Sequence record: NC_022096.1
Length of the DNA: 64,000 nt
Strand: one strand, 5' to 3'
Positions 1-64,000 of this stretch are shown here, one piece after another. How positions within the stretch are numbered: the stretch's first letter is position 1; the number at the start of each line of letters is the position of its first letter. A program made the translations under genes and the position numbers. The notes below the pieces were generated by a model, which saw only the letters and a list, made by a program, of their open reading frames with translations, was not told where the DNA came from and ran no database searches.

Positions 1-347
1 TTCGACGAATCGATAGGTGGAGCGCAATGCTCGTCGTCCAGCACCAGATAGTCTTCAGGATTGTCGTGCCTATCCAACCACGCAGCAATCTCGTTATGCC
101 TGCCGTCAATGTGGTCGCCAGTTGACCAGTCATCATGAAGCGTGCAGAGTATCCCGCGATCCTGCAGGTGCTTCTGCATACGTTCACGCGACTTGCCTTT
201 GCGGACTGTCGAACTCACCACCACTCGCACGCGTGGTAATGCGAACAATTGATTCAAGACCGCAACAGCGACCGGGTCCGAGACCATACCCGCTAAATCT
301 GAGCGCGGGTGGACGAACACTCCATCCTGATCGAGGAAGACTATCAT
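1..347 (-). CDS. HAD-superfamily (HAD_SAK_2-like) protein, 3' end runs off the window
   Basis: Own translation from ATG at 347: MIVFLDQDGVF...VVVSSTVR...RHNEIAAWLDRH..DYLVLDD, carrying the DxDG, SSxR and LDD HAD motifs; ATGA overlap with the upstream stop. Not in the ORF track. Confidence 0.75.
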   Translation of the reverse strand, partial: MIVFLDQDGVFVHPRSDLAGMVSDPVAVAVLNQLFALPRVRVVVSSTVRKGKSRERMQKHLQDRGILCTLHDDWSTGDHIDGRHNEIAAWLDRHDNPEDYLVLDDEHCAPPIDSS

Positions 348-787
348 CTACCTAGTGCCTTTGCCATGTTCGTGAGGACGGTTTTGAAGTCGCCCTCGTG
401 GGCGTAGTTGAAATACACTACGGAGTTTCGTTCCGCAATGAAGGAGACCTTCATCTTGGGCTTCGGAACTGCTCTCACTGGACGCGGCATCCACGGCGGC
501 GGCGTAATACGCATCACCGTGGACGTCGGCCAGACCTCGAACTGGAAGGTGTAGGTACACTCGTCCTTCTGCGGCGTTGCGAATCGGAACACTACCAGGA
601 GTGCAGGACTCTTCGCCTCGAGGGTGTCCACGACGACCGCAGGCTGCTGAATCAGCGAACCTTCGATCTGGACATCCTTGAACAAGGCGTGGGCCATGTT
701 GCGGAGCGCAATCTTTTCAAAGTCTCGAATAGACGACTTGACGACCACGTCCTGAACGACGGTGTTTATTGAACTAAGGGAATACAC
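344..787 (-). CDS. hypothetical protein
   Basis: 147-aa ORF in a tightly packed minus-strand run; SD-like GGAG upstream. Confidence 0.7.
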   Translation of the reverse strand: MYSLSSINTVVQDVVVKSSIRDFEKIALRNMAHALFKDVQIEGSLIQQPAVVVDTLEAKSPALLVVFRFATPQKDECTYTFQFEVWPTSTVMRITPPPWMPRPVRAVPKPKMKVSFIAERNSVVYFNYAHEGDFKTVLTNMAKALGR

Positions 788-808
788 GGTCTACTCCATG
801 CCGTTGTT

Positions 809-1240
809 TTACGGAGCAGGCTCTTCAGGAACCGGAATGAAGAACAGGACTACGTGACCTGCACTCGCTTCGAGCACCGTGATGGTAACCGTATTGGCTG
901 CCACCACGATTTCGTCCGGCGTGAACGCCTTGCCATCCGCATCATATACGCTCACGGAGACGTTTACATTATTGCGGTTGTGAGTGATGGTCCACGTGGT
1001 CGCCGGAGTTTCCTGAACGAACGAAACGGCATCTGCACCAGTACCGCCAGCACCAGCAGCGACACCTTGCAGCACGCCGTCCTTCATACCCAGGACTTGC
1101 CCTTCACCGAGCACCACACCTTGCAGTTGACGAGGGCCCGCACCGCGACGAACGATCACGGACTCCTCTTGCACGTCTGCTGCCATCCAAGGACGCTTGG
1201 GGAGTTCCAGCTGGATGAAGTCTTCGAATGGATTGGCCAT
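809..1240 (-). CDS. probable virion structural protein
   Basis: TWTITHN...VSVYD...PDEIV beta-rich motif typical of phage tail/baseplate proteins; TAATG coupling to the upstream structural gene. Confidence 0.6.
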   Translation of the reverse strand: MANPFEDFIQLELPKRPWMAADVQEESVIVRRGAGPRQLQGVVLGEGQVLGMKDGVLQGVAAGAGGTGADAVSFVQETPATTWTITHNRNNVNVSVSVYDADGKAFTPDEIVVAANTVTITVLEASAGHVVLFFIPVPEEPAP

Positions 1241-2865
1241 TACAGGGTCTCCTCAACAAGAACTTGCAGGGTACCCGAAGTGTTGGAGCCAGCGAACGCA
1301 GCATCATTGAGGAACAGATGCGTACCGTTCGCGTCAAACACACCGCCGGAGTTGACGATGGTGAACGCAGCGGCCACGTCGGTGGTGTCCGAACGACGGG
1401 TGAGGTCGGTGCCCTGGCCGTTGTAGCGAGCACGCACTTTGGTGAAGTCCACGACGCTGGTACCAATTGCCATGAAGCGGGCGAAGGCGTCGAAGGTGAT
1501 TGCACGCTCAACGAAGCCGCCGATGGTGAAGTTGCCGTTGGCTGGGCTTTCAGCATTGGCCAGGTTGGTCAGCGTAGCGTCAACGGCAGTCACGCCGCGA
1601 GCGTCGGAGTCACGGATGAGCACCTGACGCGAGTACACGCCACCAGCGAAGCTCCAGTTGCCGGAGAACTCGCCTGCGGCGAGGACAACGACCGGTTCGC
1701 TCGCCAGTTCTTGGTTGGGCTGAACGCGCAGAGTGTACGCATTGCCAGCTTCGGAAGAGCGCAGACGCGACGGGTTGCCGAGGATGCTGATGGTTGCAGT
1801 AGCTGCGGCTTCGGCAATCTTGATGATGCCTTGACGCGAGGCGACCGCACCGTTCGACGCCTTGGTGGCCGTGACGGTGTAGTTGTTGGTGACGAAGTAC
1901 GTACCGTTGTTGAGGGTGACGTCCTTGCTGACGGCGTACACTTCCGGATCGGTGATCGACGCATCCTGGCCAGCAGCCGAGAACGAGTACGACACGCTGT
2001 CGGCACCGGTGACGGTAGCGCTGACTTGCGCGGTATCGCCGATGGTCAGTGCAGCTTGACCGTTCGGGTAGTTCACCGAGATGGTGCTGATGGTCGGTAC
2101 GGCCTGGTTCAGAGTGATGCTGTTGTCGGAGACTTTGACGGCACCGTCGGTACCCAGAGCGTTCTGTGCGGTGAGCGATACCGCTTGCGAGCCAGTACGG
2201 TTCGCCACGACAAACGTGCCGCTGAAGGTCTTGAAGCCTGCGCCTGCGCTGTCATTCGCACCGAAGGTGGAAATGTTGCCGGAGGCAGCAGCACCCGAGT
2301 TGGCGACGGCGATAGACACGGCACCGTTGGCCACGACGCCGGTGATCGGCATAACGTCGCCTGCTTTGGCTTCGGTCTGGCTGCCCGGGTAGGCGCCGAT
2401 GGTCGCAGTGGAGATCACAGGACCTTCGGTAGCTACGGTCAGGGTCACCGTGTAGGTAGCACCAGTGTCGGACTCTACGGTGATGTCACCGCTCTCAGCC
2501 ATCACGATGTCTGCCGTACCCTGGAACAGATCGTTACCGCCAGCTACGGCAGTGAAGTTGGCGATGGCCGTGCCGTTCACAGTCACGTTGGGTGCCAGGA
2601 ACAACGCACCTTGAGCGAGTACAGTCACGCGGACGTTCTCGGTGTCGGATACGGCGCTGACCAGCAGCTTGTTGGCGGGAACCGTGGGTGCGTAGACTTT
2701 CTGGGCAACAATGCCAGAACCCGACGGTACGATGTCTGCAACGAACGCGGGCTTCACAGGCGCGCGAGCGTCGAGGTCTTGAAGACGCACACCGTGACTC
2801 GGGTCGCTAGGCGCCTTAGTCAAAGTGAGGTCACCAATGACCTTGGGATTGTGGATTTCAGGCAT
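1240..2865 (-). CDS. beta-rich Ig-like virion protein (fibre/decoration type)
   Basis: 541 aa, rich in T/A/V/G/S, repeated beta-strand patterns; preceded by a GTAATTT motif. Confidence 0.6.
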   Translation of the reverse strand: MPEIHNPKVIGDLTLTKAPSDPSHGVRLQDLDARAPVKPAFVADIVPSGSGIVAQKVYAPTVPANKLLVSAVSDTENVRVTVLAQGALFLAPNVTVNGTAIANFTAVAGGNDLFQGTADIVMAESGDITVESDTGATYTVTLTVATEGPVISTATIGAYPGSQTEAKAGDVMPITGVVANGAVSIAVANSGAAASGNISTFGANDSAGAGFKTFSGTFVVANRTGSQAVSLTAQNALGTDGAVKVSDNSITLNQAVPTISTISVNYPNGQAALTIGDTAQVSATVTGADSVSYSFSAAGQDASITDPEVYAVSKDVTLNNGTYFVTNNYTVTATKASNGAVASRQGIIKIAEAAATATISILGNPSRLRSSEAGNAYTLRVQPNQELASEPVVVLAAGEFSGNWSFAGGVYSRQVLIRDSDARGVTAVDATLTNLANAESPANGNFTIGGFVERAITFDAFARFMAIGTSVVDFTKVRARYNGQGTDLTRRSDTTDVAAAFTIVNSGGVFDANGTHLFLNDAAFAGSNTSGTLQVLVEETL

Positions 2866-2905
2866 GAAAAGCTCTCCTGTCGAGGTCGTAGTGGAATACT
2901 ACACC

Positions 2906-2917
2906 AGTAAATTACGA
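2906..2917 (-). promoter_or_regulatory. putative late promoter motif GTAATTTACT
   Basis: The same 10-mer occurs at 52293-52302 upstream of another probable virion gene. Confidence 0.5.
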
Positions 2918-2926
2918 CAGGTAAAA

Positions 2927-2955
2927 CAAAAAGACCCAGCCGAAGCCAGGTCTTT
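2927..2955 (-). terminator. intrinsic terminator
   Basis: AGACCTGGC-TTCG-GCTGGGTCT followed by a T run. Confidence 0.8.
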
Positions 2956-2960
2956 TGGTG

Positions 2961-3326
2961 TTAGCCTTTCAGCGTAACGACGATGCGGATGCCGGACTGC
3001 GTGAGCTCCGTCGGAACATCCGTCAGCAGCTTGTGCAGGCTTTCTTCGACTTCGGACATCTGATCAAACAGTCGTTGGCGCTCGATCTGGGTCGTTGCTC
3101 GTTCCAGGTCCTGCTTCAACCGAAGGTTCTTTTGCTCCAGATCACGCTGCTTGACATCGCGCTGCACGATGTAGTCACCCAGGAACTGCTTTGCTTCGGC
3201 ATGCGCCAGCAGCGCTTGGAGTTCCGGGCGAGTCAGGTGGATCGCTTTGACCGTGGAGCGGGAGTTCATGCAGCTTTGCAGCAACTGGCGAAACTCCTGG
3301 CTGATGTCATTGTAGACGATACGCAT
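2961..3326 (-). CDS. hypothetical coiled-coil protein
   Basis: 121-aa ORF with heptad-like LEQKNLRLKQDLE segment. Confidence 0.7.
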   Translation of the reverse strand: MRIVYNDISQEFRQLLQSCMNSRSTVKAIHLTRPELQALLAHAEAKQFLGDYIVQRDVKQRDLEQKNLRLKQDLERATTQIERQRLFDQMSEVEESLHKLLTDVPTELTQSGIRIVVTLKG

Positions 3327-3329
3327 TGG

Positions 3330-3512
3330 CTACCTCAGGTAAGTCGAAGGGTTTTCGGAGAGATACCGCGACTTCGGCTTACCGAGGAGCGGCTTGCGCT
3401 TGACGAACATGGAGTGGCGTTGTGCGTGTACCGTACCCAGAGGATCGGATTGCTTGACACCCCAAATCAAGTCGCCGGAAAGGAAACTACGAGAACTGAA
3501 CTCACTCGCCAT
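3330..3512 (-). CDS. small hypothetical protein
   Basis: GGAG SD upstream; fills the gap between neighbours. Confidence 0.55.
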   Translation of the reverse strand: MASEFSSRSFLSGDLIWGVKQSDPLGTVHAQRHSMFVKRKPLLGKPKSRYLSENPSTYLR

Positions 3513-3822
3513 GATTTTGCTCCCAGGTTAGGCCAACTTTATCAGCCTTCTGTGTGTACACGGAACCCATGCACACGTAATCGTCTTCCACCGTGTGCGA
3601 GGAGTCGTTCCAGATTTCCTCGATCTGGAATTGCTGCAGGTCTTTAACGATGCGCAATGCCAAACCGATATGCTGCTGTTCTGGCTGCATCGTGTCAAAC
3701 ACAGCAGCGCGAATCTGTTCGTCTGTCGCTGGCCACTTATCAATCTGCCACAGACTCAGGCCTTTGCCGAGTTCGTAGTAGGTCTTCTTCGTGTGGTTAA
3801 TCGCGTAGTAGAGCACACCCAT
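3502..3822 (-). CDS. hypothetical protein
   Basis: 106-aa ORF with GAGG SD. Confidence 0.7.
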   Translation of the reverse strand: MGVLYYAINHTKKTYYELGKGLSLWQIDKWPATDEQIRAAVFDTMQPEQQHIGLALRIVKDLQQFQIEEIWNDSSHTVEDDYVCMGSVYTQKADKVGLTWEQNHGE

Positions 3823-3831
3823 GATGACCTC

Positions 3832-4530
3832 TTAGTTGTGGCAGCCTCTGGCGCACTCGTCTCCAGTGAACACAGGTCTGCCCAAGCCTGTGCGCTGCTT
3901 TGGATCACGGGCATCACACCGAGCTATGTATCCGTGGATGGCGGCGTACACGTCCGTGAACGACTCGCCGTTCGGGATTCCATTGACTCCGTACCAGTAA
4001 ACGCAGTATTCACCGCGCTCGTAGCGAAGGAACACGTAGCCGTCGTCTTTGACGTGATCCATGCCCTTGGTAACAAGGCAATGCAGAACATCACGAATGT
4101 CGGGATCGTTGGATGTCCAGGGCGTTCGTGAGATAAAGGCGCGCGTCGCTTTACGCAGTTGCTCGCTCGTCGGAGGGATCGGGCGTACCCACTTCTTCCG
4201 CCGATAGTCATATCCAACGGCAGAGTAAAATTCCCAGATAGACGAATGCACGAACATTGGCAACTGGCGTCTCGGATTGACCTCTGGGGCATATACTCGA
4301 TCCCCGCCTTGCATATCGATTTCCCACTCACTCTCTGTACGAAGAGACACACGATAGCCTTGAATCCTACCGAGGAATGCCAGCTTGGCATTCCGCTCGC
4401 TGAATGCGTTGTAGCTGCCGATTGCCCGATAATGGCTTTGCTCAGGCGTGGGCTCCATGGTGAACTTGTGGACTTCTACTTCATCACCATGCAGCCAGAC
4501 GAGTGCGTAGTACCAACGTGGCTCTATCAT
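3832..4530 (-). CDS. hypothetical protein, paralogue of 4527..4928
   Basis: Contains HSSIWEFYSAVGYDYRRKKW. Confidence 0.7.
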   Translation of the reverse strand: MIEPRWYYALVWLHGDEVEVHKFTMEPTPEQSHYRAIGSYNAFSERNAKLAFLGRIQGYRVSLRTESEWEIDMQGGDRVYAPEVNPRRQLPMFVHSSIWEFYSAVGYDYRRKKWVRPIPPTSEQLRKATRAFISRTPWTSNDPDIRDVLHCLVTKGMDHVKDDGYVFLRYERGEYCVYWYGVNGIPNGESFTDVYAAIHGYIARCDARDPKQRTGLGRPVFTGDECARGCHN

Positions 4531-4928
4531 GGCTTGAAGTCCTCACCGTCTTTCAGGAAGCGCTTGCGTTTGATGTCGTAGCGAATGGCGTGGTAGAACT
4601 CAGCAAGGTTCGCGTGCTTGAACCGCGGCAGGTCTGCGAACATGAGCGGCAGCTCCATAGCGAACACTGCGTCGACCTCTGCCCAATTCGTGCGAACGCT
4701 CTTAAACGTCGCGGGCAACTGCCACCCATTGCCTGCCTTCTGCGACTTCGCCAACTGTGCAGAAAAGGCTCTGCGCATTCGCTGACGGAACGCACTGTAC
4801 GAGCGATAAGTGTTGTTGACACCATTGACTCGCCCAAACGGAGGCAGCTCAAAGAAATGGAGTTCCTTGTGCTTACCTCCTACGGAGACTATGGCGTAGA
4901 TGGTGTTCTCGGTGAACTGTTCTTCCAT
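4527..4928 (-). CDS. hypothetical protein, paralogue of 3832..4530
   Basis: Start MEEQF chosen from the AAGGAG SD; contains HANLAEFYHAIRYDIKRKRF. Confidence 0.7.
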   Translation of the reverse strand: MEEQFTENTIYAIVSVGGKHKELHFFELPPFGRVNGVNNTYRSYSAFRQRMRRAFSAQLAKSQKAGNGWQLPATFKSVRTNWAEVDAVFAMELPLMFADLPRFKHANLAEFYHAIRYDIKRKRFLKDGEDFKP

Positions 4929-4938
4929 GTTGGTCTCC

Positions 4939-5748
4939 TTAACCGTTGGTCTCGGAGCGCGCACATTCGATCCGATGAACTTGCGCAATTTTCTCGAAGC
5001 GGTTCTTGCCAACGACCAGCATATCGTTGCCGTTGATGACAGTCTTGCGGTTGCCCTCGACAAGCATCGTCTGGTCGCCAGTGACGTGGATGTGGCGGTT
5101 ACCAGCTTGTGCTGGACCGAGCAAACCAGTGAACTCGATTTCCTTGGCAGGCTTCGGCGACAGGCGGCTGAGCACCGTATCAGGTGCGTTCAGCAGATAG
5201 CCGGAAATCAAACCCTTGGTGTCGGAGACGACGAGCTGCTGGTTGCCGACGATGTACTGGTTAACGTCACCCAGGATCGTGATGTCCACGTCGCCTGGGT
5301 TGTTGAAGAAGATTTCGTTGGTCTTTGTATCGATGATGATGTACATGCCGTTGCTGAACTTCACAACGGCGCGGTCTGGGTAGTTCTTCTTGCGTTCAGG
5401 AAGAGCCACCTGCTCATCGACGGTGTACGGACCCCAGACACACCGATGCGGGTCAGCAGTTGGGAAGCGCAGACCTACCTTGTGCTTGTTCTTCGGTACC
5501 ATGAACGTACCGGCGCGATCCGTTGCATCGCCTCCCGGGTTGTATGCACCATCAGCGTGATGATACATAGGAACAGCCCAAGGCAGATGATCGTCAGGGA
5601 TGCCATCAAACACCCCGTCAATACGAGCCTGTATGCGACCGAGTTGTCGGGGATCGTTGTTATTAACCACATGTGCTTCATAGGTCATCTTTGGGTCAAG
5701 CCCCTGTTGGGACATGAACCGAGTAATGTTGAGTGGGCCACCAGCCAT
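4939..5748 (-). CDS. baseplate central spike, gp5/VgrG OB-fold type
   Basis: YEAHVVNNNDPRQLGRIQARI...LPWAVP is the gp5/Vgr OB-fold signature; C-terminal beta-helix-like repeats; no lysozyme domain visible. Confidence 0.8.
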   Translation of the reverse strand: MAGGPLNITRFMSQQGLDPKMTYEAHVVNNNDPRQLGRIQARIDGVFDGIPDDHLPWAVPMYHHADGAYNPGGDATDRAGTFMVPKNKHKVGLRFPTADPHRCVWGPYTVDEQVALPERKKNYPDRAVVKFSNGMYIIIDTKTNEIFFNNPGDVDITILGDVNQYIVGNQQLVVSDTKGLISGYLLNAPDTVLSRLSPKPAKEIEFTGLLGPAQAGNRHIHVTGDQTMLVEGNRKTVINGNDMLVVGKNRFEKIAQVHRIECARSETNG

Positions 5749-5960
5749 TATCGCACCATTTCGACAGTGGCGATCAAGTCGTCAATGTCGCCTTTAAGGA
5801 CGTACTCTTTCAGGTTGTTGAGCACGGCCTCATACAGCGTTTGGTCGGCACGGGCAGTCTCAACGAGTTTGGCAGTTGCCAGGGAGAACTGCCCTTCCTG
5901 TATCAGGTTCGACACTTGGCGGGTGAGTTCTAGTACGGCATTCGCAGATTCAGCAGTCAT
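5748..5960 (-). CDS. hypothetical protein
   Basis: Coupled by overlapping stop/start codons on both sides. Confidence 0.65.
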   Translation of the reverse strand: MTAESANAVLELTRQVSNLIQEGQFSLATAKLVETARADQTLYEAVLNNLKEYVLKGDIDDLIATVEMVR

Positions 5961-6592
5961 GATGCTTCCAATTCCATAGCGTCACAGGTGACAAAGGCTT
6001 TTCGCCGATGCCGGACGACGTTCACGATGCACACGTCGAAGCCGTGTGCCATGCCGATCGTGTGCAACACGCGCTCGAACGATGCTCTGATCGTTGGATG
6101 CGCCAGATTGTCTGGAGTGAACTTGGCGAGTTCGCCTGTACGAATCTTCGACCGATACACGCGGTCCAGTACGTCTTCGCCCGTATGGATGATCAACGGG
6201 TTTCGGCTGGACGGTAGTTGCAAGTAGTCGCTCATTGGCTCGGAGTTCGCAGGTGTAACAAACACGCTGCGCAAGCCCGGAAGGCGCACGTCAAAGTCTT
6301 CGTAGTTCTCGCTCACGGAACCCATATACAGGCGCAAGGCATGTTTCAGGATTCGTTTCTTGTTGTGCTTTCGTCGGCACGCCAAAAACATGACGGCCAG
6401 ATTCTCAGGCAACGCCAGGAAGGACACGTTCCTGGACTGCAAATAGTCCATGATGACCTTACGGCGATGCACCATGTCGTAAAAGATGGAAGCATAGACG
6501 TCGGTCGTGACGAATATCGGTACGACCAACACATCGGCCGCCTGGAAGAGGTCGGCCGGATTGATCGGCTCGTAAATGATCTTGACCTGCAT
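5957..6592 (-). CDS. hypothetical protein
   Basis: 211-aa ORF heading the spike operon. Confidence 0.7.
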   Translation of the reverse strand: MQVKIIYEPINPADLFQAADVLVVPIFVTTDVYASIFYDMVHRRKVIMDYLQSRNVSFLALPENLAVMFLACRRKHNKKRILKHALRLYMGSVSENYEDFDVRLPGLRSVFVTPANSEPMSDYLQLPSSRNPLIIHTGEDVLDRVYRSKIRTGELAKFTPDNLAHPTIRASFERVLHTIGMAHGFDVCIVNVVRHRRKAFVTCDAMELEAS

Positions 6593-6620
6593 AGTTCTTC
6601 TCCCACCGGTCCTACTGCGG

Positions 6621-6646
6621 AGAAATTACTTGCAGGTCAAGTAATT
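6621..6646 (-). promoter_or_regulatory. GTAATTT motif inside a 9-bp inverted repeat
   Basis: AATTACTTG-caggt-CAAGTAATT; the minus-strand GTAATTTCTCCG is identical to 62654-62665. Confidence 0.5.
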
Positions 6647-6984
6647 CACGGTGCAAAGTCGGCGATTACGTTCCAGATGATGCGCCCGCGTAAGTCCAGC
6701 GGCGCGGTTGCGTAGTTCCAATAGAAGCGGTCGGACGTCTCGTCTGATCGGCACTCCTCATCGCTCAACCCTTTGTAGGTGATGATGGCGATGTCACTGT
6801 TCATGTACTTCACGTACAGGCGGCGCTGCTCCTCAGTGAGCTTCGCTTCACACCGCGCGATCAGGTTGAGGTCATACGGCGTAGGCGATTCGGTTGGCGA
6901 CAGATCGTGCAGGACGTTCGCCAGAAGCCAAGCTACCTTCTCCTCTGTGGAATATTCGTGCCACTGTGTAACTGTCGAGGTCAT
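6646..6984 (-). CDS. hypothetical protein
   Basis: 112-aa ORF with GGAG SD. Confidence 0.65.
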   Translation of the reverse strand: MTSTVTQWHEYSTEEKVAWLLANVLHDLSPTESPTPYDLNLIARCEAKLTEEQRRLYVKYMNSDIAIITYKGLSDEECRSDETSDRFYWNYATAPLDLRGRIIWNVIADFAP

Positions 6985-7373
6985 TCTTCTGTCTCCCCGA
7001 TGTCGCCAGCCAGTACGGAGATGGCCTCTTTAAAGGCACCCCAGTCCATGAGACGTTGTGTGAATCGGCGAGCAACCTGCCCGACAGTAGCGTACACCAG
7101 CAAGGCGTCAAACTCGTTGGACACATGCGACAAGGGCGTGCGATGTTTGCCTTGTGAATCGCAGCGCACCATAGAAACTTCCATGGTGAACGCAGGCCCG
7201 TCTTCCACAAACGTCACACCCACTTTGAGGGTTTCGTTCGTGGTGTTGATCAGGAACGAACACTTGTGGCGAAGTTCATCCAGAGGGATTTTCGCCATGT
7301 CTTCGATGTGGAAGCTGTCCAACGCGGCACCCAGGGTGGTCACGTTAGTTTCTGTCTCGTTTGACTTCGGCAT
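6981..7373 (-). CDS. hypothetical protein
   Basis: 130-aa ORF with AGGAG SD. Confidence 0.7.
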   Translation of the reverse strand: MPKSNETETNVTTLGAALDSFHIEDMAKIPLDELRHKCSFLINTTNETLKVGVTFVEDGPAFTMEVSMVRCDSQGKHRTPLSHVSNEFDALLVYATVGQVARRFTQRLMDWGAFKEAISVLAGDIGETEE

Positions 7374-7896
7374 AGAAGTACAACTCCTCTTGTTTCACAT
7401 GTGCCATGCGATACTTGGTAATCGCAACGCCCGGTCCTTTCTCATCGTCACGGTGCTCCATGAGCAGCTTGCCGTGGATGTTCTTACCGTCACCGTTGCG
7501 GCCAGTACCAAAATAATCGTCCCAGGGCGCGTCTTCGATCAACTTGGCGTTGCCGGTTTCAGTCAACCAACGCTGGAGTAGCGGGTTCTGATGGAACTGA
7601 TAGCGGATCGCTTCGCGCATGATGTCCTTGCGCCGAGCATCGAAGCCTTCGACAATCGGACAGCCGGATTTGGCGCTGCCAAAGTATTTCGCACGGCTGC
7701 CTTCACTGGCGTTGATGATCAGGCTACGGAACGCCTTGTCCTTGGTCTTGTGTGCTTGGTAATAGTGTTCGCGCGAACGGAACAGCACCAGCTTCTTACC
7801 CAAGGGAGCAATGAAGGGTGCTTGGAAGAACGCGCTCAACCATGCGTATTCGTACACACGGCTGTTGAAGCGAATCTCTTTAACCTTCTTGGCCAT
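7345..7896 (-). CDS. NADAR (YbiA-like) family ADP-ribosylhydrolase
   Basis: WLSAFFQAP..FRSREHYYQAHK..MREAIRYQFHQNP.L..WL.ETGNAKLIEDAPWDDYFGTG..G.GKN..GKLLM matches the NADAR pattern; start MAKK from the AGGAG SD. Confidence 0.9.
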   Translation of the reverse strand: MAKKVKEIRFNSRVYEYAWLSAFFQAPFIAPLGKKLVLFRSREHYYQAHKTKDKAFRSLIINASEGSRAKYFGSAKSGCPIVEGFDARRKDIMREAIRYQFHQNPLLQRWLTETGNAKLIEDAPWDDYFGTGRNGDGKNIHGKLLMEHRDDEKGPGVAITKYRMAHVKQEELYFYAEVKRDRN

Positions 7897-8143
7897 CGAA
7901 CGGCTCCTCGTGCGCAACGGTGAGTTTGATTTGCACATGCTCCGCAGGCTTCAACACCTGAAGTTGCGTATTGGCTCCACGAAGTGCGCGTTCGCGGTTA
8001 AACGTGCCTCCGTTGCGGGTACAGCAGCCTTGGATAAAACCCACCAGCTTGGTTTGATCACCGCTCATTTCCGCATCTACGCGAAGGCGACGAATCTCTT
8101 CCAGATCGGCAGGAGTAACATAAACAACCATTGATTCGGACAT
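7880..8143 (-). CDS. hypothetical protein
   Basis: Start MSESM after a GGAGG SD; TGTAAA motif at 8166-8172. Confidence 0.65.
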   Translation of the reverse strand: MSESMVVYVTPADLEEIRRLRVDAEMSGDQTKLVGFIQGCCTRNGGTFNRERALRGANTQLQVLKPAEHVQIKLTVAHEEPFDGQEG

Positions 8144-8183
8144 GGGGAATCCTCCTTTGTGTAGTTTTACAGTTTCGGAGGCC

Positions 8184-8216
8184 AAAAAAAGGGCGACTAC
8201 CGTTAGGTAGCCACCC
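8184..8216 (-). terminator. intrinsic terminator after the portal operon
   Basis: GGGTGGCTACC-TAAC-GGTAGTCGCCC followed by T7. Confidence 0.85.
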
Positions 8217-8225
8217 AAGTCGTAA

Positions 8226-8335
8226 GTCCCTCTCAGGACGAGCAGGCACGATCGGACGCGAAAGGAGTAACGCTCGCCGCCTTTCCGAAGCTCGCAGCAA
8301 CACCGGAAGTGGCGATTAACCGATCGTGCCTGCTC
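8226..8335 (-). ncRNA. candidate structured RNA between portal stop and terminator
   Basis: Perfect 16-bp inverted repeat (8240-8255 / 8320-8335) enclosing further stems TCGCC/GGCGA, CTTCCG/CGGAAAG and GCG/CGC. Confidence 0.5.
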
Positions 8336-8354
8336 TTACTTCACGAAATTAGCA

Positions 8355-10232
8355 TCAGAACTCGATGTGACGAGCCTTGGTGCTGTGCGTAAGCGGAGTG
8401 CGTTGGTTGCGTGTGATGTCAGCCAACTGGCGTGCAATCTTGCGGTTGACACGCTCATTCGCCAGCTTCTGGTTTGGCAACCAGCGACGTTTGCCGTCGT
8501 GTGTCTCGCCAGCAACTTCCATTGCCTCGCCGAAATTGCGTTGAGCCAGTGCTTTCATGCGACCAGTACCTTCACTGAGCACGGAGCCACGAACGCCACG
8601 GTTGTAGTTCTCGTAGAACAGGTCAGTACGTGCCATTGCAGCAGCAAGTGCTTCGTCACCCCCGCCGGCAGAGTCACCTTCAGGCATGTACTCCTTCTTA
8701 ACGTCGGCGAGACGCTTCTGGTACTTGCCGATACGCTTGAGCAGCTCGAAGTCGTCTTCCTGGTCAGCGAGCAAGGCGTCGAGGTTGAACCCGCCGGCAG
8801 CAGCCATAGCGCGAAGAGGCACAGGAACGCCTTTCTCGGTCAGAGCTTGCAGCATATCGAGATACGCCTGATCGCCTTCAGGCTTGAGCTGCTTGGCCCA
8901 GTGCACCGACGGAATCAACAGGCGAGAACCGTCCTGCAGAATCTCATGGTTGGACATCGAATCAAACTTGTCCAGCATGTTGCCTTTGATGGACAGCTTG
9001 CCGCTACGGTTCACGGTGAATCCGTGCAGCGCCGACACCAGCGGGAAGATTTTGTTGTAGAACAGCTTCGTGGTGATCGTGTCACGATACGAACGCAGAG
9101 CTTCGATGAACACGGTCAGCGACGTGTCCGCGTTGGAGTACGTGGCCTCACCGCTCAGGAAGGACTCGGAGATACCCAGGGCGCGCAGCTTCATCGCCAT
9201 GGTTTGATCCCAGATGTCCGTTACCTTCCAGAAGTCACCACCTTGGCGAATCTCCTCAGTGCTAATACCCATACGGGTTGCGATAACCGCACCCAGTGGG
9301 TCAGCGTCAGCGTTCTGGAACAGCTCCATAGCCATCTGCATATCGGCCATGGTCGGTTCCCACTGGTCACCGTCACCCAAGGTGAGGTGCAGGATACCGC
9401 GCTGACGACGGGCCGACTCCACTAGCGTCCCGCGGAACAGGTTCTTTTCCAGCAGCCAGATTGGCAGGATGCGACGGAAGTACGACACACCAGTCGAATT
9501 GGTGAACGACTTGCGTGGGATGTAGATGGTCGACAGCGGGTCCAGCTCCAGTGCATCGTTACTGATCTGCTTGACGACTTCCGCACCAAGGTACTCGCGC
9601 AGCTTCTTGATCCGTGGACTGTCGCTGCCCATAACTGCCTTGTGGCTGTCAGGGAATGCCACAGTAATCAACGGGTCCTGCGAATAGAACGGCAGCGGAT
9701 CAACCTTGCAGTTCTCATACTGGTGACAGATGAGGTCTACGAAGGTGTTCTTCTGCGGGTTGTACAGCATGTTCGCAACGAACGCGCCAGTCACCTGGTG
9801 GTCAATGGACAACTCGGGCAGCAGCGTACGGATGTTCAGACGTTCGATCACTTCCTCGAACGCTGCACTCACCTTTGGGTTCTGAATGCCGCCGATGTTG
9901 AAGTCGGAGAACGGCAATGTGGACGTCAGGTCAACGCACGATCCACCGATCGGGTCGTTGTAGTAGATGTCCTTGTACAGGCGCATGATGAGCTTCTTTT
10001 GTTCAAGGTCTTCGGAGAAGACGATGTCCTTAAGAAGCGGATCAATGTCGATTTCCAGGGGGAGCGAGGACACGCTGGTGTTTTTCAGCGGAGTACCTGC
10101 GGTAGCCTCAAACCCTTTGCCGCCTTTGCCTCGACGACCTGTATCATGGACACCAATATCGCGTGACGAGGTTGTGCCTGTACTTTGCGGCGCACCCTGA
10201 TGGATGAAACTCTGTTTGGACTTGATGCGCAT
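8355..10232 (-). CDS. portal protein
   Basis: 625 aa next to TerL; IYYNDPIGGSCVDL..LPFSDF and helical organisation as in large-myovirus portals. Confidence 0.75.
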   Translation of the reverse strand: MRIKSKQSFIHQGAPQSTGTTSSRDIGVHDTGRRGKGGKGFEATAGTPLKNTSVSSLPLEIDIDPLLKDIVFSEDLEQKKLIMRLYKDIYYNDPIGGSCVDLTSTLPFSDFNIGGIQNPKVSAAFEEVIERLNIRTLLPELSIDHQVTGAFVANMLYNPQKNTFVDLICHQYENCKVDPLPFYSQDPLITVAFPDSHKAVMGSDSPRIKKLREYLGAEVVKQISNDALELDPLSTIYIPRKSFTNSTGVSYFRRILPIWLLEKNLFRGTLVESARRQRGILHLTLGDGDQWEPTMADMQMAMELFQNADADPLGAVIATRMGISTEEIRQGGDFWKVTDIWDQTMAMKLRALGISESFLSGEATYSNADTSLTVFIEALRSYRDTITTKLFYNKIFPLVSALHGFTVNRSGKLSIKGNMLDKFDSMSNHEILQDGSRLLIPSVHWAKQLKPEGDQAYLDMLQALTEKGVPVPLRAMAAAGGFNLDALLADQEDDFELLKRIGKYQKRLADVKKEYMPEGDSAGGGDEALAAAMARTDLFYENYNRGVRGSVLSEGTGRMKALAQRNFGEAMEVAGETHDGKRRWLPNQKLANERVNRKIARQLADITRNQRTPLTHSTKARHIEF

Positions 10233-10239
10233 GATTACC

Positions 10240-10794
10240 TCAATCGCTGACCTTGTATTGCTTCTTCACTTCGCGGATGCGGTAGATGAAGAAACGACCT
10301 TGGCTCTCGGCGGCTTCGAGTTGCTTGGCGAGCTTCAAGGACACATCCTCGTAAACCCAGTGAACGTCGCTGTGGAAGACGACGTGTAGTTCCTTTGCCT
10401 TCTTGTCGAGCCAGGCGCGTGCCAGATTGGACGAGTCGATCTGTAGGACGTACAGGTTCGGATCGTTCTTGTCAGGCACATTGGAGGGCGTGCGCTTTCC
10501 CTTGCTGGATTTGACAGGAGCGTCAAGGCCACCCGTGCCCGCTTCAACAGGCACAGAACGAATCTTACCCTTCCAGCCTCTGGAGTTGTTGATAATGCGC
10601 TTGGCATCTTTTTCCTTGATCTTGAAGCGCACGTCGAGGTCGGAGCGCGCAACGACGTAGTGGTTGGCGCCGATCTTGCGATAGCCGAACTTGGCTTCTT
10701 TAACCAACTGGAGGTCGAACTCTGGATGATCAGTCACCAGCACCACATCGCGGCCCTGATACAGGAACCATTTATACCGTGAAATGTCGATCAT
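10240..10794 (-). CDS. KTSC-domain protein
   Basis: C-terminal IDSSNLARAWLD....LHVVF..D..WVYEDV......L..AESQGRFF..RIR. Confidence 0.75.
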   Translation of the reverse strand: MIDISRYKWFLYQGRDVVLVTDHPEFDLQLVKEAKFGYRKIGANHYVVARSDLDVRFKIKEKDAKRIINNSRGWKGKIRSVPVEAGTGGLDAPVKSSKGKRTPSNVPDKNDPNLYVLQIDSSNLARAWLDKKAKELHVVFHSDVHWVYEDVSLKLAKQLEAAESQGRFFIYRIREVKKQYKVSD

Positions 10795-10798
10795 GTTA

Positions 10799-12967
10799 TC
10801 ACCTACGTGCGCTGCCCATTATACCGAGGGTTCCGATGCCACCAGAGCCTCCGCCGATACCTCCACCGCCGCCAGAATATAGGCGAGACGCCGCGATTGC
10901 TACTGGGCGTGTGTTTGCTACAGCCTCGGGGGCAGCCATTAGAATGGCTTGATATTCCTCTTCCTGCAATCCACGAACTGCGAGCGACATGGCTCGGTAG
11001 GTATCGTCAGTGTACCCATCAGCTTTGTCCACCATGCGTGTGGTGTCTTTGACTGTAGCCATCTGCATCAGCAGGTGAGACACCGGCTGCCCATCGAAGC
11101 AGAGCGGGTAGTGCTCATCGTCAAACTCAATGCACTCGCGGAACGTCTGGCGCTCGGCCACAGGTAGTACCAACTCACCCTGTTGGAGAAGCGTCTTGAC
11201 TGCGAACATGTCCTTGTACTTCAAGGAATACTGCTCGGCGATTTCAAGTTCTTCCCGAAGAATCTTGGCGTCCTGCAACAACTTCACAGAGTTCCAGCGG
11301 TCGGCCAGCAGGATTCGCACGTTGCGCGCTTCCATGATGGGCATGATCACTTCGGTGAAGATGCGACTGTGGTTCAGCGGTGCGCCGCGCTCTGGGATGA
11401 TTTCAAACACGCACTCGATCTGGACCTTGTTGTAGTCGTCTAGTCGAGCACAAACACCTGCGAAAGAGTTGTTCGTGAGTCCGGCGTCCAGAGCAAGGAG
11501 TGATGGGTACTTGCTCTTTTTGAGCTTCTTGATTTCGGCCCATGTAAAGGACTCGCCTCGTTTCTTAGAGTGCTTAACACGGCGAACGAGACGGATCGTA
11601 TTTTTCTTGTCACCTTGAGCATCTTCAATCTCGGTGTGATTCTGCAGGAACGTGTTGGCCGCCAGTGGAGGCACGGCACCGTAGTCACGTTCCGCGTTAA
11701 GTGGGTCTGTGCGATACGCCTCGGAAATGACCTTGGAGTTTCGCGGCAGGGTTGGGTTCACTTCCCAAGTGGGGCGCACAACACCGTACATGATGTCCGA
11801 GTGCTCTGCACGACGTACCAGGGTCATGATCATATCGTTCCGACTCGCAGGCGACGACACGTTCATGGCGTACCCAGGGTAGACATCATCGTACCCAAGG
11901 TTGATCAGACGTTCAGCGGCACCACGAACAGTCAGCAATGAACGGTCGAGAGCGCCCGCCACTTCGTGGGCGTTGTCCTTTACCTTCTTGGTGTCACGGT
12001 TCGCATCGAAGTAGCCGATTTCGTCGATTGCGGTGAAGTAACGAGTACGACCACGGAGAACCCGCTTGTCCGGGCCAGCCGGATAGGCCATCAGACCACG
12101 GCTCGGGTAAGCCACGTAGGTATCGTTGAACTTCAGGAGCTTCTCGCCGTACTTTTCCTCGTAATGACGCAGCATGCCGTGATACTCGCGGAACCATTGC
12201 GATTCCGTGAGCGTGGCATAGAAGTTCTGCCACAAGGTGTCTTTCGCCTGCGCGTAGGTCAGCGCAACGAAGGTACAGTGAAGCATGGTGCCCGTCTTCA
12301 ACCCGTAGAATGCGTTCGGGTTTTGCAACTTGAGGAGGCGATGCGTATGGTAGGGTGCAAAGTAACCGGCGATGGACAGAGACTTACCAGAACGCTGGCC
12401 GGCACAGACCGCCAACTCCTGGATAAACTTCATCTTGCCTTTCTTGATGAGCTTCGACCGACCCCATCCGCAATGCGGGCAGACGCCGTGCTCAAGCATG
12501 GCTACCTTGCGCTCCAGTTTACGGTAGGTATCATCCACCTTGTGATCGACGTACAGATACTCTACGTCGGAACACCGTGGGCAATACTCGTTGAACGTGA
12601 TGATGCCCCAGGTCAACTGCTCGATGTACGGCTTCTCACCGTTGGTCATCGCAAAGCGGTCGTTGGTACACCATTCGTACACGTTCTTCGCTACCGGAAT
12701 GCCGGAGTCGTCAATCTTCATATCACGAGGTACGAGGATTTTGGAATCCACGACCTCGCGAATGGTGCGGGCAATGTCGATTTCCTGCTCGTCAAAATTG
12801 CCGGCAGTGATCGCGTGCGCCGCCTTGTTCATGTTCTCTGGATCGAAGTCTTGCGCGGCTACTTCACCGCCACGCAGACCACTCAAGAACTTGAACGGGT
12901 CAGCTAGGGCAACATCGTACGGATTTGCTCCTTTTAGATTCTTGCCCTTTTTGATCTTCATGGTCAC
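10799..12967 (-). CDS. terL: terminase large subunit
   Basis: Walker A CAGQRSGKS, Walker B AIDEIG, nuclease LALDAG..NNSFA; CPRC/CPHC zinc-finger-like pairs near the N-terminus. Confidence 0.9.
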   Translation of the reverse strand: MTMKIKKGKNLKGANPYDVALADPFKFLSGLRGGEVAAQDFDPENMNKAAHAITAGNFDEQEIDIARTIREVVDSKILVPRDMKIDDSGIPVAKNVYEWCTNDRFAMTNGEKPYIEQLTWGIITFNEYCPRCSDVEYLYVDHKVDDTYRKLERKVAMLEHGVCPHCGWGRSKLIKKGKMKFIQELAVCAGQRSGKSLSIAGYFAPYHTHRLLKLQNPNAFYGLKTGTMLHCTFVALTYAQAKDTLWQNFYATLTESQWFREYHGMLRHYEEKYGEKLLKFNDTYVAYPSRGLMAYPAGPDKRVLRGRTRYFTAIDEIGYFDANRDTKKVKDNAHEVAGALDRSLLTVRGAAERLINLGYDDVYPGYAMNVSSPASRNDMIMTLVRRAEHSDIMYGVVRPTWEVNPTLPRNSKVISEAYRTDPLNAERDYGAVPPLAANTFLQNHTEIEDAQGDKKNTIRLVRRVKHSKKRGESFTWAEIKKLKKSKYPSLLALDAGLTNNSFAGVCARLDDYNKVQIECVFEIIPERGAPLNHSRIFTEVIMPIMEARNVRILLADRWNSVKLLQDAKILREELEIAEQYSLKYKDMFAVKTLLQQGELVLPVAERQTFRECIEFDDEHYPLCFDGQPVSHLLMQMATVKDTTRMVDKADGYTDDTYRAMSLAVRGLQEEEYQAILMAAPEAVANTRPVAIAASRLYSGGGGGIGGGSGGIGTLGIMGSARR

Positions 12968-13746
12968 TTCCTCGATGCACGAACACCCACTGTGTTCTGC
13001 GGCATGTGCTCCATGTCAGGATCAACTCCTGACTTGGTAACAGTTGCCGCATAGTGTTTGGTCATTGCAGCGATGGCGTCTGGGATGCGCTTGCGGTTCA
13101 GAGCGAGAATCACCTCGTCGGCCGTCTTGATTGACAGGCGCATCAGCAGGGTATTCTTCATCTTCTCCGGGAGCGACATCTGGTTGACTATGGAGGTCAC
13201 TATGTTGAGGCGCGAGATTGGCACCAAAGCGTCAGGGATCGCTTCGTCCAACTCGATTTCCATGTCCAGACCATCACGCAATGCTGCTTCTACGAAATTA
13301 GAAGCATCGTGGTGTGCGAACAGAAGGGATGCCGACTCTAGCAGAGTGTTGCGCAGCACTTCCTCTTTGGCCTGTGTGCCCTCACGCACTTCGGCCAATA
13401 TGTGGTCTGGAACTTCGATTTCGTTCTCACCTTTGACCGGATACTCGGTTGGGCGATAGTTGATACCGTCGTGCATCTTGTTGTGTTGGTGCCCATCATC
13501 ATCTGGGAACTCAACTTCGATTTCCATTACCTCTGGGAAATCGTCATCGTCGTCTTGCGGAGGCACTGTGACGTATTCTGGCTCTGGAGCGACAGTCGGT
13601 TTTGGCTTAGAAACGACTGTGCCGAGAGTAGGCAGTTTCTTGGCCTTTTCTCGGCAGACAGTTGTTGGGATGGTAAGCTCAGGGTTATAACGAACCCCGT
13701 GGAAAGCCAAACTGGGGACATTGTCCCCAGTGTGGTTTTCGAGCAT
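12964..13746 (-). CDS. hypothetical protein directly upstream of TerL (possible small terminase)
   Basis: Start MLENH chosen to avoid overlapping the helicase; ATGA coupling to terL; function inferred only from position. Confidence 0.55.
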   Translation of the reverse strand: MLENHTGDNVPSLAFHGVRYNPELTIPTTVCREKAKKLPTLGTVVSKPKPTVAPEPEYVTVPPQDDDDDFPEVMEIEVEFPDDDGHQHNKMHDGINYRPTEYPVKGENEIEVPDHILAEVREGTQAKEEVLRNTLLESASLLFAHHDASNFVEAALRDGLDMEIELDEAIPDALVPISRLNIVTSIVNQMSLPEKMKNTLLMRLSIKTADEVILALNRKRIPDAIAAMTKHYAATVTKSGVDPDMEHMPQNTVGVRASRK

Positions 13747-13762
13747 TCCGAAGAGAGCCGCA

Positions 13763-15229
13763 CTAAGCGAGAGCGTAGTCTCCTGCGACTTCTTCCTCTT
13801 CGTCTCCGCTTCGTTTCTTTTTCTTGGATTTCCGAGGCTCATCGTCAGACTCGCTTCGTTTTCCTTTCTTGCCTTTCTTGGACTTGTCGCCTTTCCGTTT
13901 CTTGGAAGGCGCATCTTCTTCGTCATCCTCTGATGAGTAGTCAACCTGCGCATCGGGCATGTTCTCAGCGGTCATGATGTCGTACCGCTCAGCCAGCTCG
14001 AAGTTAAACACCTCACCGTCACGGTCTTTCTCAACCCGAATCGGCAAGATGCGCAGTTCACGTTGCTCTTGCTTGGTGTAGTTCCACTGCCACATGGTGT
14101 CGGCGTGTTCTTTGATACCCTTCGAGTAGCGCAGCTTATCTGTGGTATCGTCCAACTGAGCAAGGATAACCACAAGGCACTTGCTGCCTTCACGACTGAA
14201 TCGCTTGGACACGGCCGCAACTTCGGAGAGCTTGAACCACTGAGACTCGTGGTCCATGCCAGCGAGAAGGCCGATGTAGTCGATCATCACGATCTGGTAG
14301 CTGAACGGCTTGATCATGCGGTACACGTCGTCAATCGACATGGCTCGCGTTGGGCTGATCGTGGTGTAGACGATGCCGTGCTTCTGCCCGTGCTCACTGA
14401 ACAGACGGAAGGCTTCCTTGATCTTGTGCTTGTCGCCGGAGGTGAGCTTGTTCTCCTTAAACTTGTTGAACGGAATCTTCGTCAGGTGCGACGCAAGCCT
14501 TCGTGTCTCTTGTTCCTCGTCCATTTCCAAACTGATCCGACACACGGACTTGTTGGACTTGCGGTAGAGGTAAACACTCAGGTTCATCGCAACGGTCGAT
14601 TTACCACCGGACGTAGTTGCCGAGATAATGAACACGCCATGTTCTGGCAGGCCGCCGTTTCGCTTGTCGTACTCAGCATAGCCAGTCTTGATTCGCGGCT
14701 CGACCGTTCGGTTGATGATGTTGTCCACGATTTGCGCGGACGAGTCATTCGTACCGAAGTTGAGGAAGAACTGGTCATCGGCAAGGCTGGCGTTGGCGCG
14801 GCTCACAGCTTCCGTTACGTCGGAGAGCAGAGAATCAACGTCGATGTCTGGCTTGTCGAGAGCCGCGAAGCTGTCTTGGGCAATCGCGTAAATCGCACGA
14901 ATCTTGCGGTACCGCTCAAGTACATCCAGCAGGTTGCCTATCTGCTTTTTGTTCTTGCACGGCTTGGCCTTTTTAATCTGGGACTTCAATGCGTCCCGCA
15001 GGTCTTCATCGATTACAGGATCGGCAGCCAGGCTGTTGAAGTCAACGATTTCAAATCGCTTCTTGGCCAGGGTGTCGATCCGCTTGAATGCTTCGAGCGT
15101 AGGAGCATTGTGGAAATGCTCCTTACTCAGCTTACCGAGAAGGGTGCTGCGGACGCCAGCAGGGATGGACTCGTCGGTCAGTGTCTTGATGCACCGAACT
15201 TCGGAGTCCTGATCATATAGCAGCGCCAT
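13763..15229 (-). CDS. dnaB: DnaB-like replicative helicase
   Basis: Walker A ISATTSGGKST, ISLEM, MIDYIGL, LAQL motifs; charged K/D/E C-terminal tail. Confidence 0.9.
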   Translation of the reverse strand: MALLYDQDSEVRCIKTLTDESIPAGVRSTLLGKLSKEHFHNAPTLEAFKRIDTLAKKRFEIVDFNSLAADPVIDEDLRDALKSQIKKAKPCKNKKQIGNLLDVLERYRKIRAIYAIAQDSFAALDKPDIDVDSLLSDVTEAVSRANASLADDQFFLNFGTNDSSAQIVDNIINRTVEPRIKTGYAEYDKRNGGLPEHGVFIISATTSGGKSTVAMNLSVYLYRKSNKSVCRISLEMDEEQETRRLASHLTKIPFNKFKENKLTSGDKHKIKEAFRLFSEHGQKHGIVYTTISPTRAMSIDDVYRMIKPFSYQIVMIDYIGLLAGMDHESQWFKLSEVAAVSKRFSREGSKCLVVILAQLDDTTDKLRYSKGIKEHADTMWQWNYTKQEQRELRILPIRVEKDRDGEVFNFELAERYDIMTAENMPDAQVDYSSEDDEEDAPSKKRKGDKSKKGKKGKRSESDDEPRKSKKKKRSGDEEEEVAGDYALA

Positions 15230-15236
15230 GTGTCAG

Positions 15237-15638
15237 TCACTCATCAACCCAGATGGAAAGCTCCGGATACTTCTCGGTAACGGCCTTCACCCAGACGTTC
15301 CAAGGCGCACAGTCCTCGACAACATTCAGGTGAACTACTTGCCGCGTGTTGTTCGACGTCGGATTCATATCCGAGGCCGAGACGCTGCGTCGCTTGTACT
15401 TGTTGATCTTGAGGCGCTTGAACGGCGTCTCAAGAGCACGAACGGCTGCCTCGAAGTCGGGACGGTTGACGACGATGCGGTCGCTAACAATACCGAAGGC
15501 ACGGTTCGTGGTGATGTTTTGATTCTCCTTGACCACTTTGCTGATGTGAAGGAACAGCAGTCGCTTGAAGCTGTCCTCTGTTACACCGCTGAAACAGGCG
15601 AATGCAGCCTTTTCCAGAATCCAAGCGTCGGTACTCAT
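15237..15638 (-). CDS. hypothetical protein
   Basis: 133-aa ORF, coupled to neighbours. Confidence 0.7.
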   Translation of the reverse strand: MSTDAWILEKAAFACFSGVTEDSFKRLLFLHISKVVKENQNITTNRAFGIVSDRIVVNRPDFEAAVRALETPFKRLKINKYKRRSVSASDMNPTSNNTRQVVHLNVVEDCAPWNVWVKAVTEKYPELSIWVDE

Positions 15639-16768
15639 GCAACGCTCCTGTGCTTGATCAATTCAGTTCCAACCTTTCTCAGGAACTTAGTCAGTCTCTC
15701 TTTACACACTCCGAGGTGATCGGCGAGGTGAGGGACCACATTTTCGTGTTTGGTGCGGGAAACAAAATCCGCACAATCTTCATCCAGCTTGATGAACCCA
15801 CGCGCTCGCAGGTAGCGAGTAAAGCGCGAGTCGTCTTGGCCGCTAACGATCAGAATGGCACGACGCCGTACTCGGGACTTTCCAAGTGCGCTGACAACCC
15901 GCTCGAAGTTCAGGTCAGACAGCATCTTGCTGGAGTCGTTTTGGTTCGCCGCGTTAAGCGTACCCTCGTAACTGAAAAGCTCCTCTCCGTCGATCACGGC
16001 GAGTTGGTTCTCAGAAACACAGGTCAGGCTGAAACTCTGCCCGCCGAATCCGTCGCTCCCTGCATTGTTCATGCGACGGCGTTTGTCCGATGTCTTAGCG
16101 CTGATGATGTTGAGCGCGTGGTTGGTGCAGGTCGATCGCAGGTAGTTCAGGATGTGCGCCTGCGACTTATCGGACGGTACCATCATGTAATACGCCTTGA
16201 TGGCTTTGTACAGCAACTCGCCGTTGAAGTCCGAAAACTCCGCGTTCTCGGCGTTGACCAGGAACTTGAGCTTGCGGAAGGTCTTCTGGCGAACGTGCTT
16301 CATCAACTCAGGGTACATATCGTTGAAGTCGCGCTGCGCACGCTCTACGCTGCCTTCTTCGATGTCCTCTGGTTTCAAGGACTTGACCCTTGCGGATTTC
16401 CGCATTGACCTGCGGAACTTCGCATCCTCGAACGCACGGCGCAACAACACCGCGTCATTGCGGACAATCTCGAACGCATTGGCGAAGTGGTGGATGGTGT
16501 CCACGTTCACTGCCGACTTGCAGAGGTTGAGCGCCATGAACTTGACGTTCAAGGTGAAGTACGACTTTTCGATCAGGCTCAGGCGAAAATCTTTTGCGCT
16601 GATGTCCAGATCGCGGAAGCGTACATTGTCTTTCAGGAAATGCTGGTACGCATAAGCATCGCACACGCCACACAGGTAACGGAGCGTCTCCTGTGCAACA
16701 CGGATCGCACGCGGCTGATCCAAGTCCAACTTGAGGACGTGGCGAAGTGCAGAACACAAACTTTCCAT
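15635..16768 (-). CDS. possible sigma-factor-like transcription protein
   Basis: MYPELMKHVRQK..RKL...DFNGELLYKAIKAY....LNYLRSTCTNHALN weakly resembles sigma region 2. Confidence 0.4.
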   Translation of the reverse strand: MESLCSALRHVLKLDLDQPRAIRVAQETLRYLCGVCDAYAYQHFLKDNVRFRDLDISAKDFRLSLIEKSYFTLNVKFMALNLCKSAVNVDTIHHFANAFEIVRNDAVLLRRAFEDAKFRRSMRKSARVKSLKPEDIEEGSVERAQRDFNDMYPELMKHVRQKTFRKLKFLVNAENAEFSDFNGELLYKAIKAYYMMVPSDKSQAHILNYLRSTCTNHALNIISAKTSDKRRRMNNAGSDGFGGQSFSLTCVSENQLAVIDGEELFSYEGTLNAANQNDSSKMLSDLNFERVVSALGKSRVRRRAILIVSGQDDSRFTRYLRARGFIKLDEDCADFVSRTKHENVVPHLADHLGVCKERLTKFLRKVGTELIKHRSVA

Positions 16769-16773
16769 GTTGG

Positions 16774-17607
16774 TTAATCTCCCGATACGCTGATGATTAC
16801 GTCCCCACCGGAATCGTTGCGGCTCTTACGGGGCTTGTAGCCCTTGGCTTCACGTTCCATGTTGCGACCTTCCATCATGCCGTTCACGAGGTCAACCAGG
16901 TCAATGGTCTTCTTCTGCTTACGGCGCGGGAGTTTGTTCTCTTTGAACACCGTGTCGATGGTGGTGATCTGCCCACCTGCCGACTCGTTGGTCATGTTGA
17001 GGTCGTACTCTTCCTCACAACGCAGACGCTTGGTCAGCAACCGAGTCGTGTCAGGATCGACGAGGCGGCTCTTCGCAACCATCTTCTGGCGCAGCTCGTT
17101 GAACTCTTCCACGGTGAAAATGTGGTCTTCGTTCGTGGAGCGAGCGAAAGTGAGGTTGCACTTGCCGTCCTGAGAGGTGAGGCGGATGTACTCACTGCTC
17201 ACCGACATGATCCGCGCGATCATGAAGTTGGACAGGTAGTTGGCACCAGCAGCACCACGGTAGCGTACATAAACCTTCTGGCCGAAGTGGAACCCTGCTT
17301 TTCGAGTTTTCTTCTCGTTATACAAAAGCGAGGCCAACGCACGAAGGCCTTCTTCTGGGACCGCTTGGAATAGGGACACCAGACCGTCGAAAGCATCCCG
17401 CTTCATGAGCGGTTGTAGCGCTTTCGTGTCTGCGATGAAATGCGGGCAGGCTGCCGAGGTTGAAGTCTTGTCGATCTTCGAGCATACCTGCTTGTTATCT
17501 GCGATTAGCTTTTCACACTTGAAGCCAACGCATTCACCACAGCGGGGTTGGAGGCTTTTTAGACTTGCCTTTACCTGCTTGCGTGTGCGTGTTGTCATGT
17601 CCATCAT
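16774..17607 (-). CDS. hypothetical Cys-rich protein
   Basis: CGEC..C..C..C cluster, SH3-like FGQKVYVRY segment, C-terminal GGDVIISVSG. Confidence 0.7.
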   Translation of the reverse strand: MMDMTTRTRKQVKASLKSLQPRCGECVGFKCEKLIADNKQVCSKIDKTSTSAACPHFIADTKALQPLMKRDAFDGLVSLFQAVPEEGLRALASLLYNEKKTRKAGFHFGQKVYVRYRGAAGANYLSNFMIARIMSVSSEYIRLTSQDGKCNLTFARSTNEDHIFTVEEFNELRQKMVAKSRLVDPDTTRLLTKRLRCEEEYDLNMTNESAGGQITTIDTVFKENKLPRRKQKKTIDLVDLVNGMMEGRNMEREAKGYKPRKSRNDSGGDVIISVSGD

Positions 17608-18064
17608 TCAAGTAACCCTTTTTCTTTAGTGTCTCAGCGAGACAGAGGAGCAGAGCTTGGTCCAGATTCCGAAGCCCTGAATCGATCTTGTACAGATGCA
17701 ATGCTTTATGCACCGCGTCTGGGATGCGCGAACTTACCATCCACTCCTTACCAGCAACCGAGTTATCGATGGCCGACAGGATGGAGTTCACGAGGATTTC
17801 CAGATAGGGTTTTGCGTTTAGTTCTTCATTTTCGTTCGCCCAGTAGCGGCGTTTGATGCTCCGTCCAGTTCTCGTCCTTGCCACAATAGCCTCAGCATGA
17901 GCATGAAGCTGGTTGTGGCACTGTGCGCACAGCGGAATCTGCAGGCTATCTTTTCCTCCCAGAGCCTGCGGAACCGTGTGGTGCCAATGGAGCAAGGTGA
18001 AATACTTCGTGCAAATGAAGCAGTTGCCCGAGTCGTACTTCACCAACTTGGCTGTGTTACTCAT
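17534..18064 (-). CDS. HNH endonuclease
   Basis: CFIC....LHWHHTVPQALGG......LCAQCHNQLH. Confidence 0.85.
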   Translation of the reverse strand: MSNTAKLVKYDSGNCFICTKYFTLLHWHHTVPQALGGKDSLQIPLCAQCHNQLHAHAEAIVARTRTGRSIKRRYWANENEELNAKPYLEILVNSILSAIDNSVAGKEWMVSSRIPDAVHKALHLYKIDSGLRNLDQALLLCLAETLKKKGYLNDGHDNTHTQAGKGKSKKPPTPLW

Positions 18065-19064
18065 CTTCGTTGAGGCTAAACGGCAGCCCCCAATCAACCT
18101 CGACCGTTCGCAGTGTCAGGTCGAGGGCTTTGCGCTGTCGCTCGTCCACGATCCACGCCAACCACAGATTTGGGTTGCGTGGGTTGGGGACAAACTTCGT
18201 GCTCGCCAGTGCGTACCGAGTGTGCGATCGGCTGTTCACCTGTTCCAACAACTCGATGATCTTGTCGTTGGCTTCGGTAGCCGCGATTTCGCGCTTCGGC
18301 CCCGAGCGTTTGGCGATCTTGAATCCGCCTTTGACCTTGCGAACGCCGGAGTCGATGCCCAGCTTCTTGTGGTCAAACGCGAAGATGTACTGTTGTTCCA
18401 ACACCAGGTAACCGTCGCCAACGCGAGTCACCTTGAAGCCTGCCCGTTCGAGCTTGGAGGGGTCGATCTGTGCGCCGAGGTCTTTGAACAGCGGCGTGAC
18501 CGGCATCTGGAATGCCAAGAACGGCAGACCCTTCGTCGAATTTGGGAGTTTGGTGTAGAACTTACCGTAGGAAGCCGCCAGGTTCGCAATCGCCTTATCG
18601 GCGTCTGCGTCGGTGCCCATCTTCTTGCTGGTGCGGTGAGAGCGCACTTGAGCGATGTGGGCGTCCAAAGCGGACTTGATGTCGTCGTACGGGAAAGAGT
18701 CCATATAGCTCTGGACAAGTTCGCGCGTAGAGAGCCGATCATCACGGTCAGCGAAGATGGTGTTGTTGGCCAACTCCGTGGTAACGCGCAAGGTGCGAGT
18801 CAGGAGCTTGTTGATGCCAACCGGCACCAGCTCACGGGTTTCTTCGTTTGCACGATAGCCCTTGAGTTGCTGCTCAGCATCTTGTACGTCGGTGATGATG
18901 GAAGTGAGAGCCAAACGTAGCTGGCTCATTTTGATGGTGTTGCCCTGCTTAGTACCTTCGATCAGGTTGTTCAGCAGTGTGGTGGATTTCCACAGATCAA
19001 CGAGTGACCGCGGTAGTTCCGGATTTTCATTGCGCTCCAACTCTGCAATGTAAGAGTCGATCAT
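18057..19064 (-). CDS. hypothetical protein
   Basis: 335-aa ORF. Confidence 0.75.
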   Translation of the reverse strand: MIDSYIAELERNENPELPRSLVDLWKSTTLLNNLIEGTKQGNTIKMSQLRLALTSIITDVQDAEQQLKGYRANEETRELVPVGINKLLTRTLRVTTELANNTIFADRDDRLSTRELVQSYMDSFPYDDIKSALDAHIAQVRSHRTSKKMGTDADADKAIANLAASYGKFYTKLPNSTKGLPFLAFQMPVTPLFKDLGAQIDPSKLERAGFKVTRVGDGYLVLEQQYIFAFDHKKLGIDSGVRKVKGGFKIAKRSGPKREIAATEANDKIIELLEQVNSRSHTRYALASTKFVPNPRNPNLWLAWIVDERQRKALDLTLRTVEVDWGLPFSLNEDE

Positions 19065-19273
19065 GGCATGTCCCCTGTTGCCAGATGTGATAAGGACTTA
19101 AATTATCTAGGCCCTTATCAGGTTGCAGCGCGGGCTTGTCAGAATCCGTGTCCTGACTTCGCTAGACACGCTGGTTAATGCAGAACGCCGACCTGTAAAA
19201 GCATCGACGTTCTGGTATTGGCTAGGTGTGCAAACTTTTTGGTGATCTTCGTCACTGTGTTTACACACTTGCT

Positions 19274-19359
19274 AAACCTCAACTATCAGCGGCACCACTA
19301 TTGCAGACGCTCATCGCTGACGATGCGACATTGTAGCACGTCTACAATAGCAGAGTCAA
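19274..19359 (-). promoter_or_regulatory. sigma70-type promoter with conserved leader (copy E)
   Basis: TTGACT-N18-TACAAT with extended TG; leader ATAGTGGT..TAGTTGAGGTT shared with the copy at 36378. Confidence 0.65.
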
Positions 19360-19388
19360 GCTGGTCAAAAATTGACCAGCTAGCCAAC

Positions 19389-20894
19389 TTACTCGTCGTC
19401 CGCTTCTTCGCTGATGTCATCGGCCTGACGGCCTTTGGTGTTCTCGGCCTTGATCGCCAACTTCAGGAGCTTGTAGCCTTCGCCGGAGCGAACTTGCTTA
19501 CGGCACCATTCGTACAGGCGGAACGGCTTGACCTTGAACTTGGTGCAGCCCTTCTTGATCAGATCGGGCGAACCATCGATCAGTGCCTTGAACTCGATCC
19601 ACGACACGGTCTTGCCTTCGAGCGGACCGGTGAGGAACTTGAGCTTCTTGCGATTGCCGCCGAGCTGCCCAGTGTTCTTGAGGTACTGATAGGCGTCCCA
19701 GACTCGGCAGAAGCCTTTCGCGTTACCATCGGCATCGCTCACGCAGATGCGCAGCGAAATCTCTGCGGCTTGCGGACCGCCGAGCTTGTTCTTGTGCACC
19801 TTGCATTTCAGGTAACGGTACTTGTCAACGCCTTCACCGGTGATGGTGTCTTCTTCCTCGAACTGGCCCTTGGCGTGGGGAACGCTGACCGAGGTCATCT
19901 TGAGGCGGCAGTCAGAGTAGAAACGCAGCGCCTTACCGCCAGGCTCTTGTTCGGTCGGGCCGTACATTGCCATGGGGATGTCACGCAACTGGTTGATGCC
20001 CAGTACGATGATCCGCTTGGAACGCATTGCACCCTTCACGCGCGGCAGGTTTGCAGCGTGCATACGAGCCTGGGCGCCGAGCGACTTGTCACCCTCGTCC
20101 TTATCGTCGGTCTGCTTCGGCACCATTGCCGGGTACGAGTCGACCAGCACGACGGCTTGGGGACTACCGTCGGGCATTTCGATTCGGAACTTGTTGGTCT
20201 TGCGGAAGTATTCCTTGTCGTACACACCGGCGAGTGCTTTCTGGTTCGCTTTGGTGTTCTCGTAGACGCAGTAGAACTTCCCGTTCTCCTGGATTTTGTC
20301 CGGGAGAATCTTTTCGAGCTTGGCGAGGTAGTTGTAGAAGTCCTCGCCGACCGACGGAGCGTAGTAACGAACGCGCGGTTGGATGACCCAGCCTTTGTCG
20401 TCCTTCACGCCGAACACGTTGTCAACGCTCAGACGCTTGCCGTGGTTCATGTAGCGGAAGATGTTCTCGGCGTAGTCGGCCTGGAACGAACCTTCGAAGT
20501 CGTGCAGCGACGCCTTGCCGTGGAACGTGCTGTCGGTTGCGATTGCACCCATGCACGTCGTGGCGAGCGTAGACTTACACGACTGCTCGCCGCCGAAGAA
20601 CGTGTACCAACCACCAGGCAGCAGGCCGCCAGCGAGTGCAACGTCGATGGAAAGCAGGCCAGTGGATAGGCGATCTTCCGATTCGCTAACCGCCATGGAG
20701 GTAAGGCCGAACTTCTTTTCCATGGAATCGATTTCGGCGTCGAGGTGAGCATACGGATCGAACGCAGCTACTGCCGTGTCGCCCTTCTTGCCTTTCTTCG
20801 CGGTACTCACGTCGATTTCGACATCACCGCCCTTGCCTTTGCCGCGCTTGCTCTTTGCGGGAGCGTCGGCTTCGGCCTTTTTCTTCTTTGCCAT
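19389..20894 (-). CDS. recA: RecA-like recombinase
   Basis: YTFFGGEQSCKSTL (variant Walker A), LVDSYPAM, GINQLR, PGGKALRFYSDCRL; start MAKKKK from the GGAG SD. Confidence 0.9.
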   Translation of the reverse strand: MAKKKKAEADAPAKSKRGKGKGGDVEIDVSTAKKGKKGDTAVAAFDPYAHLDAEIDSMEKKFGLTSMAVSESEDRLSTGLLSIDVALAGGLLPGGWYTFFGGEQSCKSTLATTCMGAIATDSTFHGKASLHDFEGSFQADYAENIFRYMNHGKRLSVDNVFGVKDDKGWVIQPRVRYYAPSVGEDFYNYLAKLEKILPDKIQENGKFYCVYENTKANQKALAGVYDKEYFRKTNKFRIEMPDGSPQAVVLVDSYPAMVPKQTDDKDEGDKSLGAQARMHAANLPRVKGAMRSKRIIVLGINQLRDIPMAMYGPTEQEPGGKALRFYSDCRLKMTSVSVPHAKGQFEEEDTITGEGVDKYRYLKCKVHKNKLGGPQAAEISLRICVSDADGNAKGFCRVWDAYQYLKNTGQLGGNRKKLKFLTGPLEGKTVSWIEFKALIDGSPDLIKKGCTKFKVKPFRLYEWCRKQVRSGEGYKLLKLAIKAENTKGRQADDISEEADDE

Positions 20895-20946
20895 GTACGA
20901 ATCTCCGAAACGGGAACGGGTGGCCACATCGGCCACCCGCAGTCAC

Positions 20947-22158
20947 TTACTCGTCGTCATCATCCCAGGCAGATTTCTTGCCCTTGCCGGATTTCTTCGA
21001 CTTCTTGTCCTTGGTGGATTTGTCGGACTTGGACTTCTTGCCCTTGTCAGACTTCTTGGACTTCTTCGGAGCTTCGTCCTCGTCGTCATCAGACGATTTC
21101 TTGGACTTCTTGGCCTTCTTCTTGGGCTTGTCGTCCTCGTCATCATCGTCGTCCGACTTGGACTTGGACTTCTTGCCCTTCTTCTTGGGCTTGTCATCCT
21201 CGTCCTCGTCGTCATCATCGTCGCTGAACGCCGGCTTGGACTTTTTCTTCTTCTTGGGCTTGTCGTCTTCGTCGTCATCGTCATCGGAGAACGCTTTGGA
21301 CTTCTTCTTGCCCTTCTTGCCTTTCTTCGGCTCGTCATCGTCACCGAGACTGTAGCCGTCACCGTCGTCGTCATCGTCCGGAGTATCACCGCCGACGATT
21401 TCCATGCGCTTGAAGTCTTCCAGCGCTTGCTTGGCGTCCATGCGGCCGGTGACATCGAGCAGGGTTTCGTCGAGCTTCCAGACCAGATATGCCTTCTCGT
21501 CGTCGGTGAGCGGAGTGCGCTCGTCCTTGTCGATGGAATACTTGTCGGTACCCGGAGCCTTCGGCTTGAACTTGACACGAATGTCGCAGCCGTACTTCTC
21601 GTGCGTCACGTCGAACGCTTTCTTGGCGCCGGACTTCTTGTCCTTGGCGGTGTTGCCTTCGCCGATCTCTTGGATACGGCTCGCCATGGTGGAAGTGAAG
21701 CGGCAGACGCGCACCGGAGTCCAGGACTTCGAGCGGATGTCCTTGAAGCCGGACTTCTTCTCTTCCTTGGTGTGCTCTGCCTTCTTGCGCGGCTCATCTT
21801 CCTGCAGCTCGCGGATGATGGCGTTGCCCAGGTAGAAGAACTCGTAGCGAGCGCTGCCGTCCTTGCCGTGAGTCAGGTCGCAGTACGGGCACTTGACTTC
21901 TTTGCCCTTCGCGTCTTTGCGCGGCTCGCCTTCGTGGTTCGGGTCGAACGCGATGCAGTAGCGCGGGATGGTGATTTCTTTCTTTTCCTTACCAGCAAGG
22001 ATGCTGATCCAGTGACGCTTCACTGGCAGAATCTTGCCGGGCAGGCAACGAATCTGCGACCACTCGTCAGCCGGAAACTTGTGCAGTTCGATCACTTCAT
22101 CCAGCTTGACCGAATCCTTGTTACCGGTGCGTGGTTGGAGAGTTCCAAATCCACTCAT
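20947..22158 (-). CDS. single-stranded DNA-binding protein (gp32-like) with long K/D-rich tail
   Basis: CPYC, YLGNAIIREL and GCDIRVKF..GTDKYSI core; about 120-aa DDD/KKK tail; next to recA. Confidence 0.7.
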   Translation of the reverse strand: MSGFGTLQPRTGNKDSVKLDEVIELHKFPADEWSQIRCLPGKILPVKRHWISILAGKEKKEITIPRYCIAFDPNHEGEPRKDAKGKEVKCPYCDLTHGKDGSARYEFFYLGNAIIRELQEDEPRKKAEHTKEEKKSGFKDIRSKSWTPVRVCRFTSTMASRIQEIGEGNTAKDKKSGAKKAFDVTHEKYGCDIRVKFKPKAPGTDKYSIDKDERTPLTDDEKAYLVWKLDETLLDVTGRMDAKQALEDFKRMEIVGGDTPDDDDDGDGYSLGDDDEPKKGKKGKKKSKAFSDDDDDEDDKPKKKKKSKPAFSDDDDDEDEDDKPKKKGKKSKSKSDDDDDEDDKPKKKAKKSKKSSDDDEDEAPKKSKKSDKGKKSKSDKSTKDKKSKKSGKGKKSAWDDDDE

Positions 22159-22188
22159 GTTAGATAACTCCTGGGTTGAACACGTTAG

Positions 22189-23205
22189 TTATTGACAGTT
22201 TTCCTCTAGGGTGTGCTGGCGCATCAGTGCCAACTCGTCAGGAGTGAAGAACTCACCGATGTCAAGTGTGAGCCTAGCGACGCCTTCCCTATCTACTTCC
22301 TTGGCAAGCAACTGGACGAGCTGTTGCGACTCAAGCCGCTCGAAGTCCTCATCCATGACGTGACCGTCCGACAACGTAGAGTACAGCGTCCTCTCGTCAT
22401 CCTCGCCGGGCTTTTTCAGAGCGTCCAGAGAGACACTGAAATTAACCTCGGAGCTTTCGCCGACGGCTAGCTTACGCTTCTGCGATTGCGGCACGGTGTA
22501 CGCCACGCCGTATTCGTGATCTGCGCTGCAAGTTTGAGCATTGAGCACCCACCAGTTGATGTACGTGGTGAGCGCACCCTTGGACGAGTCGTACTTATCC
22601 AAGGCGACGACCATTGCTTTCAGGATCGATTGCTTTAGGTCGTGGAAGTCCAACTGTTGACCTTGGTTAGAGGTCATGTGGGACTTCGCTTGCGTGCTTG
22701 AGTGCCGCAAGTAGTTGTCTAGCGTCGCTGAACGGAACGCATAGAACTTTTCCAGGTAAGCCGATGCTTGAGTGACGATGCGGTACATGTCCGCACGCCG
22801 CGTAATGCCAGCACCGACATAAGCCATGTCGTCAACGGCCAGCTTGTTTTCATGGCTGGGGTCGACCATGAATCTTTGGTACGCCTGCAGAAAGCCTTGG
22901 TTGTCATCCAGAAAGCGCTTGATGAAACAATGGATGAACGAGCGTTCGATGCGGCAATCGCGGAACGTCCGAAACTTGAACGCACCGTCCGTGTGGGTGA
23001 GCACGGCGCACAGGTTCTCAACGAGTTCTTCGCGCGGGACCGACGACAGCTTGCGCTTGCGGTTCGTTGCGACGATTGTGAGGACGTGGGACACCTGTGA
23101 GTCAAACACGGAAGAGTACAGCATCAAAGGCTCAAGCGCCTTGTAGAGGAGCATGTCCATGACCTTCTGGATTTGTTCCCCAGTAAGGTTCTTGTCCATG
23201 CTCAT
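22189..23205 (-). CDS. phage RNA polymerase sigma-70-like factor
   Basis: DLKQSILKAMVVALDKYDSSKGALTTYINWWV is sigma region 2.2-2.4; downstream VSLDA...TLYSTLSD resembles region 3. Confidence 0.8.
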   Translation of the reverse strand: MSMDKNLTGEQIQKVMDMLLYKALEPLMLYSSVFDSQVSHVLTIVATNRKRKLSSVPREELVENLCAVLTHTDGAFKFRTFRDCRIERSFIHCFIKRFLDDNQGFLQAYQRFMVDPSHENKLAVDDMAYVGAGITRRADMYRIVTQASAYLEKFYAFRSATLDNYLRHSSTQAKSHMTSNQGQQLDFHDLKQSILKAMVVALDKYDSSKGALTTYINWWVLNAQTCSADHEYGVAYTVPQSQKRKLAVGESSEVNFSVSLDALKKPGEDDERTLYSTLSDGHVMDEDFERLESQQLVQLLAKEVDREGVARLTLDIGEFFTPDELALMRQHTLEENCQ

Positions 23206-23702
23206 TATCCAAGCAACTCCCGCAGTTCTTTCAACGACAGGTCGGCGTACAAGGTATCGTACAGCTTGATGTTCTGGTCAAGCGGAAGCGTTGGTTCGAT
23301 TCGTGGATCGTTACGTCGCTTCGGTGCGCCCTTTGGGGTTGGCAGGACAAACCCACCGCCGTTTCTAGTTTCAATCATCCTCGCGTAGTGATCGAAGTAG
23401 AGCATGACCCGATCGTGGCGTTCGCGCAACTGCACTTCTTCCTTGATCTTCTCGGCCAGCTTCTCTCGAAACTCCTCGACTTGTGCGCCCTTCTCCTGGT
23501 ACTGCCCGAGGAGCTTGATGTTGTTTGCGTTCACCTGTTCGAGGTTCGCGGCGACGCGCTGATTCTCGGCGATCAACGCTCGCGTCTGCTCGTTGGCTTC
23601 GGCCAGAGACGTAGCAATCCGCGCTTGACCCTCCTGCGCAATTTGCAGTTGAATCTGGAGCGCGGCAATCTTGATGTGCGGATTTTCTTGTGTGTCGCTC
23701 AT
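23205..23702 (-). CDS. coiled-coil hypothetical protein
   Basis: Long heptad region; start MSDTQE. Confidence 0.7.
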   Translation of the reverse strand: MSDTQENPHIKIAALQIQLQIAQEGQARIATSLAEANEQTRALIAENQRVAANLEQVNANNIKLLGQYQEKGAQVEEFREKLAEKIKEEVQLRERHDRVMLYFDHYARMIETRNGGGFVLPTPKGAPKRRNDPRIEPTLPLDQNIKLYDTLYADLSLKELRELLG

Positions 23703-23718
23703 GTTCGTGCATCCGTAG

Positions 23719-24375
23719 TTACAGGTTCTGCTCCAGAGCAATCTTGGCAAGCGCGATGATGTGCTTGCAGCAGCCTGGTGCCAGACGAGGGTTGGTGAAG
23801 TTGGGTGCTTCGCCGTTGGAGTAGATCAAGCGACTAGCACCGACCGATGCGTTGGCGTACTCGAAGACGTAGACGAAGTTTTCGCAGGTGCACTGTACCA
23901 GCACCTTGTTGTGTCGATTGACTGGTAGCTTGTCGTCGTCACCCATGCCGATGATGTACGTCTCGTGGACTCGGCGCACGCGATTCTGCCGCCAGACATC
24001 GTAGGTGACCATGTGGCCCATGATCACAGGACGATGCGTCTTGGTAAACTTGCGCTCAATCTTCTTGGCTTCAACGTCAACCGCATTGTTGATGAACAGA
24101 CGCGGAGTGGCACGAATCAGTTGACGCAGCGTCATGCCTTTCTTCGACGCAGCAGTCTCAGGCAGTTGTCGGACAGGCATTGCCTCCAAGCGCTTGAGCC
24201 TGTAAGGCATGCCGGACGCCAGACGTTCTTTCCCGGGCCGCTTCGATTTGAACACGACTGCCTTCTTCGACTTCATGCGCTCTTGCGTCTTCTCCGCGGT
24301 GCGCTTGGCATCGGACTTACGCCCTGAGGTGTTCTTGCGACTTTTGGCAAGCGGCTTGTACGGCTTCTTCGCCAT
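23719..24375 (-). CDS. SWIM zinc-finger protein
   Basis: VQCTCENF....CCKHIIAL (CxC..CxH); basic N-terminus. Confidence 0.75.
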   Translation of the reverse strand: MAKKPYKPLAKSRKNTSGRKSDAKRTAEKTQERMKSKKAVVFKSKRPGKERLASGMPYRLKRLEAMPVRQLPETAASKKGMTLRQLIRATPRLFINNAVDVEAKKIERKFTKTHRPVIMGHMVTYDVWRQNRVRRVHETYIIGMGDDDKLPVNRHNKVLVQCTCENFVYVFEYANASVGASRLIYSNGEAPNFTNPRLAPGCCKHIIALAKIALEQNL

Positions 24376-24376
24376 G

Positions 24377-25102
24377 CTACCTCCGGCTCTTATGCTTGAA
24401 CTTCGTCTGGTTGAAGAACGACTCGGCCTTCTTGACCGTGGCTTGCAGCAGCAACTGGTTGCCGGTCAACAGGCGCGCACGCTTGAGAGTGTCGATAGTG
24501 GTGACCTCGCCGTTGGCTGCCATGAGCGGCGTTTCCAGTTCGGCGTCGAGCGTGCCTGCGTAACGAGTCTCGGCAAGTTCTTCAACCTCGTAAACCAAGC
24601 AGCAGGTGCTCAAGTCAACGATACCGACGCTCAACATCTGCGGACGAATGTCGGTGTAATCGACAGGACCTTCCCACGAGGTAAGGCCGAAGAAAGAGGT
24701 CTCGATCACCTCAGGTTCGCCTGTTTCTGCGCAGGTCGCCTGCTCACGGGTACTGAACGTGGCTTGCTTGTCGCGCAGAATGTCATGCAATACGGCATCT
24801 GGGAAGTAAGTCATCGACTCGAAGATGCGGCGCACCAAGGCACGGTCAGGCGGCGAGAACTTGCCGTCCATGAAAATGTGCAGGAGCTTCCCGTCGAAGT
24901 GCACCAGCTTTATGTAGCGATTGAAGATCGCGGTCAACGCCATGGTCGAATTGAGGTACGCACGCTCGTTGGTGCCCTCAATCAGGAATACGCTTTCGAG
25001 TCCGCGCTTTTGGCTTCTTTTCAGAGCCTCCTCGAACATGTGGTGCGGGAGGGCGAGTTCCCACAGAAGCGGCAGACAGGAAACGTTGGTATCGGCTTGC
25101 AT
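24377..25102 (-). CDS. hypothetical protein
   Basis: 241-aa ORF. Confidence 0.7.
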   Translation of the reverse strand: MQADTNVSCLPLLWELALPHHMFEEALKRSQKRGLESVFLIEGTNERAYLNSTMALTAIFNRYIKLVHFDGKLLHIFMDGKFSPPDRALVRRIFESMTYFPDAVLHDILRDKQATFSTREQATCAETGEPEVIETSFFGLTSWEGPVDYTDIRPQMLSVGIVDLSTCCLVYEVEELAETRYAGTLDAELETPLMAANGEVTTIDTLKRARLLTGNQLLLQATVKKAESFFNQTKFKHKSRR

Positions 25103-25775
25103 CTTCTACTATCCCTACGATCTTTGAATTTGGGCGTGCTCGCTGGACCGCGTCCAGAAATATGCACGAGGTGTCGAGTATGCGAGCATCTTCTGGAACG
25201 CCGAGCCCATCGAAAAATGGCTGCAGGTCCTTTACTCGCATACGCGGCAGCGATCCGGTATTCAACCCAACGACCGCTTTGTAGACGACCCCGTCATAGA
25301 CTTCCTCTCGGAATCGCAGGGGCTCATCCTTTATTTGCACTGGAGTGAATCGGTTGTGGGTTTCAAACCCGGCCAGCTTAGCCTGATACAACACGGTAGC
25401 CAGATCGACCACGTCAACAACAAACACTGCCTGACCGTCTGGCTTCAACAGCCGAAGCAAGTGCTGGAAAATCTCCATACGCTGCGTTCGCCAACCAAGA
25501 GGTGACAGTTGGTGAGACGTGGCGAATAGGTCGTACTCAGGATACGCGAACACGAGGTCCAGTGGACGCTTCAAGTGCTCAAGCACGTCGTACAGGTTAT
25601 GGTGAATCACCTTTAGCCGATCGCCGACGAGCAACTGTCTTGGGTTAGTAACTCGGAAGCTGGTACGAGAAACGACCCAGCCGTTGTGCTCACCGCAACG
25701 AGATATTACGGGAACGTCATCGCAGGTGTAGCATCCACAGCTATAGAAGTTGCGCATCGGCCATACGTCCATCAC
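24978..25775 (-). CDS. degenerate N6/N4 DNA methyltransferase-like protein
   Basis: IHHNLYDVLEHL..LDLVFAYPEY, RLLKPDGQAVF and RILDTSC..KIVGIVED align by eye to beta-class MTases, but DPPY and FxGxG are lost. Confidence 0.55.
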   Translation of the reverse strand: MMDVWPMRNFYSCGCYTCDDVPVISRCGEHNGWVVSRTSFRVTNPRQLLVGDRLKVIHHNLYDVLEHLKRPLDLVFAYPEYDLFATSHQLSPLGWRTQRMEIFQHLLRLLKPDGQAVFVVDVVDLATVLYQAKLAGFETHNRFTPVQIKDEPLRFREEVYDGVVYKAVVGLNTGSLPRMRVKDLQPFFDGLGVPEDARILDTSCIFLDAVQRARPNSKIVGIVEDASRYQRFLSAASVGTRPPAPHVRGGSEKKPKARTRKRIPD

Positions 25776-26179
25776 TTCAACTCAGCTTCCGGCGCATCGA
25801 GGTCATGGTCTGCCGTGATGCCGCCGTCAGTCGTCATCGCGTGCGCAGGCACAACATCCGGGTTTTCTGCAACCACGTTCTTTGCGAACGGGTGCTGTAT
25901 TTCGCCGCGAGAGTACGCCTGCATCTTGGCGACAAAATCTCCGAAGGCGGCAATCACGTCAGGCTTTACTTGCTGGATGGCTTTGATTTCGATGAAGTTT
26001 GCGTCGGCCAGTGTGTAGCCGTAGCCGAGAGAGTCCAGATCGAAGGCAGCCACGAAGCAGTACGTTGGACCGCTGGGGTCTTGGAAATGGACCACTGTGT
26101 ACGTGGCCGAGCGAAACTCCTCGACTTGTGCTTTCAACTCAAGAGCTTGGGCCACCATCTCCCGATGGGTTGGAATCAT
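25772..26179 (-). CDS. hypothetical protein
   Basis: Start MIPTH after a GGAGG SD. Confidence 0.7.
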   Translation of the reverse strand: MIPTHREMVAQALELKAQVEEFRSATYTVVHFQDPSGPTYCFVAAFDLDSLGYGYTLADANFIEIKAIQQVKPDVIAAFGDFVAKMQAYSRGEIQHPFAKNVVAENPDVVPAHAMTTDGGITADHDLDAPEAELK

Positions 26180-26900
26180 GTTTTCCCTCCAAGGCGTAGA
26201 GCCTGCGAGTAGAACTTTCGGAAGAGGCTGCAAACGTCACCAGATACTGCGACGTGACGGCAGCCGCTATTTGATCGTATGCGTTTACAGTTATTGCCAG
26301 ATGCTTGGCGTCGATGTTCAGCGCCTGTGCCATAGCACTGCAAAGGGCAGTGCGCGTGACGAGCTGTGGCTTTCCGTCCTGCGGCGCAAATCCAGCAACG
26401 ACATCCAGAATTTTCTCACCCTGCGGATGGGCAAAGATGTTGCGCATGATTGCAGAGTTGGACCCATCGTAGATGAGCGACCAAGCGTACTCGTAGGCGT
26501 ACTCCAGCGGTTGAACCAGCTGGTCACCTACAGCACGATCTGGGAACATGCGCAGGCCGAGGTCGTCGATATGGTTGATCAGGGATTCGATGAAGGAGAG
26601 TTCGACACGCGCCATGTCCAAGCACGGCTGTGCGATGATAAAGCGGGCGTCTGTTTCGAGAACAAAAGCCTCGGCCTGCAACTTGTTGGCCTGAGTGTCT
26701 TTGTTGTTCTGATAGTCGCGTATGGTCGCCTTGGCGTTAATCACCTTGGCCTGTGCGCGCTTCTGCTCAGCGAAGGCAGCGGCGATGGCGAACTGTCGGT
26801 CTTCTCGAAGTTCGTGGAGAATGCGATATGCTTCATCGATGATGAAGGCTTGGCCGAAAGACACGGCGTATATTTCGTACAGCGAGTGTTTCCAGTTCAT
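26139..26900 (-). CDS. hypothetical coiled-coil protein
   Basis: Start MNWKH inferred. Confidence 0.65.
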   Translation of the reverse strand: MNWKHSLYEIYAVSFGQAFIIDEAYRILHELREDRQFAIAAAFAEQKRAQAKVINAKATIRDYQNNKDTQANKLQAEAFVLETDARFIIAQPCLDMARVELSFIESLINHIDDLGLRMFPDRAVGDQLVQPLEYAYEYAWSLIYDGSNSAIMRNIFAHPQGEKILDVVAGFAPQDGKPQLVTRTALCSAMAQALNIDAKHLAITVNAYDQIAAAVTSQYLVTFAASSESSTRRLYALEGKHDSNPSGDGGPSS

Positions 26901-26923
26901 GCTTTGGTACCCACCATAAACAG

Positions 26924-26964
26924 AAAAAGCGCGCCTACTTACTTTCGTGTTGGGCGCGCTTTTT
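26924..26964. terminator. bidirectional intrinsic terminator
   Basis: AAAAAGCGCGCCTA / TGGGCGCGCTTTTT. Confidence 0.7.
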
Positions 26965-26995
26965 CTATGCTTCAATCACCGGCGCACGCCGACGA

Positions 26996-27604
26996 TCAAT
27001 CCAGGTCGTCGAAGTCCTCGAAGTCGTCATCCGACTTCGACTTCTTGTCCGCCTTCTTGGACTTCTTGCCTTCGGCTTTTTCAGCCTTGGCCTTCTTGGC
27101 TTTCTTGTCCTTCTTGGACTCGGCCTTGGCCGACTTGTCGGACTTCTTGCCTTCGGCTTTCTCGGCCTTGGCTTTCTTGTCCTTCTTCACCGGCTTGTCG
27201 GCCTTCTCGGCTTTCTTGGACTTCTTGCTGTCGCCCTTGTCAGCCTTGGCTTTCTTGCCTTCGGCCTTCTCGGCCTTGGCCTTCTTGTCGGACTTCTTGC
27301 CTTCGCCCTTGGCCGGCTTGTCAGCCTTCTCGGCTTTCTTGGACTTCTTGCCCTCGGCTTTCTCGGCCTTGGCTTTCTTGTCCTTCTTGGCCGGCTTGTC
27401 AGCCTTGGCCTTCGCCGGAGCGGCGGCGCCGTCAGCAGTCAGCTTCTCGACGGCCTTGATCTGGGCTTGGGTGCCTTTCAGGCTTTCCTGCGCGGTCTTG
27501 AGCGCTTTCTCCAGGGCAGCAACGGTGCCCTTGGCAGCACGTTCTTCCTTACGCAGGCGGGAAACTTCCTGCTTCTTGTTGATGAGTACGTCGTTCTTGG
27601 CCAT
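26996..27604 (-). CDS. histone H1-like Lys/Ala-rich protein
   Basis: Repeats of KKDKKAKAEKAEGKKS after an N-terminal coiled coil; acidic C-terminus DDDFEDFDDLD. Confidence 0.75.
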   Translation of the reverse strand: MAKNDVLINKKQEVSRLRKEERAAKGTVAALEKALKTAQESLKGTQAQIKAVEKLTADGAAAPAKAKADKPAKKDKKAKAEKAEGKKSKKAEKADKPAKGEGKKSDKKAKAEKAEGKKAKADKGDSKKSKKAEKADKPVKKDKKAKAEKAEGKKSDKSAKAESKKDKKAKKAKAEKAEGKKSKKADKKSKSDDDFEDFDDLD

Positions 27605-27793
27605 GTTCTTCGATTCCAGATTTGGAGGAGTAAAGGGAGCTGCTTCTATGAGCACCCGACTTGTTGAGCAACTATGAATTAGCGTGCTCAGATTTTACGA
27701 CCGAGACGCAAACTTTGTTTACGCCTCGGGTGACGCTTAGGAAGGTGCGGCCGCTCGCATGTTGCTAGGCCGCGCGCCTACCGGGCCGAGGTA

Positions 27794-28246
27794 TCAGTCG
27801 AAGTCTTCTTCGTCTTCTTCGTCTTCTTCCTCGTCGTCGTCTTCTTCTTCCTCGTCGTCCTCGTCCTCGTCCTCGTCGTCGTCCTCGTCGTCGTCATCTT
27901 CCTCGTCGTCGTCTTCTTCTTCCTCGTCGTCTTCCTCGTCGTCCTCGTCCTCGTCGTCTTCTTCCTCGTCGTCCTCGTCGTCGTCCTCGTCTTCTTCTTC
28001 CTCGTCGTCCTCGTCCTCGTCGTCTTCTTCCTCGTCGTCCTCGTCTTCTTCTTCCTCGTCGGACTCATCGTCCTCCTCGGTCACGTCGGGAGCCTGCTCG
28101 GCGACGAGTGCGATGGCCTCGTCGATGGTGTCGGCACCGGCTTCCTTCATCTGTTGCAGCAGCGAGAGCAGCGCGATGGCCAGGCCGGCGGTCAGGTCGA
28201 AGTTGATTTCTTTGGCTTTGGACTTGGTGGATTTCTTCTTGGCCAT
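27794..28246 (-). CDS. hyper-acidic protein
   Basis: 56-aa head followed by a 94-residue tail that is all D/E except one S and one F. Confidence 0.75.
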   Translation of the reverse strand: MAKKKSTKSKAKEINFDLTAGLAIALLSLLQQMKEAGADTIDEAIALVAEQAPDVTEEDDESDEEEEDEDDEEEDDEDEDDEEEEDEDDDEDDEEEDDEDEDDEEDDEEEEDDDEEDDDDEDDDEDEDEDDEEEEDDDEEEDEEDEEDFD

Positions 28247-28348
28247 GATGGGCTCCAATTGAGTGAGTTGTTTCGAGTTTCACGTTCGAGCAGCCACAGC
28301 GCTCGTTGCAGTGGCTGTTTACACTTTTGTAAGACCGCAGATCAGGGC

Positions 28349-28933
28349 TTAGTCGTCCAGATCGTCGTCGTCTTCGTCGGCCTTTTTCTTCTTGCCCTTC
28401 TTGGACTTCTTGCCTTCGGCTTTCTCGGCCTTGGCTTTCTTGTCCTTCTTGGACTTCTTGCCTTCACCGCCGGCAGCGGCTTCGTCTTCGGCGCGAACTT
28501 CGATGCGAACATCGTCGCGTTGATACAGCTTCACAGTTTCACCGGAAGCGGTCTGGATGGTCATGATGCCACCCTTGTCTTCGACCAGGCGACCGACAAC
28601 TTCGCGGATGGCGACTTCGCGGAACACGGTCACAGCGGAGACTTCGCCGACGGCGCCGAACACTTCGACGACATCGCTACGGGAGAAGCGGCTGACCACA
28701 GTCTTCTGCGAAGCGCTGGTACGCTTGTGGCGCAGCATGACCGCGTCGGTGCCGTCTTGAACCAGGAAGCCACCGATTTCGACAGCTTGGCGAGCGAACA
28801 CGGTGAACGTGAACATCGCGGACTTGGCCTTGAAGCTGGTCTTGGCGCTGATGTTCTTCAGGCGCTTGGCGATCTTGTCGGTACGGGACAGGCGATTCGC
28901 GGTATTGCGCTTTTTCGTTTTGTCTTTTGCCAT
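28349..28933 (-). CDS. hypothetical beta-rich protein with K-rich/acidic tail
   Basis: Tail SKKDKKAKAEKAEGKKSKK shared with 26996..27604. Confidence 0.75.
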   Translation of the reverse strand: MAKDKTKKRNTANRLSRTDKIAKRLKNISAKTSFKAKSAMFTFTVFARQAVEIGGFLVQDGTDAVMLRHKRTSASQKTVVSRFSRSDVVEVFGAVGEVSAVTVFREVAIREVVGRLVEDKGGIMTIQTASGETVKLYQRDDVRIEVRAEDEAAAGGEGKKSKKDKKAKAEKAEGKKSKKGKKKKADEDDDDLDD

Positions 28934-28941
28934 GGTGTGTA

Positions 28942-30012
28942 TCACTCACCTTCTTTTTCGAGAGAGAAAGCGACGAGGAAATCGCCGCCGTTAAACAGGG
29001 CATCAGCGTAGTCTTCACGCTCGAAGCCCGGGGCGCCTACGAACTCGCCACCTTCAACCGCGTTGCGGTAGCTGAGGATTTCGGCTTCCGGATCGTTGCT
29101 ACGAATCCAGTTGAACGCATCCAGCACCGATTGCTTCATCAGGTCCTGGCTGTAGAAGCCGACGTACACTGCGGACGGCATGCCCGCCTTGATGCCAGCC
29201 TGTTCGAGGTACTTGAAGTGGGTCTTCAAGGTCTTCTCGAACTTGTCCGACGCTTCACGCAGCAGCAGCGGGATGCGCAGGTGTACGATGAACTTCACAG
29301 TAACCGAAACGGTCTTGGTCTGCGCAGTCGGCTCGCCGGTCTGGTTGACCGACAGCAGCGGACGAACGCGGATGTACTCGTCCGCCGGCAGCATCACGGC
29401 ACCGTCTTCGCCAGCCAGTTCGATGTAGTGCTGACCGTCGGCGCTCGGGAAGTTCGCGTACAGGGTGCTCTGCGCAGCCTTCAGGTGTTCTTCGATCAGG
29501 TTCTCGACGACCAGGGCACCGGTGTCAGCAGTAACGACCAGACGTTCTTCGTTGGCCATCAGCTTGCTCAGCACGCCGACGAACTCGCGCAGCGGTTCAC
29601 GCAGGACGCCGATACGGCCGGAGCGTTCGTTGAGCTTGGAGAGCGACTGGATCAGGTTGAGCTTCTGGTCGTTGAACTCGAAGTTCGCGGTATCGATCAG
29701 CGCGTCCTGCACTTCGTCGTGGAACAGGTTGACCACGAAGTTCAGCTCGGGGTTGACGACCAGGCGCACGATGCCTTCGACACCTGCGGTTTCCTGCAGA
29801 ATCTGCGAGAAGCTGCGCGGCTGGTATTCGTCTTCGACGTCCACACCGTCGGCACCATCGACATCGGCCATTTCGACTTCTTCGATGTTGCGGGTCGGCT
29901 CGACCGCGATGCCGGCCGGGGCGCCACGTTCTTCTGCGGACGGTGCGGCTTCGCTGGCGAGTTGCTGGCTCTGACGCTCGGCATCGCCGATCAGGTTTTC
30001 TTGGTTACTCAT
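28942..30012 (-). CDS. hypothetical acidic protein
   Basis: 356-aa ORF with GGAG SD. Confidence 0.75.
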   Translation of the reverse strand: MSNQENLIGDAERQSQQLASEAAPSAEERGAPAGIAVEPTRNIEEVEMADVDGADGVDVEDEYQPRSFSQILQETAGVEGIVRLVVNPELNFVVNLFHDEVQDALIDTANFEFNDQKLNLIQSLSKLNERSGRIGVLREPLREFVGVLSKLMANEERLVVTADTGALVVENLIEEHLKAAQSTLYANFPSADGQHYIELAGEDGAVMLPADEYIRVRPLLSVNQTGEPTAQTKTVSVTVKFIVHLRIPLLLREASDKFEKTLKTHFKYLEQAGIKAGMPSAVYVGFYSQDLMKQSVLDAFNWIRSNDPEAEILSYRNAVEGGEFVGAPGFEREDYADALFNGGDFLVAFSLEKEGE

Positions 30013-31388
30013 GGTTTGTCTCCTTTAGACTTCGTGTACGAGTAGCAACGCTTGATGTTCACACTTTCTGCGTATGGCCGAATGGTGAGTCCGGTCACGG
30101 TGTACTGATCATCGTAGGCTGCCTCGAACTTGGCAATGATATTATCGAGTGCAGATTTAGTAATCGCACCAGACGTATCTACCTCGTATCCGAGAATGTC
30201 AACCAACGGATGGCTCAGAGAGCGGAACCCAAGCGACTGCAAGTGAACCGCCGGCTTGATCCGCATCTGCGGACCCATGAGCTTGCCACGCTGGTACACA
30301 AACATACCGGTCGCAACAAACTGCAGGTAGTGCTCAGGCAGTGTCTTTACATACTCCGCCCGGGCCGCTTCGCGCTCTGCATTGCCGTTGGCGATTCGCG
30401 CCTCGAGCTTTGCTTTACGCTTTTCCAACTTACTGATCTTCTCGGCAAACTTTGGCTTCGCGCTGCGAGACGCATAAGATTCCAGCTTGCGAACTGTGGA
30501 TTGCAGCTCCTCCTTCATATCGGCGATAACAAAGGTGAAGTCATCGATACGGTTGCGGTCGACAGTAGCCATGTACTCGCGCAGCATATCGCTGACCGTT
30601 TTCGCATTCGGGAAGTGCTTGCGCAACTCCGAGCGCATTTTCTTCGGCACCGCCAAGGTGCCTTGAACCACGAACAGCTCGGCGCCGTGGCCGAATGGCG
30701 TGTAGTTCTGAATTACCTTGCGATAACCATTGTGCTGACCAAACTCCAGGGGAATGCCCAGGTGCCGTAGCTGGTCAAGCGTGTAGACAATCTTCTCGCC
30801 AATATGCAGGAAGGCCGCATACAGGTGAGCGTGCGTATTGCCTTCGACCTCGTATGCGCGATACACGAGGTTGATGCGAACACCGGAGAGCTTGGGTGTG
30901 ATGCACACGCCTTTTTCCAGCTTCTGGTCGGTGTACGCTTTCGGGCGGTTGCACTTGCGCAAAACTTCGTCGATGGTCTGTTCGATGGATTCCGGCCACA
31001 CCAAGCCGTCACGGGCACGCAACGCGCTTTCTCGGCGATCAGCCTTGAGTTGCTTGATCGCATCCTCGTAGGTCACGTTGTCGGCAGCATTCAAACCGGC
31101 AAACGCAGCCCATGCCTCGGCATGGGTTTGGCATTGCGGGAGACAGAAGCCAGAGTTGTACATCAGGCTTACGGTCGCCATGTCGGGCAAGTTGCCATTG
31201 ATGGCGCCCAGTACGATTTCGTCGAGCGCCTTAACGGTAAGGGCAGGCACTACGTCAATCTCCTCATCCGACAGGCGACCGTGCAGTACGAACCTGCAAT
31301 GGTAAAGCGTGTCGATGTTCGTGGAGCGTACCAGTCGATTGCGCTGGTACAGGTTGTTCAAAACTGCGTTCAGTGCGTCACTATTCAT
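30009..31388 (-). CDS. degenerate DNA-ligase adenylation-domain-like protein
   Basis: TPKLSGVR (KxDG variant), VVQGTL, LQFVATG, LQSLGF and YTVTGLTIR occur in ligase motif order; no OB, HhH or BRCT domain. Confidence 0.55.
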   Translation of the reverse strand: MNSDALNAVLNNLYQRNRLVRSTNIDTLYHCRFVLHGRLSDEEIDVVPALTVKALDEIVLGAINGNLPDMATVSLMYNSGFCLPQCQTHAEAWAAFAGLNAADNVTYEDAIKQLKADRRESALRARDGLVWPESIEQTIDEVLRKCNRPKAYTDQKLEKGVCITPKLSGVRINLVYRAYEVEGNTHAHLYAAFLHIGEKIVYTLDQLRHLGIPLEFGQHNGYRKVIQNYTPFGHGAELFVVQGTLAVPKKMRSELRKHFPNAKTVSDMLREYMATVDRNRIDDFTFVIADMKEELQSTVRKLESYASRSAKPKFAEKISKLEKRKAKLEARIANGNAEREAARAEYVKTLPEHYLQFVATGMFVYQRGKLMGPQMRIKPAVHLQSLGFRSLSHPLVDILGYEVDTSGAITKSALDNIIAKFEAAYDDQYTVTGLTIRPYAESVNIKRCYSYTKSKGDKP

Positions 31389-31408
31389 AACCACCTCCTG
31401 AGCGCAAT

Positions 31409-31753
31409 TCACACTTTATCCGGGTCTGGCAGAAGTTTGCTGACCGCGTCGGCGCCGTAGGCGTTGAGCACACTGGCGAGCGGGGAGCAGAACATACGCA
31501 CCAGCTCGATCTGGGTATCATCCAACTCGACATCGAGTTTGAGGATGAGCATGCCGTAAACTTCACTCAGCACGGACGGCACGACAACCAGATTGTCATT
31601 GGCCAGTACGGTATTTAGTTCGTGAATCTTGGCTACAACGTCCGGCTGAACAGCATGTTCGGGCGGAAACGGGTCGAGGCCAAGCATTTCGTGCGGAAGA
31701 ATGGCAAACGGCATTTCGTTATCTGCCATCACCATACGGATTTCTTCATTCAT
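31409..31753 (-). CDS. hypothetical protein
   Basis: 114-aa ORF, coupled. Confidence 0.7.
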   Translation of the reverse strand: MNEEIRMVMADNEMPFAILPHEMLGLDPFPPEHAVQPDVVAKIHELNTVLANDNLVVVPSVLSEVYGMLILKLDVELDDTQIELVRMFCSPLASVLNAYGADAVSKLLPDPDKV

Positions 31754-32273
31754 CAGATAAGGCCTCTACGGATGCGTTTCGCATCGCAGCGAAAGTGGTA
31801 TGGTTGCCATTACTGACAGCCAGCACGAATTCCTTTACAGCATTCTGGTCGAACCCTCCGACCAGCGGAACGACGGCGTTCTTCTCCATCAAGAACCCAA
31901 ACCACAGGTCACGTTGGTAGGTTTCTTCGTGCTTGATCAGGAGTCCTAGCTCTTGATCGATCACTCGGTATAGCTGGTCAAGCTCGGCAGGGTCGCTTTT
32001 GACCAAGGTAGCGTGCCGAGTCCATTCGACCGTGTTGCCATTGTGCAGCAGCACGGACGCTTTGTTTGCATCGAGCGAATGGCGTAACAGCAACATGGTT
32101 TGCACCTGACCGCTGACAACAAAGCGGAGCAGTTCGATCTTGGCGCCATTGATAGTCACGGCAATCGACTCAACCGCACGATCCCACGTCGGATGTTCCG
32201 CTTCACGGTGCACCTTGATGCGGGTGTACGGCAGCTCGCTCAGTTCAAACAGACGTAGAATCTTGTCGTGCAT
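31746..32273 (-). CDS. hypothetical protein
   Basis: 175-aa ORF with GAGG SD. Confidence 0.7.
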   Translation of the reverse strand: MHDKILRLFELSELPYTRIKVHREAEHPTWDRAVESIAVTINGAKIELLRFVVSGQVQTMLLLRHSLDANKASVLLHNGNTVEWTRHATLVKSDPAELDQLYRVIDQELGLLIKHEETYQRDLWFGFLMEKNAVVPLVGGFDQNAVKEFVLAVSNGNHTTFAAMRNASVEALSDE

Positions 32274-32327
32274 AACAACCTCTCGGGTGAGAGCAGGGTG
32301 AGCGAACTACGCCCACCCTGCTGCGGC

Positions 32328-33650
32328 TTACTCGGCCTCGACTTCTTCCATGCGGGCGACGTCGGCGATGGACTTGCTGCGGAACTTCAGGCTGTCCAGG
32401 TTGAGCAGCTTGACAGTTTCGTCGGCTTCGTCGTAACCAACCAGCAGGAACTCATGCTTATCTTCCTTGCCCTTGAGTACGGTCTGGCCGGGCACCATGT
32501 CGTCACCGAACTTGTCCTCGATTTCATCGCTGGCGAGATACGCCTCGACAAAACCGCGAACTTTGCCTTCGCTCAGGTTCGGAGCACGCTCGCGGATGGC
32601 GTTGACCATGTCTTCGACGCTGACGGCGTCTTCGGACTCATCTTCTTCCTCCTCGTCGTCCTCGTCCTCGTCTTCGGACTCATCGTCCTCGTCGTCTTCC
32701 AGCTCACCATCGTCATCGCCGACTTCATCTTCGTCCTCGTCGCCAGCCTCCAGTTCGACGCCAGCCTCATCTGCGGCTTCGCGGATGGCGTCATCGTCGT
32801 TGTCGTCGTCTTCGCGGATGAGGGCGATAACCGCCTCGGCGTCCATCGACTTCTTGGTGGTCAGGCCGAGCTTGCGCGCGATCTTCTTGAGGTCGGCCAC
32901 GTCGAGGTCGCCGAGAAGTTCGTCTTCCAGGCCTTCATCGTCCTCGTCGTCATCGTCCAGACCTTCATCGTCCAGGCTGTCGTCGTCCTCGTCGTCATCA
33001 GGTGCGACGTCGGTGGCTTCGCGGTGTTCGCGGATGTACGCCTTGATTTCCTTGTCGGACTTGCTGCCCGGCATCAGGGTGATGGTGACACGGAGCGCGT
33101 TCTCGTTGAACTGCGCACCTACAGCGACCGGTACCACGTCGTACACGCCGCTGGCCGACAGTGCATTGCCAAGCAGTGCAAACGCATCGTTGCTGATCGC
33201 TTCGGCGTTACGCTGATCGAACGCTTCGACCAGTTTCTTCTTGGCAGCCTTCGGCTTGGACTTCGGCGCTTCGGGCTCGTCTTTCTGCTTGGAGGTACGC
33301 GCACGCTTGCCAGCAGGTGCACCTTCTGCCTCGGCTGCTTCGCGCTTCAAGCGACGGCGACGCTGGCGTGCGGTTTCACCGGCGGGTGCATCGTCATCGT
33401 CTTTCACCTTACGGTTGCGGGCGCGAGCCGGCTTGGTCGGCTCTTCCTTGGCGGCTTTCTTGCCTTTCTTCGGAGTGTCGAAGAAGAAGCCGGGGCCGCG
33501 CTTGTAGATGCCGTCGATGTGGACGCGAGTGCCGTCCTCGGTGATAGCTTCGCCAGTCTTCACCACGATCTTCTCGACGCGGTGACGCTCACCGTCGATG
33601 GTGATGCGCTTGCCTTGCATGCCTTTCAGGTCGTCTTTAGTGATAGCCAT
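32328..33650 (-). CDS. large acidic/basic low-complexity protein
   Basis: K/R-rich N-terminal third and several long D/E tracts separating small domains; behind promoter copy A. Confidence 0.75.
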   Translation of the reverse strand: MAITKDDLKGMQGKRITIDGERHRVEKIVVKTGEAITEDGTRVHIDGIYKRGPGFFFDTPKKGKKAAKEEPTKPARARNRKVKDDDDAPAGETARQRRRRLKREAAEAEGAPAGKRARTSKQKDEPEAPKSKPKAAKKKLVEAFDQRNAEAISNDAFALLGNALSASGVYDVVPVAVGAQFNENALRVTITLMPGSKSDKEIKAYIREHREATDVAPDDDEDDDSLDDEGLDDDDEDDEGLEDELLGDLDVADLKKIARKLGLTTKKSMDAEAVIALIREDDDNDDDAIREAADEAGVELEAGDEDEDEVGDDDGELEDDEDDESEDEDEDDEEEEDESEDAVSVEDMVNAIRERAPNLSEGKVRGFVEAYLASDEIEDKFGDDMVPGQTVLKGKEDKHEFLLVGYDEADETVKLLNLDSLKFRSKSIADVARMEEVEAE

Positions 33651-33665
33651 GTTCTGAGTCCTCAT

Positions 33666-33752
33666 TAACCTAAACTAAGTTTGTAACCGTAATGCTGGAT
33701 GCAGCGTGTCGAACACGCAACCATCATAGCATACGATCAGGGTTCGACGCAA
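33666..33752 (-). promoter_or_regulatory. sigma70-type promoter with conserved leader (copy A)
   Basis: TTGCGT-N18-TATGAT (TG-extended), hairpin GCGTGT/ACACGC, then GGTTACAAACTTAGTTTAGGTTA. Confidence 0.7.
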
Positions 33753-34614
33753 TGGCCACTTGCTCAAACAGCAGCGAGCTAAGCTCCGGTAGCGTCTTCT
33801 GGGTGTTGATGAGAGTGTGGGTGATTGCCTCAGCCACGTTCTTGGGCATTTTCGCGTTCTGGCCAGCGACGGTGTTAGCGTACTCGACGAATTTCTGCCA
33901 AAACTCGCCGACAACGGCCTGTACATTTCCTCGGGAAAGCGCGGCATTGGATTTCTGCACTTCCACCACAGGATGGCTGCTATGGCGAAACGGCTTCCGA
34001 ATATGGAGGGTCGTCTCGCCGCGCAACACATGCTCACGCACCTTGTCGAAAGTCTGCGCAGGCAGTTGAAGAATCGCACAACGCGGTTGATCCCCTGCCA
34101 AGTAGACGATCGGCATACCTACGGCAGCGTGCTTGTTGTCCTGTACGGACAACGCATCCTCAGCACTCCCATTTATCAGAATGGGAGGCAGGCGGAAGGC
34201 ACGACGCTCAATGCCGTGAAGCCAGATGGTATTTTTCAACACCACCGTATTTGCACCGAGGCCCAGAGCGAACAGCGGTGCAAATTGTTTGACATCGGAG
34301 TAGGCAGCCTTGTTGTCCGCGTAAAACGGCGGGTCACGCAGGAAGCTCGGGATCACATGATCCACTCCGTTGCCGATTGTTTGGATTGTGAAGTAACCGC
34401 GCTCGTCCAGAACGAGGTTCTTTGCCCGAGACATCAAGGCATACGCAAACACCAAGCTTCCGCTTATGCCTGCCATGATGTACAGAGCCTCGACTATGAT
34501 TGCCAACTCGCTGAACGTCAAACGGCGACGTTCCTCGAACGAATCGATCTGCTTGTTGGCGTAAACAATCGCCGGGGTTATTTCGTGGTCACGCTTTATG
34601 CGCTGGGCATTCAT
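33724..34614 (-). CDS. hypothetical protein
   Basis: 296-aa ORF. Confidence 0.7.
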   Translation of the reverse strand: MNAQRIKRDHEITPAIVYANKQIDSFEERRRLTFSELAIIVEALYIMAGISGSLVFAYALMSRAKNLVLDERGYFTIQTIGNGVDHVIPSFLRDPPFYADNKAAYSDVKQFAPLFALGLGANTVVLKNTIWLHGIERRAFRLPPILINGSAEDALSVQDNKHAAVGMPIVYLAGDQPRCAILQLPAQTFDKVREHVLRGETTLHIRKPFRHSSHPVVEVQKSNAALSRGNVQAVVGEFWQKFVEYANTVAGQNAKMPKNVAEAITHTLINTQKTLPELSSLLFEQVAIASNPDRML

Positions 34615-34625
34615 AGATTCACCTG

Positions 34626-34997
34626 TTAGGTTTTTCGCCCTAACTCAGAAGGGTCCGTCCCCTCAGTTATCAGCATGTAAGGACCCTTGTTGTAAGCGGG
34701 CGCTAGCATTTTCCGTTTACGTTCCTTTTCCTTCTGCGCCAAGGCTTCGCGGCGCACCATTTCTGGATCGTCCAACTGGACGCATTTACTCGGTTTGGTT
34801 TTCCTGGCAGCTTGCGCCGACGGAATAGTTCGAGCTTTGACTGGGTCGTCGTACTCGTATGTTGGTATTTTGTTTACGGAGATTTCCTTGTCACTCGGCT
34901 TGTCGCGCTTACGCAGCGCTTTCGCCAGCTTCGCCTGTTCCTGCTCCTCACGGAGTCGTTTGGCTTTCGCTTGTGCTTTGGTCAGTCTCTTGGTCAT
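34626..34997 (-). CDS. basic hypothetical protein
   Basis: C-terminal LAPAYNKGPY, a motif I recall from other phage proteins of unknown function. Confidence 0.65.
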   Translation of the reverse strand: MTKRLTKAQAKAKRLREEQEQAKLAKALRKRDKPSDKEISVNKIPTYEYDDPVKARTIPSAQAARKTKPSKCVQLDDPEMVRREALAQKEKERKRKMLAPAYNKGPYMLITEGTDPSELGRKT

Positions 34998-35310
34998 GCC
35001 CTGTCTCAGCCATGATGGTAGAAAAACACGACGGTGCAAAGCCGCCGCATTGTTTACGCAACGACTCCTTCTGCTTATGGCTAATAGCGATGATGTCGTG
35101 TGCGTGCTCCAGGTACGTCGCAACATTTGGCGAGTTGTCTGCGATGAAGCCCCAGAGCTTCCCGTGCTCTACTACAGCTTCCGCTGGAGCGGGAAGATCG
35201 TTGACCAGCACCAGTTTTGCCATGGTGTCGGTCGGAATGCTCAGGTAATACTGGTCGGCGAGAGCAGGCTGTGCTGAAACAATCGCCAGTGCAATAATCA
35301 GATTGCGCAT
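34948..35310 (-). CDS. secreted/periplasmic protein
   Basis: Signal-peptide-like MRNLIIALAIVSAQPALA. Confidence 0.65.
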   Translation of the reverse strand: MRNLIIALAIVSAQPALADQYYLSIPTDTMAKLVLVNDLPAPAEAVVEHGKLWGFIADNSPNVATYLEHAHDIIAISHKQKESLRKQCGGFAPSCFSTIMAETGHDQETDQSTSESQTTP

Positions 35311-35375
35311 GTTCGAGTCCTTGAAACGATGAGTGGACCTCTCGGTCCACTCGGTTGAGCCTTTCGGCCGCTAAC

Positions 35376-35588
35376 TTAGCCCCACGTGGTGCGTCGTCCG
35401 GAACTGCCCAGTTGGGTCAGTTTGTCGTTCATGACGACGCGGTTCGCATTACGAGGTGCCTTCTTTACCTTGGACGAAGTACCTTGAGGTACCTGCCCGG
35501 TAGTTTGTCGAATGTGCCTCTCAAGGAGAAGAATCTCCCGTTGAAGTTCATCGAGCGTTGGGTCCGCCACAAACTCATCGGCACTCAT
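35376..35588 (-). CDS. hypothetical protein
   Basis: 70-aa ORF with GGAG SD. Confidence 0.6.
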   Translation of the reverse strand: MSADEFVADPTLDELQREILLLERHIRQTTGQVPQGTSSKVKKAPRNANRVVMNDKLTQLGSSGRRTTWG

Positions 35589-35645
35589 ATCGTCTCCCCA
35601 TGACGGTTGTGGAGAGGCGAGCCTTAACCCGCCTCTCGTGGCGGA

Positions 35646-36071
35646 TTAGTTTGCAGCTTGCTTCGACGCGGCCTTGGCTGCCGGCTTGGCAGTTGGCTTG
35701 GTGGCTTTGGCCGGCAGCGGCTTGGCCACGGTCTTCTTGCCGACGCTCGGCTTGGCTGCCGGCTTGGTGGCTTTAGCCGGCAGCGGCTTGGCTACTTTCT
35801 TGGCTTCGGGCTTGGCAGCCGGCTTGACTGCCGGAACCTTCTTCACCGGCTTGGCAGCCACGGTGTTCGCGGCCTTGGTGGCAGCTTGTGCCTTGGTCAG
35901 CACGGCTTGCACGCCGTTGATGGCCTTGTCGAGTTCGTGCTGGGCGGCAACCAGTTTCTTCTCCAGTGCCGCCACGTTCTTCACGGCGCGAGTGTAGTTG
36001 CGACCGGCGGCGTCCAGTTCTTTGCGGACAGCTTTCGCGGAGGTCAGAGCTTGTTCGATTTTCTGAGTCAT
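35646..36071 (-). CDS. histone H1/AlgP-like protein
   Basis: Coiled coil followed by KPAAK and a duplicated AKPLPAKATKP. Confidence 0.75.
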   Translation of the reverse strand: MTQKIEQALTSAKAVRKELDAAGRNYTRAVKNVAALEKKLVAAQHELDKAINGVQAVLTKAQAATKAANTVAAKPVKKVPAVKPAAKPEAKKVAKPLPAKATKPAAKPSVGKKTVAKPLPAKATKPTAKPAAKAASKQAAN

Positions 36072-36150
36072 GTTCGATGTTCCTTTATGTTGGTATTCAA
36101 ACTGTGCGCCACATGCACACATCGAGTGGCACCCGAAGATGCCACTGAAT

Positions 36151-36375
36151 CTATGCAGGCTGGGCAATCGTGTCCGCTGCGGCGAGAACCGCGTCTACAA
36201 ACTTTTTGCGTGCCCGTTGTTCAAGCAGGTTTCTCTTGGCGTGGGTGGTGTCCAACTTCTGGAGTTCCTCCAACTTCACCAGTTGTGCCCAAAGAAACGT
36301 GGCTTGTATAGGTCCGAGTTGGCATCGCACACTTCCGTTGGTGCTATCGAACGTCACTGTTACATGCTGCGTCAT
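36151..36375 (-). CDS. hypothetical early protein
   Basis: First ORF after promoter copy B. Confidence 0.65.
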   Translation of the reverse strand: MTQHVTVTFDSTNGSVRCQLGPIQATFLWAQLVKLEELQKLDTTHAKRNLLEQRARKKFVDAVLAAADTIAQPA

Positions 36376-36377
36376 CT

Positions 36378-36465
36378 TAACCTCAACTAAGTCCGTAACC
36401 ACTATCGCTACAGCACATGCTGCTAACGTGATGTCATTATAGCATACCGGCGGTACCCACGTGAA
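36378..36465 (-). promoter_or_regulatory. sigma70-type promoter with conserved leader (copy B)
   Basis: TTCACG-N18-TGcTATAAT, hairpin, then GGTTACGGACTTAGTTGAGGTTA. Confidence 0.75.
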
Positions 36466-36485
36466 GGCGTTTAGTGGTTATGTTT

Positions 36486-37367
36486 TTAGCTCAGGTATTT
36501 GACGTACCGACTTACGGTGCTGCGAATCGCGTTGGCTTCTAATGCTTTACAGATGAAGTGGATCATCTTGGTATCTGGTTTCCCAGGCACCAGCTTCGAC
36601 AACTTGATCGGCATGATGTCTCGATGAATCGTAACCAGACGCCGGATGAGGCGGAACCGTTCGCGTGCTGCCTCGAAGTTTGCGCGTTGGGTCTTGTTGA
36701 GCACTGAGAGGTCAGCGTCCTCGATACGCTTCGACGTAGCCACGAGTTTGACGATAGCCGCAGGGCCGATTGCTTCGACGCCTGGAATGTTGTCCACCTT
36801 GTCACCTTGCATCATCAACATGCACGGGATGCGGCTTGGCTTAACCAGATAGTGCTCAGCGCAATTCTTGCGCGTGATTTCCAGGTAGTCTTTAGTGTCC
36901 TGCTGGTATTTCAGCAGAGTCACCTTGCCCTTGTCGAGAAGCTGGGCCATGTCCTTGTCGTTGCTGACAATCTCGACCTCCATGTCAGCTTCAACACCCA
37001 GGCGAGTCAACGTGCCGATGATGTCATCCGCCTCGACGCCAGCTTTGTGTACCACCTTGATCCCCATTGCGGTCAGCAGATCATACATGGGCTTGCGCTG
37101 CGGTATCAGGCGAGCTTGCTGCTCAGGGTCTTTCTCTCGATTGCCCTTGTATGCCTTGAATATCTTGTGGCGGTGCGTCGGTGCTTTGCGGTCCATGACG
37201 AACGCAATGTGCGTTGGTTGGCGAGCCAACACGACACTCACCACGATGTTGACGACGCCTTTGATTGCGTTGGTGTGGAACCCTTTCGAGGTCACCAGCT
37301 GAGGTACGGCAAAGAAGGCACGCATCAACACGTTCGAGCCGTCGAAGATCAGGAGCTTCTGTTTCAT
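36486..37367 (-). CDS. 5'-3' exonuclease (Pol I N-terminal/FEN family)
   Basis: LLIFDGSN, EADDIIGTL, SNDKDMAQL, GDKVDNIPGV motifs. Confidence 0.92.
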   Translation of the reverse strand: MKQKLLIFDGSNVLMRAFFAVPQLVTSKGFHTNAIKGVVNIVVSVVLARQPTHIAFVMDRKAPTHRHKIFKAYKGNREKDPEQQARLIPQRKPMYDLLTAMGIKVVHKAGVEADDIIGTLTRLGVEADMEVEIVSNDKDMAQLLDKGKVTLLKYQQDTKDYLEITRKNCAEHYLVKPSRIPCMLMMQGDKVDNIPGVEAIGPAAIVKLVATSKRIEDADLSVLNKTQRANFEAARERFRLIRRLVTIHRDIMPIKLSKLVPGKPDTKMIHFICKALEANAIRSTVSRYVKYLS

Positions 37368-37654
37368 TGGATGGTGTACCACTTTGGTATGTACATGCGC
37401 CGACGTGCGTTCGCCTCAATCAGGAAGAAGTCTCCGTCATCGGAGAGCACTTCTATCTCACCGAGAAAAGCTGGAACGCACCGTTGGGATAGGCGGATGT
37501 TGCGGATGGTGTTGTTGTCGCTCTCAGCGATTGCGCGTGCATACTCCACCCAATGCTCAGGTGTTTTGCACGCGAATCCCTCGACAGTGATCACCACTGG
37601 CTGCGGTGGTTGAATTACGACAACCATCAACAGCGCAACCAGAAAGAGTCTCAC
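37364..37654 (-). CDS. small secreted/membrane protein
   Basis: Hydrophobic N-terminus MRLFLVALLMVVVI. Confidence 0.65.
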   Translation of the reverse strand: MRLFLVALLMVVVIQPPQPVVITVEGFACKTPEHWVEYARAIAESDNNTIRNIRLSQRCVPAFLGEIEVLSDDGDFFLIEANARRRMYIPKWYTIQ

Positions 37655-38064
37655 GGCTGAGCCTGCAAGGCACGCTCCCAGAGCAACGTCTGCGGGCCGG
37701 CCTTATCGAAATAGTTGGGAGAGCTGTACATGACCTTGGCGTCCTGTACGAACTCGATCACGAACAGCGTGCCGTTGAGGGTGCGAATAGGCGCATACCC
37801 GAGAACGTCGAGCGGGTGGGTGTTGTTCAGGAAGCGGCAGCGATTGGCCTTTCGGGCATCACGCACGAATTGCACAAACTCTGCGCTCTGGTTGTTGCCG
37901 GCGAGAGCAACGATGGCTTTGGCGTCCACAGAGGCATCACACACGATGGCATCGGGATTACCCGTGTCGGCAAAGGCAGGTATCGGCGTGAAAGACGAAT
38001 CGCCTTTGGGTTGAGTAGCGCAAGCAGCAAGCGCAATGGTAGCAAGCAAAGCCAACTTTTTCAT
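37651..38064 (-). CDS. lipoprotein
   Basis: MKKLALLATIALAAC lipobox. Confidence 0.75.
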   Translation of the reverse strand: MKKLALLATIALAACATQPKGDSSFTPIPAFADTGNPDAIVCDASVDAKAIVALAGNNQSAEFVQFVRDARKANRCRFLNNTHPLDVLGYAPIRTLNGTLFVIEFVQDAKVMYSSPNYFDKAGPQTLLWERALQAQP

Positions 38065-38065
38065 G

Positions 38066-38287
38066 TTATTCCTCGTCCGAATGTTCTGCAATTGTTTGTG
38101 GCGTGATCATGGCCACCTGCACCCAATGAGCGATGACCAGAGTAACGACCAGAGCTGCGCACAGTGCGAGCCTTGGAACCGACGGGTCGGGCGTCTGTTC
38201 AAGCACGCCGAAGATAATCAGTAACGCCATCAGGTACATCATGGCGTAGTAGCGGTGTACGATAAACTTCAGGCTTGGTCGGTTCAT
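38066..38287 (-). CDS. small two-TM membrane protein
   Basis: Two hydrophobic segments. Confidence 0.65.
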   Translation of the reverse strand: MNRPSLKFIVHRYYAMMYLMALLIIFGVLEQTPDPSVPRLALCAALVVTLVIAHWVQVAMITPQTIAEHSDEE

Positions 38288-38300
38288 GTTCGTGTGATGC

Positions 38301-39110
38301 CTAGAGAATGTTCCATATACGATCGTGGATAGACCACAGGGCGAAAGCCTCGGGTTTGGCTTTCTTTCTGTGCCTGTTGATCACTGCTGGGATGTGAGGC
38401 ACGTTGCGTTTCGAGTGAGCGCGTCGCGCCTCTTTGTAGCTATTGTATTCACGGCTCGGCGGGTAGCCATCGAGTTCGATGGTGTACGTCGCCTTGTCCT
38501 TCTTGTCGAGCCGATCCTGTGCGTCGTCATGCAACGTCGTGAAGTAGTTGAGACGGTTGCGGTAGCGACCACGAGTTGCAGCCACGCGAGCCTCGTATTC
38601 CCGCTCCAGCGAATCGAGCTCCTCGATCATCTGCGCGTGCAGGTCAGCCTTCAGGTTGGTCAACGTCTTCGGATCGAGCGCTGCAATGTACTCAGCAAAC
38701 GCCAGATCAAGTTTGCGCTGGTTGGGCTTGCACCAGTGAGCCAGTGCATCAGAGAACGAGCCGACAAACAAGCCGCCTGCAAACTCACCAGACATTCGGA
38801 AGACCCCGACTGCCCACTGGGTGGCTGCGTTCTTGATCGGCAGGTCGAAGCCCTGTGGCGGGGCATTACCGCGGAACAGGGCGAACACCAGGTCGCTGTC
38901 GAACGGCCGCAGCTTGAACACTGGGCTCGGCTTACCGCGCTGCGCAAACACAGCATCTACGCACACGGAAAACGGCTCGTCTAAGCGAAGGTCTTCCCAG
39001 TAGTTGTTTGGCCAGTCAAGCGGAGTTCGCGCCTTGAGGAGAGCACTCTGGCCGAGCCTGTTCAACAGGGCGGAGTGCGTTTGCGCAACCGAGAGAGACT
39101 TGAGTTTCAT
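38301..39110 (-). CDS. hypothetical protein
   Basis: 269-aa ORF. Confidence 0.7.
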   Translation of the reverse strand: MKLKSLSVAQTHSALLNRLGQSALLKARTPLDWPNNYWEDLRLDEPFSVCVDAVFAQRGKPSPVFKLRPFDSDLVFALFRGNAPPQGFDLPIKNAATQWAVGVFRMSGEFAGGLFVGSFSDALAHWCKPNQRKLDLAFAEYIAALDPKTLTNLKADLHAQMIEELDSLEREYEARVAATRGRYRNRLNYFTTLHDDAQDRLDKKDKATYTIELDGYPPSREYNSYKEARRAHSKRNVPHIPAVINRHRKKAKPEAFALWSIHDRIWNIL

Positions 39111-39121
39111 TCGTAACCCTC

Positions 39122-39143
39122 AAAAGGCGACCCGAAGGCCGCC
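39122..39143 (-). terminator. intrinsic terminator
   Basis: GGCGGCC-TTCG-GGTCGCC-TTTT; same stem as at 61377 and 61886. Confidence 0.8.
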
Positions 39144-39153
39144 CAAGCGTATG

Positions 39154-40077
39154 TTAGAAGAGGAGTGTCCAGACGCAGCGCTCGGCGTCATACGTGGCGT
39201 ACTTGTGCCAAACGCCAGCGCCGTCTACGTCTGTCTCTTTTACAGTCCACAAGATCGTGGCGTCGATCATGCCGTGCTCACGTTCGTGGCGAGCCATCAG
39301 GCCGCGCACGCTCTTGACCGCAGTTGTGCGCAGAGGCGTCTTGTCATTGTTCGATCCGAGCACCAGACCGTACACGCGCGTGGCGTCATTCTCTTCCTGC
39401 CACTGCGCCTCTTCCGCATGAATCAACTGCGCCTGTTGTGCGGCCCACTGTTCGATCAGCTTTTTCCGCTGGGTGCGCCACTCCTCATCCAGCTTCTGGA
39501 GTTTGTGGTCACGATGCACGGTCACCGACTTGTTCATCTTTGGTAGCAAGCCCGAAGTCTCTTCGGCCATTTGTTTGCGCACCAGCTTTATCAGGTCAGC
39601 GTGCGAGGCGTTGATGAACTCGTACAGGCAATGGTCCCAGTCGCCCATGAAAACGTGGGCTTGTTCGTTGTTGTTGCTTACGTCAACCACAACCCAGCCG
39701 TACTCATTCATGTTGGTACTGTTGGGATTGACACACATGGTGGGCGCCAATGCAGCGCGCTGGTGAAGTGAGTCACTCCACGGAAACACGGAAGCGGCAC
39801 CACGAAGTTCGCAGTTGCTCGGCATCAGGTAGCGAGTGTGCGACCAGAGCGAACGCCAGAAGGCGTGGACAATGTCGCCGTCGATGTTGTACCAGCGGTC
39901 CCGCGTTGGGAAGCCGATTGGGGTACGCAGGTCGAAAGCCGCCTGCTCTGGTGCTTTCGTACCGTGGTAGCCTGCACGAACCAGATTGCCGTCAGGCAGT
40001 GCGAACACTCCCATCAGCTCGCACAGGCTTTCCGGAGTTTCGTAACCGCTAGTGTCTACAGTCGCACGTTCAGTCAT
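39154..40077 (-). CDS. hypothetical early protein
   Basis: First ORF after promoter copy C. Confidence 0.7.
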   Translation of the reverse strand: MTERATVDTSGYETPESLCELMGVFALPDGNLVRAGYHGTKAPEQAAFDLRTPIGFPTRDRWYNIDGDIVHAFWRSLWSHTRYLMPSNCELRGAASVFPWSDSLHQRAALAPTMCVNPNSTNMNEYGWVVVDVSNNNEQAHVFMGDWDHCLYEFINASHADLIKLVRKQMAEETSGLLPKMNKSVTVHRDHKLQKLDEEWRTQRKKLIEQWAAQQAQLIHAEEAQWQEENDATRVYGLVLGSNNDKTPLRTTAVKSVRGLMARHEREHGMIDATILWTVKETDVDGAGVWHKYATYDAERCVWTLLF

Positions 40078-40080
40078 ATC

Positions 40081-40167
40081 TAACCTCATCTAAGTCCATA
40101 ACCAATATACAATACAAGCATGATGCTTGCCCGTGCTCAGTATAACACACCGGCGGATGAGTGTCGA
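40081..40167 (-). promoter_or_regulatory. sigma70-type promoter with conserved leader (copy C)
   Basis: TCGACA-N17-TATACT (TG-extended), hairpin CAAGCA/TGCTTG, then GGTTATGGACTTAGATGAGGTTA. Confidence 0.75.
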
Positions 40168-40202
40168 TGGAGATAGCGGTTATGTTTATAGCGCAGGTAA
40201 CG

Positions 40203-40231
40203 ACAAACCCCGACACTAGGCCGGGGTTTGT
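40203..40231. terminator. intrinsic terminator
   Basis: ACAAACCCCG / CGGGGTTTGT followed by T-rich tail. Confidence 0.7.
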
Positions 40232-40235
40232 TTGA

Positions 40236-40394
40236 TCACAGTTCGCGCAGTTCGCGCTGGATTTCACGATCAGCAATGCGGCGCTCCGCTCTATGGCAGA
40301 GGGTCTTGAGTTCGCGCCCGTAGCCGATGCTACTGAACGGGCGACGACTCCAGAACTCGCCGGGTTGTTTGCTGCCGTGTTTGGTTCTGCTCAT
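40236..40394 (-). CDS. small basic protein (52 aa), not in the ORF track
   Basis: Own translation MSRTKHGSKQPGEFWSRRPFSSIGYGRELKTLCHRAERRIADREIQRELREL; GGAG SD. Confidence 0.7.
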   Translation of the reverse strand: MSRTKHGSKQPGEFWSRRPFSSIGYGRELKTLCHRAERRIADREIQRELREL

Positions 40395-40421
40395 GGTGGT
40401 TCTCCGAATATGACGGGAATG

Positions 40422-40448
40422 TCATATTCGGATAGTACGGTTGGTCAT
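40422..40448 (-). CDS. putative leader peptide MTNRTIRI
   Basis: Strong AAGGAGGT SD; stop codon lies in the 5' arm of a 12-bp hairpin covering the next SD. Confidence 0.45.
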   Translation of the reverse strand: MTNRTIRI

Positions 40449-40465
40449 AGCGGACCTCCTTGGTG

Positions 40466-40951
40466 TTATATCACGTTGCCGACATCGATGTTCTTCTGCG
40501 ACGCGAAGTCAGCAGGTCGCTTGTACTGTTCCTGCGGAATGTGACGGCCGTCTTCGTCGAGGTAACCCCACTCGTACTCTTTGGGCTTGCGTGGATGAAC
40601 GATGATCGTCCAGACGCCGCCCTTGGGGATACTGATGATGCGATGATAGCGCAGCCGTGCGATGTTGCACCAGCGGAACGCGGTGTGCAGCACCTCGCGA
40701 GTCACAGGCTTTTGACAATCGCAGTCGGGCACAGTGACGACCTGCTCCTCGACATACCAGCCTTTGACAACCATCGACTTGAACCCGTACGGGTGGTTGT
40801 GATGGATGCGAGTGTCGACCATCTTGATGTGGTGCAGCCGCACGCAAAACGGCAGATTCCACTCAGGCGGTACGATGTACCAGCGGTCCATGTAGCGACC
40901 GATGTTACGGTTGCGGTGCAGACCAATCAGTGCTTTGAATTTTTGCAACAT
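40466..40951 (-). CDS. cupin-fold protein
   Basis: VRLHHI....HHNHPYGFKSMVVKGWYVEE...YHRI...VWT cupin motifs. Confidence 0.65.
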   Translation of the reverse strand: MLQKFKALIGLHRNRNIGRYMDRWYIVPPEWNLPFCVRLHHIKMVDTRIHHNHPYGFKSMVVKGWYVEEQVVTVPDCDCQKPVTREVLHTAFRWCNIARLRYHRIISIPKGGVWTIIVHPRKPKEYEWGYLDEDGRHIPQEQYKRPADFASQKNIDVGNVI

Positions 40952-40956
40952 TCTGA

Positions 40957-41475
40957 TCACCCCAGGTAATGCGCTTTGCCGCAGTTGCACGGCTTTGGCG
41001 ACACGGCCTTCTTGACTTCGGTGAACAGCTTGTTGGTGGAAGACACGGAGAAATACGCATCGGTATTCACGCCGTTCTTCTCGCGGTAGCGGCGGTTCAC
41101 ATCCGCGCTGTTGAACATCGCGCCGTACGGCCACGATTGCTGATTCGCCTTTTCCCACATCGGGATGTCGAAGGCTTCCCGCTCGATTGCGCTCAGTTGG
41201 CTGGGTGCAACCTTCTGGTCGACCTTGGCACGGTTGGCTTTCAGCAAGCGGCCGTTGTCGGAGACCATCATCATTGCAGACATTTCGATCTTGCTATTGA
41301 TGATGGTGTACGAAACGCTGTCTCTCGACTCCTTGCGGATTGCAGGAACCTTGAACCAGGTGTCGCCGGTGAATTGGTGCTCAGGAATTTCCGGGCAGTA
41401 CCAGTTACGCATGAACACATACAGGACGGAGTTGAACTCCAAGCCCTGCGGATTGTCGTGTACATAGATCATCAC
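40957..41475 (-). CDS. hypothetical protein
   Basis: 172-aa ORF with GAGGT SD. Confidence 0.7.
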   Translation of the reverse strand: MMIYVHDNPQGLEFNSVLYVFMRNWYCPEIPEHQFTGDTWFKVPAIRKESRDSVSYTIINSKIEMSAMMMVSDNGRLLKANRAKVDQKVAPSQLSAIEREAFDIPMWEKANQQSWPYGAMFNSADVNRRYREKNGVNTDAYFSVSSTNKLFTEVKKAVSPKPCNCGKAHYLG

Positions 41476-41981
41476 GTTACCTCAAATGGGAGGAAGACAG
41501 GCCGACGGCCAGCTCCGATAAAGAGCGCGCACGGGTCCATTGAATAGGAGTAGTGCGCGTAGTTCGTGATGCGTCTAACTTCAAGCACTTCCAAGTGGTC
41601 GTACTCTTTGACGCCGTTGTTGAAACGCAGGCCGTTGTACACCTGGCACGGCTGCACTTCGATCAGATGGTGAGAGTTCAGGCGGACGTGGCGTATCGAG
41701 GTCATGAACGACACGATCTGCCCATTCGACTCCCGCATCCGAAGCGCGTAGGCTTCACTGCCGAACGCGCCTATCTGGATACGCACAGCAATCTCGCCGT
41801 CTGGCCCAAGCACGCGATGGACGTGGTTGTTGGGTTTCGACATAGCGAGTTCGCTGACACGAATCGGTGTGCCATTCGGGCGGAGCACGAAGCATCCGCC
41901 GCAAATGGTGTTCTGACTCAGAGGCATCGGGCGCAGCGATTGCAGGTTTACGCCTTTGTTGAAGCCATTGGTGAGCGGCAT
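41472..41981 (-). CDS. hypothetical protein
   Basis: Start MPLT chosen to avoid overlapping the topoisomerase A gene. Confidence 0.55.
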   Translation of the reverse strand: MPLTNGFNKGVNLQSLRPMPLSQNTICGGCFVLRPNGTPIRVSELAMSKPNNHVHRVLGPDGEIAVRIQIGAFGSEAYALRMRESNGQIVSFMTSIRHVRLNSHHLIEVQPCQVYNGLRFNNGVKEYDHLEVLEVRRITNYAHYSYSMDPCALFIGAGRRPVFLPFEVT

Positions 41982-41985
41982 GATG

Positions 41986-43602
41986 TCAGGCAAACTCCAG
42001 GCCAGACTTGTTCTTGTCAGGGTTCTTGAGGTACGACTTGACGCGAGCTTCGGTGTCACGCGCTGCTCGGGCACCCGGGGCCTTGAGGTCTTTGGCGAGC
42101 TGCTTCAATTCGTCCTTGAGCTCCTTGATCTTCTCCTTGAGCGCGGCCGCTTCCAACTTGGCAAGCTGGCGAACTTTTCGGTCGAGGATGATGATCGCGT
42201 CTTCGACCGGAATCTTCAACGCCTTGGCGAGTGCTGCGTTCGGGTCGTTGCTCACCAAAACTTTCGGCAATGCCTTGAGCAGTTGCTCCATGTTCTCGAC
42301 GGCGAACAGGTAGACCTCGTTGATGTGCAGGTCACGCTCAGCGCGCTTGGTCAGATACTTGATCAGCCGCACTTCCAGCTTGGTGCGATAGTTGATCCAC
42401 TTGGTGAAGAAGTCCACGTAGTTCAGGTACTTGAACTCGTTCGCCTCTTCCGCCTTACGGATCGTGACACCCAGGCGGTAGTTCACGGAGCTGGTGGTTG
42501 CCTTCTCAACGGCTTCCACGATGTCAGCGAAGCGATCCTCGCCGACGTTGCGACCGCACTCGACGATGAACAGGGCGCCGTACGGACCAGAGCCCTTCGA
42601 CTTCTTGCCCTGCTTGGAAAAGGTCTTCTTCACGCCGTTGATGGCGCTCAACTTCTCCAGGGTCTTGTCGATGGTCTTGGTCGACGACAGGCCTGCGGGT
42701 ACGAACGAGCGAATCTGGATCGTGCGGGTTTTGAAGTCCGCATTCATCAGCGGTGCGTACACGATGTTGCCGCGGCCGGTCTTGAGCATTTCGGCGAACT
42801 GGCTGCCGGCAGTGATGTCCTCGCAACCGAACGGGTGCTGAATCTTCAACACCTTGGCGAGTTGCTTGGCGTTGAACTCCTTGCCGTTCAGCATATCGAT
42901 GACGACGCGCGCCACAGACTTGAACGAGAAGCTCGGGTTGCCAGCGCGCACGCCGTACGCAGGTGCAGGCACGTTGCCGTTAAACAGCACGTACGGGAGC
43001 AGCGCAGGCAGGAACAGCGGGATCACGTCGTCGCCGGAGAAGTTGGGGACTTTCGGCACGACTTCCAGGTACTTGGTGTCCAGCAGGAACATGTGCGAGA
43101 ACTTCGACATCCGCGCTTCGGTGTAACGCTGTGCGGCTGCCGGGTTGATCGGAGTACCCCAGTTACCCTGACCATCGACAGCAGGCGGCATGGTGTTCGC
43201 AATCGTCACCATCGCACCGTATGCTGCGGCGTCGCCGTGCGGGTGGTACTTACCGATGGTGTCACCGACAGTACGTGCCGACTTCTTGTAGCCGCTCGAC
43301 GGACGCAACGACAGACCAGCGAGCGACCAGAGCAGCGAACGGTGAACTGGCTTCAACCCGTCACGGATGTCAGGCACAGCACGGTCTTCAACCACGTAGC
43401 TGCCGTAGGTGAACATGGCTTCGGCAGTGTACTGATCGATGGTGGTGGTCTGCACGGTGTTTGCTTTCAACGGAAAGCGGTCTTCGGCATGCAGTACCTT
43501 GCCTTTGCCTTTCTTCACCTTCTTGTTGCTGACTTCAATCTGCACGTCAGCAGCAGCAGCGCCGCGGGTTTTTTCTTTCTTGGTTTTCTTGACCTTGGCC
43601 AT
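41986..43602 (-). CDS. gyrA: type IIA topoisomerase subunit A (GyrA/ParC family) lacking the C-terminal pinwheel
   Basis: RAVPDIRDGLKPVHR, KSARTVGD.IGKYHPHGD, AAQRYTEAR; only 538 aa. Confidence 0.92.
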   Translation of the reverse strand: MAKVKKTKKEKTRGAAAADVQIEVSNKKVKKGKGKVLHAEDRFPLKANTVQTTTIDQYTAEAMFTYGSYVVEDRAVPDIRDGLKPVHRSLLWSLAGLSLRPSSGYKKSARTVGDTIGKYHPHGDAAAYGAMVTIANTMPPAVDGQGNWGTPINPAAAQRYTEARMSKFSHMFLLDTKYLEVVPKVPNFSGDDVIPLFLPALLPYVLFNGNVPAPAYGVRAGNPSFSFKSVARVVIDMLNGKEFNAKQLAKVLKIQHPFGCEDITAGSQFAEMLKTGRGNIVYAPLMNADFKTRTIQIRSFVPAGLSSTKTIDKTLEKLSAINGVKKTFSKQGKKSKGSGPYGALFIVECGRNVGEDRFADIVEAVEKATTSSVNYRLGVTIRKAEEANEFKYLNYVDFFTKWINYRTKLEVRLIKYLTKRAERDLHINEVYLFAVENMEQLLKALPKVLVSNDPNAALAKALKIPVEDAIIILDRKVRQLAKLEAAALKEKIKELKDELKQLAKDLKAPGARAARDTEARVKSYLKNPDKNKSGLEFA

Positions 43603-45618
43603 TTAGTCCTCCAGACCCAGCAGACGGCGACGGTATACAGCATCTTCTGCAACGACGCCACGGAACCAGAGTTCTTGCTCGTGGTTGGCGAACGGATTGA
43701 TGCGAATGAGATTGCGGTGTTCAGGCGAGAACGCGATCGGTTCTAGGAAAGTCTCATCGACCTCACCCCAGCCCTTGATGCGAACGATGTCCTTGTCCTT
43801 GACTGCCTTGGGTGCGGCTTTACGGCACTCATCGAAGGTCATGCCACCGTAGAGTTTGCCGTCATGGAGCACAGCATACAGCGGAGCCTTGACGCACCAG
43901 ACGCGGCCTTCTTTGAACAGGTCTGGCAGCAGTCGGTAGATCGCCGCTAGGAACAGTACGGCAATGTGCCCACCATCCGGGTCCGGATCGACCAGGAAGA
44001 TGATGTTGCCAGTACGCAGATTGTCGGTCGACAGACGCGGGTTCTCAGCTTTCGGATCGAGCGTCTTGATGTCGGCGCCCAGGCTGATGAGCATGTTCTG
44101 GATTTCTTCGTGACCCAGAATCTTCGCCAGGGTCGCTTTCAGTGCGTTCAGTGGCTTACCGCCAGCACCCAGCACTTCCTGATAGTTCGCGTCTCGGGCG
44201 TCGATTGCAGTACCTGCGGCCGAGTCACCCTCAACGATGAACAGCTCGCGCTCATGTGGCTTGGCCTTGTCGGCGACAGCAAGTGCGCTCGGCAGACTGG
44301 AGCCCTTGATCGACTTCTTCGCGTCAGCCATGGACTTGACGACAGCAGCGAGTTCTTCACGGCCCTTGTTCATCACCAGTGCGCGCTTGATGATGGTCTT
44401 CGCAACGCGCTGGTTGGCTTTGAAGTACTCCTCGAACACTGGCAGCATTGCCTCGTGAACTTCGCGGTCGACCTTCGAAGCCAGCTTGTCTTTCACCTGC
44501 GAGGTGTACTGGGCGCCGTGCATACGCCAGTCAAACATACCAACCAGACCGATCAGCAGGTCAGAACCAGAGAATCCATTGCCGCCTTTCTTCTTGCCCT
44601 TGGGCTGAGTCATGTACGGCTTGATCGCAGCCATCAGGGCGCTGGTAAATCCGGTGACGTGCCAGCCACCATCGACAGTCGGCGACGTGTTCACGAACGT
44701 CAGGAAGTGGTCGGCATCCGGATGGTCAGCCCACACGACAGAGCAACTGATGTTGTCGGTCTTGAACGTCATGGGCTTGCCGATCATGCCCAGTTCGCGT
44801 TCCTCACACATTGCCTTGGGTACCCAAGCCAAGTCCTTCTTGTTCAGGAAGGTAAACGCTTTGGTCTTGCCGCCCTTGATGACCTTGAAGCGAATCTCCA
44901 GACCTGGGTTCAGGTTCGCCATGTTCTTCAACCACATGGCAATCGGCTTGGCCTGGGGCGAGGCATGCACATAATCTTTCGGCAGGGCCTTACCACGACG
45001 GGCAGACTCAGACACGACGGTCTGGTCGAGCTTGCCCGCGATGATGGTGCCGTACTTGCTCTGCTTCATCGACAGGCGCGAGGCCACGTCCTTGTCGATG
45101 CTCTTGACCTTGATCGGGTCTTTACCCTTGGTTGTGATTTCGCCTTTCGAGAACGACTGGAAGGCGCACTTGCCGTTGTACATACTCCAGACACGCAACT
45201 CCTCGCACACGGCGTTCACCGCCGCAACACCAACGCCGTGAGTACCGGCCGAAGTCTTGTACGAATCGGAGTTGAACTTGCCACCTGCGTGGGCGCGAGA
45301 GAACGCGGCCGTCATGATGGTCTCTTTCGTCCCGTCTTTCAACTTCTTGTAGTCGGTCGGGATACCGCCAGCAGCGTCGGCGACGATGTGGAAGTCGGCG
45401 TCGTAGTCGAGGATGACCTCGATCAACTTGTTACGACCGGCGATGGCCTCGTCGTATGCGTTGTCTACCTCTTCCTTGATGACACGGTACGCCATGTCAT
45501 GACCGAGGTTACCCAAGTACATCGTGGGGTTTATACGGATGCCTTGGAGGCCCTCCGCGATGACGAAGCCCTCCTGAGAGGCAGACTTCTTCCCCTTCTT
45601 GATCTTTTCCTTAGCCAT
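43603..45618 (-). CDS. gyrB: type IIA topoisomerase subunit B (GyrB/ParE family)
   Basis: EEVDNAYDE, SAGTHGVG, LFIVEGDSA, VDPDPDGGHI, RIKGWGE. Confidence 0.92.
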   Translation of the reverse strand: MAKEKIKKGKKSASQEGFVIAEGLQGIRINPTMYLGNLGHDMAYRVIKEEVDNAYDEAIAGRNKLIEVILDYDADFHIVADAAGGIPTDYKKLKDGTKETIMTAAFSRAHAGGKFNSDSYKTSAGTHGVGVAAVNAVCEELRVWSMYNGKCAFQSFSKGEITTKGKDPIKVKSIDKDVASRLSMKQSKYGTIIAGKLDQTVVSESARRGKALPKDYVHASPQAKPIAMWLKNMANLNPGLEIRFKVIKGGKTKAFTFLNKKDLAWVPKAMCEERELGMIGKPMTFKTDNISCSVVWADHPDADHFLTFVNTSPTVDGGWHVTGFTSALMAAIKPYMTQPKGKKKGGNGFSGSDLLIGLVGMFDWRMHGAQYTSQVKDKLASKVDREVHEAMLPVFEEYFKANQRVAKTIIKRALVMNKGREELAAVVKSMADAKKSIKGSSLPSALAVADKAKPHERELFIVEGDSAAGTAIDARDANYQEVLGAGGKPLNALKATLAKILGHEEIQNMLISLGADIKTLDPKAENPRLSTDNLRTGNIIFLVDPDPDGGHIAVLFLAAIYRLLPDLFKEGRVWCVKAPLYAVLHDGKLYGGMTFDECRKAAPKAVKDKDIVRIKGWGEVDETFLEPIAFSPEHRNLIRINPFANHEQELWFRGVVAEDAVYRRRLLGLED

Positions 45619-45708
45619 GTTCGATTGAACTCCGTTGGTTCGGTATGAGGACTAGAGCGAAAGTGTTGGACCTGATTGCAGGCCGTACGTAAGCTGTTTA
45701 CACTTACG

Positions 45709-46041
45709 TCATTTTCGAGTTGTGGTTTGTTTGGCCTTGTCGAGTTTTGCTTTTTCCTTCTTCGCCCAGGTGTAACCAGAGTCGCCGCCCCAAAGCAGCC
45801 ATGCGATATAGCCGTTGCTGGGGTTGGCTCGATTGCCAAAATTTGCCGCACGTTTGTCCACTTCATGGCGGGCGAAGAAGGAGACCATGCGACGTATCAC
45901 AGCATCGCTGACGGTGCGACCCTGCGACAACTGGCGGGCGCGTGCCCAGCCAACCTTCGTACCTCCCCTCTTAAACTCTTTGTGCAAAGTCAAGCCAAGA
46001 GCGGCAGCACGTCGAACGGATGCAGGTGCAGTGCGAGACAT
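45709..46041 (-). CDS. conserved phage protein of unknown function
   Basis: GGTKVGWARARQL..RMVSFFARH..GYIAWLLWGGD pattern, recalled from many phages. Confidence 0.7.
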   Translation of the reverse strand: MSRTAPASVRRAAALGLTLHKEFKRGGTKVGWARARQLSQGRTVSDAVIRRMVSFFARHEVDKRAANFGNRANPSNGYIAWLLWGGDSGYTWAKKEKAKLDKAKQTTTRK

Positions 46042-46085
46042 AGCGAGTAGTCCTTTGAGGTGAGAGAAAAACGACAAACCCAGCA

Positions 46086-46469
46086 CTAGGCTGGGTCGGT
46101 CTGTTGGCGTATGAATATTGGATCGATGTGGCCTTCGATGTACCAGCACACGTCATCTGGTCGGTGTGCGGGATCGTCGTTGTCGTAACTTCGCCACTCT
46201 GGGTCCGGCCGTAAGGTTGACTTGAACAGCGAAACGTCCACTTCAAGAACGACAGCATCAGGGCCTTTGAAGAAGGCGGCGTTCAACGTATCGTCGGTCA
46301 ACACGTCCGCATCGAGCGCGAGAAACACGCGCCCTGCAACTTCGCCGCCGTCTGTGGCGCGCGGCATGTTCGGCAGTAAGCCGTCACGCAGAATTGCGCT
46401 CACGTTGTCACGATGCGTAACGTGAACAAGCACGTCTGGGATATGGTCCATGAGAGTCTTCGCCGTCAC
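46086..46469 (-). CDS. ADP-ribosyltransferase-fold protein (Tpt1/KptA/DarT-like)
   Basis: LVHVT..NV.AIL.DGL.P, VFLA, VVLEVD, WY..GHIDP..I: the H-x-T ART pattern. Confidence 0.65.
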   Translation of the reverse strand: MTAKTLMDHIPDVLVHVTHRDNVSAILRDGLLPNMPRATDGGEVAGRVFLALDADVLTDDTLNAAFFKGPDAVVLEVDVSLFKSTLRPDPEWRSYDNDDPAHRPDDVCWYIEGHIDPIFIRQQTDPA

Positions 46470-46768
46470 AGGTCTATGATGGCGCCGACAATCGGCATTT
46501 GGAGTTCGTCGTCTTCGTGGCAGCCCATGCTAGCCATCCAGTCGAGAACTTCTTCCTCGGTCAGGATGCCAGGCTCAGATGCGCCCGTTTCACGCAGCAG
46601 GTCAGGCAACACAGCCGCAGACAACGCCTCAGTTACATGCTTGCCATTCATGACTTCGGCATTGCCGTCAGCCAGTTCAGCCGTCAGGTGCAGAATCAAG
46701 CTGGACGGCAACAGGCCATCGACATCACCAGACTCCAGTGCCGCTTTGACGTGTTCGTAGTTGGACAT
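46466..46768 (-). CDS. hypothetical early protein
   Basis: First ORF after promoter copy D; AGGAG SD. Confidence 0.7.
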   Translation of the reverse strand: MSNYEHVKAALESGDVDGLLPSSLILHLTAELADGNAEVMNGKHVTEALSAAVLPDLLRETGASEPGILTEEEVLDWMASMGCHEDDELQMPIVGAIIDL

Positions 46769-46786
46769 GTGCAAACTCCTTAAACG

Positions 46787-46867
46787 TAACCTATGAGCGT
46801 AACCAATATAGTTGACACAATCTAGGTGTCACGCATCCAGTATATCACACCAGACACACGCAGACAA
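46787..46867 (-). promoter_or_regulatory. sigma70-type promoter with conserved leader (copy D)
   Basis: TTGTCT-N17-TATACT (TG-extended), hairpin TGACAC/GTGTCA, then TATATTGGTTAC..AGGTTAC. Confidence 0.7.
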
Positions 46868-46899
46868 GCGCCTTAATGGTTACGCCCATAGTTGACGTA

Positions 46900-47778
46900 T
46901 CAGGACTGCTGGGCCACACCGTAAACGATGTCGTCGATCACGTCGCTGAGGTACTGGCCAGGTTGCAGTACCACATGCACGCAGCCCTGTTGCTTGGCAC
47001 ACGACTCCAGGAACTTGTCCCAGTTGGTGTACATCAAATCGAGGAAGGCTTTCGGGCTACCGCGGTTCAGATAGCGCAGCATGTAGTCATCCTTCTGATC
47101 TGCGGTCGGGTAGACCAGGATGAAGTCGAAGCCTTGTTCTTCCAGCTCGTCGCGCACCTCGAAATGGCTGGACACCAGAGTCACATCGTTCTTGGGTGCA
47201 ATCTCCCGAATGTGGGCAATGTAGTTGTTCGGGAAGTCATCCTTCGGGAACTGCGACGAATCACTGTCGGAACAGACCAGGCCCTTCAGGTGACACAGTG
47301 CAGACTTGCCAATGCCAGGAAAGCCGCTGATGATCACCGGGCCTTTTCCAGCAGCAGTAGCAGCCAGCCGGCGGATGCGACGCTTGCCAGAAGTGAGCTG
47401 ATTGCTGCGGCCGCCAGCACTTGCAGCAGCCTCTTCGGAGTCTTCGGAGTCTTCGTCCTCTTCTTCGCCTTCATCGGATTCGTCTCCGGAATCGGCGTCT
47501 TCGTCAGAGTCATCCTCTTCTTCCTCTTCCTCGCTGTCATCGCCGCCGCCGAGGTCTTCATCTTCCTCTTCGGCATCACCGTCGGCTTTGGGCTTCTCTT
47601 TTTCCTTGACCTTTTTCTTGGCCAGTTCGAGTTCCTCAGCCTTGCGGTTCTTTTCGATCTGCTCCAGTTCTTCGTCACTGGGTAGCAGTTGTTGGGCGCC
47701 ACGACCAGCAGTTTGATCGACAGTGCCGTACATGTTGGAATTGGCCTCGGCGGAACTGAGCGGTACGTTGATCTTCAT
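46900..47778 (-). CDS. acidic disordered N-terminus fused to a P-loop nucleotide-kinase-like domain
   Basis: IISGFPGIGKS, DSDSS, LVSSH, VYP..DYM.RY..RG in the C-terminal half. Confidence 0.8.
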   Translation of the reverse strand: MKINVPLSSAEANSNMYGTVDQTAGRGAQQLLPSDEELEQIEKNRKAEELELAKKKVKEKEKPKADGDAEEEDEDLGGGDDSEEEEEEDDSDEDADSGDESDEGEEEDEDSEDSEEAAASAGGRSNQLTSGKRRIRRLAATAAGKGPVIISGFPGIGKSALCHLKGLVCSDSDSSQFPKDDFPNNYIAHIREIAPKNDVTLVSSHFEVRDELEEQGFDFILVYPTADQKDDYMLRYLNRGSPKAFLDLMYTNWDKFLESCAKQQGCVHVVLQPGQYLSDVIDDIVYGVAQQS

Positions 47779-47786
47779 TGGAACTC

Positions 47787-48836
47787 CTACGCGCGTGCGA
47801 TGATTTCGGGTTTGACCTCATCAGGCATCCGCGCTATCAACTTGTCGCGGGCCTCGTCGGTGTATTTGATTTCCTTGAGCAGCTTCTTGAGTTCGATGTC
47901 CAGGCCAGGCTTGAAGCAGATGCCGAGCAGCGGGCATTCGTCGTAGAAGTTGATTTCGTCCTCGTACTGAGCCAAGCAACTGCACGGCTTGGCTTTGATC
48001 GCGGCTTTTGGATCACGGGAGAAGAACGACTGCACGCCAGCGCGGAATTTCTTCTTCTCGTCCTTGATGACCTGGGCGATGCGGCGATCCCAAGTTGGCG
48101 ACCAGTGCTCGGCGTACTCGAAGAACTCGAATGGGTTGTCGCGGCTCAGGTACAACAGGCTGAACCCTTTGACGTCCATCTTGTACTTCTTCTTGAGGAC
48201 ATAGCAGTACGTCGGAATCTGCTTAAGGTGAGCCTTGTGCGGCAGATGCCCTTTCTTGTTTATCTGGAACTTGGTTGTGGTCTTGTAGTCAGCCACCCAC
48301 CAGCCGCCGCCATCGAGTTTGACGATGGCATCGATGTGGCCCTTAAGGCCTTTGTACTTGATGCACTTCTCGACGTATTCCATCGGGTGAGAGCACTTCG
48401 GGCATTTGTTGTTCACCGTGTTCTTACGGGTCAACTTACCTTTGCGCCAGCACACGCCGTTTTCGTCGAACAGGTCCTGCGCGTCGTGCCGCTTCTGGCA
48501 GGTCGGGTTCTTGCACTTCCAGTCACCCCACACCTTGCCGCTTTGGCCGATGTAATACTGGATGTTCTCATGCGCGGCCGTCCCGACTGAGGTGAAGTAG
48601 CCGCCACTAGTGGACATACGCCCCTCGAAGTAACCCAGGTGAGCACCCTTCGCAAGACGGAGCATCGTGAGAATCGAGCAGGTCGGGAACGAACTGGGTC
48701 GATATTCCGGACCGCGCCCATAGCTAACAGTGACCGACTCATCCATTGTCTTCTGGTACAGACGGCCGAACATCGAGGCAATCGTACCCTTTGGCTGGAG
48801 GTCGAATGCCTTTTTAGGTTTTAGGTTTGCGAACAT
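47787..48836 (-). CDS. Cas4-like PD-(D/E)xK exonuclease
   Basis: RPSSFPTC, GTAAHE, GHIDA..ADYKT, Q..TY, C-terminal Cys cluster; inserted zinc ribbon. Confidence 0.8.
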   Translation of the reverse strand: MFANLKPKKAFDLQPKGTIASMFGRLYQKTMDESVTVSYGRGPEYRPSSFPTCSILTMLRLAKGAHLGYFEGRMSTSGGYFTSVGTAAHENIQYYIGQSGKVWGDWKCKNPTCQKRHDAQDLFDENGVCWRKGKLTRKNTVNNKCPKCSHPMEYVEKCIKYKGLKGHIDAIVKLDGGGWWVADYKTTTKFQINKKGHLPHKAHLKQIPTYCYVLKKKYKMDVKGFSLLYLSRDNPFEFFEYAEHWSPTWDRRIAQVIKDEKKKFRAGVQSFFSRDPKAAIKAKPCSCLAQYEDEINFYDECPLLGICFKPGLDIELKKLLKEIKYTDEARDKLIARMPDEVKPEIIARA

Positions 48837-48892
48837 TTGCCTCTGCCTTATCTGTAAACAGAGAGAAATTAGACGAATTGCTGGCGATTCAC

Positions 48893-49954
48893 ATGGCAAA
48901 CAAATCAATCACGAAAGCGCGCAGCCCGCTTGCTACCAAAGGTGACAAGAACAAGGTCGTGGAAAAAGACCCGGGCATCATTGTCGATGACCTGACTCAC
49001 GTCCTTGAAGAGTTGCAGGAGTACGGAGGCCGCACGAAGCAGATGGGCTCTAACGTCCATGTGCTCTGTCCATTCCACGGCGAGAAGACGCCGTCATGTT
49101 CAATCAACCTGAGTCGCGAGGCTGACGTTCCGATCGGTGCGTTCTTCTGCTTCGGTTGCGGTGAGAAAGGCGCCTGGAACAAGTTTGCCAACCAGACTGG
49201 GTTGAAGAAGCTCAAGAAGTGGCAGCAGTTTGAATCAAACACCGACGGCGGAAAGCTGCGATTCTCGAAGCGGCAGATCGAGTTGATGGGCGCGAACAAC
49301 ATGTCCATCCAACGGTTGTTCGATGAGGTCGGTAACGCTGTAATCCCGTGGCCGCCTGAGCGTAAATGGCGTTCGTACTCAGGGAAGTTGATCAGCCGCA
49401 TCGGTGGGTATTGCTACAACGACGACCATCGCGATGAGCTGATGTTGGTGTTTCCTGTTTACACTAACGGCAGGTACCGTGGCGGTGTTCGGGCCTTCTT
49501 TGAGAAGCAAGACAATGGCTTGTCGTACCTGACGACCAAAGGCGACTGGGTAAAGTCGTACGGGCTGCTTGGGTACGACTACATGATGAAGAAGGACCTG
49601 TGGGGTTGCAAGAGCATCGTCCTTGTTGAAGGTCCGCGTGACTGGTTGCGCCTTGTGAAGAACAAGATTCCGTCTTGCGGTATTCTCGGTTCCAACATGT
49701 TTGACGCGAAGAAGTTGCAACTCCTCGTGGCGTTGGGAATCAAGAAAATCTTCGTCATGCCGGATAACGACAGAGCAGGCAAAAAGATGGCGAATCTGGT
49801 GAAAGGGTTCGCCAAGGAATTTGGCATAGACTGCGAGTATCTGAAACTGCCTCGTCCGATCAACGAGAAAGGCGAAGTGGTAAAACTCGACCCAGACAAC
49901 TGCGACCAGAAGATCATCGACAAGGTGAAAGAGCTGGTGTACGCGGTACGGTGA
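48893..49954 (+). CDS. dnaG: DNA primase (DnaG-like)
   Basis: CPFHGEKTPSC..FCFGC zinc finger; TOPRIM VEGPRD and PDNDRAG. Confidence 0.9.
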   Translation: MANKSITKARSPLATKGDKNKVVEKDPGIIVDDLTHVLEELQEYGGRTKQMGSNVHVLCPFHGEKTPSCSINLSREADVPIGAFFCFGCGEKGAWNKFANQTGLKKLKKWQQFESNTDGGKLRFSKRQIELMGANNMSIQRLFDEVGNAVIPWPPERKWRSYSGKLISRIGGYCYNDDHRDELMLVFPVYTNGRYRGGVRAFFEKQDNGLSYLTTKGDWVKSYGLLGYDYMMKKDLWGCKSIVLVEGPRDWLRLVKNKIPSCGILGSNMFDAKKLQLLVALGIKKIFVMPDNDRAGKKMANLVKGFAKEFGIDCEYLKLPRPINEKGEVVKLDPDNCDQKIIDKVKELVYAVR

Positions 49955-50229
49955 CGAAAGTGATTGAGCTAGTAGGCGTAGAGCAGTTGCACATTGGAAA
50001 GTTGACACCTGCGGAGATTAAGCGTGACTACCACCGTTACCTGATCGAGGACGTGTCGTCGCTGTTCTACGAATACCGCAATCGCCAAGTCGCACGCGAC
50101 GAAGTGCAAGAGATTAGACGACGAGTGGAGTTTCTTGAGGAAGCGTACCACAGCATCAACGGCAGGACATTCGGAATCATGTTCAACACGCATGACGGAT
50201 ACTTGGATATGTTGCTGTACCCACTGTAA
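49951..50229 (+). CDS. hypothetical protein
   Basis: GTGA coupling to primase; followed by a terminator. Confidence 0.65.
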   Translation: MTKVIELVGVEQLHIGKLTPAEIKRDYHRYLIEDVSSLFYEYRNRQVARDEVQEIRRRVEFLEEAYHSINGRTFGIMFNTHDGYLDMLLYPL

Positions 50230-50234
50230 TACTG

Positions 50235-50257
50235 GGGAGTCTTCGGACTCCCTTTTT
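50235..50257 (+). terminator. intrinsic terminator
   Basis: GGGAGTC-TTCG-GACTCCC-TTTTT. Confidence 0.85.
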
Positions 50258-50297
50258 ATGGCCTGCGGAAAGTCCACAAACTATTCGGTGGAGACCT

Positions 50298-50328
50298 AAA
50301 AAAGGGAGAGCACATGCTCTCCCTTTTT
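50298..50328. terminator. bidirectional intrinsic terminator
   Basis: A6-GGGAGAGC-ACAT-GCTCTCCC-T5 between convergent genes. Confidence 0.85.
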
Positions 50329-50346
50329 GTTTGGCGCTGGATGGGA

Positions 50347-50988
50347 TTACTGGCCTTCGGGGCGAGTTTCTTCTTCCAGCTTCATTTCTTCCAGCTGCTC
50401 GGCAGCGTAGGTCTTGATTTCGGCATTGCCGGCGTGCTTGCTGATGTACTCCAGATCAGCCAGAGTCAGCGTGTGCAGCTTGCCGTCGATTTCGCTGATC
50501 AGGTCAGCGGCATCTTCATCGCCTTTCGAACGGCCGACGATGTTCTCGACGAACGGGTTCTCGCTGCCGGCGCCCAGCTTCTCGCTCAGGCTGCGAGCGT
50601 GCGAGTCGTCGATGTTGGCTTCGGCGCCCAGGATCGGATCGTTGCCTTCTTCGATGACCTCGTAGATACGCTTGGTCTCGGAGATACCGCGCGGATCGGT
50701 CTCGATGAACTTCTGGGCTTGATCCGGATCGACCAGCTTGAACAGACCCTTGGCCACCAGGCGGCGGAAGGTCGGGTCGCGCAGGACGGAGGTCTTCTCG
50801 GCGAAGTTGGCGAGGTCGACCGGTGCGCTGGTGACGGGCACAGTGATGACCTGGCGCTGACCGGCGCTGTCGGTGATGTTGAAGTTGACGTTGGCGCTCG
50901 GATTGCTGCGATTCAGCACGAACAGTCGGCTGTCTTCGGATACTTCGGCGTCACGGATGGAAATGAGAGTGAACTTAACCTTGGCCAC
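50347..50988 (-). CDS. hypothetical protein
   Basis: GTG start (MAKVKF) after AGGA SD; strong codon bias suggests high expression. Confidence 0.7.
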   Translation of the reverse strand: MAKVKFTLISIRDAEVSEDSRLFVLNRSNPSANVNFNITDSAGQRQVITVPVTSAPVDLANFAEKTSVLRDPTFRRLVAKGLFKLVDPDQAQKFIETDPRGISETKRIYEVIEEGNDPILGAEANIDDSHARSLSEKLGAGSENPFVENIVGRSKGDEDAADLISEIDGKLHTLTLADLEYISKHAGNAEIKTYAAEQLEEMKLEEETRPEGQ

Positions 50989-51532
50989 GATGAGAGGTCC
51001 TCGTTTTGGTGAAAGCATCGACCACTGTCTCCAACTCCTTTGGCGTCCACCTGAACAGCAGATGAATGGCGAAGCGATTGAAGTCTGGGACGATTCGGTT
51101 TGCGTACTCAGGGTTGAGCACAAATGGGAGCATCCAGACTTGAATGTCCAAATGCTTTATACGGAACAGCTTACTGCGGAAGGACTTCTTCAACAACTGC
51201 TTGGCTTCGCTCGGAAGCTGCCGCATCATGTGAGAGTTTAGTCCATGCTCAGGCCGCTCGTTATTCTGAACGTGCCGAACAACTTGGTTGAGCGCAAGCA
51301 CTGCCTGCACTCGACTTACTGCTCGCTTCCGTATGGAAGCGACTTCCCGTTGGCTGTGGTTCGGGAACTTAAAGATCACCAGCTCGGCGTCGCTCATGCT
51401 CTTGTCATTTGCGGCAAAGCTGGTGTCCATACTCAGGCAACGACTCGGTGTCTTCTCGTTGTACATCTTGCACGTGGCGATTCGACACTGGGTCTTGAAG
51501 CGGTATGCGTCGTGAAGTGGGCATTGTTTCAT
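50975..51532 (-). CDS. hypothetical Cys-containing protein
   Basis: 185 aa; CTGTAAA motif at 51572-51578. Confidence 0.7.
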   Translation of the reverse strand: MKQCPLHDAYRFKTQCRIATCKMYNEKTPSRCLSMDTSFAANDKSMSDAELVIFKFPNHSQREVASIRKRAVSRVQAVLALNQVVRHVQNNERPEHGLNSHMMRQLPSEAKQLLKKSFRSKLFRIKHLDIQVWMLPFVLNPEYANRIVPDFNRFAIHLLFRWTPKELETVVDAFTKTRTSHRGQG

Positions 51533-51594
51533 GGCAAATCTCCATAGACACCTTGGTGTCCCTGGGATGCCTTTACAGTTTGCCTACAAACTCC

Positions 51595-52233
51595 TTAGGA
51601 CTTCCGCCGGCGCTTCTTGGTCTTTTTCTGCTTGGGTAAATGCGCAGGCAGAAAGTTGATCGGAGGTGCAGAGGACAATGCCTTGAGTAGTTTCGCCTCT
51701 TTCTCGCGTGTATCGATGAAGGAGAAAGGACGCACACCCAGCAGCTTGCAGCCGACGTAGATGCCGAGCAACATCGAATCCAGTTGGTGGATGGCGATCT
51801 TGGTCAGCTTCTCTTTACGCAGGTCAGCAAGGTCAAGGTACATTTCCTTCAGGTCGGCGTATCGATTGAACTCGTTCTTCCACACACCTGCCGTGATGAA
51901 GTCGGCGTTCTTGATGTGGTTAGACTGCTGAGCCATGCAGCCCAACATGCAGTTCACGGACTCAATCGTTGGACCTTTACCGCCACGAGCTTGGAAGCGC
52001 TCTGCTACAAACGCATCCAGATTCTCAACCTCGAACAACGGTTGGACGTAATCGCGGAACGTATTCAACGAACTCCGCATGGTCTTCATATCTTTCAGCA
52101 GACGCTGCGGATCAAGCATCGTCGTGCCTTCGCACTTGAACTGGAATCGGTTGTTTGCCCATCGCAAGCGCATGATCGACACTGCGAAATTGGATGTTCC
52201 TGGGTCCATTGCGAGAATGCGCAGATCAGTCAT
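51595..52233 (-). CDS. ruvC: RuvC-like Holliday junction resolvase
   Basis: ILAMDPGTSNFAVS, FVAERFQ, HQLDSML; AGGAG SD. Confidence 0.85.
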   Translation of the reverse strand: MTDLRILAMDPGTSNFAVSIMRLRWANNRFQFKCEGTTMLDPQRLLKDMKTMRSSLNTFRDYVQPLFEVENLDAFVAERFQARGGKGPTIESVNCMLGCMAQQSNHIKNADFITAGVWKNEFNRYADLKEMYLDLADLRKEKLTKIAIHQLDSMLLGIYVGCKLLGVRPFSFIDTREKEAKLLKALSSAPPINFLPAHLPKQKKTKKRRRKS

Positions 52234-52324
52234 TGCATCACTCCTTCGAATATGAGGGCAAATAACTATCTCATGGTTCGCAGCTCGGTCGTGTAATTTA
52301 CTCACAGATTCGGAGGAACAACCA

Positions 52325-53446
52325 ATGGCAATCAAACGAGGCACGAACACGATCCGCCGCGAACACGCTCGGAACTACACGCACGTTCAGGCGCAAAAGA
52401 GGCTGGATGAGGCAGTGGCTCCGTTCAATCGGCAGGTCGAAAACTCGCTGGCTGTGGATGCAGTAGAAATCGACTACTACCACATTCAACAGAAGACAGG
52501 CATCCCGTGCACCTGCGAGAAGGTGGCACTTGAGCCGCTGATCGACGACCTGGAAGAAACCAACATCCCGCCGATCATCCCAACGGCAGACGATGACAAC
52601 ACAGGCATCAAGGTCAAGTTTCAGGACGACGAAATCTTCGGTGACAGCATCGCCGAGAAAATCTTCAACGACGGGCCTGATACCATTATCGATGTCACAG
52701 GAGACAGCGGCCGTTCGACGTTCCAAGAACTCAAGGCCATGGGTGAGGACAACTTCGCCGATGGGCTACTCGGCGGAGGAAGTGTCGATTGTGGCGTGTG
52801 TTACCGTACAGGCTTCCAACCGCCGTACAAAGCATACGGCAAGCAGCGTTTCATCTTCACCAATTATCAGATCGAAGGTGCTAGTGGGTACCGAGTAAAC
52901 ACCACAAAGCAACCTCACACAATCGAGCGGCATTCGCCGAGCACGCCAGGCTACGTCATGTTCAAGACGCTGGTGCCGAAGTATTTCGTGTCGTTGACCT
53001 ACAGCATCCGAGATAACCTCGTGTATCTGGTCAGCGACAAACTGTTCCGTACCGACGGCGAGCCGTTGCGTGCAGAAGACGTGCGGTCGTTTGCCGGACG
53101 TGAAATGGAGTTCTTGGTCAAGGCTGAGTGCTTCACGCACATTGTCCTTGAGTTTGAACTCGACGTACCAAAGCTGCTGGCGAATATCAGCGGGGAAGTT
53201 GCGGCCCTTGACTACGAGCGGCTGGTGACCATCGGAGACATCAACGTCATCCTACCGCCGTCACTCGCCGAAGTCGAGAACGGGGACATTCTCATAATCA
53301 AGAAACGCAACCTGGCATTGAAGGTGCGCGATAAGGACCGCAAGATCACGGCAGACAAACGTCGGCTGGAGTGGAGCGTTTCTACTCGCGTGCTGCAACC
53401 AACAGAGGCACTGCGCAACATTGCCGCAGGCTTCAAGCTCTACTGA
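52325..53446 (+). CDS. probable virion neck/head-tail protein
   Basis: CTC...CGVCYRTG pattern as in head-tail adaptors; GTAATTTACT motif and GGAGG SD upstream. Confidence 0.55.
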   Translation: MAIKRGTNTIRREHARNYTHVQAQKRLDEAVAPFNRQVENSLAVDAVEIDYYHIQQKTGIPCTCEKVALEPLIDDLEETNIPPIIPTADDDNTGIKVKFQDDEIFGDSIAEKIFNDGPDTIIDVTGDSGRSTFQELKAMGEDNFADGLLGGGSVDCGVCYRTGFQPPYKAYGKQRFIFTNYQIEGASGYRVNTTKQPHTIERHSPSTPGYVMFKTLVPKYFVSLTYSIRDNLVYLVSDKLFRTDGEPLRAEDVRSFAGREMEFLVKAECFTHIVLEFELDVPKLLANISGEVAALDYERLVTIGDINVILPPSLAEVENGDILIIKKRNLALKVRDKDRKITADKRRLEWSVSTRVLQPTEALRNIAAGFKLY

Positions 53447-53454
53447 GGTGATGT

Positions 53455-53706
53455 ATGGGAATCACAGTGATTGTAGTGCGGCAAGACGGACGTAGCGTCG
53501 CATCGTCTCTTGCGACCAACAACACGGTGGTTGTTGAAAATCTTGGAGGCCTGCGCCACGTTGTTCGAGGACGTAGCGTCTCCAAGGTCATACTGGTAGA
53601 CCTGAAACGCAGCGAGCTGAATGGCGAACTGGCAGATACGATTCAGGCCGGCACCAAAACACACGAACTCGAAACTGGGGCTCCTGTCCCGTACCTGGAG
53701 GTTTGA
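53455..53706 (+). CDS. hypothetical protein
   Basis: GAGGTG SD. Confidence 0.7.
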   Translation: MGITVIVVRQDGRSVASSLATNNTVVVENLGGLRHVVRGRSVSKVILVDLKRSELNGELADTIQAGTKTHELETGAPVPYLEV

Positions 53707-53708
53707 CA

Positions 53709-54152
53709 ATGGACCAACGTGACATCAAAATCATGGGCAACATGGTTGCTCTCGCCCGTCGAGGCAAAGGCAAAGGTGCCGGGTCGAAGCGTAGCCTGAT
53801 GCTGCGCACCATTCTGCCGCACCTGTCGAAAGAAACTGGCGACCTGTTGGCGAACGCGATTCAGCAGGGCAACACAGCCAAGTTCAACAACATCTGGAAC
53901 AAGGTACGCGACGAAATCTCCACGAAGATTGCTCACCGTCACGCTGCGCACGCAGGCAACGAGGAGTACGAAGGCCTGGGTATCGCTTTGGCGGGCGAGT
54001 CTGGCTTCTTCAAAGTCTTCGGCGAAGAGTTCGGTCGCATGATGGACGAAATCAACGCCAAGCGTAACGAGGAAATCGCACAGGGCCGTATTCATCCGAA
54101 GGGCAGCCCGCTCTATCGAGCAGAGGATGACCCGATCGCTCACCTGCCGTAA
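53709..54152 (+). CDS. hypothetical protein
   Basis: GGAGGT SD; followed by a terminator. Confidence 0.7.
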   Translation: MDQRDIKIMGNMVALARRGKGKGAGSKRSLMLRTILPHLSKETGDLLANAIQQGNTAKFNNIWNKVRDEISTKIAHRHAAHAGNEEYEGLGIALAGESGFFKVFGEEFGRMMDEINAKRNEEIAQGRIHPKGSPLYRAEDDPIAHLP

Positions 54153-54160
54153 TTCCTGCG

Positions 54161-54197
54161 AAAACCCGAGTAGTGCTCTGTGCCTGCTCGGGTTTTT
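54161..54197 (+). terminator. intrinsic terminator
   Basis: AAAACCCGAGTAG / CTGCTCGGGTTTTT. Confidence 0.8.
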
Positions 54198-54199
54198 CA

Positions 54200-55600
54200 T
54201 TTTGGGCGTCATTGGCGATTTCTGGTACAAGACGCCATTAAGATAGCGCAGACCCAGTGATCTGCGGAAACGTCCTAGAGGATGCGATTCAAGGAAACGC
54301 GCCGCGATGACCCCGTACGCCTGACAAGGCATAACGTAGGTTCGTTTCTTCGCAAAGTGCCCTGCTTTTCCTGTGTCAGTCACACTCGTTCAAACGCCCG
54401 TTTGAAAATATTTTTCGTCGATTGATCACTTTTTGTACAGCATTTTTGTGACCACGGATTTGGTAAAATGGCAGGTCCTACGCAGCGGGGCGCCATCAGG
54501 TTACAACCTTCCGTACGTTTTTCGCAAAGGTGCAAGGTTTGACTACTGATTGCAGTAGCGGACGATTCCGCAAAACACGCATTCTATGCGAAGGACCTAG
54601 TGAAACTTGCGAAGGACCTGCCGTTCTGCGGAAACGCAAAAATCGGAGCACTCGTTTTGACTACTGATTGCAGTAACAGATTCGTGTGGGTAGCATGTGA
54701 CCGAAAAAGGACCCACCTAAAGTCGAGACCTTTTGCACATAGGATTACCACGGGGCGGTCCTACGGCATGGCATTTCCCGTGACCATCGACCTCGCTGGA
54801 GAGCGCGTAGAATCTAGCTTCCAGAGCGGTTGGTGAAAAAATGTCCAACCTGTCCAAAAAATAACCAAAAAGCAGGGAAATCGAAAAAATGGATAGTGTC
54901 AAGTACCACGAAGTTACTTCGCATCTTCTCCTTCCAGTCTCTTCCAGTCAAGCTGACAAGCTCGTCTCGTCCCTCGCCTCCCTCTCGTACAACTTCGTCG
55001 CTCACCAGTGTGGTTAACTCGCATCACAGGATTACTCCAAGCGGAGCGTTAGCGTAGCGCAGGAGAGAATTGAAGAAGGCTTTCGCCGCAGGCGAAACGC
55101 GCAGAGCGCCAGCGATGCGCCTTACGCCTCTGCAATTCCCTGTGCGCAATGGCGACGATTAAAGAGCGCGGATGCTTACTTTGCCTCATTTAGCAGTGAT
55201 GCAACGTAAGCGTCTTCGCTCAAGTATCTGGGTACAAGTCTGCTTCCTTACCTCACGGAGTGAGCAGGTCGCCTGCGAAACGACGTTTTCCGAAATTTTC
55301 TGGATGAACAGGACACACTGGATGGGAGCCTTGGGAGTCTGGGTCGTCGCACATAGACACTTAGGAGTTCGCTGGCGCTCACTCCTTGTGAGCTTCGCTC
55401 ACGGAATTTCTTTAGCCTACGGCAGGAGTCGCTGCGCTCCTCTGGTTCGCTGGCGCTCACGGGTGACGCTCATAGACTACCGGACGTTCAAACGGCGAAG
55501 CGAGCTGGCGCTCAAACGCCAAGAGCATATTCCGCCCCGCCCGCCGCCGGATTCCCGCCGGAAACTGTGAAAATAGTTTGCACGCCACAATAAACGCCGG
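54200..55600. repeat. long non-coding region with several direct-repeat families (origin candidate)
   Basis: 20-mer TTTGACTACTGATTGCAGTA x2; 12-mers TGCGAAGGACCT x2 and TCTGCGGAAACG x2; 16-mer GTTCGCTGGCGCTCAC x2; no credible ORF. Confidence 0.6.
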
Positions 55601-55629
55601 GCGAAAGCCTCGCAATAAGGACATCGAAC

Positions 55630-56436
55630 ATGGGAATCTACCTTCGCGTCACCGATCAGGCGCTGATCGACGCTGTTTCAAACATGAGAGGGAACACCAC
55701 CCTCGTTCAGGACAAGACTCTGCTGGAGCTGTGCAAGGCTGCCAGCCATGTGCATTACGAGAATGGCGAGCCAGTGGGTTTGCTGGTCGATCACACCATG
55801 CGAAAATCGGAGCTGACTGCGCACAGCCTGGAAGGGCTTGTGTTGCGACGTGACGACGTTCCGTGTTTCGGCCGTTTGTGCTCGCTGTACGTTCCGAATC
55901 GCAGGACGATCATCGGAAAAGAGATTGCGTCTATCATGGATGCAATCTCCCAGTCGTCTCGCGTTGCGCGCTACGCTGTTGACTTGGTTGCGCCCAGGAT
56001 CAAATCCAAAATCGCCATCGATGACTTCCAGTTCGACTACCGCGCCCAGGCCCGCGTTCACTTCATCGCCGGCAACCTGTACATCGGCATGGCGGGTGTC
56101 AGCATCGTTAAGCATGTGTATGACGTTGGGCATGGTGTGGAGTTGATCGAACGTGCCGAGTATCGCGCCGCAGTGAAGCAACATCAGGTATCCGCACACA
56201 ACCATCTGTTCAACGAGAACGACAGTCTGGTGCACCGTGCGAAAGCCGCGCTCGACCCATTCCTGCCGCTTGATTTGGCTGTGGTTAGTTCGCTGCTGAC
56301 CGACATCTATCAACGGGTGATCGTCAAACCAAAGGACATCGCCCATTACATTCCGCATGTGTTGCTGGAGCGCGAGCTGATGTATGTCTACGCCTCGCTC
56401 GTTGCGATACTGCATGCCTTCTACGGGGTGGAGTGA
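55630..56436 (+). CDS. hypothetical protein
   Basis: 268-aa ORF with AAGGA SD. Confidence 0.75.
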   Translation: MGIYLRVTDQALIDAVSNMRGNTTLVQDKTLLELCKAASHVHYENGEPVGLLVDHTMRKSELTAHSLEGLVLRRDDVPCFGRLCSLYVPNRRTIIGKEIASIMDAISQSSRVARYAVDLVAPRIKSKIAIDDFQFDYRAQARVHFIAGNLYIGMAGVSIVKHVYDVGHGVELIERAEYRAAVKQHQVSAHNHLFNENDSLVHRAKAALDPFLPLDLAVVSSLLTDIYQRVIVKPKDIAHYIPHVLLERELMYVYASLVAILHAFYGVE

Positions 56437-56777
56437 TGAACACCGTACTGCTTCTGGGCTTGGCAGTTTTCCTGTTCTTCTGGCTGACCGTCATCTGGAG
56501 CCGCTTCGTCACTGACGTGTATCTGAATGTGGCGCAAGCGGCAATCGATGCCTCTCGGTGCTGCATGTTGTTCGACCAGATCACTGCCGGCGATTGGGAT
56601 TTCTCTACGGTCTGCAACTCCTGCGAGTTTGACCTTCCATTCGTTGACTTTGCCTCGCAGCCTATCTCTTGGTGGCCTGCTGTCTGGGTGTGGGATTTCA
56701 TCGGACGGCAGATCGTCATGGAGCACAGCGCCAGCAACATGGAGCTCGATTGGGCTGGCGTGGAGTTCTCGGTATGA
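56433..56777 (+). CDS. membrane protein
   Basis: Hydrophobic N-terminal helix and Trp-rich C-terminus. Confidence 0.65.
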   Translation: MMNTVLLLGLAVFLFFWLTVIWSRFVTDVYLNVAQAAIDASRCCMLFDQITAGDWDFSTVCNSCEFDLPFVDFASQPISWWPAVWVWDFIGRQIVMEHSASNMELDWAGVEFSV

Positions 56778-57451
56778 CTGAGCATCAGGTATTGCCTGAG
56801 GAAATCGCCAATAACCAACGGCTGCTGCGCATCCACATTTCGCTGACGTCCGAAGAACTGCGTGAGTATTTTGCCATGCGCTCTGCGTGCCGAGAGCTTC
56901 CAGCAGGATCGGAAGCCCAACGTGCTCTCGTTGGCAATTTCACCCAACGCTTCTCTGATTTCGTGGCTGACTGGAAGACGTTTGGTGTTACGCAGTACCC
57001 GACGCCGCTGCTTCCGTCGCTGCCGTACAACTACTTCGCCACGATCGACCGTGAGCACGCATCTGGTGCCGTGCTCTTTCTGCTAGCGAACCCGTCGCCG
57101 CAGAGTCGCGCAATCTACGCCCATTGGGCGACGTGGAGAGCAATGCTGGCTGCGGTTGGTTTAGGTTCGTTGCATGACGATCTGTGCCAGTGGAGTTCGT
57201 ACTTGCAAGTCATGCGCAAGGTCTGCTCGCAGAAGACGTTCCCGCGTCAAACCCTCTGGGCTGAACTGATTCCGCAACTGGTGATGCGCCGCGACTTGGT
57301 AGACGGCCGCGTAACTGGCGTCGTTGCTTATGTTGCCCGCTGCATCCGAGACTGCCTTGGGTTGGATCGTAATTCCGATCGTCTGATAATCAGCGACACC
57401 GGTCTGGTAGTTGACGGACCTGCCCTTACCATTGAACGGAGACTCCCATGA
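56774..57451 (+). CDS. hypothetical protein
   Basis: Start MTEHQ by ATGA coupling. Confidence 0.7.
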   Translation: MTEHQVLPEEIANNQRLLRIHISLTSEELREYFAMRSACRELPAGSEAQRALVGNFTQRFSDFVADWKTFGVTQYPTPLLPSLPYNYFATIDREHASGAVLFLLANPSPQSRAIYAHWATWRAMLAAVGLGSLHDDLCQWSSYLQVMRKVCSQKTFPRQTLWAELIPQLVMRRDLVDGRVTGVVAYVARCIRDCLGLDRNSDRLIISDTGLVVDGPALTIERRLP

Positions 57452-58098
57452 TGGAAAACTTCCTCACGCACGACGACATCGTAACCTTCTTCTCGGACAT
57501 GGATGTCAGCGTGCAAATCCTGCAGCAACACCAGGGTTCGCAGTACACCGACATCAACGGCCAGCAGGCTGTCGCTGCGTTCGCAGAGTTCAGCGGTCAC
57601 ATTCCTTTCCCGAACACTGACGGTGATCTGCGCGAAGCGGCCGCAGCGCTCAAGCGCAAACTGCGCGAAGCTCGTGGCGACGCCAACACCGTACTGGTTC
57701 GTTCCATGGTCGCCACCTCGGCACCCACAGGCGTGTCCTTGTTCGCACACTGCGCCTTCGTCAAGGCCTTCGTCGAAGTCGATCCGCGCACTGAGCGCGT
57801 TCGTCGTTTGGTTGAGCGCGGCGAGTGCTGCAACGTCGGCGATGTGGCTCACGCTCTGATCCTCGGCTATCGCTGCGCCCGACCTACGTGGGAGAACGAT
57901 GCGTTCATCTACCTGCAGAACGCGAGCGAGTTCAAGGTCAATCGCGCACCTCTGCTCGGTATTTTCCCCGAGGGCACCAACATCAAGTTCGAGGCGCACA
58001 TCGATCAGTACCAAGACGACGGCAGTGTTCGCGTCTGGTCGCCGAGTGTTGCCGACATCCTGGCCACCGACTGGATCATCCTGGCTCACGAAGTGTGA
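57448..58098 (+). CDS. DUF2829 / Tad2-like domain protein with an extra N-terminal domain
   Basis: AL..G.RCARPTWE....IYL..VNRAPLLGIFPEGT.I....HID....DG....WSPSVADILATDW follows the DUF2829 pattern. Confidence 0.75.
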   Translation: MMENFLTHDDIVTFFSDMDVSVQILQQHQGSQYTDINGQQAVAAFAEFSGHIPFPNTDGDLREAAAALKRKLREARGDANTVLVRSMVATSAPTGVSLFAHCAFVKAFVEVDPRTERVRRLVERGECCNVGDVAHALILGYRCARPTWENDAFIYLQNASEFKVNRAPLLGIFPEGTNIKFEAHIDQYQDDGSVRVWSPSVADILATDWIILAHEV

Positions 58099-58227
58099 CA
58101 GCCGAAGTCGAAAATGCTAATTGACTAAGCACTGAAAAGTGTAAACAAAGTTCACTGGTCACTGCGAGTGCGTCGGAAGTCCCCCGACATTCAACCGATG
58201 CCCACACTCCTCGCAGTGATCCTTTTT

Positions 58228-58303
<76 letters not shown>

Positions 58304-58325
58304 TATTCTCTGGAGATACACGAAC

Positions 58326-58799
58326 ATGCCGCAAGTTTCTGCGCCAGAAGGCGATGCGCTACTCGACCTCGCCAACATGCCTGATCCTGCCATCGACGAT
58401 GCGTTCGATCTTCACCTGATCGAGGCGAATGACGGCGTATGTCGTGCGGTCGCGCCGATCTTCAAGTCCCTGCAACTGGCGCTGTCCGATATGAGTTACA
58501 CGGACAACGGTGCGCAGTACAAGGAAGAAACTGGACATCGCGGTGCGCTGACGCTGGAGTTCTTCAACAACGTCGGTGGTCAGCAGTGGATCGACGGTTG
58601 CGACGCGCTCATCGCCGAACTCGATGCCGTTGTATTCCACGTGTACCATGCCAACGGCGAGCTGTACAGCGAACTCCGCTTCTCTGGCTTGACCGAGCCG
58701 GAGTTCACCCGCGAGTTCTCGCACAGCGATCCGACAGTGCAGGTCCTGCAGTACGTCTGGCTGTTTGCCGACGTCAAGGAAACTGTGAAAGAGCAGTAA
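58326..58799 (+). CDS. hypothetical protein
   Basis: 157-aa ORF with GGAG SD. Confidence 0.7.
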   Translation: MPQVSAPEGDALLDLANMPDPAIDDAFDLHLIEANDGVCRAVAPIFKSLQLALSDMSYTDNGAQYKEETGHRGALTLEFFNNVGGQQWIDGCDALIAELDAVVFHVYHANGELYSELRFSGLTEPEFTREFSHSDPTVQVLQYVWLFADVKETVKEQ

Positions 58800-58805
58800 A
58801 GAACA

Positions 58806-59045
58806 TCCGACCGCCGATTGCGTGCTCGTCCCACGTGATCGACGGTTTTGGCAGCGACTCCGCTAAGCTGCCGACCAGATGGGTGTGCGGAAGGGTTCGG
58901 CGGAGGTAGCAACTTCGCCGTCGATTGGCCAGTGCAGCGCGTCCTCAGCGTACTCGTCCTACGCAGTCCTCAGCGCTGTACCGCCGTTAGCGTTTACCAA
59001 GCGCCTGCCGAATGCCTGCTCGTCCCAGGATTGGCTGGCCAAAAG
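58806..59045 (+). ncRNA. candidate ncRNA with three CUCGUCC-loop hairpins
   Basis: Identical loops at 58825-31, 58953-59 and 59019-25 on different stems; G-U pairs favour the plus strand. Confidence 0.65.
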
Positions 59046-59111
59046 ACGCAAAGCCCTGCTCGACTTTCCGGTGGAGTAGTAACCGGCTCGATTACTTGAA
59101 GGAGAACAGGC

Positions 59112-59348
59112 ATGTTCCTTTCGCTTTGCCTTGGGCTTGCTCTGGTGTGCGTTGAGCCGACTGCTCCGCCTACACGACCAGATGTCGTGTACTACCAGAC
59201 AGAGACCCGCATGGTTGCTGTTCGGGAATACACCGAACCAAAAGAAGTCGCCGCACTTCCGGAACAGAGTGGCGGTGCGCCCTATCCACGATCAGCGCCT
59301 AACGACCGCGGTCGTGAAGGCCACCGATGTACCATCGGGGTTGCCTAG
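59112..59348 (+). CDS. small protein with hydrophobic N-terminus
   Basis: GGAG SD; MFLSLCLGLALVC. Confidence 0.5.
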   Translation: MFLSLCLGLALVCVEPTAPPTRPDVVYYQTETRMVAVREYTEPKEVAALPEQSGGAPYPRSAPNDRGREGHRCTIGVA

Positions 59349-59564
59349 CTGTCCGGAGCTTCCGCGATCCCGCCCCAAACCGAAACACCACATCGCTAGG
59401 CTTAACGGCCAACAAAATCGCTGAGAGCGAATGAAGTGCGCGAGAAATCGTAGGCACTAAGAAAGGGCAAGGCGGCACGTTAGAGAACAAGGCAAGAGGC
59501 TGACTCGCTGGATTTAGCGACCAGATGCGCCGGGAAACAAACCTCTGCCGCCTGCCAACCTAAA

Positions 59565-59641
59565 GCGGACTGATGAGTGGTTCAAGTCCACATGGCGAAA
59601 GCCTCGGGTGAAAGGCCCACGAAACTCAAACGAGTATCCGC
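59565..59641 (+). ncRNA. type I hammerhead ribozyme
   Basis: Stem I GCGGA/TCCGC, core CTGATGA, stem II GTGG/CCAC, GAAA, stem III CTC-aaac-GAG, GUA cleavage triplet (predicted cut after 59636). Confidence 0.85.
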
Positions 59642-59916
59642 ATGAACGCCGCTCCTGGATGAGCGGTGGGTTCAAGTACACCGACCCACTAATCGGGTCG
59701 TTTCTCGGAGCTGCTTCTGCTGAGATTTCTGTGCGTAGTGAGAAGCCATAGGAGCCTTCGGATACCTGGTCGGCTCATGCCGATAGCGCTTTTTCATCGG
59801 CGCTATCGTACAGGGTTATGGTGGTCATGTGAAACACAAGCACATGCACGCTGCACTCGTTCCCGCCCGCGAGTTCCACCATGCCTGCGGTGAAAGCCAC
59901 AGGTGCAGCCTATTTA

Positions 59917-60081
59917 TGCCATCACGCTCGGCAACGTGCTGAGAAGAAAGAAACGATAAGGCGAGTCTACATACGCCGATCGGCCGCATAGCAGCCCATT
60001 GTGGCAGCCGCATAGTGCCGATTGCCGTTGCGACCAAGCACTTGGACACAAACGCTTCTTGAGTCGTCGAGCGTGATGGCA
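59917..60081 (+). ncRNA. candidate long-stem structured RNA
   Basis: 14-bp perfect closing stem TGCCATCACGCTCG/CGAGCGTGATGGCA, inner stems GAGAAG/CTTCTT and CGATCGGC/GCCGATTG around a central bubble. Confidence 0.5.
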
Positions 60082-60105
60082 CCCTATTGAACAGAGGTAA
60101 CACGT

Positions 60106-60288
60106 ATGTGTATTTGCCGCCGTGCATGGTTCCTGATTGTCGTCAGCGCATTGTACCTGTTGGGTTGCGTTGTCGCATGGTCCATGGGTTGTCTGAATGT
60201 TTACGTCAACCCGGCACAGCTGGTATACGTTGCCGTTCTCTCTGTTCCGCTGTGGTGCAAGTCAGTAGGACGTTTGCTTCACATGTGA
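60106..60288 (+). CDS. small two-TM membrane protein
   Basis: GAGGT SD; two hydrophobic segments. Confidence 0.6.
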   Translation: MCICRRAWFLIVVSALYLLGCVVAWSMGCLNVYVNPAQLVYVAVLSVPLWCKSVGRLLHM

Positions 60289-60294
60289 GTCTGT

Positions 60295-60388
60295 GACCCA
60301 GTAGCTCAGTTGGTAGAGCGCGTGAACGCCTGCGCCGATAGCGGGAGTAACGTCATAGAGGTCGAGAGTTCAAATCTCTCCTGGGTCT
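60295..60388 (+). ncRNA. tRNA-like RNA with expanded anticodon arm
   Basis: Acceptor GACCCAG/CTGGGTC, D arm GCTC-agttggta-GAGC, T arm GAGAG-ttcaaat-CTCTC; 27-nt insert in place of the 7-nt anticodon loop; no CCA. Confidence 0.75.
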
Positions 60389-60405
60389 GCCTATTTCTGT
60401 AAAGG

Positions 60406-60615
60406 ATGTACACGATGTTGCCGTCAATGCACTTTCCACTAAAGCGTCCTGTGCTTACTCCAGAAGAAGCCAGTGCGTCGCGTGCCAGAACCCTTGAGGC
60501 TATTCGCAAATGCCGCGAAGCCCAAGCTGAACTGGAGCGAGTTTGCCGTGAGAAAGGCATTGAGATTCCGGTGATGGTCTGTCGTTCTAGTTTCCGAGTT
60601 CGTTCGGGTCGTTAG
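60406..60615 (+). CDS. hypothetical protein
   Basis: 69-aa ORF between the tRNA-like RNA and tRNA-Lys; end overlaps the tRNA 5' end. Confidence 0.5.
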   Translation: MYTMLPSMHFPLKRPVLTPEEASASRARTLEAIRKCREAQAELERVCREKGIEIPVMVCRSSFRVRSGR

Positions 60616-60681
60616 CTCAGTTGGTAGAGCATGGCGCTTTTAACGCCGTGGTCGTTGGTTCGAGTCCAACACGACCCACCA
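60606..60681 (+). tRNA. tRNA-Lys(UUU), copy 1
   Basis: 76 nt, TGGCG-CTTTTAA-CGCCG anticodon arm, CCA. Confidence 0.93.
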
Positions 60682-60689
60682 GTTTCATA

Positions 60690-60765
60690 GGCCCCATAGT
60701 CGAGCGGTTAAGACGCTTGCCTGTCACGCAAGAAATCGCGGGTTCGATTCCCGCTGGGGTCGCCA
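60690..60765 (+). tRNA. tRNA-Asp(GUC)
   Basis: 76 nt, CTTGC-CTGTCAC-GCAAG anticodon arm, CCA. Confidence 0.95.
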
Positions 60766-60766
60766 T

Positions 60767-60843
60767 AGGACGTTAGCTCAGTTGGTTAGAGCATCTGACT
60801 TTTAATCAGAGGGTCCTGGGTTCGAGTCCCAGACGTCCTACCA
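60767..60843 (+). tRNA. tRNA-Lys(UUU), copy 2
   Basis: 77 nt, TCTGA-CTTTTAA-TCAGA anticodon arm, CCA. Confidence 0.95.
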
Positions 60844-61128
60844 TATAAATGCCGCCGCCCACATTCTAGCTTGGTCGCCTGATTAGGCGGAGGCAACGCA
60901 GCAGCTTGTTCAGTTTCGTCACGGCTTCTGAACTACCTTGCAGCCAAGAGCGGGAAGAGCGCTCACCTATCCTGGCCTGTAGTCCGGAACACTCGGGCTC
61001 GACGGTGCACTCCTCGACAAGTGCGCTGTGACTGTGATTAGACTGACCGGTGTCGAGAGGATCGCCAGTGGCCGGTATATCTTCAGGGAGTGGAAGGAAA
61101 AACTCCCTTAGCCTTTTTGGAGATTGTG

Positions 61129-61326
61129 ATGCTTGCCCAATTGTTGAAGACGGCACGTAGAAAGTGGTACGACTTCTGGGATTACCAGATCGTTCGCGTT
61201 TGGCACCAAGACAGCCCTGGTGTTCGTGTGTACGTCAGTCGAAATTGGTTGCAGCGCATGATCTACAGCAAGGAGTTCTCTCACGTTGGTGAGAGGCACC
61301 TTGAACAGAATCAACCTGCCAGTTGA
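61129..61326 (+). CDS. hypothetical protein
   Basis: GGAG SD, start MLAQL. Confidence 0.6.
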   Translation: MLAQLLKTARRKWYDFWDYQIVRVWHQDSPGVRVYVSRNWLQRMIYSKEFSHVGERHLEQNQPAS

Positions 61327-61375
61327 TGCCTGCTTTGTTGCATAGCCCAAGTCTACGGAAAGACATCTACCTCAG

Positions 61376-61400
61376 CGGCGGCCTTCGGGTCGCCGTTTTT
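61376..61400 (+). terminator. intrinsic terminator
   Basis: CGGCGGCC-TTCG-GGTCGCCG-TTTTT. Confidence 0.85.
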
Positions 61401-61427
61401 GTTTGGTTCAACCCAAGGAGATACCCA

Positions 61428-61880
61428 ATGGCGTCTAACGTCTTTTCCAACTTCGACACGCGCCAGCTGGAGCGTCGTCTGTACATGCTGCTGGATGAGT
61501 TCTCCGCAGTCGATCCTGTGTTCGGCAAGATCACCGCGGCGAAACACTTCCTGACCAACTACGCCTCCATCGACATCTTCCACAACATCTGGCTGTTCGT
61601 GTTCTACGCGCTGCTCGCCGACTACGGTGACAAGTCCGCCACGATCCACGACTGGCTGTACTCCGGATATGGCATCACGCAGGCTGACGGTAGCATCTAC
61701 TACCCGACGCGCAAGGAATGCGACCAGATCATGTATCGGCTACTTCGTGCTGAGGGTGTCGCCCGATGGCGAGCGTGGATGTTCTACGCAGGTGTCCGTA
61801 TTGGCGGCAATAGCCACTACACGCAATTCGCAGATCGCGCCATGATCGAAGTGCGCGCTGCTGACTATATCGACGCATGA
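61428..61880 (+). CDS. DUF1353-like protein
   Basis: F.TNYASI, SATIHDWLY, R.ECD.I..R.L..EGV..WRAW.FYAGVRIGG; AAGGAG SD. Confidence 0.8.
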   Translation: MASNVFSNFDTRQLERRLYMLLDEFSAVDPVFGKITAAKHFLTNYASIDIFHNIWLFVFYALLADYGDKSATIHDWLYSGYGITQADGSIYYPTRKECDQIMYRLLRAEGVARWRAWMFYAGVRIGGNSHYTQFADRAMIEVRAADYIDA

Positions 61881-61885
61881 ATCTA

Positions 61886-61908
61886 GGCGGCCTCCGGGTC
61901 GCCTTTTT
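61886..61908 (+). terminator. intrinsic terminator
   Basis: GGCGGCC-TCCG-GGTCGCC-TTTTT. Confidence 0.85.
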
Positions 61909-61948
61909 CATTTCTGTAAATGAAGCGCAACAACATGGAGGCTTCGCA

Positions 61949-62419
61949 ATGAAGTGCAACATCAAGATTATGTGGCAGGACATCTTCGCCCGCGATACTT
62001 TGTTTGAGGCGCTGACGCCGCATACGAAGAAATTCAGCGTCTCCACGGAAGTGGATGATGGAGTTTACTGGCTTGGTGCCGATGCGGTGCAAGAGCGGAT
62101 CAGCGTGAACGTGTACGCAGCCTCTTTGGGCCGAGACAACGATGCCGTGGCCGACCGCATTGTCGAACTCTACCGAACTCGCAACGTGCGTTACGTGGCG
62201 CTCGACACTCGACACGTCAACCAAGACGTGTACCACGCCTGGCTGGAGAAACTGCAGGCGCGACTGCCCGATCCGATATACGTCTTCGACCCGTCAGTCG
62301 GCGGGCCTTACTTCGATCAACTCATTCAGGACATGAACGATGGTGTCACACGAATCCCAGAAAGAGCACTTCCAGACGCTTCGGCAACTGGCCGCGACAA
62401 TGGGGAAGAACATTGGTGA
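61949..62419 (+). CDS. hypothetical protein
   Basis: GGAGG SD, start MKCNI; CTGTAAA upstream. Confidence 0.7.
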   Translation: MKCNIKIMWQDIFARDTLFEALTPHTKKFSVSTEVDDGVYWLGADAVQERISVNVYAASLGRDNDAVADRIVELYRTRNVRYVALDTRHVNQDVYHAWLEKLQARLPDPIYVFDPSVGGPYFDQLIQDMNDGVTRIPERALPDASATGRDNGEEHW

Positions 62420-62621
62420 GTTCGTCAACAGCGGCAACGTCTTCCATCGGCCGTGTGCTGATTATCAAGGTAAAGGCGCAACGCTGACGATTACTGCCCG
62501 CGGGACCATACGCGCAAGTGTCCACACGCCAACACCCACAGGCATCGAGACTTTCTGGGGATGGACCTACATGGACGATCAACCCGGACTCAAGCGCCTG
62601 ATCAAGCGCATCGCACTCTAG
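62400..62621 (+). CDS. hypothetical protein
   Basis: Overlaps the upstream stop; start inferred. Confidence 0.55.
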   Translation: MGKNIGEFVNSGNVFHRPCADYQGKGATLTITARGTIRASVHTPTPTGIETFWGWTYMDDQPGLKRLIKRIAL

Positions 62622-62688
62622 GGAGCCAATGGCTCCCTTTTCCTTTGGCCGTGGTAATTTCTCCGAATCGAACATGAGGAGATTTGCC

Positions 62689-63192
62689 ATGCTTGGATTA
62701 TTCGGCAACGTGACTGTGAAGAAAGGCAAGCGGAAACGCAAATTCAAGAAGTACCGCCAGTACGAATACGATTTCTACGGGCGCAAGCTGGTGCTGCAAG
62801 GCTACGAAGCACAAGCGCTTGAGTACCTTGTCGAAGTCGGCGGGTTCGATCCTGCGGACATCAAGACCGAGTGCGAGTTCGGCGACGCCCTGAACATCCG
62901 TTACAAGTATTCGGGCAAATGGCGTTCCTACATGCCTGACATTTTCATCCGCAACCACAACATCATCGTCGAAGTGAAGTCGAAATCCACGATGGGCTTG
63001 TTGAACAACAAGAAGCGTGGTTGGTCGATGAACCAAGCCAAGGCGAAGGCGTGCCATGCCCGCGGTTTCAAGTTCTGCGTGCTTCTGATGACCGACTCAG
63101 GCAAGCGCATTCCGCTGCCGAAGAACTGGCCGCTGATGAAGAAGGCGGAGTGCCTGCGCATCATGCGTGAGGAGCTTGGAGTTCGCATCTAA
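62689..63192 (+). CDS. PD-(D/E)xK nuclease (TnsA N-terminal / restriction-endonuclease-like)
   Basis: QGYE..AL, Y.PDIFI....IIVEVKS, N.AKAKAC...GFKF; basic N-terminus. Confidence 0.75.
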   Translation: MLGLFGNVTVKKGKRKRKFKKYRQYEYDFYGRKLVLQGYEAQALEYLVEVGGFDPADIKTECEFGDALNIRYKYSGKWRSYMPDIFIRNHNIIVEVKSKSTMGLLNNKKRGWSMNQAKAKACHARGFKFCVLLMTDSGKRIPLPKNWPLMKKAECLRIMREELGVRI

Positions 63193-63231
63193 ACTGTAAA
63201 CTCCAGCTATACCAACACAGAGCACACGGAC

Positions 63232-63879
63232 ATGAGCATTACCTACAAGTACGGAAACGGCAAGTTGATCGGCTACCGTTCCGTAGACAAGTTTCATGGT
63301 GGCCTGTCGTTCAAGTTTCATCCAGACGGCGGAGACTCGTTCGATCGGTTCATCGACAAGGGTTTGATTCTCGAAATCAAAACTCAGTACGGTGAGCAAA
63401 CGATCGCGCTGAAACGGAACGACTACCGCGTAGTTCCCGAGCTGTGGAACTGCACCACGCTGATTTTCCAGAGTAACGAGTTGGCGCGCTCGCTCCACCT
63501 TGCTCTCGACGTTGAAGGCTTCCTGCACGTTTCGACACACAGCACGGCGACCCTTGCCGCTGAGTTGGCGAGCACCATCACGCACCAGCTGGCAACACCG
63601 TTCATGAAGCGCAAGCAGATTGACGTGCATCTGCGTAGTGAGCCCAGCGTCATCGCGCATTCCATTCTTCGGTGCATCGGGCTCAACCGATTCGCACCCG
63701 GCATGGACGTCAAGACGTTCTACCAACAGCATACGCCAGAAGCAGCCTACTCTGCGCTGTGTGCGTGGCTGAGCAACAAAGACCTTCGCGTGAACTTCCT
63801 GCCGCATGATGGCACGAAGCGCGCCGCATTCGTTTCTCGCATTGGCGAGAATGTTTTGGAGTTCGCCGAACAGGCGTAA
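63232..63879 (+). CDS. hypothetical protein
   Basis: 215-aa ORF; CTGTAAA 32 nt upstream. Confidence 0.7.
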   Translation: MSITYKYGNGKLIGYRSVDKFHGGLSFKFHPDGGDSFDRFIDKGLILEIKTQYGEQTIALKRNDYRVVPELWNCTTLIFQSNELARSLHLALDVEGFLHVSTHSTATLAAELASTITHQLATPFMKRKQIDVHLRSEPSVIAHSILRCIGLNRFAPGMDVKTFYQQHTPEAAYSALCAWLSNKDLRVNFLPHDGTKRAAFVSRIGENVLEFAEQA

Positions 63880-63895
63880 GCAAATAGGACCCATC

Positions 63896-64000
63896 ATGGC
63901 AGCCGTACGTAAACTATCCGACCTGAAAGAAGCTGGCTACAACCCGCGCGTCATCAGCAGCAAGCGCCTCAGCAACCTGCACAAGTCCATGACGACCTAC
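63896..64000 (+). CDS. ParB/Srx-like N-terminal domain protein, truncated by the window
   Basis: Own translation MAAVRKLSDLKEAGYNPRVIS..RLSNLHKSM matches the L....YNPR.....L..S ParB-N pattern. Confidence 0.65.
   Translation, partial: MAAVRKLSDLKEAGYNPRVISSKRLSNLHKSMTTY

Follow-up and report, generated by a model that had tools for sequence, protein, structure and literature searches.

The window analysed here is a stretch of 64,000 nt from the 258,139 bp genome of the Pseudomonas phage PaBG (Baikalvirus), a jumbo phage; all coordinates are positions in the window, to which 62,000 is added to give the position in the sequence record NC_022096.1. At 58800-59111 on the plus strand lies a structured spacer of ~310-313 nt, which is the 3' UTR of gp317 and the 5' leader of a 78-aa ORF that carries no annotation, and which is non-coding and conserved in four close lineages with 26 compensated pairs. 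In the PaBG reference record the whole of the region from 58800 to 60294 (1.5 kb) is without annotation, and the RNA is not described in the PaBG genome paper (PMC7412058).

The upstream gene gp317 (58326-58799, plus strand) encodes a protein of 157 aa in which no known domain was found, its AF2 model is weak (pLDDT 65) and its matches to tube or Hcp-like proteins are faint. The downstream 78-aa ORF (59112-59348, plus strand) is preceded by a Shine-Dalgarno sequence, AAGGAG at 59099-59104, and is missing from the RefSeq annotation; its N-terminus is hydrophobic, its homologues are 94% and 69% identical and it is found in all eight of the lineages examined. A conserved 60-aa ORF that looks membrane-spanning (60106-60288, plus strand) is likewise missing from the RefSeq annotation of PaBG.

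The genes and tRNAs around the spacer all lie on the plus strand, in a cluster that carries a tRNA-Thr(UGU) at 58228-58303, the counterpart of which in relatives is tRNA-Thr(CGU), an Ala-like tRNA of 94 nt at 60295-60388 and then tRNAs for Lys, Asp and Lys. The spacer is predicted to be co-transcribed with these plus-strand genes and to fold into a chain of hairpins. Two genes 5' of it is gp163 (57448-58098, plus strand), in which a Tad2-like domain of the anti-Thoeris kind is recognised (Pfam E = 2.8e-12), and the neighbourhood as a whole looks like an accessory or anti-defence island. In the related lineage L007 a PD-(D/E)XK gene is inserted between tRNA-Thr and gp317. In the 'tRNA-Ala' (plus strand) ~36 nt replace the 15 central anticodon-arm positions of the tRNA model; the ARAGORN call varies among relatives between Ala(UGC), Ala(CGC) and undetermined, the insert in L007 being much longer, and the RNA is perhaps tRNA-like or else a tRNA with an interruption.

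Further RNA elements lie close by. A type-I hammerhead ribozyme that is missing from the annotation occupies 59565-59641 (plus strand), with cleavage predicted after A59636. Its parts follow in the order CUGAUGA, stem II (GUGG/CCAC) with a 36-nt insert that holds a T-arm-like GGUUCAAGUCC, GAAA and stem III (CUC/GAG), and its stem I, GCGGA/UCCGC in PaBG, is compensated to GCGAA/UUCGC in L004 and to ACGGA/UCCGU in L009. Rfam misses the PaBG hammerhead, a minimal version in L027 and L028 reaches sub-threshold Hammerhead_3 scores, and a hammerhead-core pattern searched against IMG/VR and GTDB genomes returned only PaBG or nothing. The ~750 nt from 59340 to 60090 (plus strand) are non-coding, conserved in four lineages and without an Rfam match, with a mean column identity of 78% over an aligned block that includes the 60-aa ORF, compared with only 37-66% for the adjacent gp317 protein; this block is probably a large structured RNA in which the hammerhead is embedded. 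A second 1.5-kb stretch without annotation (54153-55629, plus strand) is 89% identical to L003, with the last ~800 nt more conserved, and contains two copies of TTGACTACTGATTGCAGTA. At ~54930-55000 there is an unstructured pyrimidine tract with CUCGUCUCGUCCC, CCUCC and CUUCGUCGC, in which the core UCGUC occurs three times.

Three hairpins with a common loop

A preliminary description of this DNA had reported three hairpins with a CTCGTCC loop in the spacer, and all three are indeed present, the loops starting at 58825, 58953 and 59019 of the plus strand. The first, H1 (58810-58846), has 15 stacked positions made up of 12 Watson-Crick pairs, two G-U pairs and one C/A mismatch, closes the loop at 58825-58831 and folds with -17.7 kcal/mol (z = -2.95). 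The second, H2 (58932-58981), has an inner stem GCGUA/UACGC (58948-58964) with the loop at 58953-58959 and an outer stem (58932-58940/58973-58981), separated by an internal loop with GUCCUCA on the 5' side and AGUCCUCA on the 3' side; it folds with -21.1 kcal/mol (z = -4.05). The third, H3 (59007-59036), is the weakest (z = -1.5) and does not appear when the full spacer is folded to minimum energy; its loop at 59019-59025 is closed by a GCCUG/CAGG(A) stem, with CCUG/CAGG at 59015-59029, and an interrupted outer helix extends as far as GCCGAAU/AUUGGC. The copies are spaced 128 and 66 nt apart with unrelated hairpins in between. It had also been claimed that the three stems differ, which is true of their sequences, but they are not unrelated, since all three follow the common pattern GC[G/C]U[G/A]-loop-[C/U]A[C/G]GN, and at two positions both partners of the pair have changed.

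The sequence CTCGTCC is found 26 times in the window against an expectation of 12.2, with much of the excess coming from a cluster of CTC/GTC triplet repeats at 27860-28016. Four copies are clustered there, and these repeats would be read as runs of Asp and Glu if the gene is on the minus strand. The 23 copies outside the spacer hairpins lie mostly in GAC-GAG-type repeats that, judged from their flanks alone, would read acidic codons on the opposite strand. A stem of at least 4 bp encloses only the three spacer copies and, at 38072, one further copy with an A/U-rich stem of 5 bp. All pieces of the PaBG genome were scanned with a covariance model for the aligned 17-nt hairpins, which found only the three spacer copies (26-28.5 bits, the next best match having 14.5 bits); thus the motif is specific to this locus and is not a genome-wide promoter, terminator or operator signal.

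Amongst GenBank phages, blastn and tblastn matched the spacer region to PaBG itself only, searches of IMG/VR by gp317 peptides and by the H2 pattern returned PaBG alone, and the H2 pattern had no match in JGI metagenomes. The syntenic relatives were obtained solely by looking up exact proteins in assemblies of Logan and ENA: L003, L004 and L005 were found by a gp317 homologue of 65% identity, L007 and L008 by the small ORF at 94% identity, L009-L011 by the small ORF at 69% identity, and L023, L024-L026, L027 and L028/L029 by a gp317 profile search.

The preliminary description had proposed that selection acts on the loop, an idea tied to the conservation of the loops in homologues, and the relatives bear it out. 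The core YUCGUC is kept at two or three unpaired sites of the spacer in five metagenome lineages (six with PaBG), nearly all of these sites apical, and it persists despite 8-nt loops, a move into an internal loop and the full turnover of stems. In the four close lineages every loop is CUCGUCC except for H1 of L004 and L009 (CCUCGUCU) and H3 of L004 (UUCGUCG). The stem of H1 is nearly wholly rebuilt in L004 and L009 and again in L024, with the CUCGUC of the loop retained; the inner stem of H2 changes from GCGUA/UACGC to GGCGA/UCGCU in L009 around an unchanged loop, whilst its outer stem covaries and gains U-G pairs among the relatives; and the H3 stem goes from GCCUG/CAGGC to GCGUG/CACGC in L009, a C-G pair becoming G-C. 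In the internal loop of H2, all four close lineages retain GUCCUC on the 3' side, but only PaBG and L004 have the 5' copy. A complementarity of H2 to the sarcin-ricin loop of 23S rRNA, which was considered as a candidate, is absent in L009 and was dropped. Covariation in relatives, proposed earlier as a check, was found as well: pairing is intact in 97% of the stem cells of the 17-nt alignment, four of the five pairs have changed on both sides in a compensatory manner, and none of 500 shuffles reached the observed covariation score.

In the more divergent L023 it is the 5' internal loop of H2 that carries CUCGUCC, the apical loop of this hairpin being AUUCGUCC. The loops of L024 are CCUCGUCA, CCUCGUCU and, in H3, AUUCGU, and this third copy can close as a UUCG tetraloop in which the motif is partly buried. 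The core that is invariant over the lineages is YUCGU(C). The motif is absent in L027, where a gap of 28 nt replaces the spacer, and in L028, where a gap of 264 nt holds other hairpins.

The spacer as a structured RNA

H1, H2 and H3 make up only part of the folded spacer, in which no fewer than three further helices are conserved. A closing helix, P0 (58803-58886, plus strand), pairs ACAUCC at 58803-58808 with GGGUGU at 58881-58886 (RNAalifold columns 7-12 with 88-93) and encloses H1 and a further hairpin, HA, as a three-way junction; it stays paired in all sequences, one pair changing from U-G to U-A. HA (58850-58872) has 6 bp and an 11-nt loop, GACUCCGCUAA, with G-C/A-U exchanges at two of its pairs, and the ACUCCrCUA of its loop is kept in six lineages. 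Next is a conserved G-rich strand, UGGGUGUGCGGAAGGG (58880-58895), the 5' part of which forms P0, followed by HB (58898-58920), an 8-bp hairpin with the heptaloop GUAGCAA. The stems of HB differ among PaBG, L004, L023 and L024, its loop is found as GUAGCAA, GUGGCAA or GCAGCAA, and in L024 it loses the U at loop position 2, thus some of the spacer loops are not anticodon-like.

Just 5' of the ribosome-binding site is H4 (59062-59086, plus strand), GACUUUCCGG-UGGAGUAGUAA-CCGG, which is near-invariant, with a single variable base across the four close lineages and L023 and a loop shortened to UAAAAGUAA in L024 and L028. It is probably a separate module. Its 25-mer, GACTTTCCGGTGGAGTAGTAACCGG, recurs exactly in unrelated AT-rich contigs from metagenomes and IMG/VR (L016-L020), where a Pistol ribozyme follows ~180 nt downstream of it; in the two longer of these contigs it also lies upstream of a RAGATH-1-type hammerhead (50.7 bits, just under the Rfam threshold of 56.3) and of a tRNA. 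Such recurrence suggests a conserved module that belongs to the ribozyme-and-tRNA cassettes of phages; a literature search on the H4 sequence gave chance matches only.

That the element acts at the level of RNA and on the plus strand is favoured by its G-U pairs and by covariation, as the RNAalifold energy is -104 kcal/mol for this strand, where 26 pairs are compensated and the covariation term is -6.1, and -87.2 kcal/mol for the other, where that term is -0.8 and the G-U pairs become A-C mismatches. The same evidence vindicates the preliminary description in setting aside a Csr/Rsm-like reading of the antisense strand. The substitutions in the spacer are without preference for a codon position (12/10/13 and 25/21/27), and its indels break the frame; two overlapping ORFs (58848-59099 and 58879-59079) are spurious on the same grounds. 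Rfam, searched with the whole window at the gathering score and with 58700-60400 at E<=10, found tRNAs only, and neither ARAGORN nor the Rfam tRNA model has a match within 58800-59111, so that a tRNA gene or pseudogene with a cloverleaf of acceptor, D and T arms was rejected. The spacer is a previously undescribed RNA family supported by covariation, and it is very probably a functional structured RNA of the plus strand, the selected feature of which is the repeated unpaired YUCGUC, nearly always apical.

What the repeated loop may be for

YUNR is the signature of a U-turn. The spacer loop opens with YUNR, and with a 5-bp stem and a 7-nt loop the hairpins appear to have the geometry of a tRNA anticodon arm. 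Read in this way the loop is Y32 U33 C34 G35 U36 C37 N38, its positions 1-5 (CUCGU) being positions 32-36 of tRNA-Thr(CGU), with a C at position 37 of all copies where tRNAs have a purine. ARAGORN finds tRNA-Thr(CGU) directly 5' of gp317 in L003, L007 and L024-L026, with an anticodon loop of CUCGUAA or UUCGUAA, and UGU in PaBG; L027 and L028 have neither the motif nor that tRNA-Thr. Positions 32-36 are common to the hairpins and to the tRNA-Thr(CGU) of L003, L007, L024 and E. coli (thrW), and H2 matches the arms of the L003 tRNA-Thr and of thrW at 11 of 17 positions, including 27-29, 31, 32-36 and 41-42. The hairpin stems do not copy the anticodon stems of the phage's own tRNA-Thr. In E. coli the domain-2 loop of the thrS leader, read directly, is UUCGUGU.

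Cleavage of tRNA is a widespread form of antiphage immunity, and the countermeasures described in the literature consulted are replacement tRNAs, which are resistant to cleavage or made in excess. P2-OLD preferentially destroys tRNA-Thr(UGU), and the tRNAs that it cleaves have an invariant A37 (PMC12445682). AriB of the PARIS system cuts the tRNAs for Lys(UUU), Thr(UGU) and Asn(GUU), with Thr(CGU) barely cut, and requires U36-A-A-U39 as well as contacts with the D-loop (PMC12409363). To both of these nucleases phage tRNAs are a countermeasure (PMC12445682, PMC12409363). PaBG and its relatives encode tRNAs for Thr, Lys, Asp and, in L009, Asn, besides the Ala-like tRNA, and these are among the species that Toprim nucleases of the OLD family attack. 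The anticodon arm of the PaBG tRNA-Thr(UGU) (58254-58270, plus strand) is ACUGA-CUUGUAA-UCAGU, and it retains the paired CNG motif at which P2-OLD cuts and the UAAUCA site at which AriB cuts; in the tRNA-Thr(CGU) of L007 and L003, A39 or C39 replaces U39.

The best reading, which is given a probability of roughly 0.3, is that the spacer RNA is a multivalent mimic of the anticodon arm that titrates a reader of the tRNA-Thr loop, with a defence tRNase as its client. The RNA presents the same heptaloop, Y-U-C-G-U-C-N, on three hairpins (two or three in the relatives), and these arms would bind and titrate the protein that reads the anticodon loop of tRNA-Thr. The most likely client would be a host defence nuclease that targets tRNA, since the island of phage tRNAs lies beside a Tad2-like gene and holds the tRNA species that nucleases of the OLD family attack. 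The hairpins have neither the substrate features of P2-OLD (A37 and a paired CNG at 28-30/40-42) nor the U36-A-A-U39 of AriB, and C37, the U30-A40 pair and the lack of UAAU mean that the mimic would be cleaved poorly but might still bind. A precedent for a hairpin that is bound by a tRNA-reading protein is domain 2 of the thrS operator, which binds ThrRS as an anticodon-arm mimic (PMC9976931).

Several points tell against mimicry. The match to tRNA-Thr amounts to 5 nt and the geometry, and any U-turn heptaloop appears anticodon-like; C37 differs from real tRNAs and from G37 of the thrS operator; the tRNA-Thr of PaBG is UGU, not CGU; and a bare hairpin is without the D-loop contacts that AriB needs. 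The co-occurrence of tRNA-Thr and the motif may go back to one evolutionary event and is thus counted once. To our knowledge the known tRNA-Thr nucleases are those of E. coli systems, and we know of none for the Pseudomonas host.

A loop that opens with YUNR is also a classic feature of antisense RNAs that pair quickly, and a live, though less probable, rival is that the spacer is a multivalent base-pairing RNA whose U-turn loops would start loop-loop or loop-single-strand pairing with GGACGA in RNAs of the phage or the host. This was the first of the two options of the preliminary description, the other being a protein sponge. Three identical 7-nt loops on stable stems would suit such a role, and GGACGAG is over-represented in the window, but this excess lies mostly within GAC-GAG-type repeats. 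An intramolecular search of the adjacent 1.5 kb in four lineages found no conserved complementary site for the loop, the best candidate being a GGAUGAG that is kept in two.

It is unlikely that the spacer is, like the thrS operator, a leader bound by the host ThrRS through its CGU loops, which would couple translation of the 78-aa ORF to the charging of tRNA-Thr or would sponge ThrRS. The YUCGU loops match the UUCGUGU of operator domain 2 (PMC9976931), the element is a 5' leader, and ThrRS is dimeric where the element is multivalent. RNAalifold also proposes that a flank of H4 pairs with the Shine-Dalgarno region, but this sequestering helix shows one-sided changes only, and H3, the nearest copy, lies ~85 nt 5' of the start codon rather than beside the Shine-Dalgarno sequence. 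Position 37 is a C, and a benefit to the phage is not evident.

The loops might instead be repeated sites for a phage RNA-binding protein or RNase, serving as operators or processing sites that control the expression or maturation of the transcript, although this too is improbable. The motif is confined to this locus in the PaBG genome, the region is rich in processing elements (tRNAs and the hammerhead, with Pistol in distant loci), and the conserved unstructured tract 3.9 kb upstream holds its three UCGUC cores, yet a candidate RNA-binding protein was not found. The adjacent gp317 was considered as the partner and rejected, since it has no domain match or RNA-binding signature, its model is weak and the gene is also present in L027 and L028, which are without the motif.

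There is little to recommend the hairpins as passive elements, that is H1 as the terminator of gp317 and the others as mRNA-stabilising structures or decayed tRNA fragments whose function does not depend on the loop. A UUUU follows H1 in PaBG and the region of the tRNA cluster contains T-arm-like remnants, but the U-tract is missing in L004 and L009, no tRNA-like fold was detected in the spacer, and a purely structural role would lead one to expect the reverse of a loop that is conserved while its stems vary. As the UUUU is found in PaBG only and the terminator scan does not call H1, this hairpin was rejected as a general intrinsic terminator. An antisense sponge for RsmA/CsrA, the minus strand having five GGA motifs in loops or internal loops (GGACGAG and UGAGGAC) and the Pseudomonas host possessing an Rsm system, can hardly be maintained against the A-C mismatches and low covariation term of that strand, the plus-strand neighbours, the want of a match to RsmY, RsmZ or CsrB and the unconserved 5' copy of GUCCUCA.

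To return to the anticodon-arm mimic, a bolder version of it would make the spacer the first natural RNA decoy against a tRNA-targeting immune nuclease, with three uncleavable arms occupying a tRNase of the OLD, PARIS or E5 type and complementing the adjacent replacement tRNAs. This version is tentative and rather unlikely; a literature search found no description of an RNA decoy of tRNA-directed immunity. If it were true, a multicopy mimic of the anticodon arm alone would counter such immunity in a different way and at lower cost, and it would offer a handle with which to find a Pseudomonas nuclease or another protein that reads the loop. The 1.5-kb stretch of PaBG, with its spacer, hammerhead and ~750-nt RNA, is in addition a compact model for the RNA accessory functions of jumbo phages.

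Comparison with known systems

The preliminary description had likened the hairpins to cuckoo/CcsR and RNAIII, an analogy that is not supported, as the complement of the loop, GGACGAG, is not Shine-Dalgarno-like and Rfam has no match at E<=10. Membership of the class of RNAs with C-rich loops complementary to Shine-Dalgarno sequences (CCUCCUCCC or UCCC) was rejected, as the spacer loop is CUCGUCC, and so was a repeat of the ToxI type, the antitoxin of type III systems, in which copies of ~34-36 nt run head to tail, as the spacer copies are 128 and 66 nt apart. With RsmY, RsmZ and CsrB the spacer has in common that several hairpins carry a single short motif, and also the principle of multivalent titration; their motif is GGA and their client CsrA/RsmA, whereas the spacer has GGA only on the disfavoured strand and is without an Rfam match.

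The thrS operator of E. coli is also a 5'-leader hairpin with a 7-nt loop in which U33-C34-G35-U36 is found, and it too has more than one mimic per RNA (PMC9976931). The spacer copies read Y-U-C-G-U and so have the U33 and the CGU at 34-36 of a thrS-type loop, but position 37 is an invariant C instead of a purine, G37 in the operator. There are three copies in the spacer and two in the operator, the spacer is encoded by a phage and lies upstream of a small ORF rather than of thrS, and the mimic copy nearest to the Shine-Dalgarno sequence, H3, ends ~75 nt before it.

The phage tRNAs that neutralise OLD-family tRNases share with the PaBG locus an island of tRNAs (Thr, Lys and Asn) and, as the target, the anticodon arm of tRNA-Thr (PMC12445682, PMC12409363). 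Those tRNAs are complete and chargeable and replace the cleaved tRNAs of the host, whereas the spacer consists of three bare arms and could act only as a decoy or inhibitor. Isolated arms can be sufficient for recognition, as tRNases of the colicin E5 type accept anticodon-arm minihelices with YGUN as the determinant (PMC1635277), and YGUN is present as C-G-U-C in every spacer loop. In the spacer, however, it lies at positions 34-37 and in tRNA at 33-36, and the E5 substrates are synthetic rather than natural decoys.

Phages are known to use RNA decoys of another kind, the solitary-repeat RNA anti-CRISPRs and pseudo-ToxI, which imitate an RNA ligand of the host and occupy a defence protein. 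These imitate CRISPR or antitoxin repeats, whereas the mimicry proposed for the spacer is of a tRNA anticodon arm, and the spacer would give a new form and a new setting to ideas that are already known, namely mimicry of the anticodon arm, multivalent sponges and phage RNA decoys.

Follow-up and report, generated by a model that had tools for sequence, protein, structure and literature searches.

Does the plus strand of phage PaBG encode a self-cleaving hammerhead ribozyme at positions 59565-59641, and what stands in the place of its stem II? The DNA analysed here (the window, 64,000 nt) matches Pseudomonas phage PaBG (KF147891), a 258-kb jumbo phage of P. aeruginosa PAO1, with 100% identity, and a window position equals the record position minus 62000. 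The element is located in an unannotated 1.5-kb stretch that extends from PaBG_00165 to tRNA-Ala. The plus strand carries all the neighbouring genes and all five tRNA genes around the element, and the nearest downstream tRNA lies ~650 nt past the predicted cut site. The PaBG genome paper reports the five tRNAs and mentions no ribozyme.

The original prediction describes a complete type I hammerhead core at this site and proposes that the ribozyme switches between two folds of stem II while it processes a tRNA transcript. Every feature that it lists is found in the sequence, including the two perfect CCAC partners of the GUGG strand (59588-59591 and 59617-59620), which are real in PaBG. The parts of the element are collected in Table 1. 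On balance, sequence comparison favours the view that 59565-59641 (+) is a self-cleaving type I hammerhead variant, which would belong to an uncatalogued structural subtype present in a few large phages and a Paraburkholderia contig.

Table 1 Parts of the PaBG element and their conservation in the family (window coordinates)
Feature	Position	Strand	Observation
A-rich 5' flank (AAA), just outside stem I	59562-59564	+	In alignment A1, all 7 members have A in column 2, and 6/7 have it in column 3
Stem I, 5' strand GCGGA	59565-59569	+	Pairs with 59637-59641
Core C3-A9, CUGAUGA	59570-59576	+	Invariant in 7/7 except N7 (U or C)
T-arm-like hairpin GUGG-UUCAAGU-CCAC, stem II equivalent	59577-59591	+	Directly after A9; 3/4 pairs changed on both sides; 96% of cells paired
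GGC-GAAA-GCC hairpin in the variable linker	59594-59603	+	Site of tolerated insertion, not a conserved part
Second conserved hairpin (C)GGG-UGAAAGG-CCC(A)	59605-59619	+	Loop and inner GG/CC invariant; two outer pairs covary
Lone C that separates the second hairpin from G12 (11.1 as numbered in the original prediction)	59620	+	C in 7/7
Core G12 A13 A14 A15.1, GAAA	59621-59624	+	Invariant in 7/7
Stem III hairpin ACUC-AAAC-GAGU, including A15.1-U16.1	59624-59635	+	A15.1-U16.1 in 7/7; next three pairs covary
Predicted cleavage site A59636 (H17)/U59637, triplet GUA	59636-59637	+	Position taken from known hammerheads
Stem I, 3' strand UCCGC	59637-59641	+	Pairs with 59565-59569
Downstream non-coding stretch, homologous to L101/L055	59642-59820	+	Found by blastn; the 3' cleavage product would start with it

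The PaBG locus and curated models

Our own descriptor scan of both strands finds the element as the sole type I hammerhead-like site in the window. In dinucleotide-preserving shuffles, 0.0135 sites per window arise by chance when stem II is ignored, and demanding a 4-bp stem II brings this to none in 2000 shuffles. The original prediction called for a search with the Rfam hammerhead models (RF00163, RF00008, and RF02275-7). The outcome is negative: PaBG gives no match at the gathering score, nor at E ≤ 10 over 3.5 kb or over as little as 131 nt, and the loci of the six relatives described below give none at E ≤ 1. Neither the PaBG site nor the corresponding loci of the relatives match GOLLD, ROOL, tmRNA, or any other Rfam family. 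The T-loop hairpin could be read as part of a tRNA or pseudo-tRNA; this reading is rejected on the finding that 59565-59720 receives no ARAGORN call and no RF00005 match, even at E ≤ 10.

The surrounding tRNA region contains further unannotated features. Small ORFs are located at 59112-59348, 60106-60288, and 60406-60615 (+), encoding 78, 60, and 69 aa, respectively. The first is preceded by AAGGAG and has a signal-peptide-like start; the second is preceded by GAGG and has a hydrophobic sequence. The annotated tRNA-Ala(UGC) (60295-60388, +) is 94 nt long and scores 48.9 bits with the Rfam tRNA model, compared with ~70 bits for the other four tRNAs. The model skips 36 nt of it where 15 are expected, so that ~21 extra nucleotides are placed in the anticodon-arm region. 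The gene could contain an intron-like insert or represent an aberrant tRNA.

Relatives and the conserved core

Relatives of the element are sought by exact-pattern scans that are anchored on different halves of the element, none of which requires a whole hammerhead. The patterns are CTGATGAGNNNTTCNANTCC; GGTGAAAGGCCNNCGAAAC, run against viral contigs, metagenomes, and genomes; CTGATGANNGGTTCNANTCC; and CTGANGANNNGTTCNAGTCN{8,38}GTGAAAGGC. The matches of the shorter patterns are mostly chance, coding sequence, or tRNA 3' ends. In particular, CTGATGAGNNNTTCNANTCC returns mostly chance or tRNA 3'-end matches, yet it is the source of the first relative, L017.

The resulting family comprises seven distinct sequences, PaBG and six relatives, each with a full hammerhead core. 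L055 stands for four near-identical contigs (L055, L057, L058, and L101), the longest of which is 266 kb. L145 and L056 are viral contigs of 310 and 219 kb, and L125 and L103 are metagenome contigs of 2.2 and 36 kb. L017 is a 172-kb viral-like contig (IMG/VR), and an identical element (L165) is present in the draft genome of Paraburkholderia sp. BCC1886 (NZ_CAAJGK010000011.1). Therefore, the latter copy is part of a prophage or of some other large element carried by a cultured bacterium, and this strain could serve as an experimental system for the L017/L165 element. Among deposited phage genomes, the only close DNA relative of PaBG is PaBG itself, and a protein-anchored search of the viral contig collection from the upstream gene also returns PaBG only.

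PaBG and L101/L055 are syntenic. Although their flanking proteins are just 25-78% identical, both keep the element, with compensatory changes. None of the other members has a neighbouring gene in common with PaBG or with another member, and nucleotide similarity between members is limited to the element, except for ~210 nt of further downstream homology between PaBG and L055. Therefore, the conserved unit is a module of ~70 nt.

With the variable linker and the stem III interior cut out, the seven sequences align without gaps (alignment A1). A covariance model built from A1 (R1) gives 55-67 bits to the compact members and 38-39 bits to those with long inserts, and it detects the element only once in the window. 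With the same model, a degenerate relative on metagenome contig k87-2464323 (L090, 952-1024, minus strand) scores 23.4 bits. It has the UGAAAGG hairpin, CGAAA, and the closing stem, with CUGAUGA replaced by CCGAU and the T-loop hairpin replaced by a 3-bp hairpin. Judged by its sequence, L090 may be a decayed copy.

The invariant positions of A1 are C3, U4, G5, A6, G8, A9, G12, A13, A14, A15.1, and U16.1, one C before G12, and both hairpin loops except for the R of the T-loop; the loop invariance is partly a matter of ascertainment, because there are only seven sequences and the search patterns prescribed parts of the motif. Position N7 is either U or C, so that the core reads CUGA(U/C)GA. N7 is the sole core position that is left free in hammerheads. 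Across the seven members, 96.6% of the cells of the four-helix structure are paired, and 13 of its 17 pairs are changed on both sides. None of 500 shuffles reaches these pairing and covariation values, and sliding the 3' partners by 1-3 columns reduces pairing to 23-39%.

Stem I is always exactly 5 bp and has an open end, as in the type I topology. All five pairs are changed on both sides, and 97% of the cells are paired. The seven pairings are GCGGA/UCCGC, UCGCA/UGCGA, CAUUA/UAAUG, GCUCU/AGAGC, AUCUG/CAGAU, ACUGU/ACGGU, and CACC(C)/(A)GGUG, the last with one A × C mismatch. The stem is flanked on both sides by unpaired residues, mostly A. By eye, we see no conserved pseudoknot and no extension of stem I past 5 bp.

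Stem III contains the A15.1-U16.1 pair in every member; three of its four pairs are changed on both sides, and 96% of the cells are paired. The cleavage triplet is GUC in four members and GUA, AUC, or GUU in one each, with G never at position 17, where a non-G residue is a condition imposed in parsing the members. The interior of stem III varies from 4 nt to ~200 nt. In the four compact members, closure occurs 11-18 nt from the core and is unambiguous. For L103, L056, and L017, a search of up to 450 nt downstream places the 3' strands of stem III and stem I at a distance of 140-230 nt. The parse of L056 is very strong, with a 10-bp stem III and a 5-bp stem I, and is reached in 0 of 2000 shuffles. 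The parse of L103, with 6 and 5 Watson-Crick pairs, is good. The parse of L017 is not significant (p about 0.35); a shifted register was also considered, and the parse stays ambiguous. Two alternative parses, a stem I that closes immediately behind CGAAAC in L103 and a shifted register in L056, were dropped once long stem III inserts gave canonical ones. The inserts themselves are ~130-200 nt, GC-rich, and hairpin-rich (L103, 1150-1290; L056, reverse complement of 9245-9465; L017, reverse complement of 2312-2460).

In summary, stems I and III are in the hammerhead register and fully covarying, with good support in six of the seven members and marginal support in L017. The hammerhead-type core of the original prediction is thus borne out by six relatives that keep the core nucleotides between stems that covary in exact register.

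The stem II region and alternative readings

In a hammerhead, the closure of stem II directly on A9 and G12 is held to be a fixed feature, and covariance-model searches depend on it. The family has a different order after A9: a 4-bp T-loop hairpin, a linker or extra hairpin, a 4-bp UGAAAGG hairpin, one C, and GAAA. The stem of the first hairpin is GUGG/CCAC, ACGG/CCGU, CCGG/CCGG, GGGG/CCCC, GUCG/CGAC, or GCCG/CGGC. Its loop is UUCAAGU in six members and UUCGAGU in L017, which fits the T-loop consensus UUCRA with variation at R only. At the sequence level, the hairpin has what defines a T-loop, a U-U-C-R-A core, with U and A at positions 1 and 5 able to pair, on a covarying 4-bp stem. The linker is 3-5 nt in L055, L145, and L125, a small hairpin in PaBG, a different small hairpin in L103, and 41-46 nt in L056 and L017. 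The second hairpin, NNGG-UGAAAGG-CCNN, also has 4 bp, and its outer pairs covary (G-C/A-U and U-A/C-G); the outermost pair in PaBG is a C × A mismatch. The original prediction noticed both hairpins, and both turn out to be conserved.

It is the roles assigned to the two folds that fail. In the original prediction, pairing of GUGG with the distal CCAC gives the catalytic fold, and the proximal T-loop fold destroys the core. However, the two-hairpin fold is 96% paired across the family, with compensatory changes in both hairpins. Therefore, it is the conserved architecture and not a competing fold. The distal helix is present in PaBG only. Written across the family, it is 68% paired without meaningful covariation; positions 10.2-11.2 are unpaired in four of the seven members, and positions 10.3-11.3 in three. 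The invariant C before G12 could pair with N10.1 in only five members, such a pair being impossible in L055 (A10.1) and L056 (C10.1). By eye, no alternative stem II of at least 3 bp can be drawn in L055 or L145. The distal pairing in PaBG is most likely incidental. A stem II helix with a 10.1-11.1 pair that joins A9 directly to G12 is thus not what the family has, and because the canonical stem II is missing and the curated models do not recognise the element, we class it as a putative structural variant of the type I hammerhead and not as Hammerhead_1 as modelled.

The same observations bear on whether the element cleaves at all. A hairpin placed between stem II and G12 might not be compatible with the geometry of A9 and G12. 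It could be a conserved structured RNA that is not catalytic and keeps a hammerhead-like junction for another reason, for example a mimic of the tRNA elbow or of a 23S rRNA hairpin that serves large phages as a protein-binding or decoy element. We consider this somewhat unlikely. It would account for the UUCRAGU and UGAAAGG loops being the most invariant parts outside the core, and it fits with the lack of a canonical stem II and of any match to the Rfam hammerhead models. In addition, a 19-nt string that covers the second hairpin and the core, GGUGAAAGGCC..CGAAAC, is also present in a bacterial 23S rRNA gene (L136, 7327-7345, metagenome contig BNJS01002078.1), in a match that spans positions 409-1283 of the Rfam LSU model. 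We cannot tell whether this string is a coincidence or mimicry of an rRNA hairpin. However, if the RNA were not catalytic, it would be very surprising to find exactly the essential hammerhead nucleotides retained and N7 alone free. The same goes for the A15.1-U16.1 pair and for the unpaired non-G residue that separates the covarying stems III and I. Furthermore, two additional scans that require only the T-loop and UGAAAGG module never find it without the hammerhead core.

The original prediction suggested a two-state switch, with the T-loop fold as the OFF state and with firing when GUGG (59577-59580) re-pairs with CCAC (59617-59620). Both GUGG partners are perfect 4-bp matches in PaBG, and the two folds are ~5 kcal/mol apart: the minimum-free-energy fold of the 77-nt element is the proximal (T-loop) fold at -25.2 kcal/mol (-26.7 kcal/mol for an 87-nt slice), with four hairpins and stem I closing, and enforcing the distal stem II gives -20.4 kcal/mol at best. 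However, the distal pairs have a probability of 0.003 in the PaBG ensemble, and the distal helix is specific to PaBG, with relatives that cannot form even its first pair (L055 and L056) or any drawable substitute (L055 and L145). The distal CCAC is overlapped by the second hairpin, and formation of the distal helix would destroy two hairpins that are maintained by compensatory changes. A switch of this kind is very improbable.

A chance hammerhead-like string in an unannotated intergenic region is effectively refuted by the invariant core, the stems covarying in register, and the recurrence of the element in six further distinct homologues from unrelated contexts with compensatory changes in four helices, even though a relaxed descriptor gives 0.0135-0.07 matches per 64-kb window in shuffles and a scan of many windows would therefore meet such strings.

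Transcript context, proposed cleavage, and known systems

Wherever enough surrounding sequence is available, the element runs in the direction of the neighbouring genes, and in L125 and L056 it begins right after the stop codon of a same-orientation upstream gene. These positions fit the processing of a polycistronic phage transcript. Such a setting is the usual one, though functionally unexplained, for hammerheads of bacteria and phages (PMC3088659; PMC10085705). In PaBG, the L055 group, and L056, tRNA genes are present within about 1.3 kb of the element, the nearest one at 500-1300 nt; none is found in the 2-13 kb fetched around L103, L145, L125 (a 2.2-kb contig), and L017/L165. The processing of tRNA transcripts, which the original prediction proposed, is therefore not supported as a general role, with tRNA genes nearby in just three of six contexts and none of them abutting the element.

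By blastn, PaBG and L101/L055 are 63% identical over ~250 nt, in an alignment that runs from -40 to +210 with the second hairpin as reference. The conserved ~200 nt downstream of the element correspond to 59642-59820 (+) in PaBG and 3670-3875 in L101; the stems of the terminal hairpins differ, and GUACA(A)GGG follows in both. Terminator-like hairpins of PaBG are located at 59769-59784 and ~59783-59810, about 130-170 nt downstream of the cut site. The conserved downstream segment may be a small RNA with a ribozyme-made 5' end. Within it, 59651-59711 (+) has the layout of the hammerhead with a broken core: GCUCC, UGGAUGA, a GGUUCAAGUAC hairpin, ACCC-ACUAAUC-GGGU, CGUUUCUC, and GGAGC. By its sequence, this segment looks like a degenerate tandem copy of the element; it receives no score from model R1 at E ≤ 10. 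At the equivalent place, the homologous L055 sequence contains CUGAUAAG.

If the element is a type I hammerhead variant, as we favour, its parts could be arranged as follows. The T-loop hairpin would act as stem II and loop II. The second hairpin would be an insertion on the outer strand of the stem II/III stack, between 11.1 and G12, from where it could leave the stack without a clash with stem I and fold back onto the T-loop. It would pack on the T-loop through its GG, as in the tRNA D-loop, or through a loop-loop contact between UUC and GAA. Such UUC/GAA pairing is possible, and covariation cannot test any contact between the two loops because all the residues concerned are invariant. The hairpin cap would in turn contact the A-rich residues on either side of stem I, whose length is fixed at 5 bp, providing a tertiary contact between stems I and II. 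Natural hammerheads need such a contact at physiological Mg2+ (PMC3088659).

By analogy with known hammerheads, the cut is probably made after A59636 inside a phage polycistronic transcript. The plus-strand RNA would cleave itself between A59636 and U59637. The upstream RNA would keep nearly the whole ribozyme and end in a 2',3'-cyclic phosphate; in the relatives with long stem III inserts, the insert would sit at the 3' end of this product. The downstream non-coding RNA and the tRNA region would be released with a 5'-OH and with a scar of only 5 nt.

A more elaborate possibility is a natural allosteric hammerhead, in which a tRNA-elbow-like module serves as stem II and catalysis depends on, or is tuned by, a factor acting in trans. 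Candidates are factors that recognise the elbow or the rRNA-like UGAAAGG hairpin, for example another RNA, a ribosomal protein, or an enzyme that modifies or processes tRNA. We regard this as distinctly unlikely; if true, the element would be a timer of transcript processing in large phages.

Cleavage by the element would mean that the best-studied small ribozyme tolerates a wider range of structures than is known and that current models overlook real hammerheads in phage genomes. It would also reveal a natural conserved domain, possibly recognisable by a ligand or protein, at the place where synthetic biologists graft sensors. For PaBG, part of a blank 1.5-kb stretch gains an annotation. Our searches of the open-access literature find nothing relevant on hammerheads in jumbo phages.

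Among the closest known systems is the type I hammerhead (RF00163, Hammerhead_1; bacterial and phage examples in Perreault et al. 2011, PMC3088659), which has the same strand order: 5' strand of stem I, CUGANGA, stem II region, GAAA, closed stem III, UH, and 3' strand of stem I. The PaBG family shares with it identical core nucleotides, covarying stems I and III, and a phage intergenic location. In contrast to the type I hammerhead, the PaBG family has a T-loop hairpin, a linker, a second hairpin, and one C in place of the A9-G12 helix, can carry stem III inserts of 130-200 nt, and is not detected by the Rfam models.

Known variants show how far the class can depart from this plan. Natural hammerheads tolerate a very weak stem II, with 1-2 bp or U-U at 10.1-11.1, and use varied tertiary contacts between stems I and II (PMC3088659); pseudoknot contacts and rearranged connectivity, as in the non-circular permutations, are tolerated if the core and three helices are kept (PMC3088659; PMC10085705). 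Unlike the PaBG family, the variants described in these papers have no hairpin inserted between stem II and G12 and no T-loop as loop II, and we find no precedent for either in the open-access literature.

The two hairpins resemble parts of tRNA. The loop UUCRAGU matches T54-Psi55-C56-R57-A58 of the T-arm with variation at R only, and the second hairpin resembles a D-arm in its 4-bp stem and in the GG at the end of its loop. However, the stem of the T-loop hairpin has 4 bp and not 5, the order of the arms differs, and the elbow-like contact is here a proposed one. The HDV-like theta ribozymes (PMC10879173) are also a small self-cleaving class in tailed phages, and PaBG, the L055 group, and L056 likewise place the element in a tRNA region. 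They belong to a different class and abut tRNAs, whereas the PaBG family lies 500-1300 nt away from tRNA genes and half of its contexts have none nearby. Finally, engineered aptazymes carry a sensor grafted on stem II. The PaBG family, which is natural, has a conserved structured domain at the same place.

What the first reader, a model, noticed from the sequence alone, without database searches (positions are those of the whole stretch)
60295..60388. tRNA-like RNA with intact acceptor, D and T arms but a 27-nt expanded anticodon arm
Seen: the anticodon stem GTGA/TCAT continues into CG/CG and CCTGC/GCGGG around a GCCGATA loop that lacks U33 and purine 37; no CCA is encoded. The rest of the cloverleaf is intact, which argues against simple decay. 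Inference: a tRNA mimic (decoy for anticodon nucleases or synthetases, or a ribosome/stringent-response modulator), or a tRNA carrying a small unrecognised intron or insert.
Basis: partly seen in the sequence, partly recalled or inferred. Interest (0 to 1): 0.72.

Follow-up and report, generated by a model that had tools for sequence, protein, structure and literature searches.

The report
Conserved non-decoding tRNA-like phage RNA
Jumbo Pseudomonas phage PaBG and its uncultured relatives keep a tRNA-shaped RNA gene, filed in GenBank as tRNA-Ala, whose anticodon arm is replaced by a longer, almost unchanging hairpin, so it cannot read codons and is most likely a stable small RNA that uses the tRNA body as a carrier.

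Summary
Window 60295-60388 (phage PaBG, NC_022096 122295-122388) has a 7-bp acceptor stem, D arm, 5-nt variable loop and T arm, but 38 nt where the 17-nt anticodon stem-loop should be. There is no U33/R37 loop and no encoded CCA.

It is not decay. Four diverged PaBG-like lineages recovered from public assemblies carry the same 93-94-nt element at the same place. Their acceptor and T stems differ by eight fully compensated pair changes. The 12-bp expanded arm, D arm and variable loop are invariant apart from one U.G to C-G change. Arm variation is confined to the terminal loop (6-7 nt) and two bulge bases.

- The GenBank name "tRNA-Ala(tgc)" is an ARAGORN artefact. There is no G3:U70, and relatives are called Ala, Arg or "???".
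- No single excision yields a usable anticodon stem-loop, so it is not an intron-bearing tRNA.
- A more distant lineage has deleted it, together with the Lys/Asp tRNA block, so it is accessory.

Best reading: a non-decoding tRNA-like RNA. The tRNA body probably supplies processing and stability, and the invariant arm is probably a sequence-specific binding module. Its partner is unknown; an anti-defence role is conjecture.

The parts
60295..60388 (+). tRNA-like RNA gene (GenBank O152_gt002, annotated 'tRNA-Ala(tgc)'), 94 nt including the discriminator
   Evidence: RF00005 48.9 bits; ARAGORN; annotation. Own covariance model R1 scores 108-132 bits in the window and nine related loci, against 53 bits or less for canonical tRNAs.
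60295..60301 (+). Acceptor stem 5' strand; pairs with 60381-60387
   Evidence: 7/7 pairs. Four of the seven pairs show compensatory double changes among lineages.
60304..60319 (+). D arm (GCUC / AGUUGGUA / GAGC), with G18 G19 for the elbow
   Evidence: Invariant apart from a 1-nt D-loop deletion in L127.
60321..60358 (+). Expanded arm, 38 nt, in place of the 17-nt anticodon stem-loop: 12 bp in three helical segments plus A60326 bulge, bulge 60346-60350 and A60357 bulge
   Evidence: 11 of 12 pairs never vary; one changes U.G to C-G. No Rfam family matches the arm alone. It is unique in the window.
60329..60345 (+). Apical hairpin CCUGC / GCCGAUA / GCGGG
   Evidence: Stem conserved. The loop is GCCGAUA, GCGAUA, GCCGUA or GCCAUA in different lineages.
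60346..60350 (+). 5-nt bulge AGUAA (AACAA in the L132-L135 lineage); A at positions 1, 4 and 5 invariant
   Evidence: Alignment A2. The change breaks the rival MFE register.
60359..60380 (+). Variable loop AGGUC and T arm (GAGAG / UUCAAAU / CUCUC)
   Evidence: Variable loop invariant. Four of five T-stem pairs are changed on both sides in L127.
60381..60391 (+). Acceptor 3' strand, discriminator U60388, and the trailer GCC
   Evidence: Trailers in the four lineages are U-GCC-U, A-CC-U, U-GCC-U and C-ACC-G. A purine followed by CC is kept, and the base after CC is never A.
60106..60288 (+). Unannotated 60-aa hydrophobic ORF whose stop lies 4-6 nt before the element in every lineage that has the element
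   Evidence: Translation; homologs at 82-83% identity; remoter homologs; gene calls in relatives.

Best explanation
The element is a functional, non-decoding tRNA-like small RNA of PaBG-like jumbo phages.

Shown:
- It keeps a tRNA cloverleaf under structural selection.
- It has no usable anticodon loop.
- Its expanded arm, D arm and variable loop (the 'anticodon-D' half of the L shape) are held constant at the sequence level. The acceptor/T half is free to change as long as it stays paired.

Inferred mechanism:
- The acceptor/T minihelix and the D/T elbow act as a carrier. RNase P would cut at G60295 (leader base -1 is U in three of four lineages).
- The 3' trailer would be trimmed back to the conserved purine-CC, and the host CCA-adding enzyme could add the final A.
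- The compact tRNA fold would make the RNA long-lived. This is what the engineered 'tRNA scaffold' does for inserted hairpins in E. coli.
- The invariant 38-nt arm is the working part. It is most likely a sequence-specific binding site for a protein, or possibly another ligand, which it titrates or recruits.

Context and role:
- It sits in an accessory block with phage tRNAs (Lys-UUU, Asp, Thr) and a Tad2-like protein.
- It was lost together with the Lys/Asp tRNA block in one lineage.
- A role in coping with host defences or host RNA metabolism is therefore the leading guess. That step is conjecture.
For: Identity and context: the window is phage PaBG.

Structure: RF00005 hit with the insert; cloverleaf with a long arm.

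Conservation:
- Relatives were found through flanking proteins. All carry the element 4-6 nt after the 60-aa ORF.
- Alignment A2 shows 100% pairing and 8 compensatory pairs, all in the acceptor and T stems. The arm has 11/12 invariant pairs plus one U.G to C-G change.
- The flanking DNA of these lineages is only 75-78% identical. Their canonical Thr, Lys and Asp tRNAs vary freely in the anticodon stems and all encode CCA.

RNA-level rather than coding constraint: there are 1-nt indels in the loops, and G.U pairs that work on the + strand only.

Not a decoder and not intron-bearing.

Accessory: absent from the syntenic lineage L136-L138 through a deletion that left the 3' end of the downstream ORF. 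The Lys/Asp tRNAs are missing there too.

Neighbourhood: Tad2-like domain in gp163.

Carrier principle: the tRNA scaffold, with the anticodon stem-loop replaced by a hairpin, is processed and stable in E. coli (PMC3753655).

Similar designs elsewhere: 33 of 112 insert-bearing type-I tRNA bodies sampled in IMG/VR also cannot be reduced to a normal anticodon arm.
Against: - There are no expression, processing or binding data. RNase P cleavage, 3' trimming, A addition and stability are inferred from general knowledge, not shown.
- No partner was identified. Neighbouring small proteins have no family match, and the downstream gene is not constant between lineages.
- Only four lineages are known, so the arm's invariance gives no covariation for the arm helices themselves.
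- Three of four lineages would have a 5-nt rather than 4-nt 3' overhang, which is unusual for RNase P and CCA-enzyme substrates.
- The anti-defence link rests on gene neighbourhood and co-loss only.
Confidence: 0.5

Rival explanations
1. Cis-acting RNA punctuation. The tRNA-like fold exists mainly to be cut by RNase P and 3' processing enzymes. This would define the 3' end of the upstream 60-aa membrane-protein mRNA and the 5' end of downstream RNAs, or protect that mRNA's 3' end. The released RNA would have no role of its own.
For: The element always starts 4-6 nt after the stop codon of the conserved 60-aa ORF. The same transcript region holds a hammerhead-like self-cleaving motif upstream, which suggests a heavily processed RNA. 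Only the shape of the acceptor/T half is conserved, and that half is what RNase P needs.
Against: An ordinary tRNA, or a minihelix, would do this job. It does not explain why 38 nt of arm, the D arm and the variable loop are frozen in sequence while canonical tRNAs of the same phages vary. The lineage L136-L138 keeps the 61-aa ORF without the element.
Confidence: 0.2
2. A chargeable tRNA mimic. The RNA would be aminoacylated by a synthetase that ignores the anticodon. It would then serve as a decoy for a synthetase or a tRNA-modifying toxin, or as an amino-acid donor outside the ribosome.
For: It has an intact acceptor/T minihelix and elbow, with a conserved purine-CC after the stem that could be completed to CCA. 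Some synthetases do not read the anticodon (general knowledge).
Against: - The discriminator base, an identity element for most synthetases, differs among lineages (U, A, U, C).
- Three lineages have an extra base before CC.
- There is no G3:U70 for AlaRS.
- The D arm is type I, with no long variable arm in the supported fold, so it is not Ser- or Leu-like.
Confidence: 0.08
3. An intron-bearing tRNA. The extra 21 nt or so would be removed by an unknown phage or host activity to give a decoding tRNA, as is assumed for the 'enigmatic introns' of huge-phage tRNAs.
For: The insert sits in the anticodon arm. Highly conserved inserts in phage tRNAs have been reported and called introns (bioRxiv 10.1101/356790). 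Of the insert-bearing tRNA bodies sampled in IMG/VR, 79 of 112 can be reduced to a normal anticodon arm by one excision.
Against: - An exhaustive test of all contiguous excisions in three lineages gives no stem of 4 bp or more closing a 7-nt loop with U33 and R37.
- There is no bulge-helix-bulge geometry: a 1-nt and a 5-nt bulge lie 2 bp apart.
- 27 nt is far too small for a group I intron, and there is no Rfam hit.
- No RNA ligase or splicing endonuclease is mentioned in the PaBG genome paper.
Confidence: 0.05
4. A dead tRNA gene or software artefact: a tRNA pseudogene disrupted by a chance insertion and kept only by linkage.
For: Phage tRNA clusters often hold pseudo-tRNAs. ARAGORN's model of it is forced, with a mis-registered D stem, two mismatches in the 'anticodon stem' and a 24-nt 'variable arm'. 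One lineage lost it.
Against: There are eight compensatory pair changes with 100% pairing across lineages whose flanks are 75-78% identical. The insert is the most conserved part. The probability of 37 unchanged bases at about 80% identity per pair of lineages is about 3e-4 (own arithmetic).
Confidence: 0.03
5. The constraint is not on the RNA. The arm would be conserved because it overlaps a protein-coding frame or a DNA site such as a promoter or a protein-binding site.
For: Mechanical ORFs overlap the element (60306-60560 on the minus strand, 60310-60402 on the plus strand). PaBG promoters are unknown.
Against: - 1-nt indels inside the element (D loop and terminal loop) would shift any reading frame.
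- The sequence downstream of the element differs completely between lineages.
- The G.U pairs and the U.G to C-G change fit + strand RNA pairing.
- No promoter-like or terminator-like site lies at the element.
Confidence: 0.04

Closest known systems
Canonical bacterial and phage elongator tRNA (Rfam RF00005)
   Same: 7-bp acceptor stem, type-I D arm with G18 G19, 5-nt variable loop AGGUC, and a T arm with GUUCAAAUC. It lies in a phage tRNA cluster on the same strand.
   Different: It has a 38-nt arm instead of the 17-nt anticodon stem-loop, with no U33, no R37 and no conserved triplet. CCA is not encoded, although all neighbouring tRNAs encode it. The discriminator is not conserved.
'Enigmatic', highly conserved tRNA 'introns' of Lak megaphages and other huge phages (Devoto et al., bioRxiv 10.1101/356790)
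   Same: Oversized tRNA genes in very large phage genomes. The inserted sequence is nearly identical across otherwise diverged genomes, and how it is processed is unknown.
   Different: Those genes could be given an isotype and anticodon by eukaryote-mode tRNAscan. Here no excision restores an anticodon arm. PaBG is a cultured phage of PAO1, so this case can be tested at the bench.
Engineered 'tRNA scaffold' for recombinant RNA (Ponchon and Dardel; PMC3753655)
   Same: The architecture is the same: acceptor stem, T and D arms kept, and the anticodon stem-loop replaced by a hairpin insert. In E. coli this gives correct processing and protection from nucleases.
   Different: That is a man-made tool. 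This is a natural gene under selection. The likeness concerns how it may work, not ancestry.
Bacterial Y RNA YrlA (Rfam RF02553; PMC4201824)
   Same: A non-coding RNA with a tRNA-mimicking module that serves protein binding rather than decoding.
   Different: No RF02553 match covers the element; the only weak YrlA hit lies on the Asp/Lys tRNAs. From memory: in YrlA the RNA ends lie in the Ro-binding stem, not in the acceptor stem. No Ro/Rsr gene was seen, but none was searched for.
Phage T4 stable RNAs 'species 1 and 2' (RNA C and D) of the T4 tRNA cluster (from memory; not checked here)
   Same: Small stable RNAs of unknown function, encoded among phage tRNA genes and matured by the tRNA-processing machinery.
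   Different: No sequence relation was tested, and they are not in Rfam hits here. They are longer and are not simple cloverleaves with one expanded arm.
tmRNA tRNA-like domain
   Same: An acceptor/T minihelix used outside normal decoding.
   Different: ARAGORN finds no tmRNA in the window. There is no tag reading frame or pseudoknots, and a full D arm is present.

Membership tests
Decoding tRNA (RF00005) | Acceptor stem, D arm and T arm forming a cloverleaf | tested here: met
   cmscan 48.9 bits; pair counts 100%.
Decoding tRNA (RF00005) | 5-bp anticodon stem closing a 7-nt loop with U33, an anticodon and purine 37 | tested here: not met
   38-nt arm. The terminal loop GCCGAUA has C at '33' and U at '37', and is 6 nt long with a different sequence in relatives.
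Decoding tRNA (RF00005) | 3' CCA, encoded or added, and aminoacylation | not testable with these tools
   Only purine-CC is encoded, with U or G after it. Addition of A and charging need RNA work.
tRNA-Ala (the GenBank annotation) | G3:U70 identity pair and a UGC anticodon in a normal loop | tested here: not met
   Pair 3:70 is C-G in all lineages. 'UGC' lies inside a helix. ARAGORN names the relatives Ala(tgc), Ala(cgc), Arg(cct) and ???(cgcc), and its model is forced.
tRNA with archaeal/eukaryal-type intron | Bulge-helix-bulge (3-nt bulges 4 bp apart) or a 37/38 intron whose removal leaves a canonical anticodon arm | tested here: not met
   The bulges are 1 nt and 5 nt, 2 bp apart. No excision works.
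tRNA with group I intron | Catalytic core of 200 nt or more in the anticodon loop | tested here: not met
   The insert is 27 nt in place of 7. No Rfam intron hit.
tRNA pseudogene | Neutral decay: unpaired substitutions, and no preferential conservation of the defect | tested here: not met
   8 compensatory pairs and 0 broken cells. The insert is the most conserved part.
Huge-phage tRNAs with conserved 'enigmatic introns' (Lak phages) | Oversized tRNA gene in a phage genome over 200 kb, with the insert near-identical across diverged genomes | tested here: met
   PaBG is 258 kb; insert conservation; description of the Lak case.
Huge-phage tRNAs with conserved 'enigmatic introns' (Lak phages) | An isotype and anticodon can be assigned once the insert is removed | tested here: not met
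tmRNA / YrlA / other Rfam tRNA-like RNAs | Match to the family covariance model | tested here: not met
   Only RF00005 matches the element. ARAGORN finds no tmRNA.

The most novel reading that the evidence does not exclude
The element is one example of a wider, undescribed class of phage 'natural tRNA scaffolds': tRNA bodies that carry a functional hairpin instead of an anticodon arm. In PaBG the invariant arm would be a trans-acting RNA sponge or decoy. It would bind and neutralise a host factor, for instance a tRNA-directed defence nuclease or another immune component. It would work beside the phage's replacement tRNAs and its Tad2-like protein in an anti-defence block.
Probability: 0.2. Interest if true: 0.85.

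Novelty: new variant of a known kind. Interest (0 to 1): 0.62.

Why it matters
**Annotation.** A gene listed in GenBank and in two papers as tRNA-Ala cannot be one, and ARAGORN gives homologous copies four different names. Oversized 'tRNAs' in phage genomes therefore deserve a second look.

**Biology.** Selection that freezes the anticodon-D half of a tRNA-shaped RNA, while letting the acceptor/T half change by compensation, points to a tRNA body reused as a carrier for another function. Conserved inserts in huge-phage tRNAs were reported in 2018 from metagenomes and left unexplained. PaBG grows on the laboratory strain PAO1, so the RNA's size, ends, partners and knockout phenotype can be measured directly.

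If the arm binds a host defence or RNA-processing protein, it would add an RNA-based tool to the known phage counter-defence repertoire.

Tried and rejected
- **Exact and gapped DNA patterns from the insert.** IMG/VR returned only PaBG itself, plus three chance matches inside GC-rich coding regions (L004, L005, L007). JGI metagenomes gave nothing in two scans, and GTDB genomes gave nothing. BLAST against 50,697 phage records found no relative of the element or of the region. Phage pPa_SNUABM_DT01 is not syntenic here. Relatives came only through flanking proteins.
- **Sarcin-ricin / loop E motif (AGUA opposite GAA) in the arm.** Rejected, because AGUAA becomes AACAA in one lineage and the register it needs is broken.
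- **Kink-turn, S15-type G.U/G-C motif, CsrA/RsmA GGA site, Hfq A-R-N repeats, mimic of a 16S rRNA segment, mimic of a P. aeruginosa CRISPR repeat (RNA anti-CRISPR).** Considered from memory only. None fits the conserved positions, and none was tested formally.
- **Antisense function.** The best duplex energies of the arm against 57000-62500 on both strands (-31 to -38 kcal/mol, leaving out its own antisense strand) are no better than those of shuffled arms (-36 to -45). A whole-window scan timed out.
- **Repeat or mobile-element origin of the insert.** It occurs once in the window, even allowing 3 mismatches.
- **Partner among neighbours.** The 60-aa and 69-aa ORFs and gp317 have no Pfam or PHROG family. 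The 69-aa ORF is not constant next to the element.
- **Literature.** Searches for a described phage tRNA-like decoy or extended-anticodon-arm RNA found nothing specific.

Full report
**Where the window comes from.** The region is identical to Pseudomonas phage PaBG (NC_022096 / KF147891), a 258-kb jumbo myovirus from Lake Baikal and the sole species of Baikalvirus. Window position plus 62,000 gives the record position. The finding is locus O152_gt002, annotated 'tRNA-Ala(tgc)'. [quoted passage not shown]

**The observation.**
- It has a 7-bp acceptor stem, a standard type-I D arm, the variable loop AGGUC and a T arm with GUUCAAAUC.
- Between G26 and the variable loop lie 38 nt instead of 17. 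In order these are: C27-G64, a bulged A63, GUGA/UCAU, a bulged A32, CG/CG, a 5-nt bulge AGUAA, and CCUGC/GCGGG closing the loop GCCGAUA.
- The base after the acceptor stem is U, followed by GCC rather than CCA. The Thr, Lys, Asp and Lys tRNAs of the same cluster all encode CCA.
- Rfam's tRNA model scores 48.9 bits and treats 36 nt as an insertion in the anticodon arm.
- ARAGORN reaches 'tRNA-Ala' only by shifting the D stem, accepting two mismatches in a 6-bp 'anticodon stem' and calling the rest a 24-nt variable arm. Pair 3:70 is C-G, not the G:U that defines alanine tRNA.

**Finding relatives.** PaBG has no close relative among 50,697 phage records. DNA patterns taken from the insert found nothing real in IMG/VR, JGI metagenomes or GTDB genomes. 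Flanking proteins did work.
- gp317 (58326-58799) has a 65%-identical homolog in Logan assemblies.
- An unannotated 60-aa hydrophobic ORF (60106-60288), which ends 6 nt before the element, has homologs at 82-83% identity in three further clusters.
- These give four lineages: PaBG; L130/L131; L127-L129; L132-L135. The gene order is the same in all. Over the 1.3-kb spacer upstream, L130 is 93% identical to PaBG, and every other pair of lineages is 75-78% identical.
- Every one of them has a 93-94-nt element 4-6 nt after that ORF. ARAGORN names these homologous copies Ala(tgc), Ala(cgc), Arg(cct) and '???(cgcc)', which shows the names carry no information.

**Pattern of change (alignment A2).**
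- The acceptor stem differs at four of seven pairs and the T stem at four of five. Every change is compensated: 100% of 168 cells are paired, and none of 500 shuffles reaches the observed values.
- By contrast the D arm, G26, the variable loop and all 12 pairs of the expanded arm are constant. The one exception is U37.G49 becoming C-G in L135.
- Inside the arm, change is limited to the terminal loop (GCCGAUA, GCGAUA, GCCGUA, GCCAUA) and the two middle bases of the bulge (AGUAA to AACAA).
- The bulge change breaks the inner pairs of the single-sequence MFE fold in 3 of 6 sequences.
- The canonical Thr, Lys and Asp tRNAs of the same phages vary in all stems, including the anticodon stems.
- In three-dimensional terms, the anticodon-D half of the L is frozen in sequence, while the acceptor/T half is constrained only in shape. 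The three-dimensional reading is inference from standard tRNA structure.

**What this excludes.**
- A decaying pseudogene does not accumulate eight compensated pairs while keeping its 'defect' as its most conserved part.
- A coding or DNA-site constraint is unlikely. There are 1-nt indels in the D loop and terminal loop. The G.U pairs work only on the + strand RNA. The sequence downstream of the element is unrelated between lineages.
- A decoding tRNA is excluded, because the loop has neither constant length nor a constant triplet.
- An intron-bearing tRNA is very unlikely. I tried every contiguous excision in three lineages, and none leaves a stem of 4 bp or more closing a 7-nt loop with U33 and R37. 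The bulges do not form a bulge-helix-bulge motif. The insert is far too small for a group I intron, and no Rfam family matches the arm.
- A conserved aminoacylation identity is unlikely, because the discriminator is U, A, U or C. Three lineages also have an extra base before the conserved CC (trailers U-GCC-U, A-CC-U, U-GCC-U, C-ACC-G).

**What it most likely is.** It is a stable, non-decoding tRNA-like RNA. Its design matches the engineered 'tRNA scaffold', in which the anticodon stem-loop is replaced by a hairpin of interest and the tRNA body secures processing and nuclease resistance in E. coli (PMC3753655).

The following steps rest on established knowledge of bacterial tRNA maturation and were not tested here:
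- RNase P recognises the acceptor/T stack, the elbow, a U at -1 (present in three of four lineages) and the purine-CC after the stem.
- 3' exonucleases stall at CC.
- The CCA-adding enzyme can supply the last A.

The frozen arm would then be the working module, most simply a sequence-specific protein-binding site. I could not identify the partner. Neighbouring small proteins have no family match. The downstream gene differs between lineages. The arm shows no above-background complementarity to the surrounding 5.5 kb.

**Accessory status and context.** A profile search with the 60-aa ORF found a more distant, abundant, syntenic lineage (L136-L138) and two short contigs. A covariance model of the element scores 108-132 bits in the four lineages but finds only ordinary tRNAs in these further loci.
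- In L136 the ORF's stop is followed directly by the last 22 codons of the homolog of the 69-aa ORF that follows the element in PaBG. A deletion therefore removed the element.
- The Lys/Asp tRNA block is missing there too.
- The element is thus dispensable, and it travels with the phage tRNAs.
- About 2 kb upstream, gp163 carries a Tad2-like (anti-Thoeris) domain.

This is the basis, and the only basis, for guessing at a role in dealing with host defences.

**A possible wider class.** IMG/VR was scanned for the same type-I D arm followed by a T loop 11-41 nt too far away.
- Of 112 hits with good acceptor stems, 79 can be reduced to a normal anticodon arm by one excision. Sixty of these are tRNA-Tyr(GUA).
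- The other 33 cannot be reduced, like PaBG's. All of those whose contig names were listed come from contigs not labelled as giant-virus bins. Many form a single long irregular hairpin in place of the anticodon arm.
- ARAGORN misses them or gives them odd names.
- The Lak megaphage study had already noted 'enigmatic', near-identical inserts in huge-phage tRNAs.

This survey is a sample with one fixed D-arm sequence and simple criteria. It is a lead, not a census.

**Verdict.**
- The pseudogene and intron readings are rejected.
- The 'tRNA mimic' reading is supported in the sense of a selected, non-decoding tRNA-shaped RNA.
- Which factor it mimics or binds is open.
- It is a new variant of known kinds (tRNA-like non-coding RNAs; conserved inserts in huge-phage tRNAs), and it sits in a phage that can be studied at the bench.

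Noticed in passing
window 59280-60075 (+), most conserved at 59290-59830: About 800 nt with no ORF over 63 aa inside its most conserved part (59290-59830), and unannotated in NC_022096. It is more conserved between lineages than the neighbouring gp317 coding sequence: 70-78% of columns are invariant across four lineages. RNAalifold predicts 217 pairs, 27 of them with compensatory double changes among only four sequences. No Rfam family matches at E<=5. This is a candidate large structured non-coding RNA next to the tRNA cluster.
   Followed up: partly
window 59565-59641 (+): Hammerhead-like type I ribozyme core inside that region:
- Stem I: 59565-59569 with 59637-59641.
- CUGAUGA at 59570-59576.
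- An unusually large branched stem II (59577-59620), which includes a T-loop-like hairpin.
- GAAA at 59621-59624.
- Stem III closed by a 4-6-nt loop.
- H17 is A59636 (C in one lineage).

The predicted cut is between 59636 and 59637. All 19 proposed pairs hold in four lineages, and stem I has two compensatory changes. Rfam hammerhead models do not call it.
   Followed up: partly
window 57448-58098 (+), gp163: The C-terminal part matches the Tad2-like (Thoeris anti-defence 2) domain PF11195, E=2.8e-12. The homologs in all relatives carry it too. It is annotated only as a hypothetical protein.
   Followed up: partly
window 60106-60288 and 60406-60615 (+): Two small ORFs are missing from the GenBank annotation.
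- A 60-aa hydrophobic protein, conserved at 82-83% identity, with remoter homologs.
- A 69-aa basic protein, present in some relatives; its 3' end overlaps the start of tRNA-Lys.

The record shows no coding sequence between 120799 and 123129.
   Followed up: partly
L127 10966-11056: In one relative, about 90 extra nt follow the element. They can form a 7-bp acceptor-like stem and a GGUUCGAUUCC T arm around an irregular middle. ARAGORN does not call it, and the only Rfam hit is a weak tRNA-Sec match at 14 bits. It is either a second aberrant tRNA-like RNA or a decayed tRNA.
   Followed up: partly
IMG/VR loci L008-L126: Many phage contigs carry type-I tRNA bodies whose anticodon arm is a long hairpin with no recoverable anticodon loop (33 of 112 sampled). 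One family of 11 near-identical copies comes from several metagenomes (L010, L013, L025, L038, L044, L045, L048, L057, L072, L085, L113).
   Followed up: partly
window 60860-61000 (+): A non-coding stretch just after the last tRNA-Lys is 91% identical to the L127 lineage, well above the local background.
   Followed up: no
L132 6219-8069; L130 4129-4202: In relatives, the DNA cytosine methylase gene of one lineage carries an intein-splicing domain. The tRNA-Thr of L130 has an atypical D arm.
   Followed up: no
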